DNA from: Sphagnum compactum
Lineage: Eukaryota
Assembly: GCA_965153455.1 (NCBI GenBank)
Contig: OZ234493.1
Span: 36,136,213-36,200,212, forward strand
Length of the DNA: 64,000 bases
Direction: 5' to 3'
The notes under the pieces are model-generated. The model saw only the letters and a program-made list of their open reading frames with translations, had not been told where the DNA came from and made no database searches. This document shows positions 1 through 64,000 of this stretch, one piece after another. The number at the start of each line of letters is the position of its first letter. The first letter of the stretch is position 1. Made by a program: the position numbers and the translations under genes.

Positions 1-436
1 TGTGGTCAAAATTCAGTTAGATTATCAAAAAGCCAAAACACAACACATACATAATGAAATCCATGTTTCTTCATCAAATCCACACTTCTCTTTTTGCTTA
101 GAATTGAATCATATCAAAAACTATAGTTTTAAAGGTAGAAATTAGAACTGAAAACATGAAAAACTTGTGGTTTCAAGTATTAACAAAAATTTGAAATCAT
201 ATGTGTCTCCTTGTTTAATTTTAGCAATTATCTAAATCTTACTCTATGTGTAAAAAAAAATCTCCCAAATTCCCACAATTTCCAAAATTACATCCTAAAT
301 CACTTCCTTCTAAAAGTGATTCAAAATCAAATGTCCATTAGTCTCAATCCTATCCAGCTCATTCACTGCCTTGTTTTCCCAACCATTCTCATGATATATT
401 TTACCTTGGTTGATCACTACCACACATCGAATAACA
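1..436 (-). repeat. Partial 3' LTR of the gypsy element (may run off the window edge)
   Basis: Starts TGTTATTCG on the minus strand directly after the polypurine tract. Confidence 0.55.
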
Positions 437-3400
437 TTACCTTCCCTCCATTATAGATTTCGTCCTTGAAATCCTTCCTTCAATTAAAAAAAAATTGTTT
501 TTCGTATCATTTTCAATCGTCTGTGGCTTGGTTTGTTCCACCTGAATTATTAATATAGTACTACTTGTACTTCAATCTATGGTCTTGTATGGCCCTTTTT
601 TTTTGTACTTACTTGAAAAACTGAATTTTCAGATAGTGTGGTGTTGTTACACCTTCTTGGTTTTGCTTCTGTGTATGTTTCACCACCTATTCCACACCTT
701 TAATTGGCTCCCTTTGTGTCCCAATATCATTAGTTATTATTTTTGTCTCTTGTTGTGAAGTTGTTTATGTTTGTTCCTCTATTACCATAATTGGAGTATC
801 ATGTCCTCCCCTCAAATTTTTTGATTTTTTTAAATGTTTATCCTTGACTACTCTAATGCACTCAACTTCCTCCACTTCCTATACAAGACTAGACGATTTT
901 GAACCATCTGAACTATTATAAATAAAATTTGGAAAGGTTTTTTTGAACGCAAATAAATGTCTTCTATAGGTGGCCTCATCCTTTCTGTGTGCAACCAATT
1001 TTTTCTACATCTCCTCCTAAAATTAAACCTCTATCAACTCCCACCACTCATCAAGTTCAACATTAGCATCATCCATTTGTTGTTTGGTATGCAATATTGA
1101 ATAATTTTATACCAAGTCATTATATTCTTTCAATTTATTGTTGACATATGCTAGATCCAAATCCTTGTTCTTCTCCACCAAATCATCCAGCTTTGACTTG
1201 GTTTTGACCATCTTGATTACTTTAATTCATTCACCTCAATGATTATTTGTTCTTTGCCCTTTTCAACCTTTTATCTACGAAGCTCCTCTCTTGCAATCAT
1301 GTTCTTCATTTGCAAGATTTACACTGTCATCTTCTGCGACATGGTTTGAATTATAATCTCATGTTCTTGCAATCACAGTTCCCTTTCTCTTTCCAAGCCT
1401 TCAACCTTATGCTTATATTCTATTAATGCCTTTTGATATCAATGGTCTGTGTCATTCCATGCCTCCTCTTTTTTTTTCATCTCCTTACATTCCTTAACTT
1501 TGTCCATTCCATCATCCTTTTCTTCAACTCCTTATTTTTTGTGGTCGATTGCAACATTTTCACATTGACTTTCTCTCATGTCTCCTATTTCTTCCAAGTT
1601 ACTATGCGTTGTTTGTATTGCTCATATATTTCTTTCTCCTACTTCATTTGTTACAATAACCCCTTCTTTTCCCCCTCCACTACAGTTAATCTAATTTTTA
1701 ATGCAAACCCAAATCACCCATTTTCTGATTCACAATTGCCATTGCTCGAAACATTTCTATAGTTTTGTTACTTCCCAATACGTCTTTTGCCAGCTCTTCT
1801 ATAAATTTGGGAGTCAAATTTTGTGGTGTCTCCTCTTTAAAGGCATATTTTGATGACAATCCCCTTTCCCTCATTTGTTAACCCAAATCCATATCCAACC
1901 CCTACCTTTTTGTTGATCCTAATATACTATGTGGTAGCATTATCGCAGGTGGTCCAAAACTATTAAATGTTGATTCTAATACAACCATTTGTGGTTCCTG
2001 GGATGGATGTGGTTGTTATTGCTCCATAAGTGGTTGTGTAACATGTATGTCCATTGGAGCCTCTTGATGGACCTCCATCTATGCATGAAAATCATAAAAA
2101 TCATCCACATCATCATACTACATGTGTTCATGTTGGTTTTTTAGTGTTGTTGTCACATGAGGTAATATGCTCCTTTCTTATTTAATATGCTACAAATGTT
2201 CCCTTCTTTCTTGGTCTTCTTCTGAGTTATGATCCCTATCTATTTTGGACGAAATATGTCCGGTTACCCCTATAGTTGTAACTCATGTTGGTCTAATGTT
2301 TCCATGCATGACTTTTTGAGGCTTAACATCTTTTCCTAACTTCCTCCACATTGCTCTGATCTTTCTTCAACCTCAAATGTGTTCTTCCTTTTCTACAAAA
2401 TTTTTGGAGATCCCCTTGTTGCTCCCTTCTTATTATCCAAAACCTGCTGCAAATCCTCCTTAAACCTCTTGGATTTTTTTTAAGTTTATGTTGTCTTTTT
2501 TGTTATGACCTCATAATCCTCCTCAAACATATACTTGAACAATCCCTCTAAAACGAACATTGAATGACAAATTTCATTCTTGTCTTCATCAGAAATTTAC
2601 AAGCTTCATGGGTGTGTTCCAAATTTGTGTGAATTTGTTATTTCATAAGTTCATATTACTTAAACATGTGAATGTCATGCATTATTTAAACATGGAAGTC
2701 ATATGCATGACTTTTGTGTGTAAACAACACAAATAAACATACAACATCTATGTCTAAACGATACAAATAGGCATATAACATTCGTGTTTAAACAATGCAC
2801 ATGATATCAATGTTCAAACAATACAAGTAGATGAATGACATTAGTGTCCACTCCATACAAACCTATGAAAAGTAGATTTTGCACGACTATTATTGTCAAA
2901 ATATTATGGCCCACAAAATTTGTGATGTTCTTGCTTTCCCCATGTCTACATTTTCTCATGCATTTTTGTCCATCTATCCAATTCACTACACATATTATCT
3001 AACAAAATCAATGCCCAATTTACCTTAATTCCCTCCTCTTCTTCATGGATGTTAGTGCATTTTTGTTGCTTATGTAATTCACCTTCTCCTTCTCATAAAT
3101 CGTAAATATAACTACAGGATATCTAACACTAAATAGTAGTTTACACTTCTTAACATTCCATTGGTCTACATTTGTGTATGGAGGTATAATATCATGTTTG
3201 AACAATAATTTTTTTGTTAATGTTTGGTCATGTATCCTTTAGGATCCTCAACATAACCACTCTGACAAACACCAAAAGCATTAGCTATCAACTACTTGCT
3301 AATGACATACAAATGTTTCTCCTACCAAATAAATCTCAGATCCTTTGATCACAAAAGTATTCAAGAATTCTACTAATGCATCATGATCTGGTTCCTTCCA

Positions 3401-5470
3401 CTTAATGGCTAGCAACATGACCAAACCAACCTTACTAGCTTAAGCCTCTTCTTTCTCTCCCATTTTTTTCCACACCTCCAGTCTCTCCACCTACTTAGAA
3501 TAAATCTATTTGGTTGGAATAAAAAATATTCGATTTCATCTAAAAACTTAATTTATTTATTTTCCAAATTTTTCTTATCCATTTTCCACCAAGGGTTTTG
3601 TCTATTTCCTAACATAAATATTGGTAAATTTCCCAAACCTAATTAAGATGATGATGGAAGTAGGGGTTGTTGTTTTGCCATCTATGGTTATACTTCCTTT
3701 TGTGTGAATTTTGCAATTTCACCAACGTCTATCATTACTTTAATGAATCTTTGAATTGCACCAACACTTTCTTCTTTGTTTTTGTCATTGGATTCTTAAA
3801 TATCCAGATGTTTTTGTGTTGTTGCACCAAGTCCCATCGCCACTCTTGTTTGCCTTCTAAAAATTCTTCTCTACGGCCTCTCTAACATTAGTCTTATCCT
3901 CTCCTCGATGTTTTCTACACATTTAATTGCTTCACCAATTTCTTTCGTGAATCATTTCCATTCCTCACATTCCAATAATGATGGCGATGCCAAGGGTGAA
4001 ATCACTTTCAATGGCACAATGTTGTAAATTGGTCCACCCGCCTATCTTTCCAACTCCACTTGGAGTTCTTTCCACCTTACAAGAACTTCTACCATACAAT
4101 TTTCTTCAAGTTTCTTCATTCTCTCTCATTCTATAATTTTTTGTGCTTCTGCCTCTCTTGCAAGTTTCTATAATTTTCAAGCGCACTTTCCTCACTCATA
4201 TTACAACACACATCACAAATCACGAAGTCATTATGGAACAACTTTGAATGCAAAGAAATTTGGCAACCATTTTTTCCTCCCTTTTTTGTTTAAAGCAACC
4301 CATCGTTTTTGCATTAATTGTTCATTTTTTCAAGCACCTTGTTCCTTTCATGATGGCCTTGCTCCCATACATCCACATGGAAACAATTATTGTCCATCAA
4401 TGGCTCAAATGCATATAATATTTTCCATTCATCCAAATGCCATCATCACCATCTTTCCCTTCATCCTTCATCATCTCTACCATGTGTGTTGTAGTCTACT
4501 CCGACTTAGTTGTATTATCATTCGGTTTATTAACTGAATCAATTGGTTTTGCTAGTGAATCATCAGATTTATAGTATGGTCCTAATCACCAAGTTGCCAT
4601 TATTAATTTGTGGTTGTCGTGGCGCTACTTTGCCATCCTCATCTTCATCTATATCACTATCCTCTTCATCATTGATTTATGGTCTGTGGCTCCTCCCAAT
4701 AAACTGGTTTTTATACTTCAAAATTTTGCACCTTAGATGCAATAAATTGGTATAGTTTTAGTTTGTTAATATTTACCAACACAAGGTTAGGTTCAAAGTT
4801 AGTTAATGTCACCAATAAGATTATATTGTTAGGTAACATGTATTGTACCTTGTATGGTCCAACAAACCATTTTCTAATGAACTTCCCCAAATGTGATTTA
4901 TTCCCTTTTGGAGACCACATAACAAAATCACCATACTTGAATTGTTTTTCTATATTTTTCTATTGATTCTACAAAGCCCTATTCCACTACTGAGTTCCTA
5001 ATTTAACCTCAGATTGTAGTCTGTCCTCTTGCAATTTCTCTAACTCTAACAATGTTCATTTTATCATGCTATTGCAACATCCTTCCTAGAGCTATAATGT
5101 CCCTTAATTACATTAATTATGTCATTATAGTGTAACATTCTTGAACTTGTGCATCCTTCATGTGTATCATCAATTCCCCATGTACCATCCTCCCACATGT
5201 ATATTCCTTTGTTACATGTTCAAGTGTAACATCCATGTGTTTTGGCCATATGCACAACCAAATATAAGATTTATCTGTATCATCCTTTTTGTAACATGCT
5301 TGCATAATTTCCACATCTATCTTTGTTGCGTAATGTCTTTTTGTAATGTCCATTTGAATAATCTATGTGTAACATCCATCCTAATGTATCATTCAACCTT
5401 GGTTAACATGTGTTGCACAAGTAATTATATGGGTACAAAGAATAATGACCTTTTAATCCACATTTGATGA
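1..5470 (-). mobile_element. Decayed Ty3/gypsy LTR retrotransposon, 3' part: integrase C-terminus, about 4 kb extra coding region, PPT and partial 3' LTR
   Basis: ORF 4711-4920(-) reads LGKFIRKWFVGPYKVQYMLPNN...VNINKLKLY, the GPY/F module of gypsy integrase. On the minus strand a purine tract GGAGGGAAGGTAA (449-437) abuts TGTT at 436, the expected LTR start. 480-4700 holds broken E/K-rich and W-containing reading frames on the same strand. Upstream boundary is approximate. Confidence 0.8.
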
Positions 5471-7382
5471 ATTTACAATCCTAGGGCTCATACACACAAC
5501 ATTTTATTTGTAATTATTAAATAATATTAGATTTTAGTGCCTAGAAGTTATGATAATAATTTGAACCCAATTTGTTGTGCATGAAACATGCCTAGATATA
5601 ACATATACTAATGTGGCTTGTGCCACTAGCCCTTAAGTGTGAATAAGACCTTGACCATAAGACCCAATTGTGAAAAACCATTCTAAATATTAAAGTTTTA
5701 GTGACAAAAAATATTCAAAATTCAATGTCTCCCACACCTTACATCTAAGAATTACAAAAGCACCTCCAAGATATCCATTCAACAAGGGCTTTCCAATAGT
5801 ACCAAGATCTTGCACTAGTTTCCATAAAATTTGTAATTTTGATTTTATTGAATTTTCAATGACAAAATTGTTCAATATTCAATAATTTCTACATAATAAG
5901 TTTAAACACTACCAAACCACCTTGACGCATGCCTATTATTGAGGCTTTGCAACAATACCAAGAGTGTAAGGTGGGGGCATTGTGATAAAGGAGATTTCAA
6001 CATGACAAACAAACAACTTTTTGAAATCAAATGTGTATCTGTTGGTCTTGTGGGTGTGAATTGTGAACATATTAATAAGAACCATGTGGCCACTTAAATG
6101 ATTCCTTAAAGAACAATGACTTAGCTAGTTAAGTTAATGTCGCAAATTTGGAAGGTGACGGATTATAAATCCAACATGTTATTATCTACTATGTTTTGTA
6201 AAGGTATATTTCAAACATTGCTCATGATTATGTCATTTAAAAATGATTTCAAGTCATTTTGGAATGGGGTCAAACATTGATTATGTTAATTTCCTTATAA
6301 ATGTTTTTGGGTACTTTGTATCCATTAGTTTCACTTCAAAGTATTCCGAATGATCAAATAATTTGCTAGAAACAATATTTTATAAAGGCATCAAACACTC
6401 CAAATTAGCTTAATTTTTTACCCCAAAACAATGCAAAACTAAATAATGGTTAAACTTGTTGTGATAGAATGTATTATGTTTGTGCAAGTGCAATTCGACA
6501 AATTATTAACAAGCCCAAACAAATAGAAACAAGTGAAAATTTACAAGTGTCATGCACGATATCTTATGACCAATTCATTGACATGAGCCATCAAACATGT
6601 AATGATAATATATTATTATATATTATAAAAATAAGATATTTCATTTCACTTAATTTGTTTCTCACAAATTTTCATCCACAAATTTTCACTTTTAAATGCA
6701 CAATGAATGAATTTCATCCATACCATTAACATTTCATCATATGGATGTGAAGTTAATTTAATATTGTCCATTTTTCATCCATTTAATATACATTTAGGAA
6801 GGTGTTCAAAATAATTCCTTAGATGGTTGACCATGTAGTTCAACTTCTCTGAATAAGGCCCCCAAATGTGTATAAATGATATAAATTTTCTCTCCCAACC
6901 TTCCTTATCCTAATGTCAATTTCACAATTAAATAATCCTTGAAATGTTGAAAGTAATTTTTATGAAAATATGAAGTTGAAATGTTGAAAACCTTCATAAC
7001 TATTGCATGTTAAAATCTAGATAATTTCACAACTAATATGACAACATCATTGTATACTATCAAAGGTCACGAAAACAAAATTTGAAATCTAAAAATGAAT
7101 TGATTTTTGCAATAAATAATTATTCTTTTTGTCAATGTGGTAGTTAAACCTAGGCTATGATATCTACCTTTAGTTTGTTTAAAACTAATTTGAGATGCGA
7201 CCTTTTGTTATAAGGTTTTATTCTTTTTGTTTCTTTCCATCCTTCGAATGTAATGAATCAAATCATGTTTGAATATTTCTTTACATACTTCATGGCCTTG
7301 TTTTAAATTATCTTTGTGTGTGTTTGGAATTAATTATAGGTATTAACTACTTTATGATTTGTCTTGGACTTTATACACATGA

Positions 7383-10104
7383 TGCCAAAACCAAACATCC
7401 ATGTGACTAGGCATTTTGCGATTATATTGTCTCAATCTTAGTCACATGTAGTTATGCATACCATTTTAAAATGCACAATTGACCACCCCTAGTCATCATT
7501 GGGATGACATGACTAGGGAGGTTGACACAAGGTGACCTTATTTGATTTTAAAAAAAAAGAACACAAAAAATCATGGGGAAGAGGGGGAGGTTAAAAAAAT
7601 AAAAGTTCAAGTCAAAATAATTTATAAAGTATAATTGGAAACTCCAAGTGGACTCAGTGTAGAGTGCTAACTTTTTTTGACCAATTATGAAATTGAACAT
7701 ATGATCAAAGGACAATATATTTCAAATATTTTTTAAAAGACTTGGAAAATTGACAATAAATTAAAATTTTAATATTTTCAAAGGAATTTCTTTAAAAACA
7801 ATTGTTGGCTTAACTTGAATAGTGTGGCAATTAAGCAAAATGAAAATGGGAATTGATTAATTAGAACAAACTTGCATGCATATATTGAAAGTTTAATCAA
7901 TATTGAAAATTGATTCATCCAATACTAAATTAGGGGTTCATGAATCTAATTTTTATTACTTTTCAAATGTATTAATTATTCAACCCACCACCCAAATATT
8001 TATTTTTTTATAAGCTAATAATGTGAAGGGAAAAAACATAAAAATAACAAGACCATCAATGGGCAATTTGTATTTTGACATTGAAAATCCGATTGAAAAG
8101 ATTGTTGAATAACAAAACATAAAGGTGTTTTGCAAAGAAGATACAAATAACAATTATATGCATAAAAGAGTAATTAATTTGAACTTGGGGGACATAAATA
8201 ATTCTAAATAATGTAATGTCTTTATGTTTGACATTAAATAAATTAAAATAAACTAAAATACATGTGAAACTATATAAATATTTTATTTCATTTCAAATAT
8301 TAACTACAAAATTAAGTATTTGACATGTCTTTAATTTCATAAATGCATTTGAAGTTTTATATATATATATATATATACAATTTTTCTAAAGTCTTTATAT
8401 TTGACATCATAAGAATTAACAAAATGAATGCAAGCATGAAAGTAAACACATGTGAATTATATTGTTAGTTCGTGATTAATTACGTTCACATCCAAATTTA
8501 ATCTCAATATGAAACTATTTTTTTTATAAATTGCATTTGAACATATGGTTTGAGTCAAGAATTCATAAATTACATATGAATGGTTAAGTTCAAATTTTAA
8601 AATTTGAAAATAAATGTGTATAAAACTTAAACAAAAATTGGAAACTAGATCCATGCAAACTTACATATAAATGAATAAATGAAAATAAAAATATTTTAAA
8701 TTTCCACCATCCATGTGGATGTAATTGCAAATGTCATGTCCACATTCATAAATTCCATGTTTCAATGTGAGGAATTTTATTCAACTACATAGTCATCTAG
8801 TCACACATGTTGTGTATGATAGCAAAATCAATCATGGATATAGTCATAATCCATGGTTTTGGCATATTGCCATCTACTTCATTCTTTGGTCGTTGTCATA
8901 GTTTTTGTTTTCATGACAACAAGCAATAAAAATCCATTTAACAAATCAATAATGATTAGTAATTCAACAAGTTCATCTATAATCAACAAGCATAATAAGA
9001 ACATGTATATTATAAGGAACAAACAAAAATCAATGTGTGAAAAGTAAGTAAAAATTTGTTACATTCAAAACTATTTGAAATTCCAATTAAATTTTGGACA
9101 CACAAAAAGGTGCATGGGAAACATGATGGCACTTATAAAAAATCACCAAATGGTAACATCATGGCAACATGGCCACATCACATGGCTTGATTATGTATCT
9201 TTTTATGTATGTGCCATTTCATTCACGTGGCATGTGTCATGGGGGACATGGTCCACATTGCACGTACCAAACATGGAATTAAAACATGCACATGCTAAAT
9301 GTGGGTCATTCATAACACTCACCATGAACTATGACTTTTTGAACACTTCAATTGTTAGGATCACAAAAAAAAATTCATGATGTGATGTATTAATGAGAAA
9401 AACAATTTACACGTATTAATGAAGCTTTCTAAGCTAGTATTAGGGCAACAATGTCTTTTGCTCAAGTTTTGTTCCCATTAATGCTTTAGGAAGGCAAACT
9501 TAATTCTATTGTTTGTTTTTCTCTCGTTGCCCTTTAAATAACTTATGTGTTCATTACGTTAAAAATATGGATCTATGACATCTATGACAACATTTATAAT
9601 CATATGTGACACATATAATTACATGACTCCATAATCAAATCCAACTTGTCACTTTGACCATGGCATATATAATTGACATGGCAAGAATATATTGTATATG
9701 TCCCAAAAAAAATGTATGTCATATATGCCATGTTCAAAGTGACTAGTTTGAATCCATTATAGTCACATAGGTCACAAGTCTCCAATTTGATATAATCATG
9801 TAGGTCAATGTCATTGGAAATTGAAACTCCCACCTCCTTGACCATCTAACCATCATTTTAACTTGTGACAAATAATGTTGTCACATAAATATAAACCTAT
9901 GTATCATTCAAATGCCACACATTATCATTATTATTATTATAATTACATAACATAATCAATTTAGTATGTTTATTCACATAACTCAATAATTTATGTAATT
10001 ACACGTGTTTAATATTTAGCTAAAAAAACTCAAATGAAATAGTTTTAATCAAGTCAAAACTTTGTTATATTCTAAAATGTCAAAATGTAACAACATTACA
10101 TTAG

Positions 10105-10166
<62 letters not shown>

Positions 10167-10638
10167 TAACATAATCTCTTTAATTACAAATAAAATTATG
10201 TAGAATAAATTTTCAATAGTCATTTAATTTTATGTTTAATTTAATAATTGATAACATTGGGTGAATATGACACATATTGACTCTTCAATGAATTTTTTAA
10301 AAATTATGTTTTATATGGGAATGCATTTGGAGTCTATAATCATTTTTGCATATTTTAAAAATGTATACTTTCATTTTTTAATTTTAGTTTATGTGAATCA
10401 AATGGGGTCATAATCTCTCATATCAAATATCAAATAGTTTATGTGAATCAAATATCATAATCTCTCAAATTACTTTTGTTGTGTGGTTGCAATGGTGACT
10501 AGGGTTGAATAACCTTAGTCATGTATAATGACTAGGGGATCCTAACTATGCACAATTAGATGGCACATGTGACTACATGACTAAACATGATGGGACATAG
10601 TTGCAAAATGCTTTATTCATGGATGTTAGGTTTTGGTA
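7383..10638. mobile_element. Non-autonomous DNA element with long (about 150 bp) degenerate terminal inverted repeats, Mutator/foldback-like
   Basis: 7383-7530 (tgccaaaaccaaacatccatg...gcattttgc...ttagtca...ccctagtcat) matches the reverse complement of 10495-10638 (taccaaaacctaacatccatg...gcattttgc...ttagtca...ccctagtcat). The interior is AT-rich with no transposase. No clear TSD. Confidence 0.7.
10106..10163. repeat. (TA)n microsatellite, about 29 units
   Basis: Direct reading. Confidence 0.95.
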
Positions 10639-12289
10639 TATAACTTTCTTCAACCCTTAGGTTTTGGCAATGGTGGAGCTTTCATGAGAAAGTTTACTTG
10701 GTCATTTCATTTGTTCTTTTTCATTTTTTGTTTATTTTGCTTGATTTGTGTTTATTTGCAATCACATTGAAAAGGCACTTGTGGTTGTCTTATCATTTCA
10801 AAGTCCACATTGGCAAAAAAAAAAAAAAACCAATTTTCAAGAAGCAACAAACTTTTCATGGGACTTCCTCAAAACTTGAAGTGGAGGAAATTTTATATCA
10901 TGTTTCTTCTTTTGAATGTTTAGATCTCCAAACCTTTTGAGTTCATTTAATCATTACATGCTTGAAACCAACAATGCTTCATCAGCATTTTTTGCCTCTT
11001 AAAGAAAATTTTCAATTGAACTTTATAAACACTTTTGTAAGCAACTTCATAAAACTTGAGTCATCTTTGGCATGCCTCCTTTGTTGTTTGTTGCAAAGCT
11101 TCACAAGTTGCACAATAACTTTTCAAAGCATCTCAATTCCTAGACATTGTTTTCAATTGCGTTATTTCTAGATTTGTCTTATGTTTTAGTCGCAAATTAC
11201 AAAACTTTCAAGGTCCTTCAAAGGGGTTTTGAAGGTCTTCCAAAATTTCCAACTCTTGCATATGTCCATGTAAAGATCAAGTTGATTTCTATATGGGTGG
11301 TACTTGATGGAGGGGTGACATAGGGTAGTTAAACAACACACTCCAAGGGTAACTAGTGGTTAATTTTACAAGTTTTAAGTGGTAAATCAAAACAATGTTG
11401 AATTTGTTTAACGCACTTATATAACAATGTTCATAATATATTATGGGAACATTTGGATGTTTGAAATAAATTTAATGAATATAGAATATTCAAATGCATT
11501 CCTAAAATACTGTAACTAATGTTTTGCTAGTTTATTCATTTTTCAAATGACTTGAAATGCTTTGAAAATGACATAACGATGAATAAGTAATTTATACAAT
11601 TACATAATAGTATAGTGCAATAACTTTTTGGGTCATAAATGTTTTATGTCACCATGTATATTGTGAATATAAAAATATTATGTGAACAACTAATCGATCA
11701 AGTTCTATCACATCATCTTGAATGTTTAACCTATTGATTTTAAGTATGAGACAGAAGAATTAACACTCGGTCATTGTATTATATTTGCATTCCACATAGA
11801 TGGCCTAAAGGAAGGACATAAATTACATGGAAAAGGGAAACTCACATCTCATCATAATACCCATATTTTTTAAGGGAAAAAATGTTGGACATTTGCATTC
11901 ATAGGTTTTAATGCGGGAAATGTGAAAGGAAAAAGAGTTACAAATTCCATAGTTTATGGTCAAATGGAAAACATTCGATGAAAAAATAAAATTCTTCCCA
12001 TGAATTGGGAAGGAAATTATGTTCTATAAATTTCACATGTTTTAGTGGTAAAGAAAATGAAAGTATTGGAAGGAATGCCTAAACAAATTGATATATGATC
12101 ATTGGCCCAATTCCACTAATACCCTTGTTTGATGATGCATATCTATGTTCGTTAAATATTATGGGTAAATAATCTTGTTGAATCCCAAGTTTGCAACAAA
12201 ATGAAAACTTGAAATGCATTCCCAAGCTTTCAATGAATAGATAAGGCTGAGAACTCTTAAATGGGATCAACAGATTTATAAGCAAGAGT

Positions 12290-12646
12290 TCAAAATGATA
12301 TCAACTTGCGCCAAAAAAACTATCACTATTTTGGTCATAACTTAGTTCACAACTCCAACTAGAGAATGTGAACTCACTTTCGATATATATGTTTCAAGAC
12401 CTTTCCAATGACATATTGGGAGGTCAATCTGGACCACTTTACTACATGCACTTTTATTTCAAAGCTTCAACATTCTCATTGGATTATAACTTTCAAAATG
12501 TTTGTCATTTGGGATTTGCTTTGGACTCCCTTCTTTGCATTCTCTTACACTTGTGACAATGTGCTTGAGTTTTGGGAGACTCTCTCTACATGCTCTCATT
12601 TTCATAGCTTAACTTAGGTCATGAGCCCAAAATTGGGGTCACAACA
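12290..12646 (+). mobile_element. Old LTR fragment of the same family as 42876-43695, opposite orientation
   Basis: tttcgatatatatgtttcaagacctttccaatgaca (about 12378-12413) matches the reverse complement of about 43016-43051. It ends ...ttggggtcacaaca versus ...gtggggttgcgaca. Confidence 0.65.
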
Positions 12647-12707
12647 TACATGCTCTCATTTTCATAGCTTAACTTAGGTCATGAGCCCAAAATTGGGGTC
12701 ACAACAT
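12587..12707. repeat. Perfect 60-bp tandem duplication of the LTR-fragment terminus
   Basis: 12587-12646 is identical to 12647-12706. Confidence 0.95.
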
Positions 12708-13239
12708 CCAAAGACAATAGTGGAAATTCTCTTCCCACATCAATGGGACACAATTTTAAGAAGTTCACATATGAAAGATGCGTTAAAACAAATAAAAATG
12801 GAAAAAACCTTAGTCATATGCCTTTAGGTTCAAAGCTAGTGGAAGAATCCACCCAAAAATTGAAAATCCAATGAAATAGCAAACCTCAAAAATGATCATG
12901 GTTTACTAAGGGTAGATTTTGCTTTGGAACATGCATGGCCTTAACATTAAGAAATTTCCACCCAGGTTGTTATGCTATCATAATACCTTGGCAACTTTTA
13001 TGCTAATTATGTAATTTTCAGAAATGTTGAAATTTTCAAAAAAATCCTAAAAATAAAATTTTGTGAAGGAAAATAGCGAATCTTGTAAAATATTTCATTT
13101 GCTGAAATGAAAATTTCAAAATTAAGTAAGTATTCAACATACATGTGTCAAAGTTGTCAAGGTACTATCAATATCTATCCATCAATTTAGGATTAAAACT
13201 CATGTTGAGGTATAATAAGTAACCACACTCTTATTAGGG

Positions 13240-13640
13240 AAAGGTATTTAGTTCAAACCACAAACAATGACAACTAGTTTTAGGAATAGAATTTGCATGT
13301 AGATAATGAGACGATTGAACATGGGATTCATGAGGGTTCATCTTTTTCCTTGGGTGGGAGGTGGCCATATTTTTATTATATTTTGTTCTCACCATGTTCC
13401 CAATGATGTTCCTCAAAGGTATTCCCAAAAACACCAGACTTTTATCCCATGCAAAAGTTCAAGTTCTCCCCTTCTCACCTATTATAGGTGGGTCCTAATT
13501 GGAACCCACTACATAGAAACTTCTAAATTTGGGGAGCTTCCAAACTTTCAATGTTTTTTTTAGAATAAAAAATTGATGGGCCAATGAAAGTGGCTCATTG
13601 CCAAAAAAATAATAGTAATAATAATTGGGAGGCATTCTGA
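13240..13640 (+). repeat. Dispersed short repeat (GTTCCC/GGGAAC-rich family); second copy inverted at about 55860-56140
   Basis: ttttatcccatgcaaaagttcaagttctc...cacctattataggtggg resembles the reverse complement of ccccacctatataggttatgagagttcaacttttggcaaaggttatgggatgaag (about 55997-56050). Confidence 0.55.
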
Positions 13641-13728
13641 AAATAAGGGGCCTAGGAGGAGGCTATAGCCAAGTCTAGCCTCACATTTTGAGAATGTCCC
13701 CCACCCATGAGCTTTACCTATCGTAGGG

Positions 13729-13846
13729 TGATGCGGTCAAACCAAGGCTACTACACCAGATCCCATCAGAACTCTGAAGTTAAGCCCTTTGGGCCGGAAT
13801 AGTACTGGGATGGGTGACCTGCCGGGAAGTCCCGGTGCTGCATCCA
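13729..13846 (+). rRNA. 5S rRNA: Cytosolic 5S rRNA, isolated copy, probably a transposed pseudogene
   Basis: 118 nt GATGCGGTCAAACCAAGGCTACTACACCAGATCCCATCAGAACTCTGAAGTTAAGC...GGGATGGGTGACC...GTGCTGCATCCA matches bryophyte 5S as I recall it, apart from about 4 changes (first G>T, T>A at 13740, a G deleted in AAGCGCC, C>G at 13821). Flanked by a 13-bp direct repeat and followed by only three T. Confidence 0.95.
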
Positions 13847-13896
13847 CTTTACCTATCGTTGGTTTCCTGTGAAGCTCCAGAGACAAGTCTAAGTCA

Positions 13897-14140
13897 GTGG
13901 ACTCAAATTCGCGTTCTTGTCTACCAGGACTCGTGAGAGAGAGAGAGAGCGCCCGCGGTTCTGTAAATGCTTGGAAGAAACTGGTCCGTTCCCGGTACCC
14001 TAATCCCTCCTCCTCGCACCGAAATTCGAGTTGGGTCTTCGTTTCAGGTCGTTTCAGGTTTTTAAAACCTTTTTTTCCTGGTGTGCTTGCTAACTACTGT
14101 GCCGAATTCTGAACCGTATTGCGGACGATGATGAAGAGGT
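13897..14140 (+). promoter_or_regulatory. Putative promoter/5' leader of the IFT80-derived locus
   Basis: CpG-retaining island with a (GA)7 tract at 13936-13949, then ATGATGAAGAG|GTGAAT (possible start and splice donor) near 14128-14144. Confidence 0.35.
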
Positions 14141-14207
14141 GAATTTTGTAAATTTCGTCTTGAGATTTGAGGGAACTAGTGTTATTGAATCAACCAATGT
14201 TGTCCAA

Positions 14208-14462
14208 TTCTAGCTTTTCAAGAGAACCTTGGGACCCGGTGCAAGCACTGATGGTAATAATTTACTACTCCCCTTCAAGCTTCAATTTTTGATAGAGCTT
14301 TCTTTCCTGCATGGGAACAGGTTTAGGGTTTAGGGTTTAGGTTTAGTTCTAGCTTTTCAAGAGAAACCTTGGGTCCTGGTTGCACTGATGGTAATAATTT
14401 ACTACTCCCCTTCAAGCTTCAATTTTTTATAGAACTTTCTTTCTGCATGGGACAGGTTTAGG
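14208..14462. repeat. Tandem duplication of about 139 bp with telomere-type TTTAGGG repeats at the junction
   Basis: 14208-14346 resembles 14347-14462; GGTTTAGGGTTTAGGGTTTAGGTTTAG at 14320-14346. Confidence 0.9.
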
Positions 14463-14489
14463 TCCAGTACACTTACTAAGCTTGTGTAC

Positions 14490-16590
14490 GCTACCTGTTG
14501 GTACTGCAATGTGTTCTTGAAGGTTTCCTCCTCATGAGCTATAGTATAAGTTTTGAAGCAAAGCTTATGATCCATGGAGAAAGTAGTACGTGCACACAAG
14601 TGGGTTGTCAAGGAGAAAGTATAGATCCATCCATGGAAGAAGTACTACATGCACACAAGTGGATTGTCCAGGAGAAAGTATAGATCCATCCATGGAGGAA
14701 GTACTACATGCACACAAGTGGATTGTCTTTGTCAGAAGTTCTGGAGACTGATACTCCCTATCATATCAGGACTTACAGGATAAACAAGTGTACTATTCCA
14801 GATATGGTTTAAGAATAGCAGGTGCTTTTGTGAATGTGGGTGGCAGCAGTCCTTGGATGTAAGCACTCACAGTATTTTTTTGATATGCCTATGATCAGGG
14901 ATGGCACCCTTATGACAGGGGATGAAGATGGGGTTCTAAACATTTGGGCACATACACAACGGAATGCATAGGGTGGACACTTCAACACAAAATGGGTCTT
15001 CTATCTATTTGTACCCACACATCCAAGTGCCTAAATGACATGAAAGAGGATTCACTGCAAGTCTGAAAGCAGCAAGCTTTGCAACATCCTTCCACTGCAG
15101 GCAACTTCTAGAAGCTGTAAGAGCTTTTTCAGACATCCAAACATACAATCTCTGAGCAACTCTGATGGTTAACATGTTCAAAGAATTGAAGAAGCTCTCT
15201 GACAAGAATCATGGGTCATGCGTCATGGGATCCAGAGCATACAGTACATGTCATGGTCTGCCAGGGCCCCACCTTAGAACAGCTCATCTTCCTCAAATGC
15301 CAGGAACTTGTCAATCAAACCAATTTAGGCAAGTGAAGTCATCCACATTTCCTAGTCCTTTATGCAACATGTGATCTATTTCTTGGTCTTATGATTCATG
15401 TTGAGGATTCCTTTCTTTTGAGTTCAATTCTGGGCCAAGAAGAAGGAGATGACTTTTTGTGTCTCCAATCTCAGGAAAGCTCAAGTGGTTGTAAAAGCCT
15501 GGATGTTTTGGTATGAATCTGCAAAGTAGGTGCAATGAGCCATGAGGGGCTTATGCTCAATGTTGACTGGAATCCTGTTGACAATTGCATAATCTCTCAG
15601 CTGTAGGGGGCTGCCACTAAAGGTTCAGTGCAATCTAATCTTAGCTCTCATCTTTTCTCTGCATATTAGAATCTGCTCCGATCACCTGTCACTGTGCTCT
15701 CAACTTCTGATTGATGTCAATTTAGAAAAGGAGATGAGACAAGAGTGAGAAGCTCCTCGAGCCACTGTGTGCACATAGACCATGAAATTCCAATTAGCTG
15801 CTATGGTGGAAAATGCAATGTGCAATGAGATCATAGAATGTCAGAAGCTGTGGCCAACCAGAGGCTTGTTTTTTGGTACTACCCACATGTTGTGTATGAT
15901 GACCAAGACCATCTCACTTTATCCAAAGCTTTTCTGGAGCACTGTAACTTGTTTGTGGTATGGAAGGGGAATCCATCTCAACAGAAGAAGACCTCCCTGC
16001 CCATTCCTCCAGTTCCTCCAGTGTGAGCATGTGGCAGCCAAACACTAGGACCCTGAACCTATGCTGCCATGTCAAGTGAGGGCAATCTTCAAACCTTTCA
16101 CTCATTACCTATCTTAAATTCCTCAACACTCTTTTGCACATGTTAGCATCAGCCTTCATTCTGCTACAGAATTCTTAGTACAGATAACCAGAAGACACTA
16201 AACAACCCTTAATGAGCACTGTCTGGTGCAAAAAGTGGCTGGCAGTGCTTGGTCACTTGGTTTCTGGTGCAAGGTTTGATTGTTTTGACCCTGTGAATAC
16301 AGTAAATAAAAGAAAGATTACTCCATTTCAGGAGTTGGAACTTTGTGGGTTTGAATTCAGCTTGGGATAGTAGAACGTGTAGAACAAATTAAATAATGTT
16401 CTTTTTGCAGAACATGAAGAACCACACGGCACAGTTTGGCACAGAACCACGCAGGGTGCAAGAAGACAAGCCTGACGAGCCTGAAAGTGCATCGGACAGA
16501 GCTTGTTAAGGGTATTTAGCATCTCACCAAAGAACCAGTAGGGATGTCTAGAATGATCAAAGCTAAAGTTCTGTCTAAGGTCAAGATTAG
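14490..16590 (+). pseudogene. IFT80: Intraflagellar transport protein 80 (WD40/TPR, IFT-B) pseudogene
   Basis: Collinear fragments match IFT80 motifs as I remember them: MEKVVRAHKWVV (14574; cf. VEKSVEAHCGAV), DGTLMTGDEDGVLNIW (14900-14947; cf. EGTALVTVGEDGQIKIW), TSTQNGSSIY (cf. TLAQQGTPVY), HEGLMLNVDWNPVDNCIIS (15541-15597; cf. HDGIILKVDWNSVNDLILS), QLAAMVENAMCN (cf. KLGTMVHTLAWN), RLVFWYYPHVVYDDQD (about 15862-15909; cf. RFIVWYYPNTVYVDRD), IKAKV (about 16556; cf. IKAKI). Stops, frameshifts and a large internal deletion. Confidence 0.9.
14570..14728. repeat. About 59-60 bp unit x2.7 inside the IFT80 remnant
   Basis: atccatgga(a/g)gaagtactacatgcacacaagtggattgtc... repeated three times; the unit covers the 'EKVVRAHKWVV' coding piece. 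Confidence 0.9.
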
Positions 16591-17509
16591 AATGCACAAT
16601 GATATTTGTAGAGAGAGCATCTCCATACCCAAGATAGAAACCATGCCCATCCAGACTCCTTGGAAGTGTTTTCCTTGCTTGTGTTCAATGCACAATCACT
16701 GGGACAAGAAAGCTATGGGGGGATGGAGGATGATCTTTTCTGGCCATGGGTAGCACCTAGTCATACATATGTAATTTTTTGCCTAGGACCCTCAGCACCA
16801 ATTATATTATTTTTCATTTTGCTGAATTTTAAAAAAAAAAAGTATTTTATGTTGAAAAATCTGAAAATTCAATCAATGTAGTAAGGCAACCAGACTAACT
16901 CATGCCTGGTCTAACATAGTTACATAAACTATGATTAGTCTAATCAGAAGGACAACAGGAAACTTTTGAGACAACTAATGATTTTATTGTAAATTTTATT
17001 CCTTTAGGTCAAAATTTTCAAAATGAAAAACTCAAGTGCTAAATCAGAAACCTAAAATTATAACAAGTATTTGGTACATTAGTGCCGAAGCTACCCAGGT
17101 ACTTCAGTAATATACAGAGGGTGTTGAATAGGCTTGTGTATAGGTGTGAAGCAAAAATGTTGTGGAGAATGAAATTGCAGGATTTGAAAGTCTGAATTTG
17201 TTTTCTTAGTTATCTTGAATGAACTAACAATTCAATATGTAATGGCTATTTGCAGACAAGGTTCTAGCACATTCCTTATGCACTTTGTTTAAGGAGACCA
17301 ATTCTTGCTGAAGAAATCACCCTTTCCCAAGTTTTTCTGTAAGAGATTCACAAAACAACTAAAATTCACAACCAAACAATTATCAGGAAGGATACCCTTT
17401 TTAACACCATATGCATCGAATAGCTAGCAAAGAAAAAAAAGGCCATCTCACCCACGGTATAATATACTCAAAAACTGTGACTCCTAACCCTTGCTAATAG
17501 GAATATTTT

Positions 17510-19304
17510 CACCATGAGGTGAGTGTTCAAAGGTTTTTGGGAATATGGATTTTTAAAAATATTTGACAAGAAGGCCTTTAGGGCTGTCGAGAAATACTGG
17601 AAGCTGTGAGGCCATGTCACCCCATACATATTCGAGAGAGAGATTGTAAGTAAACGAGATGTTACGACGTGAAGCTTTTGTTTTTGTGCTTCCTACAAGT
17701 TGTCTCCCTTCTGTAGGGAGTTTCAGTATGCTCAATGGTATGCCTGGGAGATCAATAAGCATTCTCGCAGCTTTGAAGAAACTTGGGCATTGTGCTTCAA
17801 GAGGACTTTAGATTGTTGAGAGCAGAATGTGTTCTTGACACCAAAGAAATAACTCAGGGTTCTGTAATGTCGTTTAGGAGATCTCAATGTGACAAACAAA
17901 CAAACAAACAACCTTCATTAGAGGAGCAATATCCTTCTCTTTAAACAAAGTGGGTTCACATTGGAATTTGGGGTTACTTAGTACAAATAAAAATGCATTC
18001 ATTAGAAGTTGAGATTAATTAATAAATAATTATACGAGACATTTAACCTATATTCAAGGATATCTTAAAGAGCAGGTAGCGATTTTCCATCCTAATTATT
18101 AATTACCAAGGAAGCTAATCTCAATACATATTTTGCACTGGTTTTTTTTGTGGTTCATGTTGAACTTACTTCTAAAAAATAATTTTTTAAAGTCACTTTG
18201 AGCATGTTTTGAATGATCTATGGTTGCCAAAGACAGAATTAGTAATTGACCAAAAAGCCACATGTTCCTCCATTGAAATTACATAAGCAACAATTAAGCA
18301 TATCCAGAGGGTAGTCCTATGGTAGCCAAAAAAAAGACGGTTGCTTAATTTATCAATATCATGACACAACTAAAGTGAGAGCTAATAGTTTATTGGAAAT
18401 TCCAGCATGCAATTGGAATAACAGAAATGAATAATCTTTCTACATCATTTTCTAAATACTTATACATCATAACAATTCTAATATATGGACCTCAAAAAAC
18501 CAGAATGTTCTGATTTCCCTCTCAAGAGCCCATTGATCCTCGGTGTGGTAGTTTTACAAAACATATTCCCCGTTTTGACAGTAAGGAAGACAATGAAATG
18601 TATATTCCTTCCCCTAACAACATCGCAACCTAGAAGTTGCAGAGAGAAGTAAAATAGAATTTGGAACAAGTTACACTCAAAGATTCCTCCCATTAGACCC
18701 AAATTTGTTCATGAGACCCCATTTTTCCTCCAGAGCTCCCTCAACAATGCAAGTACTCTCTTCCAATACCATGAATTCCAACTACTTTCCACAAAGATTC
18801 CCAAAGCACAAACACACAAAAAATGCCATTCAAACCACTCATGAAATCCCTAGTTTTCTTCATCACTTTCCTTGATATGGCCCCTACAATCTACTTATGG
18901 TTTTACTTATTCCTTTCTAACATTCATAGCTCAACAAAATTACATAACTATAGCGAAAAGTGAGTCAATTGTTATGGAGCATTCTTCCCCAACCCCACAA
19001 GACATGAAATTGATTACATACACTCAAATCCAATGCTCGTGAATTCTCCCCAAAAACAGAGAATTTGAGAAAGACAATTAGCTTTTTTTCAAAACACCAA
19101 ATTGCCTAGCTCATCAAACATTTGCTCCTTATAGTCTAAGCCTCTCCAATTTCCCACCACCATAAAATCCATTGAGCCAATCCGTGGCAAAGCTTCTAGA
19201 TTCACCATGAAAAGAAAACCACAAAGATGATAAGCTTGTGAATTTATCAACAAAACACACATACCAAAGGCTTGCAATTCCTCTACTTCCATGAATGTAG
19301 GCAC
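17510..19304 (-). pseudogene. Spliced pseudogene of an unidentified protein (at least 3 exons)
   Basis: Exons 19304-19265 (ttgcag|...|gtatgt), 18629-18491 (ttctag|...|gtccat) and 17861-about 17510 (ttacag|) join in frame to GAYIHGSRGIASLWLRCC*GKEYTFHCLPYCQNGEYVL*NYHTEDQWALEREIRTFWFFENPELFLWCQEHILLSTI*SPLEAQCPSFFKAARMLIDLPGIP...SLEYVWGDMASQLPVFLDSPKGLLVKYF*. Four in-frame TAG/TAA stops. Confidence 0.65.
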
Positions 19305-20429
19305 CTGCAACCATAAAACAAAACAAACAAAATACCAACTACTTTGGAACAAACATAAGCATCATATTGGTAAATGATCTTCAACTCACATCAAGTGCTG
19401 AATTAAAGCAATCTTGGTGACCTTTTTCACTTTTTCACCTTACTGTTAATTTTAGGTCAGACTATTGTGACTTGCATGCATTTTATAATTTCTATAAAAA
19501 AAAACCTTGCATAAAATGTGCAATGGTAAAATATTGGTGTGCAACAATGGAAGAAAATTAAATTAAATTTTTTTAGTAGGGAGGTGCACTATCATGGGGA
19601 AAATGGAAAATGGTAAACCCAAATTATATCAATTAGTTGCAAGTCACATCCATATAATACTAAAAATTGAATTTTTGTGGTCAATGTAGCATAGGTGTTG
19701 TAATTAAGCATACCAAACTTTTAATATGATTTTTTTTAAAAGTATATTTTAAAAATGCAATAATAAGGTCAATTACCTTAATGGCTTGAATTGATTTTCT
19801 CTTGATGGCAAGCCAACCCTAAGGTTCATATATTTCCTTAGTTGCATTTTAGCATTAAACCTAACAGAAAATGGTACACATGAACCATGGAACCTGCTTC
19901 CAACCTTCAAGGTGGGTGTGACTTAGGGGGCCACTCAAAGTGATTAAATAATTACATACATTTGCACTTGATCCATTATGTGACATAAAACGCTTGGAAG
20001 ATAGTTCCTAGTGTATTTTGGCACCTTAAACATATAAATAATGATTTTTCAAAACTACTTGTCACCTTATGCCTTCAAGAAGCCTTTCACACCCACCTTA
20101 ATAGGCCTTAACAAGTGTAAGAGGCCTCTTGAAGGTGTAAGGTGACTCACTTTTATTGCCTTTCAATTTACAAATGTTCTGGCGTAAAATAACATTCACC
20201 TCATGCTTTACGATGGAGAAGTCACATAGGTGGGGGGGCCTTATGGGGCTAAACTCAATTATTGCCTTGCACTTTAAATGTTTTATTTTAGGAAATTTCC
20301 TCACCTTGGGGCCTTACCCTAAATTGAACCCCTCCCTTATTTTGTATTAATAGCTTCAAATCAATTCATCCATCCACAACTTGTGGTTTGATATGAGCAA
20401 GGGTAAAAGCATGGACATATTGTATGGTA

Positions 20430-21640
20430 GCCTAGTGTACTTTAGACAAACTAAAGTTAACTTAAGCAATCCTAGGCTTACCTAGGTTAATTTAGGCATA
20501 CATAAATTAACCTAGGCTATTTAGGATAACCTAGACCCACTTCGGTTAACATAGGCTTAACTTAAGATAACATAAAATACCTAGGCATTAAAGTTGACTA
20601 AGGATAACTTAAGCCAATTAAGGTTAATTTAATCAACCAACATTAATTAAGGTTAACCAACACTGGTTAGTTGATTAAGGTTAACCTAGGTAAACTAATG
20701 TTAACTTAAGCAAATCCAGGCAAACCAAGGATCACTTGGGCTCATTAACAATAATTTAAATTAATTAGACAAATTTAAGCTAACCAACATTGATCTAGCT
20801 AGTTATCATAGGTTAATCAAGGCTAACCTTAAGCCAACATAAGTTCTAACCAAAATTAACCTTTAACCTTAGTTACATTTAAACTAAAATTAGATTAAAC
20901 CTAAGTTAACCAAGGCTAAACTTGGGTTAACTTAAACTAACCCAAGCAGAAACCTAGGCTAACTAAAAGGTTAAACTTAAGATAAACTACCTCTTAAAAC
21001 CAAATTAATCCTAAGTTAACTAAAATGTTAAACTATGTTAACCAAGGGTAAACCTAGGTTCGATAAGGTTAAATCTAGGCTAAACCTAATTTAACCAAAA
21101 TTAAATCTAAATTAATCAAAGTTAAACCTAGGTTCATTTTGACCAAACCTAATTTAAACCTAGGTTAACCTTAGTTGGACCTAATTAAAATGGAAACTAA
21201 CCTTGGCTAAACCTAGCTTAAACTTTAGTTAAGTTCAATTAAACCTAGATTAAACCTCAGCCAACTTCAACCAACCTTGGCCAAACTTAAATTAAATGGA
21301 AATTAAATAAAGATAAACACAAGCTCAATTAAATTAACCAAGGTTAAATTTAAACTAACAAACATTAAATTTAAGTTAACCAAGGTTAAATTAGGTTAAT
21401 CAAGGTTAAACTTAAGTTAACCAAGGTGAAATTCAAACTAACGAACATTAAATTTAGGTTAACTAAGGTTGAACTTATATTAATCAAAGTTAAATTTAGG
21501 TTAATCAAGGTTAAACATAGGTGAATTTCAGCTAACCTAAGGCAAACTTAAACTAACTTCATATAAACTTAAGGTAATATGATATTAACCTAGGTTAAAC
21601 CTAAGTTAAGTTGAAATTAATTAAAATTAAGTTTGGGTTA
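20430..21640. repeat. 1.2-kb degenerate array of self-complementary AACCTAGGTT/GGTTAACC motifs, unit about 10-11 bp (about 21-bp dimer)
   Basis: Examples: aaggttaacctaggtaaac, aaacctaggttaaccttag, ttaaccaaggttaaattaggttaatcaaggttaaacttaagttaaccaagg. Confidence 0.85.
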
Positions 21641-22869
21641 ATATCATTGTAACTTCATTGTGAATGATATTGATATGGGCTTGAAATATGTTTTCTAGGT
21701 TTTGGCTCAAACTTCTATTCTATCTTTACGAATAATGCATGTCTTGAACCTTTAATCTCTGAAGCAAAAATTAATAAGGAAATATTTGGCCTCATTTCAA
21801 ATTGAAATATTGATTAAAATTTTTTAAAATTCACATCACATATGAGAATTGTGTCAGGACAAAAATTAAAACTATGACATTTAGGGTCTTGTCATGGTGA
21901 AAATAAACATTAATGTTATGTGTGAAACTCATGTCATAACACAAGTTCAAACTATGACATTTAAAATTTCATCACAATGAAGCACCCCAAAAATAAATTT
22001 TCATTTCAGTGGATGCAAAATATGTCATATTAACAAAAAAAAACTTGTTATGTGTGAACACACATGTAATGATGTTGGTAATGGACAAAAAGTGAAAAAA
22101 ACCACTAGATAATTTGTGTTGTCTAAAATGAGGCCATTTGTCAAATTTTTGAATTGCATGTTATTTGTGAATGGGTGCACACATGTTATGACTTTGATAG
22201 TAGACAAATAGTTGTATTTGGAGTACATACATATTTCAATGGGTCAAAAATGTGTCATATTGATGACAGGAAAAAAACTTATCGTGTGTGACTAGGTACA
22301 CATATATATTAACATTGATAATGGACAAGAGGTGAAGAAAAGCACTAATGCATTTTTGTGAGCTAGGAATGAAAATTTTGATTAGTTTTTTGAATATTGA
22401 AAACATATTGGGATTATAATTTTATGTTAATGAACCACATAATGAACATTGTGACATTATTAAAAACTTTATAGCAACTAGTGCAAAGTTTTACTATTTG
22501 ATGAAAGACACTCTAAATTGGTCAAATTATAGTAAAATTGCACATTAGTTATGTGGGATAACAATTGAAAAGGACAAGATTTCTTGTTGTAAAGTTTTAT
22601 TTTCAATTTGAAACTTAGGGGAAAATGTTGAATGAAAGAAAAATTTAACAAGGTTGAATTTGAAACCATGTGGATACATCAAAATATTTATTTGATTAGT
22701 TTTGAAGTTTTATTACCTAGACAAGCTACTTGGAATAAAGATTTCATAATCAACTTTGTGATAAACATTAAAATTATTTTCACTAGCTAAAGCATGCCCT
22801 ACAGCAAAATAATTCTTGAAACAATTCAAGTTCTATAGCCACTTGATTAATTTAGTTTTTTAACATGTG

Positions 22870-23420
22870 TAATAATTTAAAATTGCATTGTTGTATGTTT
22901 TCTAGCCAAAAATACTTCCACATTGTAATAACAATATCTACATCCTCCCACAAAAACTTATGCTTTGGAAGTGTTCTTAGTGCTTTTGGACGGATGCCCA
23001 GAGTTATGGGAAGAAGAGTTTCTGAAGGCAGATTTGGTGCTCGCATCTTTGGTGGCTTCGGTAGTCCAAAGGCACCGTTGGAGCAACAGACGAAATGCCT
23101 TCCAGATTCCCCAAATTTGGCAACAAACAGCTCTTATAGCATATGTTGCAATGAAAGCCAACACAAGTGGAGAACAAGTTGTGCAAAATGTTAGAAGAGC
23201 TTTACAAAGGCTCAATGTGGAAGATGAAGGTCTCCAGAAACCTTGTGACTCTTGCTGTGGAAGAGATTCTCACAACGAAAGTGAAAGTCAATTAGAAGAA
23301 AGGGTGATCAAAGTCAGATTCCCGAGAAGCGCAACAAGAGATTCTCACGACCAAAAGTGAAAGCCGACTGGAAGAAAGGGACCAAAGTCACATACATTCC
23401 CAGGGAAGTGCAACTCAATC
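22870..23420. other. Gene-like GC-raised segment; frame and strand unresolved
   Basis: A 131-codon open frame on + (22965-23360, PELWEEEFLKADLVLASLV...). There is also a minus frame with three C>T-type stops (...ELFVAKFGESGRHFVCC...LPKHKFLWEDVDIVITMWKYFWLEN) that could be an upstream exon of the 17.5-19.3 kb pseudogene. A 75-bp tandem duplication lies at 23261-23415. Confidence 0.35.
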
Positions 23421-26400
23421 AAGTGTGATAAATAGAGTTATCCGTAAACTAACCCTGTCTTCACCCTCTTTTTGGGGCTCCTTTCACCCCCTATACCCTC
23501 TTTCTGCAAAGTAAACACGTTTTAATGAATCTCAGTATGAAATGCTGCAACTCAACATTTAGTGCACAAGGTTCGAAACTAATTATAGTAGTTGTAAACT
23601 TAGGAGTAGTGAAATTATATGTAGCAGCAATGGAGGCGCTCAGGAAAAAGGAAAGACAGGATGAAACTCAGTTTACCACCAAAGTTGATGGTTTTCTGAG
23701 TTTCATCCCAGTTGAATGCTAATTCACTTTTTTGCAGGTATTTTAAAAATCTCACCCTGTGTATGACCAAACTCAGGGTTCTGGTGGTGCTGTGTTTTTC
23801 TTACTTTACGGATAACTCTAATGTTGCAAAACAAAGCTAATAATGGACGGGTCTTCTAGGGTCTGCCTGACCTAACTGCTGTGCAAAATCCACCTGCCCA
23901 TTTCTGGTAATGCACATGTCGCACTGCAAATCATGAAAACCATTACGTTACACAATGTGCCAGCAGGTATGTGCCCATTTTGCTGCCCGTTCAGAAATTT
24001 TGGCTCACCCTACCAGGCTCATCCAAATTTATCATTCCCACCTAATTGGGCACAACGGATTGTAACTGGCACATTCCGTGATATACTACTTCCTTGATCT
24101 CTGCTGCCATTCCACCTACCCTGGAACCTGTCAAAGTGGAACTGGCAGACCATGGGCCATATTCTCACATAGGAAAACACCTTCAAGAAAAGGAAACATA
24201 TTAAATAATCAGCAAGTCTATTTTGAGCCGAGACCATTCTGGTAATCCGGCCCCTCTCGCCAGTTATCAGGCATAATTGGTATCTGGACTGTGTAGGTAA
24301 AAACTAAAAACTCGAGGAGAGAAGGGAGAAAATTATGTGTTATAACCCCCCCTCTGCTGTACCAATGAGCAAGTCATATGTTGGACAATGCAGTCTAGAA
24401 ACTGGTTACGAAATTTTTTAAAAAAGACCCCGAAAACTGGCTACGAGTTTACGTTTTCACCCGTAGAGGGCTGAAAACTACCAGGGAGTGGACTTCAATT
24501 AATTCAATACTTTTGACCCCTCTCTACTAGCTGCATATTTTTTCTCTCTCTCTAGCCTAGTCCTCAGTTGTCAAAAAGTAGAAACCCTAAATTGAGGGAC
24601 TGAGTCCGGTTGGGCGCACTGGCGACAAGGCAGGCCCACGGCCCACATAAAACAACAGGTCATTCCACGTGTAAGGAGGGGTGATTGGTGACGGTTCTAC
24701 CATCATTTGTTGAGGGGGAAAAGACGCAAATTGTGGGGGATAGAGTGAGTCAGAGGATGCGGAAAGGAAAAATATCTGGCATTCAATAACAATGCAAATA
24801 GTGAGGTTTGTATTGAATCCTATACTAATAGCATTGTGCATTGACACTTGCAAAGTTCGGAGAGGGGGAGGTATTTTTGGCGTCCTGTGTTTGAGTGTCC
24901 TATAGCTTTTCAAGGTGGCCCACATGGGGATGGATGATGGGAAAAGTATGGCAAGTTTATGCACAGTAGGTCCCTATTGGAACACACAGGCTAAATAGAG
25001 TAGACCCTAGGGAATCCATGAATAATAACAAGGGGTGTTGTGTGTCACACTTTGGCCATGCCATTTACATGAAAAAAGTATTTTAAAGGCAAAAGAAGAA
25101 TTATGAAAACTCAAATATTTCACCGTGCAAATATATAATCTTCAAAAAAGGAACCAAAATCCTTCAAGATATTATAACTCTATAACTCAAGTTTCAACAC
25201 AGGCCAAAATATCGTCTTTCAAAATCCTCGTATAAAAATAGACCTATTATTATTATTATTATTACCTAGGTGCCAAAATCCCTTAAGCTACTATACTCTA
25301 TAATGAATCTGAACACAATGTCTTTGCCTTGGTAGGCAAGGCCAACAACAAAGGGATGGGCAGGCAGCTTCCTTCACACACAACCTTATCCCATCTTTTG
25401 CTGATTCAGCCTTTTGCTTATATTAGCCTCTCTTCACTGTTACTCTCTGTTTGTTTTTCTTTGGGGGCGTTTCTCAAGAATCTGCGCCCCAAGGAAGTGT
25501 TGAAGTTGTGATCCGACGATTAAGGGGAGTCTTGGGTTTGGAAATCTGTGCATCAATGAAGCCCGCCCAGATGCTTCCAAATCTTTCATCCTGTCCCCTG
25601 TGTTGACCAGCCTAAAACCCGAACCCTCCAGTGCAGCCTCAAGGATGGATGATAAGTAGTCATGAAACAGTTTTCTGTCGGGTTCCAGTTCCCTGTCTAA
25701 CCACTGTGGTTAGTTACCTCCGTTGCAAAAAAATTTGGGTGCCTACCTACTAGCAACCTGCCCAAGGACTGATAAGAATTTTGAGAATTATTTGAAAAAT
25801 GGGAGATGGATGAAAAAATTCATAAGGTCCTCCTATTGACATTAGTGGGTTCAGGTTGTTCCTAAATTTGCAACACTGAATATTTATGTAGATAATTTTA
25901 TAGCCATTGGGAATGGCAAAATATTCAGATAATTTTATAGCCATTGGGAATGGCATCGCCATGGATAATCTTGGTGCTTGCCAATCGTCAGGATTAGCCA
26001 TGGTTTAGCCACAACCAATGAACCACATCCAAATTCAACATTTTTGAGCACTGTATCTTTTCTTCAAATATTTGAATGAATGACCTAACTTTTAACCTAC
26101 TATGAATTTATACTTCATATGACATGATACTTCATACTTGAATCATACACATTGGTTACTACCTACTATGGTTAAAATTACAATCAGTAACCAATGTCAT
26201 ATTTGGTTACTTCACCTTTCAACATTCCCATGGATGATGTACAAAGTTCAGGATCTTCAAAATAAAACCTTTGTTTCCCCTACCCCTCCAACAAATAAGG
26301 GTAGTTCCAAGTCAAAAATGAAAGGTACTATCTACAATTGTGTTTGTTCACATTGGATGTTGCAGGTTGCATAAATTTCCTAGAGTGATATAAGACAAGT

Positions 26401-28004
26401 ATTTTTTTGGTACAAATTGCCAAGTCCCCATGTTTTGTTTGATGTTAAAGATCCCTGATGTAGTAGTTTCCAATAGCCCACCTTTTGTCCCATATTCCTT
26501 GCCCAAAGTCATACTCTTTCAGCCTATGTTGGTGGGCCAAACGGAAGCCCTAAGTCAAAAGGTTTGAAACTCCCACTTTGTGATGGGCCAATCCACAAGG
26601 CTCTTATCACACAAAAATAACTACTTAAATAGAAGTTTGGATGCACCACAACCAATTGAAAAGATGGTAACACTAGGTTTTTTGAGGGCTTTGAAGTGTT
26701 ATTTCTGCATTTGGAACACCTTGGAAACCTATCTTCCTTGGTATAATATTGGTTTGGATTGTTATTTAAAAAGACATTCAAAGATATTTTTTATTAAAAA
26801 AATTGTATTGATTAAATGACATAAAATTAATGTATTAGATTACAATTCCTTAAAAAGTTGGTTCAAATTTGTCTTGGACTATCTGACACAACTACATTAA
26901 TTTTGGCAAAATATTGAACTTATTATCTGAGCTACAGATATCTAAGCTCCAAATGCTCCATGGCAACGTCAGGATGTCCCCCTCACAGTTGCGTGCTGTA
27001 TGGGTGTGTTCTTCACAGTATGCAAGATGGGTTACCCATGGCCCCCATGACCCTGCATGCAGGAGCACCAAATTTGGATGAACAGTCACTAAATTGGAAT
27101 TATTTTTCATTGGGTTCATGACCATTTGTTAACCACCATGATTAGCACTGTGACATTTTTTTGGTGCTGACCCTTTTGTCCTTGGTTTTATTTACCTTTT
27201 TTTCAAAGAAAAACTACTTGCCCTTAACCTCACCTACCTACTATCCCCATCTTGCCTTACACTAACTTAGAACCCACCACTCATAGGCACATCTTGACCT
27301 CCCCACCTACTTACTTTATATACCTTCAAGCTCCTTACCTACCTACCTACCTACCTACCTACTATCTCCCACCCCCCACTTGCCTGCCTATCTACCTACC
27401 CATCTAATACTCACCTAGTTACTTACTACCCACTTTTCTATATACCTAGTATCGAACTGATGTAGGTACTTACTTCACCCCACTTACCTAGCCCCACTAC
27501 TTGCCTATTTGTTGCTCCAACCGAGCCGATAGTTGCTAAAGATGATCAAACCCATGCAACCCATGAAAATATTAAGCTAACCCTGGCTGTTGGTATTGCT
27601 CTTGAGGTTAGTTATATTAGCATGATTTTCACATGGGTTTGCCTCCACTTTGTCCCATTTCATGCATAATGTACAATTAAGGATATTTAATTTTCTTGGC
27701 TGAATTGAATAGAGGTGTTTTTCAAAGGCTAATGAGATGTGCCAAACTTTTCTGAGACTACATGTTTCTTGCAAACCACTCTCTTGATGATAAATAAATT
27801 AAGGCATGAAATATATTTAGGTAGGATTTAAAGCTTTGCTTTAATTAGACATATATGGAGCAAGGTCAATTTATTTGTCCTTTGAAAATGTGGGAACAAA
27901 TATCAATATAAAAAAATAAGAGTAATAATTCCTCTATGCTTCATTTAGGGTTTTTAGTTTCATTTGGTTTCATTTTTTTCCATAATTAGTTACTCTTCAT
28001 ATTA

Positions 28005-28610
28005 AAAAAAAATTGTCATTTATATACAATTGTTTGTTTATTAAATTGTGACAATGCATATACCACTTGTAGGGTCTAAGGTGTGTATTGGTATGGAAGA
28101 TTAGGGTTTGTAAACATGTGAGAATAATGCATGTCATTTATCATTAGTATGCAGGATAATGAAGGTAATGTGTGTTTAAGCTTTAATATAAAAGTAGAGG
28201 TTTTTACATTAAATTTGTAATGATCGGGCTTCATTAAGAAAAGTTAGGTATTATAATTGCAATTTGAAGAGGCGCATTGAAGTTTTTTTCAAGGATAGTG
28301 AAGACAATTTTCAATACAATTAATAATAGTGACTTTTCATCTTTGTCGCATGAAGGGTTTTTGATTTCATGAGGTTTTTTAAAAATTCCATAATTATCTC
28401 CTCATGAGTTTTTTGAAAAACAAAAAATTGACATTTGCACATGATTGTTTGTTTATTAAATAAATTGTGGCAATGCACATATCACTTAAAAGGTTCAAGT
28501 TGTGTATTGGTATCAAATATTAGGGTTTGCAAACATGTAAAAGAAATGCATGTTTAACCATGTTTAAACTTTAATCCTATTTTAACATAAAACTATAGGT
28601 TTTAACATTG
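28005..28610. repeat. Degenerate direct repeat of about 200 bp (28005-28210 and 28420-28610) upstream of the MULE transposase
   Basis: ttgtttgtttattaaa...ttgtg.caatgca...tgtgtattggtat...ttagggtttg.aaacatgt occurs in both. Confidence 0.75.
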
Positions 28611-28689
28611 GTTCATTTCTTGTACTAGGGGCACATCTTGAAAGGTCATAAACATGGGGCAAACACCAAAGTCTCAAAGTATAAAGGTC

Positions 28690-30780
28690 CAAAACCCTTT
28701 GAGATCACTATTTCGAAATGTGGACTTGGTGTGAAAAAAGGGTGGGTGACATGGAGGTGCAAACAAGATTTCCATTAAAGATTCCACATGCACATGTTCA
28801 CAAGTTCCTCAAAGGTGAACAAGATGATTTGTGTACCTTGGTGGAATGGAACATACACAAAAATGTGTCATAACAAAATGATATCAAAAATTCAACAACT
28901 ACCAACTTGGGTATACTTGGTAAATGTCATATTCCATGCCTTTGCTATTTATTATCTCTATGTCAATGTATTTCACACAAATAGGTTAGGTTTTGCAATC
29001 AAACGAATGTTTTGTAATATGAATGTGGGTATGGTTTAGATTACCATTGAGGAGAACCAAACTATGTTAAATCAACTTATAAAACAAGGTTGTTCAATAC
29101 ATTGTTAATCAAACGGTTATACATATGGTCAAAGGTCATGGATATATCCTTTTATCATTTTGTAAACACCTAAGCAAATGGTGAACCTACACGTGGCCAA
29201 CATGATCATAAATCCATGGTTTGCATGCCACAATATGTTCCATGAATATCCCAAGCTTTAAAGTATCATATTTGGACCTAGTTGATCTTGGGATACACTA
29301 TCAAACAAATATATGATAAACCAAAGCAATTTGGTGGGTATGGGTGAATGTGCGAGAAGCCATGATCACTAATGATTTTATTAGGGAACAAAACATGTAT
29401 ATTTGAACCAAAAATACAAGATTGAAAGTTCCAACACTTGCATCAAATTCAAATTTGGGCATTCACTCACCCGGAGGATGTGTTTTATTTCCAAGATATG
29501 AGTAAAGTTAATGACATTCAAGTGGCATTCACCATAGAAATCCGAACATTCATGTAACTACAATCCATGTTCTTGTGCAACCATAATCCAAGGTTATTTC
29601 AATGGATGCCACATTTGTTTAATGACATGAAATTTCATTTGTTCACATTGATTGCATTTGATGCACATCACACCAAAGAGCTAGTAGTTTGGATCATCAC
29701 AAGCCAAAAGTATGGTGGTGTTTAATTTTCTTTAGAGCAAAAAATATTATGAAGCATGCCCAAATAGAAGCCCTTTTTTTCATTGTTGATAATGCCCCAT
29801 CAAAATTACAAGCAAATGGTGAGTCCTATTTCATCTCCATCTTCTTGTGTTTATTGATAGGTTTTAATGTGTGCGTGTTTTGAATATTTGCATATTTGCA
29901 TAGTTTAACTTAGGTTAATTAGGATAACCTATGTTAATTTAAATTAGTTTAGATTTTTAAAAAGAAGTGTGTATAATCACATGATGACAATTATTATAAT
30001 ATAAAAAAGATGTGGTGCAATGGTTAATTAGGATTTCAACCCTCAATGTGAAAGTGAAGGGCTCAAGTTTTCACACTTGTAAACTATTTAACCATGCTAG
30101 GGTACTAGGTTGTCTAACTTGGTTAAGTTACCTAAGGTACCTAGCCTAAGCTTGGCACATAACAACATAACACTAAACCACCATACATGTAGGACCACAT
30201 TACCTATTAGTTTACAAAATAAAGAAAATCATTAAATAATCATTATACAAAGGTGGTTTGGTGGAAAGTGTGTAGAACTATTGCCACACAACTTGTTTCC
30301 TAATGCATTTCATTGTGCATAAGTTTTAAACCACTATAGTGGTTTCATAATATTCCATACAAAAACGGGTGGAATGTTGAATTGTTTAGGATGCAATTTC
30401 TAGTAGTGAAAAGTTTGTCATGCACATATGTAGGTAATGCAAGTTTAACCATGAACAATGAAAGTTGCATGATTACATGCAAATATTATTAAGGTCATCA
30501 CTTACAAAATTAGAATTTTGCCCATACATATGTTCAACCATGCAAGGTGGGTTTTTGGTAATATGTAGCTATAACAAAGTCGAACTTATACAATGAGGGA
30601 TATGAAGATCCAACGTGGGTTTTGCAAGTTTAGCCGTAAACATTGAGGGGGAGAATTTGATGCAAGTATTGATGTGGTGTTGATAGAGGAAAATATTAGA
30701 AGACATTTGGTAGGTATAAGCTAGATTGCCCCATCAAGCCTACCCATCAACCATGTGATGTGGGCATCAACCGATAATGA
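28690..30780 (+). mobile_element. Mutator-like (MULE/SWIM) transposase fossil
   Basis: VISMDATF (29593), then after a frameshift NDMKFHLFTLIAFDAHHTKELVVWIITSQ, and FIVDNAP (29779). These are the first and second catalytic-D regions of MULE transposases. GTGAGT donor at 29819. Many stops. Confidence 0.75.
30009..30155 (+). mobile_element. Degenerate tRNA-like (SINE-like) head plus CCTAG-rich tail
   Basis: A-box-like TGGTGCAATGG 30013-30023 and B-box-like GGCTCAAGTTT 30060-30070, followed by ctagggtactaggtt...acctaaggtacctagcctaag. Confidence 0.45.
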
Positions 30781-32723
30781 TATTGTACAAATAACAAGTA
30801 GGTACATATCCCTCACCCACCTACAAACTCATATGGTGGTTGATAATCCTTGAATGTACCCCAAATGTACATCAATTTAACATGGTCCCTTATTTGGTAT
30901 AACCTTATTCAACTAAGCATCTTCTAGCTTGGTCTCCTCTTAGTTGTCTCAAGATAATCGTGTAGTTCAACATCAATCATCCATCTTTAATATGACATGC
31001 AATGTTATTTGATAATTTTAGTTGCCTAATATCCTTCTCCTTTGGCAATTATGGGTTGCTTGAACAATAAAATGTCCTTAATCGTGTAGTCCCAAACCAA
31101 TTTATAGGGTTCATGTAGTCACAAAATAGTTCCTAAATTGCCTTGCTCAAGTCACTCATTTGTTCTTTAGTTATTATTAGATAATCGACTTTAAGGTCAA
31201 GTTGTCAATCTGTGGGTTACAATCTTGGATTAAATTCCATTTGAATGAAGATTCATGAATCACCTAAATGGATCAATTGAAATGGATGAATTTAATATAC
31301 ATATATGAAAGTATTTTGATGAATTTCATTTCAATCCAATTGAAATCAACCCCCTAAATGGATATAAATAAGTAGATGATCTTGTTCCAATAGAGAAAGA
31401 AAAATCAATTAAATTGATTGAAATCAACCCATATCAATCATCCACTAGTGAAGATAAATGATTTAGCATATATTGACTAAATTAATCCAACTCATTGAAA
31501 TATATTGGTTGAATGAAATTGGTTGAATAGACTTCAATTGATAAAATAGAGATAGGTGAATATAGCCATAAATCTAAATATGATTGTATACAGATTTCCA
31601 ATCATGTAGATTTGGAGTTAAAGTCTCAATGAATTTTTTTAGTGGGTTTAGACATGGATATATATTGTTATCCATGGATGTCTTTGCAATGTGGGTACTA
31701 CAATCTTCAACAACCACTTGTAATGGCAACCCCTTCATCATAGGTCCATACTTGAAATTGTCTCATTTTATTCAAACACCCTAACTAAACAGCCCAATGT
31801 ATTACAGTAGTTCAGGAGCAACTTCAACACCTGTCTATTGAAATTTTGATTCATTTAGAAGATTTTGTGTCGAAAATATATATATTCTTGAATATTCCAA
31901 AAGATTTTATATTTTTTCCTTCACAAAAATGGGTTCTTTGAAAAATGTAATTTTTGAAATTTTCATCATTTCTACAGATGACATAATTAATGTGGAACTG
32001 CCTTGAAGGACTACTGTGTGCCAATTTAACATGGGAAGGAAGGCTATGTATGCAAAGAAAGGTAAGCAAAGGCAAGTAGGCATGTTTGGTAAGTAGGATA
32101 TGCAAGCAAAAACTTAGTGGCAAAATTCAGCTTGGTTTTTGAGTGGCAAAATCCCATTGGAAATAGGTATAGATATTCAGTAGAAGCTCATTCTTGGTTC
32201 CAGTTCCCTTAGTTTTTTGAACTGAGAGTAGTACTAGGCTGTCAACTATTTGACCACATGGCTAATACCAGTGTACCTAGGACAAAGAAATTGAGGAAGA
32301 TTTCTGTCCTTTGCAAAGCAGACAGCTAAGGGTATAATAATAAAGCCATGTCTGCTTTGACCCACTTCAAACAAATTGGTTCTCCTTAAAAGAAACAAGA
32401 AAGTGCCAAGAATAGGCCCAACCCTAAACCCATCTTTTTGGTTCACTTCTGAACAGTCAAAATATCCCATCCTCAGACTAAACTGCCTTGACCCAACACC
32501 TACACTGGTACCAGCCTTGGATGAATGAAAGACAGGCCCGGCTTTGTGTGCATGGGTAGGTAGGTATATTGTGAACACCTAGGTGGCCTAGATTAAATAG
32601 GTTGCCCCCCACACCCCCCCCCCCCCTTTGTGGAGTTTTTTGGTAGGTTAAATATAGCCCTTGTTGGAGGCCTAACTCAAGAAGGGGACGGGCCCATGTA
32701 GGTTTAGGGTTTAGGGTTCACCA

Positions 32724-33047
32724 TGTGGCCCATCCTCAGCACTGACTCACTCCCAACTCCTTTCAGGATAATTCCGGGGCAAAAGTAAAAAAACCATGCT
32801 TATTCATGGGTGGTTCAAAGGTTCATAAGGGGGTCATGGGTGGTTCATAAGGGATGGGTGGAATGGTGGTTCATATGTGGTTCGAATGCAACATTCCCTA
32901 CCCCCTCCTCCCCCTCTTCATTGCCATTTTAAAAAAGGGTGCGGGGGGGCACAAGAACCCCTCTTTTACAAGGCATGGTTTTTGCTGCTGCCGTGCCCAT
33001 CACTATCTCAAAGGGGTTGAGAGTTAGTTAGTACCGAGGGTGGCCCC
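32724..33047. mobile_element. MITE-like element with inverted ends of about 85 bp
   Basis: gtggcccatcctcagcactgactcactcccaactcctttcaggataat...aaaaaccatgc matches the reverse complement of gcatggtttttg...ctatctcaaaggggttgagagttagttagtaccgagggtggcccc. Preceded by GGTTTAGGGTTTAGGGTT at 32701-32718. Confidence 0.65.
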
Positions 33048-33424
33048 GCCCATATGTGTATTCTCTGCATTGTGAAAACTAGGGATGTGTAATAAATATA
33101 TAGGTCTGCTGTTCAAAAACCTTAACATTTACAGGGCCCATAATTTCAAGAGGCCAGATCAAAGTGCACATGAAGGTTGTATTACTTGCATCCTTAATCA
33201 ATTTTGCAAACCACTCATGCAAAAGACTTATGTTTCACATATGTGCATTTATGTGAACAAAAACTGAGCAGTTATGGGGTTGGAAACTAACATGGGCTCT
33301 TATAATTATTCACTAACCGTCCTCTACCGAGGGATGGTATGAACTATGTACTTGTAGTGGTTGTTGAATCCCCCTACACAAGGATGGTATGAATTATGAA
33401 CTTGAAGTGGTTGTCAAGTCCCAG

Positions 33425-33838
33425 TAACATTACATTTGCCCATAGTTGTTAATGCAGTCAGCACAAGAATACTGCTGCAAAAAATTTCCCCTAGGCCTGC
33501 TCTTTGCCCCATTCTCTTTCACCTTGTCATTTCTTGACATGTTTTGGGTTCATATCATATATGTTTTGAGCATGTTATGAGTGCTAGGGGGGGTATGTAA
33601 CATGCTACATCACCCTTGGAGCATGTTATGGGTGCTAGGGGGGTATGCGACATGTTACATGACCCTTGGCACATGCTACCTGGCATGTTATGTGGCCCTT
33701 GGTACTGGTAACATGAGAGGTTATTGGAGCAAAACATTACAAGGTGAAAAAGCCAGGGCAAAGGGCAGACTGAGGGAAAAACATTGCAGCAGTACTCTTG
33801 TACTTCCTGCATTAACAACTATGGGAAATGTAATGTTA
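33425..33838. mobile_element. MITE/foldback element with TIRs of about 110 bp and an internal 51-bp tandem repeat
   Basis: taacattacatttgcccatagttgttaatgcag...ttcaccttgt matches the reverse complement of acaaggtgaaa...ctgcattaacaactatgggaaatgtaatgtta. GTCCCAG occurs on both flanks (33418-33424 and 33841-33847). Confidence 0.8.
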
Positions 33839-36800
33839 TGGTCCCAGTCCCCCCCCCCCCCCACAACTCTTTTTTCAAATGCAAGCAAATGGTTTGCATT
33901 TGCATGCATGTATGGAAACACTTGACCATTCTGCATCATAAAGTGTCATAGTTAACTACTATGCAAAATTCTAGCCTTTTTTGGGGGCCAAATCTGACAC
34001 CCATGCAGCCAATTCTGTCATCAGAATGCCAATTTATATCACCTTAAAGCAAGGCATGGCTTTTAAGGACAATTTTTGAACTCTTTAATTGTGTCAAATT
34101 GCCTCAGTAGCTGATTCCACAAAACTACACTCAAATCTTTTGCTGTAAATTGCATGACTTGGTTATGATGAAACCAACCATTCCTTTGTTTGTATGGTTT
34201 CCAAAATGCTTCATATCATTACTCCTAGATATCGCCCACCATTGAGTTCCAAGCTTGATTGATTCCATTTGCAATCAAATATGGTAATCCCATGGGAATT
34301 CACCCCTTTAATTTTCTTGGTGGTGATAAACACAATGTATTATGGCCATTGCTGAAGATGTTTTTGTTTCCTTGACCCATATGTCCATGAACATCATGTT
34401 TTTAGAAAATGTTGTTGGGAATTTGGTAAACATAATCACTATTGATCAACCCATACAAGTTGGTGTGTTTTTTGTTCAACTATTCAATGGAACAATAGTG
34501 TTGAATGCAGCCAAAAGAAAAGTGCGAAGTTATCAAAACTCAAATTTATCGTGTGAATCTATGAGGTTATGTGCAATGAAAAACTTAGAACATCAAGTGT
34601 GGTGCACCCCATACTTGTCGAGTGATTGATAATTTTTTATTTTGCAATAGCACAAGTTTAGAATCTAGGGCATGTTCCTTAGCACTACTTTTTTTTGTGA
34701 TTCATGATTTTGGAGTTGATGTATTTCTTGGAATACATAACCAAGTTGTGCAAGACAATTTGTCTTATAGCCCTTGCCAAAAGCTTTCCAACCCCATGTC
34801 AAACTCCTTCAATTAGTCTTTTCAAATCAAATGTCAAATAGCAAAAACAAATGTCAATTTGTGTCTTAGTCTTGCAAGCCTTCATAATTATTAGGATACA
34901 AATCTTATTTTGGAATAAAGGCCCATCTTCTTACACCAATGATTGAAATGTTTCCACCAACATTGAGATCATTCAATTTGAATAAAAGGGTGAAAACATG
35001 ATAAAATATGCCAAGAAAGTTTATTTATTTATTTTTAAGTAATCACATAGAAAAGCAATTTAAAAATATTCAAATCTTTTAGATATAGTAGCTAAGCCTT
35101 CTAGGCCTTTTATTGAGTTGTAAAAAAATGCGAAGTCAAAGTGTTGAAAAACAATTGTAACATAAAAATATGCAAAAAATACATTTGGAAATACATGTTG
35201 AATCTATGTTAAATGTTACTTCCTTTGCAATTCTTGAATAAAATATCTATACTTTAAATACAAATGACATTTGAATAATACATTTGAAGACAACATAAAA
35301 TAGAAAGTAAAATTAACATTTGTGTTAATGTTTTTTTACACTTGTTTAGAAAGTATCAGATAAAAAAGTTGTCTATTTTTTCAAGCTACATACATCTTTT
35401 CGAACAATCATATATGTCTATGAACATGTAATTATATTGAATTATCATAAGGAAGTCATGGAATGTCACATATTTCTTTTTTTTACCAAAGAAAAAATAA
35501 CTTTCACTTGTTTTATCCTTGGGTTTTGAACCATTTAACATTGAAAATTTACAAGACCACAAATAATTCACTTTACCATGCTTGCATTCAAGTCTTGATC
35601 CCTCAAACTTTATTTTGAACATTTCAAAATGAGGATTCATGTTGGGAATTGGAGGAGAGTTATCCTTTGACTTCTAGTTTATTTGTATTTTGTGGGTGAA
35701 AGTCAATTCTCCTTATCTTTTGCCTTATTTTCAACTTGTGTTCAAACCAAGCTTTTGGCCAAGGTTTTAACTTGTTTTCATCCAACAAAAGACATGTCCT
35801 TGATATGCCTCTGAATAAGTTTCAAATTCAAGTTAAGGACAAACAAAGCGAACAAATTAAAACTTATTAATGGCCTTCACCAAGTTCATGAAGGTGCCTT
35901 GATGTCACATTTATGATGAAAACCTAAGGTGGAAAAACCATCCAATACATGAGAGTTAAATGGTCAAAAAACAAATCATCCAAAATGATTGGTTGTGTCA
36001 CTTTAGGGCAATTTTTTTCAATATTTGGTGAAAAGTTCTATAAATTTGGTTCTATGAAATAATTTGAATGAATAATTACAAAAGCATCACCTTTCAATTT
36101 TGTCAATGCATCAAGTTGTGACTATGTATTGCACTTCAATTCCATACTTAACTTTATATATATATAACACAATAAGAATCATATTAATCCTTATTTTGGG
36201 GATTAAACGCCAAATACATATGCTTGACATATGCAAAAATAAATTTATTAAAAAAATTGTTTACGTGTAATGTTACAATCACTTTGTATCAATAAATAAT
36301 TTGAAATTTTATTTAAAATAAAAGTATAGTAAAAAGAAGTTGATTGTGGAAACAACATGCTTAAACAAAATAATAACGTTACTTACAATTGAATGAATTA
36401 TACAAAGTTCAACCTAAATTTTCACTTCAATTAAATTTGTTTGAATAAGATTATTAGAGGTTAATAGTTATGTTTAAAATTGGAATTTAGAGGTTAATAT
36501 TGAACTAAGAACAATTATTCTTTGCACATTTTTTCTATTACCCACAAAATAATAATCAAGATAAAATTGTATAGTTGGATGGTTTGGGATATCTAGGTTG
36601 GTGTAAGCAAGTTTGAGTGACCCAAAAATATTGTCCAAATAGTGTTCCATTTATGTTTTGGATTGTAAAAATTTTGTTGAAGATTTGCAACAACACATAA
36701 ATTCAAAATAAATATGAAAATCTTGTATTCCAAGGTAAACACAAGAAAACCATGAAAGTGTATTTTCATGGAATTAAAGTTAAATGGTATTTTGGTGGTA

Positions 36801-38459
36801 TTAATTTCCATAGTGAGAAAATAATTGTCCAATTGTTAAGCATTTGTATTTTTAAAAGAAGATTGTTGAAATGGGTCATGGAGATATGAAAAAAAATTGT
36901 TAGGATTGATAAATGACCACAAGATGCATCTTTAGAATACCTAATTTCTTGATTTACATCCAATGTTGAGTCCTTATGTTGTAAAAATGTAAATAATAAG
37001 TCAATTTTTTGTCCATCTCACAAAATACATTTTTTTTGGGTGGATGGAGAAGGTTCACCTCCTGTTATGATCAAGACATTATTTGTACGATTGAACTAGT
37101 TACTTTTCATTTGGAAACTCCTCAACTTGAATTCATAATCACATGGCAAAAGGATTGCACCTAACTATGAAATACCAAAAAATCACCATTTGAATACCCA
37201 AATACTTGTCCAAATTTGGGACACTCAAGTTTACTTACACCCAATTATGATCTTGTCCTATCAATTGTTTCATTGCAATTAGCTCTACTCCTGATTTTGA
37301 TTTTTTTAATTTCATAATTTAAATGCCTTTGGTTTTAACAACAAGATTTTGATTGGAGCAAATACCATTATCAAAGTGTGAATACTCTAAGACGCATAAA
37401 ACACAATCTATTATAGGGTTTCTTTTCCCAAATTTAATTGTTGAAGAATGTTATTTAAATATATTGTTAGGGCATTAGACCACATTTAAGGAAGATTTCA
37501 ATTTCCATTATTATTTTTATAAACTCATTTTCAATGCTAAAACTACAAATTGGACATTAAGATTTACCCCAATTTGTGTGGGGTTTGGCCAAACCTCCAT
37601 CCATATAGCTCTTCAATTTGCTAGATTGTGAAAATAATCAAGCTTGTTTTTACATAAAAACAAATAAATGAAAAATTTGCAATCTTGTTGAATTGCATAT
37701 TTAATCACTTTGGAAAACTTTTTAGTTTCGATAGTATTCATGAACCTAAACATAGGGACTCCATTTTGTCAAGTTGTAGTAGTTGAGGCAACTAGAACTA
37801 CATGAGCTTCCCCAACTAATGTGCAACATGTTACATGTAGTATCATGTAATTTGTTGGGATTCTAGATATGTAAGTTGGTAGAGTCTAATTTTCATGTTG
37901 CAACAATAGCTGGCAAACTATTTGAGCTTTTTTAAACAATTTCCAATTTTGGTATTTTGAAAATTTGGACTTAAAGAAACTTTAATTTTGGTGTTTTTAA
38001 AAAACTAGAATCAAAGAACCTTTGGATCCAAGTTTCTCGAAAACCCTGAAAGAATTGACAATTCTCACAAAATAAGAAACAAAGAGTTGATGGTAAATTA
38101 TAAAAGGTTGTTTGACTAGTTTTAAGATTTACTTAGAGCTATGGTTACATATCAAAATTATTTTCCAAAGTTTGGATAACCATGGTCATATGTCAAGATT
38201 GGTCCTTTTGATTTTTTTGAGAATTTGACAAGCCCTAAACCCTAAACCATCATTCTAAAAATTATTGGTTGTCGTGTGACATTTTTAAGAACCACCCACA
38301 CGTTGGTTGCAAAATTGGACCCTATTCTTGATGTAATGTCTCCTACTTGAACATTCCCATCACTAGTGTAGCCCCCAAAAAAAAGCTCAACAAAAATTTG
38401 ATTTTGGTCAAATGTCAGGCATAACAATGATAGTAATACATTGGTCACTCAACACAATA

Positions 38460-40050
38460 GAAAAATGAAGATACACAAGCATGGATTCATTGTCAATAAA
38501 TATTACAACATCAACACAACATTTATGATGTCACCTACCATTAATTATACTTTAGAATTTTCTCATCCAATGTCCATAAATGTTTTTTTGATATCTTGGC
38601 TTTTTTATTAGATTTATTAGCGTTCATTTTTCTTTTGAGTTAATTTCTAACCCATCTTCCCATATGCAACTATGGACCTAGATGAAATGTAGGTCCCATT
38701 CTAAGGGGGGGGGGGAGGGGACATTTAATGTTATTTTTGTAACATATGTGTGTTAAACAACTTAGGGGGGGGGGGGTATTAGGTTTTGGATTTATATTTT
38801 ACCCCACCCTATTATTATCTAATTTTTTATTATGCACATATTTTAGCCACTGTATATATAGTTAGTTTATTTTGAAATTTAATTTCAATACTTATATATT
38901 ATTTTAATTTTTTGTTTTAGAAAAATTGTAGCTAAAAACAAAAATGAAACCATGGAATGTAATTGAAATGAAAAAAATTGCAATTTACAAACATTTATTA
39001 GTCACAAATTAATCAAAACATTATTTCACAATAATTGAACTTGCTCATCACCAACTTGCCCCCTCCATGTATGTGTGTTTTTATAACACTTTAATAATGT
39101 GTTCAAGGTTAAGTGCTAATGAAATGTTGATAAAATCATTGGTCTAATGTTGTGATTAACTAATATCTTAAATATGTAATGCACGTGCTATTTATTTATT
39201 TTTAATTATTAAAAATTTACACATACCCTATATTAATTATAAATTTATTTTCAAGATATATAACCCTATTTTTGAATTAATTAACTTATATCTTTTACCT
39301 TATAACTAATATATTGCATTTTATATTTGTACTCACATATTTTTTATTTTTTTCGAATAGTGTCCCCCCTAAGGTCCCACTTTATGTTCAATGCCCATCT
39401 ATTGCCAATCTAACAGTTAATTATTCCCCATATGCAAACTCAATTTGTCATCAAGTTTACACCGCATAGTTTATAAGCTTGGGACTTATGCAACCCATAA
39501 AATTTGTAAAATTCTTGTGTTTCACAATTGGGTTTTATTCTATTTTATTGCAAACCTTGCTTCACAAACATGGATACCCATGAACTATATTTATAATGAC
39601 ATTAATCTTGAATAAAAATGTTTATGCTTTACACCACCTAATGATTAAATAACAAATTTCTTCATTCCTAAACACCTAACATGAAATATGAAAATGCTCT
39701 TGTTTTAGGTTCAAACCTTCACATTATCATCACTTTTAGGCAAGACATCTTCATTTTATTGTTGGAGTATAGTGTGTTGACCTAAAAATGTCTAATATTA
39801 AGTGTAATAAAACAATTTTCCAACAACAGTATAGGTCCCCCATTTATTTCTAAATTCCAACACCATGCACCTCACATTAGAATTCAAAATCATAATGAAG
39901 AAGATAATTTTTTTGGTCCAAAACACCCATTTCATCTCCATCATAGGGTTTGTAAAAAAAAACCATGCCAAGTCATGAAAGTTTGTTCCACATAAAAAGC
40001 TAAAACCAAAATAAAAAAAGTTCCATGGCAACATTGAATTTATAAACAAC
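38460..40050. repeat. Dispersed repeat, copy 1 (decayed element of unknown class); copy 2 at about 51380-52430, same orientation
   Basis: Shared blocks: tctaacccatcttcccatatgca; tatgttcaatgcccatcta; tagtttataagcttgggac; aaaccttcacatt; tgttgacctaaaaat; aaacaattttccaacaa. Confidence 0.85.
38701..39373. mobile_element. 673-bp non-autonomous TIR element with an 8-bp TSD
   Basis: Ends CTAAGGGGG...GGACA and TGTCCCCCCTAAG. Flanks GTCCCATT (38693-38700) and GTCCCACT (39374-39381). Absent from the paralogous copy near 51660. Confidence 0.8.
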
Positions 40051-42875
40051 CAACCACCTCATAAATGTCATCAATCTTTAATGCACTTGTAAAATTTAAC
40101 ATACAACACACAAACATAAAGCTAAAATGTGCACAAAGCCAAAAAGACAAAGCACCGCTCTTCCTTTTTGTTTTGTGTTTCCCAAATCATTTGTTCATAG
40201 TTTTTAGGAATCAATTTTCGTGTCATGTATTTTGGTAGTGTTCATGATGGTAATGCTTTGGTCTATTATTCTTTTTGAAAAATCACCATCTCCTTGTTCT
40301 ATTGAGCTCCACCTACTAGTTCTTTTGAAACATCTCTTTCTTTAACTTCCAATAATGTGAATACATTAACAATAAAATGTCCTAAAGACGTAGCCTTGAC
40401 AAATTGAATTGTAATATTGATTGTTATAAATTAAAAAACAAGGGTTGGTTGATCAAGTACTTCATGTTGGAAATCCTCCCTTCCATTTGATGTGCAAACT
40501 GAATTTCAACTTAAAGTAACATCCACATTTGCATGTTTGCTTCTAAGACAGTGACTAATTTTGAAATTTGGAAGTCTTGTGGCATAAAAATCCACCTTCC
40601 TTTCTAACTGTACAAATTGGAAACAATCACCAACCACTCAAAAGGTTTGTGGTTAGTCTTGAAAAAAAATAAAATCTACTACAAGAATGGTGGAACTACA
40701 TGATGCCCAAAATGAATGTGTAGTTCACTCACCTTCCACTAGGTGATACCTTTTCTGAACTAAGGTCATGCCTTTATTTGCATAGGCTATGACCTATTCT
40801 TGCTTGCCATTTTTCTAACATAAAATTGTTCTCCCCCATTTTATCAACCAATCAACGTCCAAGATAAACGTTTTCAAAAAATCTAGCCTTGACAAATTGG
40901 CACTTTAAAAAGCTTTTGCTTGAATGTGTCAAAAGAAATTTGGCACAAAGGAGTTCAATGAAAAATATGATCCTTCTTAATTAAATCAAATAAAGGTCCA
41001 ATGAGGTTGGCATGCCCTTTTATGATTTTTTTGTAATATCATCTAAGGCCAAAATTGGCTCTAACATTAATTATTGACACAGGAATGTGGAAATTCAAGA
41101 GAGCTTGTACCTTAGAAGGATCAAGATGGGACAACGTGCATTTATGTGCATCGCTACAACCATGTGCCTCATAAAAGTTATCTCCCTTGCCCCAAAACAA
41201 CATTTTCCCAAATTGAACTTCAAGTTGACAACTTTCAACCTTTCAAATACCAACTTCAAATGATCAAAAAAATCCCCCTCTCTTATTATGGACATTAACA
41301 TCATCAACAAAAATCTTCAAAAACTAATAGGTGTAGTTTTTGAAAATTTACACCATTGTCCAAAAAAATATGTTTGTTGTGGTTTTCAATCAAAACAACA
41401 TCACACTCCACCCGAAAAGACCAAATTTGATAATGACTCCAATCTTTTTATATCATTTTTTCCATCCTAATCTATGATAATCTTAATTACAAATCCAATG
41501 TAGAAAACCACATCAAGTTTTCATGTTCAGTGATTACATGATCAATAAACAACATTGGAAAATAATCTTGTCTAGTTTGAGAACTCAAGGGCATGTAATC
41601 CCCACAAAACCTCTTGTTGCCATCCTTTTTATAGGAAGTGTAACACAACAAGCATACCCTGACGTGCTTTTGCACATATTTCCCAATTGACTTAATGCAT
41701 GTATATTAATATTAACTTCAACTCCTTTTCAAAAAGGAAGTCAAGTGTCATCCTACAAGATGGAAGACCATATGCATCTATGGAATGTTTTCCTAATGCA
41801 CGTATGCCCAATTCACTCTTATGCCATGCATATATGTCTTCAAATTCCCCCAAAAGATCCCATAGTTGTAGTTGAATGAGTTAAGGACTAACCTTGATCT
41901 TGGAGCAAATCTCCATCATCTATCTTCCCCACTTCCAAACTTAGCAACAAGAGATGATTCAACATTTGTGGCTTGGATAGGAAAAACATGATTAGGAATT
42001 AAACCTTTAATTTTATTATTTTCTTCATTTTCGTCCATTTTATCCAATATTGGTAATCATCTTTTTCAATGAGTTGTCCATCCAACAACTTCTAATGTTG
42101 GTTCTATAAAATCAAATTCACTATCTACATGGGTGCCTCCTTCTACATTGTTTCATCCAACCCATGATCCATCAAATCTTCCATGGGCAATTCCATGTTT
42201 TACGAGATCATTTATTAATCCTCATTTACATCACTATTAGATCTAGTAATATTTCCAAACCAATTTCTAGGTCATCATGTGGATCATTAAGTTTTGAAAG
42301 TTATGTGTGACCTAGATTTGACAAAGACAAACCTACCATGCTAACATCTATTTGTTACATTATTTATTTAAGTTCATGGTAAAAAACTATTTATAACATG
42401 TTGACGTAGTGAAAGGGAACATCTCCACTTCTGTGCTAAGCCCATTACATACTGAGATGACTTTTTATTCCACATAAACAACATTAATTTTCATCAAAAA
42501 ATCTAAACCCAACAACACATGGTAGATGTTTCAATGTCCACAATTAGGAACACCATGTTATAGTTGATATTTCCCACTTTGATAGGAAGACCAATGATTT
42601 TTCCTATTGCCCTAGTAATTGTCCCAAAAACCATCTTGTAATTTCTAATTCTCGAAACCATATGCATATGCCCAACTCTCAAACAGTGCCTATTACAATT
42701 ATAAACATTGAGGCCCATGTATATATAAGCCCCTCAATCAACCCATCCTAGATTTCCATAGTTAGATGCAAGGTTAATTTGTTCTGATAAGTTTTATTTA
42801 CACATACCCTTCTAATAGTAGGTGTCATAGAGATTGAAGCAACTTGAAATGTGTGAGCCATGGATTGTAATTCAA

Positions 42876-43695
42876 TGTCGCAACCCCACTTTGGCCAAGT
42901 GTGGGGGTGAAGCCCAACACTTGGAAAAGTTGGAGGTTTGGAGTCCTCCGGGACTCCCGAATGTTCAGAGCGCGACAGCAAGGCCCAAAACACCTCGCCT
43001 TGAGGTAATCTTGGTGTCATTGGAAAGGTCTTGAAACGTAGATATCGAAAATGGCCTCGCATTTGCCATTCGGACATCTGCAGCCCAACTTATGGGCAAA
43101 AGAAGGGCCGGGAGTCAAACTGGCAGTTTGACTCCCGACCACTAAAAGTCGAGAATCGACCCTTTCCCGACGTCGCCTCAGGGATTGCGACATGGCGTTG
43201 AAAAGATCTCGACGAGGGCTACAACTTTGGTTTAGACCTCGTTGCGATCGGACTCCGGAGTCGGGAGTTATGGCCATTCAAAGTTCTAGGAGTCCCGTCG
43301 GGACTATTTCGGGACTCCATTTCGGGAGTCCCAAGAATTTGTGCCATTTGGATGTAGGCTCCGTGGCGAGTTACAGAGAATACTATAAGGGAGAAGGTGG
43401 TGGCTTCTCCCGAGTCCGGGCCGTGGTGAGTCAAGTAGTCCAAAGTGCCCGTGGCTTGTCCCAACACCCAAGGGTGTTCCCGAATGTGAACTAACCCATT
43501 TGTGGTTGGTTTTGGATGCAGATTCGTGCTTGATCTACTAGTCCATCTTCCTAGTCTAATCCTGGGGCTACCAACGCGACCCTCTACCCCTTTCCAGAAT
43601 TGGAAGTCGGGAGCGTGCCCTTCGATCCTAACTTTCCGCAACTTCACATTGGTGAACCCTCAAGTGGGTTCACCCCGGGACCAAGGAGCGCGTCA
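42876..43695. mobile_element. Young 820-bp solo LTR with 5-bp TSD
   Basis: TGTCGC...GCGTCA termini. TTCAA at 42871-42875 and 43696-43700. GC- and CpG-rich compared with its flanks. Removing it rejoins the host frame QFVELQSMAHTFQVASIS. Confidence 0.9.
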
Positions 43696-43839
43696 TTCAA
43701 CAAATTGTTAAATTTTAGTTCCATAACTTTCCTTAGTAATAATGATTTGAATATTTATATACCTCAAAGTAATAATTATTAATAGTTGGATTAGCCTTTG
43801 GATATTTTCAAGCGTAGAGAACTTCTTTATTTAAGATGA

Positions 43840-45921
43840 TGTAACGCTTAATTAGTTTTAGGACCTAGTAAACCTTTTAAAGTGCATTATTCTTTTAGGT
43901 CGTAGAGAGGTGCAAAGGGATGTGGAATTAGATGTGATTTTATTGATATATTGGGAATACAAGCCCATAATTAACATTAACACTTCGACATGACAATATT
44001 GAATTAGTCTGTAGAATAATCTTCGAGCACTAGTGTTGTACTTGTAAGATTTCTAAGATGCAGTCCTAATACATCCTTATTTAGTTTCCACTTCTATTAG
44101 ACTCTTAAATAGAATCAAAATCAACCTTAAGTATTTACATTTTCACCAAAGTAACCTCAAGTGAATTACAACTTAGTAAACCAACTTAAAGGGGATAGAT
44201 CACAATTACAAAAAATCCAGAATGCGACGAATGGTGCGAGCTAAGTATTCGGCTCAATGCTCCATGGGAAGGGGGTTGATTGGGCCTTGTAGCCAACGAT
44301 AATGGCCATCATCGGGAACCCAAGTTCGACAATGAAAACGAACATCATCATCTTCACAATGACACTCTTCAAATCTTTCTGGCGCGGCTCCACGAGCAGG
44401 AACAAATTCTAAATAGATTGCTAAGGCATGTGGGTTGGGAGACAATCGACAATCCCATGCCGAACGATCAACTCGAGTGCGCACCATTCGCCTGGACGGT
44501 TTTTCTTCACGCGGCCGTTGAGAAACATTCACGTCAAGCGGTGCTTCTCCAAGCTCTTCCTGTTCTACTGCAACTGGAGGATTCGAGGGCGTAGCAACAT
44601 CATTCGCCATAACTAAAATTTCACATGCAACAACAAAAACTAAAGGGTAATCGAACTAATTTGGCACTTGCATTCAAGGGGGCTGTTACCTTTATTCAAG
44701 AAATTAGGGTAGGCGTGAGGCGTGGTAGTGACGGCGGAACTTCGTGAAATGCAGAACTTCCTTGTTCCAACGAATTTGTGAAGCCCTAATATCGACGGTG
44801 GATCTAGAAGTACATAGGAATTCTTGTAATTCCAAATTTCATTCTAATTACTATGTACTACATAATTAATTAGTACATGGTAAGGAATGACTAGGGAATG
44901 TTAAAAGAGTAAATGGTGCACGGAAGGGTTACTACTACCATTGAATTGATTTAATCAAATGGGAACTCAAGGATGTTTACTTATTATTACCGGTAAATTA
45001 TCCTAGTAATTAATTACTTAGAATAATTAGGATGAAAAAATGGGATATTAAAGTCGAACAGATGAAATTGACAAGGATAGAGCTCAAGAACCCTATCAAG
45101 ATGTCCAAAATAGGGAAAAGGATGAATCCTCCAATTCCATCGGTCATGAGGATTATCATCCTATTTGATTGGAGAATGGAACCTTCCTCGTGTTTCATTG
45201 GGCATAAGGATTCTCATCCTAATTTCCATAGGAAAGAAAATCATTCTCGATTCTCATTGGTGCATGAAGGATGAGGGGGCCACTGATTGGAGGGAAGGAT
45301 TTCCAAACTTCCATTGGACAAGGAGAACAAACTCAAGGAGGGATTTAGGAGGTTTACCAAGGAGAAAGGAGTATCTTGTGTTTTGGGGAAAGGAAAAGGA
45401 GGAGAATGAAAGTGTGACAAAGATATTAGTTCTTATGTGTGAAAGGTTGTTGTTGATAGAAAAGATGTGTGCAAACAAGAGCATGGAAGGAAGTTGTGTG
45501 TAGCAAGTACTTGAAGTGGAGTTCATAGAAGGATTTCCATGACAAGGCCTCTGGATTTTTATTTGAAATAATTGTTTCTCTCAAATCTGCCATTGGAGTT
45601 GTGTCAAATTTAAAACAATTCTAGTTTAGGAGGTGTAAAAGGTTCCCTCAAAAAATTTGCATCATCAGGTTTGTTGTAAGGGAGCTACACTTGCCGGAAG
45701 TAAAGGGGGTCGAAATTGTCTGTTTTCCTCTTCACATATAGTCAAATAGTTTTTAGCTCCGAGGCATAACTCTTGATTTACAAAATAAAAACTTATAAGA
45801 TTTTGTAACCTTGCTCCTTGTTAGATTAGCTTTTCAAAAATCCAATGCATGTTAGATTAGGAGGTTGTATGAAGATGTTATGACGAATGGAGCGAAGGGG
45901 GTTCAACCATCAAGCGTGACA
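43840..45921 (-). mobile_element. 2082-bp TG..CA bounded unit, probably a long solo LTR, nested in the gypsy gag-protease region
   Basis: Terminal inverted repeats TGTAACGCTTAAT and ATCAAGCGTGACA (11/13 match). Gypsy-like sequence on both sides. TSD only imperfect (ATGA/TTGA). Confidence 0.7.
44254..44610 (-). CDS. Hypothetical 118-aa protein encoded inside the LTR-like unit
   Basis: Intact ATG-TGA frame in a CpG-rich island. A T-rich 77-nt GT..AG intron candidate (44689-44613) ends 2 nt before the ATG. Acidic/proline-rich N-terminus and a Cys/His/Trp-rich C-terminal half. Confidence 0.5.
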   Translation of the reverse strand: MANDVATPSNPPVAVEQEELGEAPLDVNVSQRPREEKPSRRMVRTRVDRSAWDCRLSPNPHALAIYLEFVPARGAAPERFEECHCEDDDVRFHCRTWVPDDGHYRWLQGPINPLPMEH

Positions 45922-48470
45922 TTGAATGAACATCAACATAATGCTCCTTCACATTCCATCATGGCGAGTTATGATTCTCCCACAATGTCTTCGTATCTTT
46001 CAAGTGAACACAACGCATTAGAGTCTTAGTGAACTTCATTATATTACATTGAATCACCTTTACTTGTTAGACTACAACTACATAGTAATTCCATTCTCAA
46101 GTGGGTTTTTTGTGAGTGCATATCTTCATGTGGAAGGTGTGCAAGAATTTTTCACAAAATGTTTGCCACAATTCTTCATCCTTTAATCTCTTGGCAATTT
46201 TCACCAACCCTTCAAGGTATACCAATTCTTTAGGCGTGGCTAATATTATTTTGAAAGGATTGAAAACAATTTTATTACCCTTGAAGAATTGCATGATAAT
46301 TTTGTATTTTGTATGGTTTAATTCACCTCTAAATTTTATCGATCCTTTGATGTTTTTGTCTTCATGGACTCTGCCATTTTTGCCTCCTACACTAGTAAGA
46401 AGATTCCTTTTCTATGGAACTCTTGCTCCTAAAAAACAAATTATTCCAAATAATTGGTTGAGCTCCACGAATGTAACCTTTCCATCATTTACCAATATTT
46501 CCAAGTAATGTTTAAGGTTATAATTTTATGTTTTATGCCCCCCACCATACTTACACATTTTGGTATTTCAATAAACTCAAGACATGTGTGCAAAAGCACT
46601 ATGTCCCACTACATGGTGCAATTGACAACAATTCAAGTTATTGGGATTTCCAAGTTGGGTTACCAAGTGAAAGCACACCACAGGGGGGGCACTTTGGGCA
46701 CTTTCACAACATGTATGTAATGTATATTTTTGTAAAACGTGTTGCATTTAATTTTGGGTCTCACTTTTGGTGTGGGTTTGATTTTTTTATTTTCATGAAG
46801 TCAATGATATCTATTATTATTTGAAATTTTTATGATTAAATTCAAGGAATAATGGGTATATTTATGGTATATGCAATATAATAGAACCTATTTTTGTTTT
46901 TGAACTACACTACATTTTAGTTTGAATTAGTTAACCAAAAAATGTTTGAAATGAAAATTTAAAAAATGACCCACCTCACATATTTTATCATCTTCCATTT
47001 GAAAGTGATAGTTTGCCAAAATGTTAATTTACCACATACTTATGGTCATCACCCCCAAAAACACTCATTTGTGATATGATAATTATCAAACTTTTCACAT
47101 GGCTCACAAACTTATTCCAATCATATGGAATCACAATGTTTAATAGATATTACAAATTTCATAAAGATTAAAAATCATTTTAATCATTTTTTGAATATAT
47201 TTTTATTTTTTAACACACTGTGATGTATATTATTTTGGCACAAATATACTCTAACATCACATCATATTAAATTATGTAGTTTATTTGGAATTTGACTTAT
47301 TTGAGTTTTGACCTACCATAATATGCAAAAAGATTATGAAAATCCTTCATAGTAATGACATGGTTGAAGTTTAAACATGGGACCCCTAAAAAATAGTACA
47401 ATGTGATAACAATTTTGGCCCCCCCGTAATGTGTTTTCACCTTACCTCCTTACCATATTCAACCTCCTTGAAAAAATTAATCAATATCTCATTCAAAACA
47501 TGAATATGTGATTTGTTGATGTTTTTCCTTTAATAATTTCCACCTTCGTCTCATCTTTTATAAGTTCAAAGGCAATTTCACCAATTTTTCAAAAAACCTT
47601 TTCAACTTCAATGGCAGCTACCAACAACTCATCCATATCCTCGTAAGTTTTTATAACACACAACTTATGGATTTTTGGCATAAATCAAACCAAAAACCTT
47701 GTTTTTACATTTGAAATTTTGCCCCTTACAAAAACATGTTCCAACCTATCATAGTACATTTGACCCATTATCGAATATCCTACCTTATAATATCCATCTA
47801 TTTCACCTACAATTTTTTTTCATTATAAACCCCATATTTAACCAACATTAAGGCCTTCAAAGACTCTCAATTATGTACCAATTTTTGGCCTTCCTTTGTA
47901 AATTTAGCCAAGTTATTTTGAAAAAAATAATCCTCATCATCCTCCAACATTTTAATTACCCTTTATAGCCATTATCCCAATCAAAAAATCCTCCAAATGC
48001 TTTCCCCAAAAGACCTTATCCATGCCCTTAGGGTTGGCCATCACATTATGCTAAAAATTTCCTGCAACTCGCCAAAATTAAAATAACCTATCCTAAACAA
48101 AATGATTCTCCTTCAACTATCTACTTCAAGTTCTTTTACTTCTAAGTTGAATGCCTTTGATTTATTGTCATCTTTTTTGAAACTAACATATATGTCATTT
48201 CTTTTTGCATATCTCCAACCTAACTTCCCATATATATCCTTGCTGAAAATCCAACACAAAAAGAGAAAATCCTTTCTAGATAATACAATCTTCAACAATC
48301 AATCTCTAAGCCTACTCTTGTTATCTAATTCCAATTTATAAAATTGTGCATGACACACATTAATTTCAACTTCTATAGGAATCCACATATCTTCTAGTCT
48401 AGGAACTAATTGTTAATATTGCTTTCTAGGGCGTAACAAATTGTACCTACGTCTAAAAGAAAAATTTACT

Positions 48471-49247
48471 TGTTGGGAGTGGAAAATCAACAAATAAAAA
48501 TTATGGGACTAGAAGTCCCAACACAATAACCATGCAAGATAAAGCAATAATAACATTTATTGAATTCCTAAAAAGGGAATACCACCTTTGGAAATGTTCA
48601 AAAAACACATTAAAAACCTAAAAATGGATTATGCATGGAGTGCTACCACTATTGTAACCATGTATACCATTTGCAAACTACTATTAGGCATTATAAACAT
48701 GTTGCATCCTTCTTCCTAGTTGGTCAAAGAGTCATTTACCTTCTTGCAACATGATTTCCACATAGAATAAAACACAACCTACACAAACACCTAGGCTAAA
48801 GAAAAATAAAATTAAATGAAAATGTGGGGCGAAAATCTCCACAACTCTCCACATTGGTTTACTTTCAAAAAACTAAAGTACAAACAAGTTTTTTCCCTCT
48901 TTCCAAACTTCCTCTAACACCTTTTTAAAGCGCCCCCCCCCCTCCCCCCCCCCCCCCGCCCCAAACACACACACACATGATGGGGGAGGGAGACCTCACA
49001 ATGATTTCCACCCATCGCCCTAACCATATCTCTTCTTATTTTCTAACCACCCTCCTAATCTTTTCCAAAGTTAACTTAAGTGAAATGACAAAGTAGTGCC
49101 AACTTCCACCTTTAAAACTAATTAAACCTAGTGGTTTCACTATATAGGTAATTAGATAGTAGTAAATAGCTTTACCTACCATCAATAATTAGATATTACC
49201 AAGATATTATTTAATGAATTAATCTTAAGTTGACTTGCCCACTAACA
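48471..49247 (-). repeat. Probable 777-bp LTR between two gypsy internal regions
   Basis: On the minus strand it begins TGTTAGTG at 49247 directly after the PPT AAAGGAGGGATAA and plausibly ends CCCAACA at 48471. gag remnants follow at lower coordinates. Confidence 0.55.
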
Positions 49248-50450
49248 TTATCCCTCCTTTATTTTGGATTTCATCCTTGAAATCTAGGTCAAGTAGTATG
49301 TTGCAAAGTTGGAGAAGATGAACTATTATTTATATGTTTCGAAAAGGGTGTGCCAAATTTTCCCATCACCATTTAAAACTTAACAGTAGTAAGTAGTTCG
49401 GGTGTAGGAGTATGGTAACGTACCACCTAGTTAAAAAGGAATCAAATTATCACTATTATCGTTTAAACTTTCTAATGACTTGGAATTAGTTGTCACTAGC
49501 ACTTTGTTTGCATTGAAATTAGGGGAATTCTGCTAGTAAGCGATAAGTTGTCAGGTGTAGATTGCTTCATTCACCTCTTGAAGTGCCAAGGTAGTATCCA
49601 ACATGCCCTGCACATTTAATCTAAATCGTTGTTGACATTATTTTCGAATGGTGTTCTTTTTCAACTTCCAAGCTATTGTTTGTGCTTAAAGTAGAACATG
49701 TTTTTCACCATGGTCTCATACCTTTCCAATATGTTATTCGTCATAGTTACACATTGAACATGTTTTTTTCACTTTCCCATTTAGGCCTATAGGTTGGTAA
49801 TTATTGTCCTTAACTAATTGTTATACTCATTTTATAATTCTACCACCTCCTTTTTTGTTCTATCCAAGCAAGTAAAAGGCTTGATAGTTTTCTCCTTGTA
49901 TTCTTCTTCATGTAATACTCCCACTAGTGCCTTAACAACTTTTCTTTGGTGTTCCATTCAAATTTCGAGCTATTTTTGAAGGCAACTACCTTCCCAATTA
50001 ACTCCATGATCTTCTGCAATTAGGTCTACATGATTTGACCTTGATGGGTTAACAATGCTTTGATTTTGTCTAACATGGTCTATAAACTATTAACCCATTG
50101 AAAATTTTCTTCCACTAGCTTTTATTGGTCGATAAATTCATTTAAGGATTGGGCAAGGCTTTGATTTTATCACCTTTCCTCTACCAAACGTTCTTCTAAA
50201 GTGGCAATTTGGGCTTGATATTATCCTACCATTTTTTCCATTTGCCACTAGCCTTTAATGGCAAAAAAAATTTGGGTCAATGCATCTAGTTCGCCAACTA
50301 CCACCTCAAGAACTATTGATTGTCATTATATATGCTCGAAGGTAGCTTGTAATGTACACCTTTTCCACTATGGTGGTAATCATCTTGGTAATACCTTTAG
50401 AGCTTACAGAGGCCTCCTCTAGAATTATCACTTGACATTATTATAATTCA
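49248..50450 (-). mobile_element. 3' end of another gypsy internal region (decayed coiled-coil-type ORF plus PPT)
   Basis: Broken E/K/L-rich frame (AQIATLEERLVEE) ending in GATTTCAAGGATGAAATC plus a polypurine tract, like the arrangement at 437-473. Confidence 0.6.
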
Positions 50451-50699
50451 TAGTTTTTTTATTAGGTTTTCTAGTTTTAAAAATTACCTAACAATGATAG
50501 TATGCATAAAAAAGACCACCATGTCAATTTGGACAAGTTGATTTGAACCTACCAATGTGATTGGGAAGTCAATTTGGACTTTATCATTTTGATTGATAAA
50601 GTGATTGATAAAGTTATTCATTATTTGACTAATAGCCAATGGACTATTTGATTGGGTCAAATTAAATTAAAATCATTTTTTGGATTATTATTTTAAAAA

Positions 50700-51290
50700 A
50701 TTAATAGATAGGTAGATAAATAGGTAGATAGGTAATAAATAAGTCTAAGTAGGTCAAAAAAAATGCACTTAGGTAGTAGGTGCTAACCTAACTTAACCTA
50801 CCTAACTTAACATAATTTCACCAAACTACCTTAATCTAACCTACTTACCTTAGCCTTCTATGTATGCACATAGGTTGCAAATATAAGAAGTTAAACCCCA
50901 AATTTTCATAATGATAAACCAAGTCCTTACCAATGGACTATACCATCAAATGTGTTCAACATTCGTCAAGTTTTTAAATTCACATGTTTATTTCACATCA
51001 TTAAATATAGTGGTTAAACCTAAGCAACAACAAATAATTAAACATAATGGTTGAATCATATGGCTAAACCTAATGGTTTTAATCTAGTGGTTAAATTTAA
51101 TGGCTAAACCTTGGCTAAACTTAATGATTAAATTTAATGGCTAAACATATTGACTAAATTTAATTGATAAACATAATGGTTAAACTTCCTAATTAAACTT
51201 TGGTTAAACCTAGTTGATAAACCTAATGGCTAAATTTTAACTAAATTCAATGGCTAAATCTAGTGGTTAAACATAATGATTAAACCTTGG
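50700..51290 (-). repeat. tRNA-like head (50946-50873) with TAGGT-rich tail (50860-50700) and an adjacent 13-14 bp GGYTAAACCT array (51010-51290)
   Basis: Minus-strand A-box-like TAGTCCATTGG (50940-50930) and B-box-like GGTTTAACTTC (50897-50887). Repeated ggttaaacc/ggctaaacc units. Confidence 0.5.
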
Positions 51291-51379
51291 TATTTGTTTA
51301 TTACCATTAACATGTTTATTAAAATTCTAATACACAACCTTAATCCATTTAATTAACCAATTGTATAGCTTAAAAAATA

Positions 51380-52430
51380 AATTTAATTTTGATCATATAC
51401 TATGCATAACATTGACAATAATATGTTGGTCATTCAACACATCAAGAAAAATGAAAATGCACAAACATGGATCATATTCACTAAATATTGCAACATCACC
51501 ACAACAATTATAATGCCACCTACCAACTATCATTTTCCCATCCAACATTTATATTATGTATTTTTTTATATCATGCCTTTGTATTAGATCTTTCAATGTT
51601 AATTTTTTTTTTGGAGCCTCTAACCCATCTTCCCATATGCATGTATCGCCTATATTATAGATCCCAATCTATGTTCAATGCCCATCTACTACCAATATGA
51701 GAGCCAACAATTCCCCGTACCCAAACTCAAATTGTTATCATGTTTACACCACCTAGTTTATAAGCTTGGGACATATGCAACCAATGAAATTTCTTTTTTC
51801 CTATTTTACTACAAACCCCACCTCACAAACAAGGATATCCATGAATTAAGTTTCTAACAACATTGATTTTGGATTAAAATGTTTATGTTTTACACCCACC
51901 TAATGATCAAATAACAAGTTTCATTTCTAGACATCTAATATGAGATATGAAAATGCACCTTTTTAAGGTCCAAACCTTCACATTCTCATCATTTCTAACC
52001 AAAACAACTTCATTTTATTGTTAAAGTACAATATGTTGACCTAAAAATCGTCTACTAGGTGTAGCAAAACAATTTTCCAACAATAGCAATATAGATCCTC
52101 CAATCTTACAACTTGCATTAACAATTCCCAAGACTATTGAAATTTTGCCATCCAACAAGCAAAAAAACACTACTTAGTTTTATGCAAATTTTTCATTTTT
52201 CCAATTTGATCACCATTGTCTTCTACTCCTCCATTTATCTTTGAATTATAGCACCATGCTCCTCACATTGGAATTAAACATCATAATGAGGAAGCCAATG
52301 AAACAAAAAAGATTCATAACAGCCCTTCATTTGCATCATAAGGTTTGTAAAAGAAAAACACATTGCCAATTCATGAAAAATCATTTCACAAAGAAAACAA
52401 TAATCAGAACAAAGAAATCTCCATGGTAGG
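51380..52430. repeat. Dispersed repeat, copy 2 (paralog of 38460-40050)
   Basis: Same shared blocks as copy 1; lacks the 673-bp TIR insertion. Confidence 0.85.
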
Positions 52431-53569
52431 TTACCCTAGTTTTTGTTGTGCGCCTCATTTTTTGGGTGAATTTTTGCAATATGCTGACAATTAATTTTTG
52501 AAAATTTTGTGTTTGAATATAAATTCAAAAACAAATTGTTAATATTTTGAAAATTTTCACAAAACTTTCAAAACCACAAAATCGGAGCAAACAAAAACCC
52601 CTAGAACTTCCGGGTGTCATAAAATTTGCTTAGGCCTTAAAACAAAGCAATCGATGAACATGATGGTAGGCATTTGCAATCTGAAAAAAAGAAAATCTCA
52701 AATGGAATTTTTGGATTTGCCACACATTTTTTCTTGATGTTGAATTTCCACAAACCTCATATATAATTTGTGTATACTTTTTACACCAATGTTATAATCC
52801 TTGTCTTTATACATACATGACTTAAAACCATAAAAAAAATAAAAATTGGTCATCGCAATAGGGCCACCTAATGATATTTTTGGCTTTACAATAAAAGCTC
52901 CTAGATTCACATAAAAACTTACTCTTTTAGTGTAATTGGAGGGCATTTTTCCTTAGTTGTTTGTGAACACTTGCTTTTTAAAATATTATATCTAGTGATT
53001 ACCAATGTTGGTAGATTAGCCATGAGGCATCATAGGAAAATATAATCAAAAGGAGGTCTTTATTAGCGTTGACTGATTATCGAGTTCTGACCCAATTATC
53101 AAGCTGATTATTAATAATATACCCATCAATTCTTGGTTTTTTTTTATAATAATTGATTAAATTGATAATCACTTGATATTGAATATTCAAAATATAATAA
53201 CCTACTTGGATGACCTGATTATCCTTGATGTAGATTATCAATCTTTAAATAGTAACACAAAAAAAGACGAAAAAAGTATAACCCTATAACCAGCAAGTTA
53301 ACCGATGGTTATTAACTGGTTATTTGGCAACCTACCCTGATGCATTCGTTACCAACAACTCAATTTTTTTGTTGATAACCTACCTGGCATTCAATTTTTT
53401 TGATATTGATAACCTGTGTGGTCCCTGGGGGGAAAAAAAAACTTAAAAAAAAACCGGACAGTTATTTTTTAGAAAGAGCAATAACCGGTCAAAATAGGTG
53501 TGTATGCTCGGTAACATGGAACTGGACTGCTCTAATAAGTAACTCCCCCAAGTGACGACGCCTCAGCTT

Positions 53570-53612
53570 CAGTCCAGTCCAGTCCAGTCCAGTCCAGTTC
53601 AGTCCAGTCCAG
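53570..53612. repeat. (CAGTC)n pentanucleotide microsatellite
   Basis: Direct reading, about 8 units. Confidence 0.9.
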
Positions 53613-56600
53613 AATGGCAACTATCATGGTGTCATGTTCTCCCAAGTGGCATTGAAACTATGGATGTACAGACCTACTAATATCAGACCCACTTAACCAG
53701 CATGGTGAGCCATGGTGACACCCGGCCACAGACACTGCCACTTGAGGGAGGGGAGGAGAGGAGGGTTCCTTTTTGTCGTCATTGCCACCACCCTTTTGTT
53801 GCCAGGTGGTTGTTACCTCAGTGTGCTTTGCTTTTTGTTTATTACCTACCTACCTACCTACTACCTACCTACTAGGCTAACAACCCACTTGCTTGTGAGT
53901 AGTTAGTAGGTATAACCCAGGTAAGGAGGTAGGTAGTAAAAGCAGCCATTACATTTATTACTAATATAAAACTATAACACATCTACTCACCTACTAGTCA
54001 CTTATTTTCCTACCTATCTACCTATATAGGTAGGTATATATAGGACCTACTTCTTACAAAACGAGTTAAAAACAAGGGTGAAACATTAACTCAGGTTGAG
54101 AGTTCCACAACTGAGTCATATAAAGGGAGGGGGGAGCATTCAGTTCAGTGGATGGTGTGTTTGCTGGTGGGTTGCTGGTTGCCTCTTCTGGGTCCACAGT
54201 TTTCTGGCAGCTTGGCAAAGTACATACAGTACTCTCCCCTCCCCCCCCCCCCCACCCCCTCCACTTTATTATGACACTTACATAATAATAATAATAAGAA
54301 TGAATTAAATGGGTAGGTACTTATATTTCTGATTTGATTTGTTCAAAACTGAGACTTAAAAAAAAAGATTAGACTTGTTTGTGTGTACAGTGGGATTTTG
54401 CAAATCTTCACATTCAACAACCCTTTGATGACTAGCCCTAGTATTATTGCAGTCATAGCTTCTGGGTTCAGAATTTGATGCTAATCATCTTTGTCTTAAG
54501 TCAGCTGCATTGCACACACATATGTCAGCTAGTGTTTTTTTTAATTAATTAAAAAAATAAATTAAGTTTTTTTGATGGAGCCAAAGTGGCAATCATCTAG
54601 AAGAAAATTTAGCCATATTTGGCTATCAATCGGATATGAAAGTTGTGTTTTTTTCCAAAAACATTCTTTCTATTATCCTTAGCTACCCTGCTGGAACTTA
54701 TCATAAAATTCTAGCAATTTGGAAATATATATCTTCAAAATCTGGCGAATTTGGTCCTTTTTTTCCATGAAAAAGATCCTTTATACATAAGTTGAGACCT
54801 TATTTTCCGAGTCAAAATTTGGTGAACATTGGCCAATAAAAAGAAACGAGTGTGTATGTAGATTTGTTACTATGGCTAGAATATAAGAGCAACAATGTTT
54901 TAGTTCTTCACTGAGCTGTCTGTGTAGGCCTTATGTCACACATTGAAGAGATTATTGGAAGGGACCTAAGAACGTTGGCACTAGCGTTGGCTGGTTTCGA
55001 GTTTCAGAGAGGATTTTGGTCTATAACTTGGATAGGCATACATGGACCTGGAATTGGTCAAGAACCAGACCCCCTGGTTTTACATGGACTCAGACTCAAC
55101 CTTAGAATTGAACCCGATGGGTCCACATGGACTTAAACCTAATCAAAAATTGAACCTTACACGTTTTAAGTGTTCTTTCTAAAGGTTTGGGTCATAGGGT
55201 TAGGTAGGAGCTAGGGTCCTAGGTCATAGCCTTAGGCTTTAATATATAAAGGCATCTTCAATGCTAGCACTAAAATGGCCTTTACACAAATATGTTGTCA
55301 TGTTCCATAGGTTGTTCCTTATGTTGTACGGAGGCGCAAATAGGGCCAATGTGAGTGGAGACCATTGTTGACTAACTATTTTCTATGTTGTTCCTTTTCG
55401 TTTCCTTTGGGAACATGTTGGGATACACTTTGGGAAGTTAAGAAACACCATGGGAACCTTTTGAGAACTTGGTGGAAACACTTTAGGAACACCAAAACTC
55501 AAACAGATCAAAATCGCTTAGAAATCAACTTTTGAAACATCTCCAAGAATAAGCCGGAACCAGTCTTAACCTAAACCTAAAATCAGAGGTCCTTGTAAAA
55601 GTTGGACCCCATTGAACTCAAAATTTTCGATCAAGAAAATTTGATCTGGCCTTAGAACCAATGGGTTTTTATTTTTGAAAATATTCCCTCGACTCGGTGC
55701 CAAAGGGTCTTCCATTTTTAAAAAATCTATAGACCCAAACCTAACAATTCTTTAAAAAAACCAAGAACCGGGCCACACTAGTTGGTACCTATATTGTTGG
55801 TTCTATTAGTTAGTTGTAAGGTGCATACCCAAGTTCCTTTTTTAAAACATATTTTTCTTTGTTGGTATAACGAGCCACTTTGATTGGCTCGTCACCCATC
55901 ACAAAAGAAATTCTGAAACTCCACACTCTTCTCAAACACTTCTCAAAGTAGAAGTTTGCACTCCCCAAATAGATTTATAGAAATGCTTTCATTTGGCCCA
56001 CCTATATAGGTTATGAGAGTTCAACTTTTGGCAAAGGTTATGGGATGAAGTGGGGTGATATTGGAAACATGTTGGGAGCCAGGTGAGATCACATTGAGAA
56101 CTTGGTTGGAACAGATTGGGAACATCAAAAAATCAAAAATTTAGTAGGGTTTAGGGAAATTTCTGTTTCTCACAAAAGGAAATGGAGCCCTAGTGCAATA
56201 CAGGATGATGAAACCCTGGCGAACACCAGTACACAAAGCACCCATCAAAGGGGAAAATAGAAGGAACAAAGAGAGAGGACCCAAGTTGGAGCCCGAACAA
56301 CAAAACCCAAAGTGGGTCGCAAAGGGGCAAAGGAACAAATCATGTTTCAGATTGTACATTGTGCTAACTCAACCCCAACCCCAATACAAGTCCGTAACCA
56401 GCCTTATGGGCCATCTCTATGATGTGGCGGTTCCTCATTGGACACCCATGCTAGCGTTATGCTCCGTATTCAACTGACTACTCACCGTTTTCACTTTACA
56501 TCCATAACCTGTGGAGTATGTGCACTAGAAAGGTACTTTCATCCATATGCATAAACCAAATGACCAATGAAATCTGCAAAACTAAGAAGGAGCCCCTCAA

Positions 56601-57799
56601 TTTGACATCCCCTTAAGCTGGTTATGTCCAATAACTGGCTTGACTTGACCGATTACCTGCGATGCATGGTAATTTACCATGGTTACCATGCTTCTAACCA
56701 TGGTAAACATCCCATCCTAAGACTAGATTGACATCTCAGAGCACAATGTTAACATTTCCAGTGTCGAATATGGCCCACTAAAAGGTTTGGCTGCTGGTTC
56801 ACCCTAATGCTCAAAACCCTAAAACTCTAGTAAGTGTAAGGTAAAGTCCCAGGGTAGGAGCATGGGTTAGGGTTTAGCAAGTCTGGCCTCATATTTTGGG
56901 AAATGTCACTCACCCATGGACTTTCCTATCATAAAGCACCAAGCAAAGGTTATTATTAACCTACACATACTTGGGATCATGAGTTGTACAAGGGGAAGGC
57001 TCTTACACCTACATGACCCATCAAAACTACTTTATTTAAAAATAAAGTAATTTCATTTTCTTTACCTTTTAGTCGGGGAAAAGGAGGAAAAAAGTCTTTA
57101 ATTTTCAAAGCTAATCTGAATGTAGCCTATTTGAACTCCTTTCTCTTCAAATTTTCAATCTCATATAAGTTTTCTACCTCACCTTGAATGACAAAAGTGA
57201 CATTTGAAAGTGAGGGTAAAGAGTGTTGAAAGGTCTGAGTGTTATTTGGCACATTTTCATACTACCCCAACAAAAGATAATCAAGTGCAAATTGTACCAA
57301 GGATTTTTATGAAAAAAATGTGCCAAAGTCACTAGCTTTCAAAGAAAAAGTTTCTCTAATTGCCACATTTAGACATAGGTTTGAGTACAACATCAAAATA
57401 TAGTAGGATTCTTAAATTTTTATATTCTCCTCTCTAACTTGTAGCCAAATTTGGCTATTTCCTCTTGTGGATGATTGCAAATGTGCCTACATCACAAAAT
57501 CAAAGAAAATTTTTAGTTTTAAATTTTGAATTTAAACATTGTTCATGACCTTCAAAATTTCACGAATGATGAAATGTTATTTCAAGCTCAAACAATGTGT
57601 TGGATTTTAGATGTTAGATTGACCACTTAATGTCAACACAAATTTGATTAGCATTAGATTTTGGGTAACTTTTTGTTTTCATCATAACCTATAATAATGA
57701 GTCATTGCTATCAACATTCCATTCACAATTGAAATACAAAATGTTTTGGAATAAGAAGCATTGTTTCATTATGAAAAGAAATAGGTTTGGGGGGTGGGG

Positions 57800-57891
57800 A
57801 TTTGTTCTAATTAGGTTGATATGTTAAATGATGGTTTGCGGGTGGGGTCTGTTATAACATCATTTAACATATCGACCTAATTAGAACAAAT
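57800..57891. repeat. 34-bp near-perfect inverted repeat with 24-nt loop
   Basis: 57800-57833 versus 57858-57891: 33 of 34 complementary, and the single mismatch is a U-G pair on the + strand. Confidence 0.95.
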
Positions 57892-59659
57892 TACTTAGTT
57901 TCTTCCCCAACTTTTGCCAAAGCCTTCCAAAAAAACTTTCTTTCTTTGGCAAGAGAGCACTTGATTGACCTCAAGCATTTATCCCATGTTGCCTTACGAT
58001 AGTCCAACAAGGTATTTCAAATAGCTTTCTAGACATTACCAATTTGCCACCTTTCATCATTAAAGATGAAGTCATTTCACTAGATCCAAATGGTCCAAAT
58101 GTGACTTCCCCAAGTAACAACCATAATCATGTTATTTTGTGAAATCTTCTTGAAATTTAAGCAACCAAAACACATTGTTTCCGTCACATAGGTGTGGCAT
58201 GTTGGGTTCATTTGGTTCCACCCACTAAACAATCCATGATTTCATGAGCATAATCTCATGCGCACTAAAACGTGCCAACATTCCAAAAATTTATGCAAGA
58301 TTGACTCGTTATCAATTCTAGAAAAAGGCCAACTAATATATTGAACAACCTATCTACTATGGCTTTCCACACATTCACTACAATTTCTTTATTCCATTTG
58401 GCCCATATGAAAACATCCTTCTTGCTCCACTATTTATCTCATGTGTTGGTCCACCTTAACTTGAAACTAGGTGGTAAGAATTCATTGCACCTCTTTCCCA
58501 TTATATTAGTCTTAGGCTTGGAGCTTCTCAACATGCTCCTTCCTTAACATTGTGATCAAGGATATGAAGGGTTCTTTCCTTTCTTTCCATGACTATGCCT
58601 TGGGGTCAATTTTCAAAGTCCCCACCTTGCCATAAAATAGTAAAAAACACACCTTTCTTGAACATGTGATGATTTTCACCATTTTAATTTGTGCCATGAC
58701 CCTTTCAATGCAACTTATATTCCTTCTTGCATTTATTTTTATGTTTTTAGAAAGTGTAAATGTTTTGAACTATGCCCCAACTTAGTACAAGTTCACCTCT
58801 ATTGGGATGTTCAACCATTGTGCAACCACGCCACATTTAGGACTAAAAGTGGGGCTAGTGTGGCATATTAAACAAGGAATAAGAATAGAAGTACATTAAA
58901 GGGGGACCATTTTGAGCAAAATGGTGATGTATAACAAATATGATAATGTATAATGAACTTTTTCCTAGTGGCATCTTTTTTGCAATCCTAAATTCAAGTT
59001 AAAAGCTTTTGGAATGTGCATGACAACTTTTTGTAACTCAAAGTTCATTTTAATACAAAATTAACCTTGATCCAATGGTCCAATCAAGAGGATTTGGTAC
59101 ATTGAATGCACACATAATATATAATGTGAAGTTTTTTTAATGGTTATAAGGTGTCATGTTGGGTGAGATGTTCCATTAACAAGGGAAAACAAAATGCAAA
59201 ACAATAACCTTGCCCAACTTAAGGATGTTTTCCTCTTTCATTATTGATGTTTTTTATGAAAACAATTAGTAACAAAGTTTTTATGCCATATGGACATTAA
59301 AAAATCACATTTAATGATCAAAATGTTTTAGCAAATGTAACATTTTTTCCAATTTTTTTTGGATTTCCTATTCTTATATCATTGTCATTCTTCACCCAAA
59401 TTTTCATGCGAAAAAACACCTATAGCTTCACTTTTGAAGTATATTTTTAATTTTTCTTATTTTGCGATGGGTACTAATTTGGTCAAAATATGTTCACCAC
59501 ATAAAAATCTTCATGGGGTGCAAATGGGATATCAAGAACAAAACTTACTTGCTCGGGTGATTGTTTAATCTAGAATATTTTCAAAAATGTCTTAGGACTA
59601 TTCCATTTGAAAGTTGAAAAAAATTCAAATTTGACCCAAAATGTTATAATATAATATTT

Positions 59660-59713
<54 letters not shown>
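59660..59713. repeat. Compound (GT)n(AT)n microsatellite
   Basis: Direct reading. Confidence 0.95.
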
Positions 59714-59714
<1 letters not shown>

Positions 59715-60099
59715 CCTCCTTCAAAATATGTCATGTTTAAATACTTTTTCATAAAATGAAAGTCAAATTTATAGTTTTTACAATGTTTAATGAGTGATTT
59801 TGAATGACTTGCAACATTAGTACAAATTTTGACATAAAACATGAAAAATTTAGCATTGGTTTAAATTATTAAGTGTCATGTTAATGTGATTGCACTTTCA
59901 TCTTTTGTTGATTTTTTTTGAAAATTTGATGAAATCCAGTTCCAAAATTTTCAAATCTACTTAAAGTTCACAATATTGTCATCAAGTTTGGTGTACACAT
60001 CTTGTCAAAATTTTGAAATGCATAAAAATTGTACATTGTAACTACAATTTTGGGGGATTATAATGTGTTTTCACCCATAATTTCATTCCCTTTTCTATA

Positions 60100-61285
60100 A
60101 ACCCCTTCACGTTCCCTTACCAATTAGTGGCCGTCCTATGCCCTTAATAGGATCCCCCAACTCTGTTATGTCTTAAAGACAATCCTTTTGATACCCTATT
60201 TCTTTTTTCCAAAGACAACACAAACTTGTTTTAAATCTTTGAACTATAGTAACAAACCTACTTTCAATAGCCTCCCAAACATTTGCAATGGCAATCTACC
60301 TCAAGGAATGTAATTTGATAACTTTCCTTTTGAGAAACCCTTTGTCCTCCTTGTTCAACCAAAAGTTGATAACTAGTGTTTTTTCTATCATTTTTGGATA
60401 GTTAAACCTTAGTTCTTTCACCATCCTATCCCATGCCCTCATTGTTTAATTCCATATGATTGATCCAAAGGCTCTTTTGTGGTTTGCTTGTATACACCAT
60501 TCAAGGCCAAGGGCCTATTTTCCTCATTTATGAAGTTGAAAGCTCCAAGTAGTTTGAACCTTATAAGCTTTTACAAGTTAGGGTCTATTGGCTCAAATGC
60601 ATGTACAACCCACTTGGAGAGAAGAACAATTATGACCTCTACTAAGTCCACTAAACATATACCACCATCGACACTCATTTTCTCACAACACTAATTTTAG
60701 GCTATTCAACACTTGCAATTAGGTGTTGAACCAACCCAAAGATAGTTCTTCAAAAGTCGAAATTCTTTTTGAAATCCCTTTGTTAGTTCTTCCCCACACA
60801 TTGACAAAGTGTTAAAAGTAGAAAGGAGGCTATTATTGACCATTGCTTTCCTTCCTACTAGTTGATAATTTTACCATTAACCAATAGGTTAGTTTTGTTG
60901 GACCTTTTCCAACAAGAATTTGTGTACCTCTACTAAATCTAGGGAAAGACCAAAAGGTGTCATGAGAGCTTAAAAATGGCTTCAATTAGTCAGTCCACAT
61001 CCAACCAAATGTCATAGTCCATGCAAGTTAGTTTTTATGTTTACCCCTTGACTAAAATGCATTTTATTTAGATTGATTAATTTGAAGACCTAAGGTGTAA
61101 TTGAAGAACTTTAATACATGTTTAGTCACATCACACCCACTTGGGACGCTTTTATGATAAAGTTGGTATCATCAACATATTGTGTTATCACTTGTTGCTT
61201 CATTAATTTATGAAATTGTACCCCTTGAATTCTATTAATCTTGAAATCTTCATGGATCATCGCATTAAGAGCTTCCCCTACTAGG
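60100..61285 (-). mobile_element. 5'-truncated, decayed L1/Tx1-clade LINE ORF2 fragment
   Basis: LVGEALNAMIHEDFKINRIQGVQFHKLMKQQVITQYVDDTNF (YADDT motif, about 61284-61159), then GLQINQSNK (cf. SGLKINxxKS) and LTYWL..LS. Many stops. Confidence 0.85.
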
Positions 61286-63058
61286 ATTTGAAGGGTTTAT
61301 TTTGAGGTTAATAAGTTGAATGGGGAAAATAATAACTTCTAATTTCTCCTTAAATGCCTATAAGGCCATATATCGCTAGAAATTTAAATAGGCTTGGGTG
61401 ATCAATGCAAGGTATGGTGCCTCACTTTTGGAGTCAAAATAATAATTTTTGCAAGGTGATTTGTGTTTAAATGGTCATGGTGAATAATTTAATTTTAATT
61501 GCATCAAATGATGACCATTCTAAACTAACAACTTGATTATGAAGACATTTGAACAATTTGTTTTGAAAATAATGCATTCATGATGAGTAGTGGACTTTTG
61601 AAACAAAAAATATGCATTGATCAATTGATTGGATTGTTAAAAAATCAAGAATTCATATTGAATTCCATTCCAAATTGTTTATAGTGACTAAACATGGGTA
61701 AAAGAATGAAATCATGAAGGTAAATGTGAAATAATGTTCATGTAATTTGGTGCTTGTAAAAAACCCTCCCATGTTGGGCAAAAATTACCCAATTACCAAC
61801 ACTTGGTCCATTTCTATCCGACAAACAAGATTGGCATAAAACCCACGTACTACTACAAGGGGCTAAGCTCATAAACTTACCATGTCATGGGGTCTAGCTT
61901 TCAAAACCCTCATCACTTGTGTGAAAAATGGTTGTATGGGATTTTTTTGGTGACAAAACCCCCTTTCAATTTACATGGATGTGCTCAGTCAGCACACAAT
62001 TCAAATTTTTTTCTTGTGCAACCAATTCAAACATAATAATTTAAAAACACTTGAATGTGTGCTTAGACAAGTGTATGCAATGTCTAGTGGCTCATTTTAG
62101 GCAAACACAACATTCACAAGAGTCACAAGCAAGTTGTTATAAATGATCCATATGGATATGGTTTTTAATTTAAGATTAAAATTGTGATCTTTGACTACTA
62201 AAGTTTTAGTCCCTTATGAAATCTCTTAATACTAAGTCAAAACTCATATCAAAAAATGTTAATGTTAGCTAGTATGGTAAAATCACTTTGAAAATTCAAA
62301 AAGAAAACCCATAAAGTCCATAAGAATAAAAGCTTATTTAGATATTTCAATTATGTACCTATTGGGCACACAAAATTTGACAAAAAAAAGGTCATATTTG
62401 GTTTGATATAATCCCGCATGAATTGAAATATAAACATAAGATAATTAAAATGTAACCTTTGTTATGAGGTTCGATTGCATGGGTAGTGCTTCATTGGTTT
62501 TTTGGTAACTTTAAGCAAAAGTTCCCTTTCTTTAGATTGGTGCATTCTAGATGCATAATCTTGATCATATGTTTATCAAACACTTTGAAATTTTTATAAC
62601 TTGTTTTTTATACCTTTTTTTCAAATCTAATTATGCATTTCCCTTGTTTCTTGATATGTGCAAGGATCCATGAATAAATATGTTTCGGAGTATTTTGGTA
62701 ATGAAAATGATTTCCCAAGGGCTTAAGCTTTTAGGGGTTACAATCCTATCATCTTTTGATGACAACTTGTAATGACCTTATTAAACATATGAGGTAAGCT
62801 CATGAATTGCCTAGTCATAATTCTTGCACAATATAAGGTGTCTTCCATATACATTAAACCAAATATGACAAAATTTTAAGAATATGGTATTGCCATCACA
62901 AAGGGGCATTTTCAAAATAAATGTTCACTCAATGTGGAGCTGAAAGGGTGTTTATTTCAAAAATGTTTTGCTTCAAGTGTGCTACATGATATAAAACACT
63001 AGCAAACCCATGTATTTTTCAAATTTTTCTTCATGATGAACATTAAGTATCATAAGAA

Positions 63059-63391
63059 CCTTATGATGTTTATAAGCAATTGGTTTTTGATGTACCCATA
63101 GGTACCAAAAGAGATTGTTATGATCGTTATTGTATTCGTATCGAAGAGATGCGACAAAGTATTCAAATCATTATGCAATGTCTTAATCAAATGCCTAGTG
63201 GCATGATTAAGCCGATGATCGTAAGTTATGTCCTCCGTCACGATCCCAAATGAAACAATCCATGGAATCTTTAATTCACCATTTTAAACTTTATATAGAA
63301 GGTTTTTCTATACCAACTTCTTCTACATATACCGCAATAGAAGCACCTAAAGGAGAATTTGGTGTGTTTTTAGTCAGTAATGGAACCAATC
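63059..63391 (+). pseudogene. nad7: NUMT: internal fragment of mitochondrial NADH dehydrogenase subunit 7
   Basis: [50 protein letters not shown][-1 frameshift near 63210][60 protein letters not shown]. Plant mitochondrial Nad7 motifs, no start, stop or splice signals, nuclear repeat flanks. Confidence 0.95.
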
Positions 63392-64000
63392 ATCAGAAAT
63401 AAAAATTGTGAGGTGTTTAAAAAAATGAAACACATGCCCCTTTCATAAAGTGTAAATTCCAATTGATAACATCCCTTTAAATACATGATAAATTTTATGT
63501 TAATGTTTTATAGTTCTTGAATATTTAAACCATGTGGACATGGCAACCTAACTATAAGGGTAAAATAATCACTATCAAACAACTTTTTTTTTTAATGAAA
63601 TTTCCCCTGTCAACAAATTTAAGTACGAGAAAATGTGAAAGTATGGTTTTTGGGCTTTTCAATTAATAGATTTCTTATATTGTATTAAGGGTCATATTTC
63701 CATTTTAATTTCCAATAGGTGGCCAATGATGTAGAAAGAGGTTTAAATTTCATAAAATTCCATATCTTAATAATAACCAAGTCTAATCAAATCTTTTGAT
63801 TGACAATTGCTACTTCAAATACACCACATGATACACACATGTGGTATATATATGTTCTTTCATTACACATTGTCCAATATTTATTGTGAATCGATGGGGG
63901 AGGAATATGTTTTAAACATTAAATTAAATGTGTTATTCAATGATAATTTTCCATTAAACATAGTGAGTCGTTGGAATTGTTCAAAGATCATTTCCAATAG

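Follow-up and report, generated by a model that had tools for sequence, protein, structure and literature searches.

Genes that lie in or against an LTR are found in several retroelements, and these are the closest described counterparts of the locus analyzed here. MMTV, a vertebrate retrovirus, carries the sag ORF in U3, where it encodes a membrane glycoprotein of ~320 aa. In HIV/SIV nef and at the start of Ty1 gag, coding sequence overlaps an LTR; these genes cross the LTR edge and extend into or out of the internal region, whereas the ORF described here both starts and stops inside the LTR. A functional comparison is offered by VANC of the VANDAL transposons, an accessory anti-silencing protein that serves its own family, but VANC is a DNA transposon protein, and as far as Pfam shows its sequence is unrelated to ours. 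In plants, the aORFs of LTR retrotransposons (Grande, RIRE2, Retand and the env-like ORFs of Athila/Bagy2) are orphans of unknown function that occur in most copies of their families and are conserved like other element proteins; in the available portion of the review that treats them they are internal to the element, most of them lying between pol and the 3' LTR (PMC7264820), and phrases for an ORF inside the LTR or beside gag are absent from that portion.

Here, we examine a 64,000-nt stretch of DNA (the window, meaning that whole stretch) with an LTR whose family carries a 137-codon ORF. Our overall reading, to which we assign a probability of about 75%, is that this is a decayed solo LTR of a high-copy plant-type family, that the LTR-borne ORF was formerly under selection and has no intron, and that the copy in the window is dead. 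Like MMTV sag, the 'LTR ORF' as described in the available part of its source (PMC2118998), the ORF lies wholly within the LTR and hence in every LTR. It differs from sag in its plant-type host, in its length of 137 aa and in its position, probably downstream of the core promoter, and its protein has no sequence or fold likeness to Sag (no Pfam family at E up to 10, no PDB match, no Foldseek match below E 0.1). With the plant aORFs it shares presence in most copies (ATG in 76 of 78) and conservation as coding sequence (pN/pS 0.15), but it (44610-44200) is located entirely inside the LTR, ~500 nt from the LTR end. Full-text literature searches returned no plant retrotransposon with a gene in its LTR; the sole LTR gene among their results was the MMTV LTR ORF. 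In the review text available, plant LTR retrotransposons have accessory genes only in the internal region (PMC7264820). A selected LTR-borne gene would be doubled in each element and would survive the loss of gag-pol, and a solo LTR would become a possible coding unit beyond a promoter relic.

A solo LTR with a nested insert

The unit in the window is a solo LTR that lies within a Ty3/gypsy element. Its own LTR-retrotransposon family is of high copy number and belongs to a plant-type genome. The first-pass annotation had proposed a 2082-bp unit with ends at 45921 and 43840. The letters TG (45921-45920) and CA (43841-43840) are there, but both positions are internal to the repeat, since homology to 80 related loci passes through them; the extent that emerges from comparison with these loci is given in Table 1. 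On the minus strand the LTR begins TGTGAA... and ends ...GGCTCACA (42869-42852); in the family form, TGTGAG...CTCACA, the ends make up a 6-bp inverted repeat. The CATTT duplication around it is perfect over 5 bp, and contigs from three DNA runs contain the empty site, in which 42846 is joined to 46157 with five letters in common. The annotation's identification of the unit as an LTR without gag or pol thus holds, on its TG...CA ends, the 5-bp duplications and the empty site. The solo LTR would be the leftover of LTR-LTR recombination.

Table 1. Features of the LTR and its surroundings (window coordinates)
Feature	Position	Strand	Remarks
Target-site duplication CATTT, upstream copy	46157..46161	-	sequence reading
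Solo LTR	42852..46156	-	2480 bp own sequence plus nested insert; sharp homology edges, direct reading, empty-site contigs
~200-bp unit	45511..45710	-	single here; 2-3 tandem copies in many other copies
Most conserved non-coding block, TATA-like/AATAAA motif	44686..44712	-	~85 nt upstream of ATG
Remnant of the family's 137-codon ORF	44200..44610	-	ATG 44610-44608; family natural stop 44202-44200
Three AATAAA motifs 3' of ORF, candidate poly(A) signals	43826..44081	-	starts 44081, 43944, 43831
Nested 820-bp solo LTR of another family	42876..43695	.	minus-strand reading TGACGCG...GCGACA
Target-site duplication CATTT, downstream copy	42847..42851	-	sequence reading

The total length of 3305 bp is made up of the LTR's own 2480 bp, an 820-bp nested solo LTR and the TTGAA duplication of that insert, whose copies flank it at 43700-43696 and 42875-42871. 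The nested repeat is scattered in both orientations at other loci, and one contig, from DNA run X3, holds the host LTR without it. No Pfam family was found in any of the 30 other window ORFs examined.

The same edges recur across the family. At the 5' side homology starts at a single base in the 42 readable loci, 39 of which read TGT[GC]A and three TATGA or ATGAG, with unrelated flanks; the 3' edge, mostly ...CTCACA, is common to 66 loci. Among 30 loci with both ends found by script, 16 have a perfect 5-bp duplication and 6 have one with a single mismatch; the remaining 8 show none, and these include one parsing error and one locus counted twice. These ends also bear on whether the 2.5-kb unit is an LTR at all, or instead a self-contained non-autonomous mobile element or a family of dispersed host genes, equipped in either case with a promoter, a gene and a terminator of its own. 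Such a unit would fit the cassette-like layout and our failure to find a second copy within reach at any of 80 loci or, in a search for an internal region, a common LTR-adjacent flank among 96 from different loci. The missing full-length element is, however, weak evidence, because the contigs are short-read metagenome assemblies and disfavor paired, near-identical LTRs. The unit bears the signature of integrase, namely TG...CA termini that form a 6-bp inverted repeat, duplications of 5 bp and an exact empty site; a search of the unit for TRIM-like structure found no terminal direct repeats or long inverted repeats, which argues against a TRIM- or TIR-type element; and we know of no route to reverse transcription for a lone LTR-like unit. 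We therefore consider a non-LTR origin very unlikely and treat the unit as a solo LTR below. As a separate observation, loci L036 and L042 have in common a short downstream flank that runs into a gypsy RNaseH-integrase in opposite orientation.

The ORF in this copy and across the family

The 118-aa minus-strand ORF at 44610-44254 is present as the first-pass annotation described it, but it is not intact. Its end is a premature stop at codon 119 (44256-44254) of the family's 137; one codon near codon 15 is also missing, and a further stop stands at window codon 135. The ORF copy in the window is a dead relic. A plus-strand frame of 104 aa (44280-44594), which had been named as a possible competitor, exists as well, but the conserved frame is the minus-strand one: the plus frame has 4.3 stops per copy and a pN/pS of 0.89.

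Searches with the ORF define a large family, with 1556 protein clusters at E<=0.01 and a standard length of 137 aa; the best 120 of these 1556 clusters are 76-87% identical and mostly 137 or 143 aa long. We compared 80 genomic loci, the best 80 of 572 protein matches (tblastn), a choice that favors unshifted frames and similar proteins. The ORF lies within the LTR in all aligned copies, and while the ATG is nearly always retained, the complete 137-codon frame survives in 18 of 78. Stops average 1.15 per copy in the ORF frame against 4.3-8.2 in the five other frames, and 91 premature stops occur over 79 copies. At six CGA codons, nonsense changes (49 TGA and 4 TAA) are almost as frequent as missense (67 CAA). 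Inserted copies therefore decay neutrally, by C>T/G>A transitions.

Changes fixed between subfamilies follow a different pattern. Using a tree built without the ORF columns, we counted differences fixed between seven well-supported or nested clades and found 41 synonymous, 19 nonsynonymous and no stop changes (pN/pS 0.15, p=7e-13); the same test in two wrong frames gave 8/48/6 and 7/46/9. A five-clade version places 36 of 52 changes at codon position 3. Thus the expectation that the ORF would be retained across copies fails for individual insertions, which lose it at neutral rates, and stands for the subfamily-fixed changes. These fixed differences show that purifying selection acted on the family's 137-codon ORF in those lineages that went on transposing. 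The earlier proposal that the LTR carries a small protein-coding minus-strand ORF accordingly survives at the level of the family.

It is also conceivable that the ORF arose by chance in an LTR segment of locally high GC content and never coded for a protein, with the signal of selection arising from locus choice or from constraint on RNA or DNA. The loci were, after all, chosen by tblastn, individual copies decay neutrally, the protein has no domain or fold match, and plain pairwise dN/dS, at 0.36-0.43, comes close to the wrong-frame values of 0.53-0.95 and is just modestly lower. Against this, the bias toward codon position 3 and the absence of fixed stops are not reproduced in the wrong frames, and third codon positions would not escape a constraint on the nucleic acid. 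The tail, codons 119-136, lies outside the search query and so was not selected by the search, yet its fixed differences are 8 synonymous and 1 nonsynonymous. Relatives at 35-45% identity keep full-length frames, and a diverged sister LTR family aligns with ours in the ORF alone (57.7% over 411 nt). We judge a never-coding ORF to be distinctly unlikely, and the subfamily-fixed changes together with the ORF-only match to the sister family indicate that the LTR held a real, selected gene while the family replicated.

Three further measures were dropped: pairwise dN/dS binned by dS, as conditioning on dS introduces bias; a test of shared versus private variants, confounded in that 'shared' variants are mostly recurrent transitions; and the count of indels (12 in the ORF, 79 upstream), which is not evidence given that loci were chosen for unbroken protein matches.

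The sister family resembles ours in layout, with tandem repeats upstream and TATAAAT ~100 nt before its ATG, and diverged full-length relatives (35-45% identity) retain the motifs GHYRWLRGPI and TIRRILxFLQL. This distribution also speaks to the idea that the ORF is a host-gene fragment captured by transduction, a process known in plant LTR elements according to the review text available, in which captured genes occupy one or a few copies (PMC7264820). The ORF occurs throughout its family and in the sister family. Searched with a profile, 1.84 billion representatives yielded 312 matches, and all of the 150 listed are <=174 aa; a search for longer relatives added only three proteins, of 211-219 aa, and neither search found a host parent gene. 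Capture from the host is thus highly improbable, and the selected, LTR-borne ORF of our main reading instead defines a testable orphan protein family, in which two diverged LTR families have their best-conserved portion. For annotation, the practical point is that the many public 'hypothetical proteins' of 119-143 aa are LTR-borne ORFs, most of them decayed.

Transcription signals and the proposed intron

Outside the ORF, conservation among copies extends to the tandem repeats, the TATA-like block and the AATAAA motifs. The family form of the block at 44686..44712 is CTACCCTAATTTGTTAAATAAAAAGG, and the bin 44725-44701, which overlaps it, shows less diversity (0.068) than any other bin of the stretch. 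The three downstream AATAAA motifs, in the order of Table 1, are retained in 68, 65 and 63 of 79 aligned copies. A TATA-like sequence had also been proposed near 45560, a reading that finds no support here; the sequence falls inside the ~200-bp unit of which other copies carry tandem repeats. If ORF and LTR have the same sense, as we infer, the order would be the tandem-repeat region, the TATA-like block ~85 nt before the ATG, the ORF, the AATAAA motifs and, after ~140-250 nt, the LTR end. On that order the ORF would fall in R/U5, ahead of any other ORF on an RNA started in the LTR.

The first-pass annotation further proposed a spliced gene, with an exon ending AAG before a 77-nt intron that begins GTAACA (44692-44684) and ends TTTTAG two bases 5' of the ATG. 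These letters are as described, and the AG before the ATG is retained in 67 of 78 copies. That AG, however, belongs to a TAG just upstream of the ATG, and the GT donor, present in 1 of 78 other copies, is a private change of the window copy within the conserved block 44686..44712. We examined RNA in one poly(A) run, X4, of which 12% was read and which bears the same species label as the DNA runs with the organism coded differently. It contained no joints, the proposed junction 44690-44612 included, and its depth was zero over 44555-44788. Across the LTR, depth was 0-5.7 at 85% likeness, and no transcript ends were seen at that depth; the reads were mostly first-mate-on-minus, under a strand rule that is uncalibrated. 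A PBS-like loose end beside the nested LTR hints, unsafely, that the first mate is sense.

Together, these results leave little room for a 2082-bp LTR-like unit whose own spliced gene is intact here and acts as a live expression cassette: the motifs exist in the window, but the unit ends are internal, the donor is all but private to this copy, its acceptor is part of a TAG, the RNA run lacks joints and the frame is cut at codon 119 of 137. We regard that account as scarcely credible, and conclude that the ORF probably has no intron.

The ORF protein and its possible roles

The protein matches no Pfam family at E up to 10, nothing in a sequence profile search of the PDB and nothing usable in a protein atlas. 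Two AlphaFold2 models were both poor (pLDDT 40.6 and 52.6), and a Foldseek search of the PDB with these low-pLDDT models gave nothing below E 0.1, with TM at most 0.28. We infer an orphan accessory protein whose N-terminus is acidic and disordered and which also has an Arg-rich stretch, a small core of beta structure and, at its C-terminus, an amphipathic helix that is conserved. A small accessory protein with an Arg-rich stretch (RRVVRTRVDR) resembles Rev/Rex and the CERV protein of C. elegans Cer1, small adaptors with which retroelements export their RNA. The conserved C-terminal helix, with the pattern I-xxx-L-xx-L-x-L, presumably fits that of a class-1a nuclear export signal. The comparison with Rev/Rex/CERV is a reading of motifs, with no sequence similarity found. 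Probably the protein works in trans, either on the RNA of its own element or on that element's silencing, a proposal that is guesswork given the poor models and the absence of a Pfam, PDB, atlas or fold match.

A more speculative model, which we think doubtful, treats the LTR as a self-contained cassette with a promoter, a 137-aa ORF within R and a poly(A) signal. Every LTR, hundreds of solo LTRs included, could then supply a trans-acting accessory protein, either a Rev/CERV-like adaptor for RNA export or packaging or an anti-silencing factor, for a few replication-competent elements. If this model were true, repeats would store a distributed helper function, of which the literature searched contains no example for plant retrotransposons.

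Metal binding had also been suggested, from a CxC and an HC in the translated ORF. Three cysteines, C84, C86 and C95, are invariant or nearly so in close copies, but the CxC and HC cysteines are missing in the full-length relatives P0285, P0320 and P0257 (35-45% identity), which speaks against that guess. In P0227, a fourth diverged relative, cysteines lie nearby at shifted positions.

Extent and setting of the LTR

The feature in the window is an ordinary dead solo LTR, and comparison of its relatives indicates that the family carries a selected orphan gene lying wholly inside the LTR and still conserved at divergences where the rest of the LTR can no longer be recognised. Such a gene would be a new form of retrotransposon accessory gene, and it merits follow-up. 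The first-pass annotation had placed an LTR-like unit between a TG at 45921 and a CA at 43840. Both are present as letters; blastn of window 41000-49000 against metagenome-contig loci encoding relatives of the ORF, used to map the extent of the repeat, shows homology passing uninterrupted across both positions and stopping abruptly at 46156 and near 43696. In all 42 loci whose flank is long enough to judge, the 5' edge falls at the same start base (TGT[GC]A in 39, TATGA/ATGAG in 3), beyond which their flanks are unrelated to each other. Homology among 66 loci extends at the 3' edge for about 20-24 bases beyond the window copy, mostly ending ...GGCTCACA, and the window copy's missing 3' end was located at 42869-42852. 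Among 30 loci with both ends detected by script, a 5-bp duplication is perfect in 16, has one mismatch in 6 and is absent from 8; among these last, L073 is a parsing error and L002 and L003 are one locus. DNA contigs from three runs link 42846 directly with 46157 and leave out 3310 bases; 5 letters at the joint could belong to either side. This joint is an empty site, probably contributed by further copies of the host element.

The unit itself lacks terminal direct repeats, and no second copy of it lies in the 64-kb window. A solo LTR of 820 bp from another family interrupts it, and at both edges of this insert loose ends lead away into other sequence; the loose end past 43695 looks PBS-like. 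Since gag, RT-RNaseH and a pair of 76%-alike repeats surround the unit, the solo LTR sits in an older Ty3/gypsy element.

Features of the studied LTR, its surroundings and the sister family
Feature	Position	Strand	Remarks
Studied unit (solo LTR)	46156-42852	minus	CATTT on each side
Internal repeat, ~200 bp	45710-45511		sole one in unit; single in window, 2-3 tandem copies in many loci
Nested 820-bp element	43695-42876		TGACGCG...GCGACA; TTGAA on each side
Gypsy gag	47756-47535	minus	same strand as unit
Gypsy RT-RNaseH	41740-40571	minus	same strand as unit
LTR-like direct repeats	39372-39842 and 51659-52102		76% identity
Host Ty3/gypsy element	39372-52102	minus
Sister LTR-like family, ~2.4 kb	L004:2085-4441; L010:14-1948		starts TGAGGC

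No locus among 80 contains two copies of the LTR, and none of 96 LTR-adjacent flanks (up to 1.5 kb each) is common to different loci; flank matches occur only between repeats of the same locus, at identities of at least 98.6%. No full-length element came to light among these loci. The absence of paired LTRs is itself weak evidence, because the loci are short-read metagenome contigs, which seldom assemble through paired, similar LTRs. Large ORFs in the flanks are either pieces of other copia/gypsy elements, lying in both orientations, or host genes, for example the cytochrome P450 gene at L070:923-3130, whose three ORF pieces are presumably exons; it lies about 5 kb from the LTR copy, so copies are not restricted to repeat-only DNA. 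Two near-identical loci, L031 and L035, have 1.5 kb of 5' flank in common (98.6%) and diverge beyond the LTR end, where L031 carries the duplication AACTA and L035 continues into other sequence; one locus represented in different samples could have undergone rearrangement or received a second insertion.

Decay of inserted copies and constraint between subfamilies

The 118-codon minus-strand frame annotated in the window is present, running from an ATG at 44610 to 44254. It had been called intact, yet aligned relatives extend 19 residues beyond its stop (...MEH RAEYLARTIRRILEFLQL), and the window copy is thus cut short. That stop, at codon 119, is a hotspot shared by 18 of 79 copies; the window copy is also missing a codon present in every other copy and has a second stop at window codon 135. 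Across the family, 76 of 78 distinct copies retain the ATG. The 79 copies including the window hold 91 premature stops (1.15 per copy), mostly at CGA, CAA/CAG and TGG codons and representing C>T or G>A changes. Six CGA codons yield the nonsense product (TGA 49 plus TAA 4) nearly as often as the missense product (CAA 67), which argues that stops are barely selected against after insertion.

Stops per copy are far fewer in the ORF frame than in the five other frames (4.3-8.2). The plus-strand frame 44280-44594, an alternative raised at first pass, is not the conserved one, with 4.3 stops per copy and a pN/pS of 0.89. Diversity at codon positions 1, 2 and 3 is 0.156, 0.104 and 0.171, and pairwise dN/dS is 0.36-0.43 in the ORF frame versus 0.53-0.95 in wrong frames, a contrast that by itself is weak. 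The decisive test used fixed differences on a tree inferred from the non-ORF columns of the LTR; this tree consists of star-like bursts (median end branch 0.032) linked by inner branches with good support. Fixed differences that separate seven clades represent changes in lineages that kept transposing, and in the ORF frame these comprise 41 synonymous changes, 19 non-synonymous changes and no stops (pN/pS 0.15, p=7e-13), against 8/48/6 and 7/46/9 in two wrong frames. In a five-clade version, codon position 3 takes 36 of 52 changes; fixed differences are as dense at third positions (36 in 136) as in the non-coding LTR upstream (0.24 per column). The N-terminal 45 codons are the least constrained (pN/pS 0.36) and codons 46-136 the most (0.08). 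Codons 119-136, which are free of search-based selection since they lie outside the search query, show 8 synonymous fixed changes and 1 non-synonymous. The proposal that the ORF is maintained thus holds for changes fixed between subfamilies and fails for inserted copies, only 18 of 78 of which translate the full 137 residues: these patterns indicate that the replicating lineage retained the protein while individual insertions decay neutrally.

An orphan protein family

Of 1558 candidates in a protein search with the window ORF, 1556 clusters had E<=0.01, nearly all named 'hypothetical protein'; the best 120 have identities of 76-87% and lengths mostly of 137 or 143 aa. A separate search for relatives longer than 207 aa found only three, of 211-219 aa, all lacking a gag or pol fusion. 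Scanning metagenome contigs gave 572 places encoding a relative, of which the best 80 were retained as L001-L080. A short upstream ATG (ATGCAGGTG...), at window 44620-44650 and in matching loci, opens, in the majority of copies, a uORF of 5-9 codons. One subfamily has it in frame through a 1-nt difference, and this accounts for the 143-aa forms (MQVQLVMADD...) in databases.

Profile searching across 1.84 billion representative proteins produced 312 matches at E<=0.001, and the 150 of these that were listed are each at most 174 aa, many being fragments. Full-length relatives (P0227, P0285, P0320 and P0257) share 35-45% identity and retain GHYRWLRGPI and TIRRILxFLQL. The CxC and HC cysteines are missing from the last three, and the cysteines of P0227 sit at other positions. 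A diverged, decayed relative at L004:3600-4001 lies within the repeat of a sister family, which has its own ~190-bp tandem repeats upstream of the ORF and a TATAAAT about 100 nt upstream of its ATG; only the ORF aligns with the studied LTR (57.7% over 411 nt).

Pfam has no family for the 118-codon or plus-strand frame, even at E up to 10, nor for 30 further ORFs of the AT-rich window (G+C 27-44%), and the ORF protein has no PDB-sequence or atlas match. AlphaFold2 reached a pLDDT of 40.6 with close copies versus 52.6 with a more diverse alignment; in the latter model residues 1-49 are disordered and five strands are present, and the best-predicted part is a helix at the C-terminus (117-134). 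Foldseek, the route to relatives suggested at first pass, gave no PDB match below E 0.1 and a TM of at most 0.28. RRVVRTRVDR, which is Arg-rich, and the conserved tail I-xxx-L-xx-L-x-L may resemble the RNA-binding/export motifs of small retroviral adaptors, a likeness to be taken as a lead rather than a finding.

LTR layout, transcription and precedent

The proposed 77-nt intron found no support among relatives or in RNA. Its motifs are present (AAG|GTAACA at 44692-44684, minus strand, and TTTTAG two bases upstream of the ATG); the 'donor' is a private change within the most conserved non-coding block, CTACCCTAATTTGTTAAATAAAAAGG, about 85 nt upstream of the ATG and adjoining the bin of lowest diversity in the stretch (0.068). 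A GT occurs at this position in 1 of 78 other copies, and anywhere in the ten surrounding columns in 4 of 76. Of 78 copies, 67 retain the AG, which is part of a TAG just 5' of the ATG. In X4, one poly(A) RNA run with the same species label (about 12% read, mapped at 85% likeness), depth on the studied LTR is 0-5.7, with zero across 44555-44788 and no joints of any kind or pile-up of read starts or ends; this single sample cannot establish silence.

AATAAA is conserved at 44081, 43944 and 43831 (68, 65 and 63 of 79 copies). Along the ORF strand the repeats come first, followed by the TATA-like block, the ORF, AATAAA and then about 140-250 nt to the end, a layout that would match U3-R-U5 with the ORF in R/U5. 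From one LTR copy to another, the ~200-bp unit 5' of the ORF occurs in one to three tandem copies. This variation in number resembles that often found in the enhancer repeats of U3 regions.

The additional ORFs of plant LTR retrotransposons are placed in the internal region in the consulted text of a review (PMC7264820), where wording for an ORF inside the LTR or next to gag was not found; the ORF studied here, in contrast, lies wholly inside the LTR. In a wording-based search of full-text literature outside subscription journals, the MMTV LTR ORF was the only gene found to lie inside an LTR, as in the studied family, so that 'not described' is provisional.

The 820-bp LTR family is strongly transcribed, with a depth of 240-360 in X4. 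It lies within or adjoins the studied LTR at 4 of 81 places (80 loci and the window), including L039:7821-11361, L078:10933-11795 and L010:10507-11340. The arrangements differ among the four, the studied LTR lying inside the 820-bp one in L039, and their co-location may reflect a common insertion preference or a common chromatin compartment.
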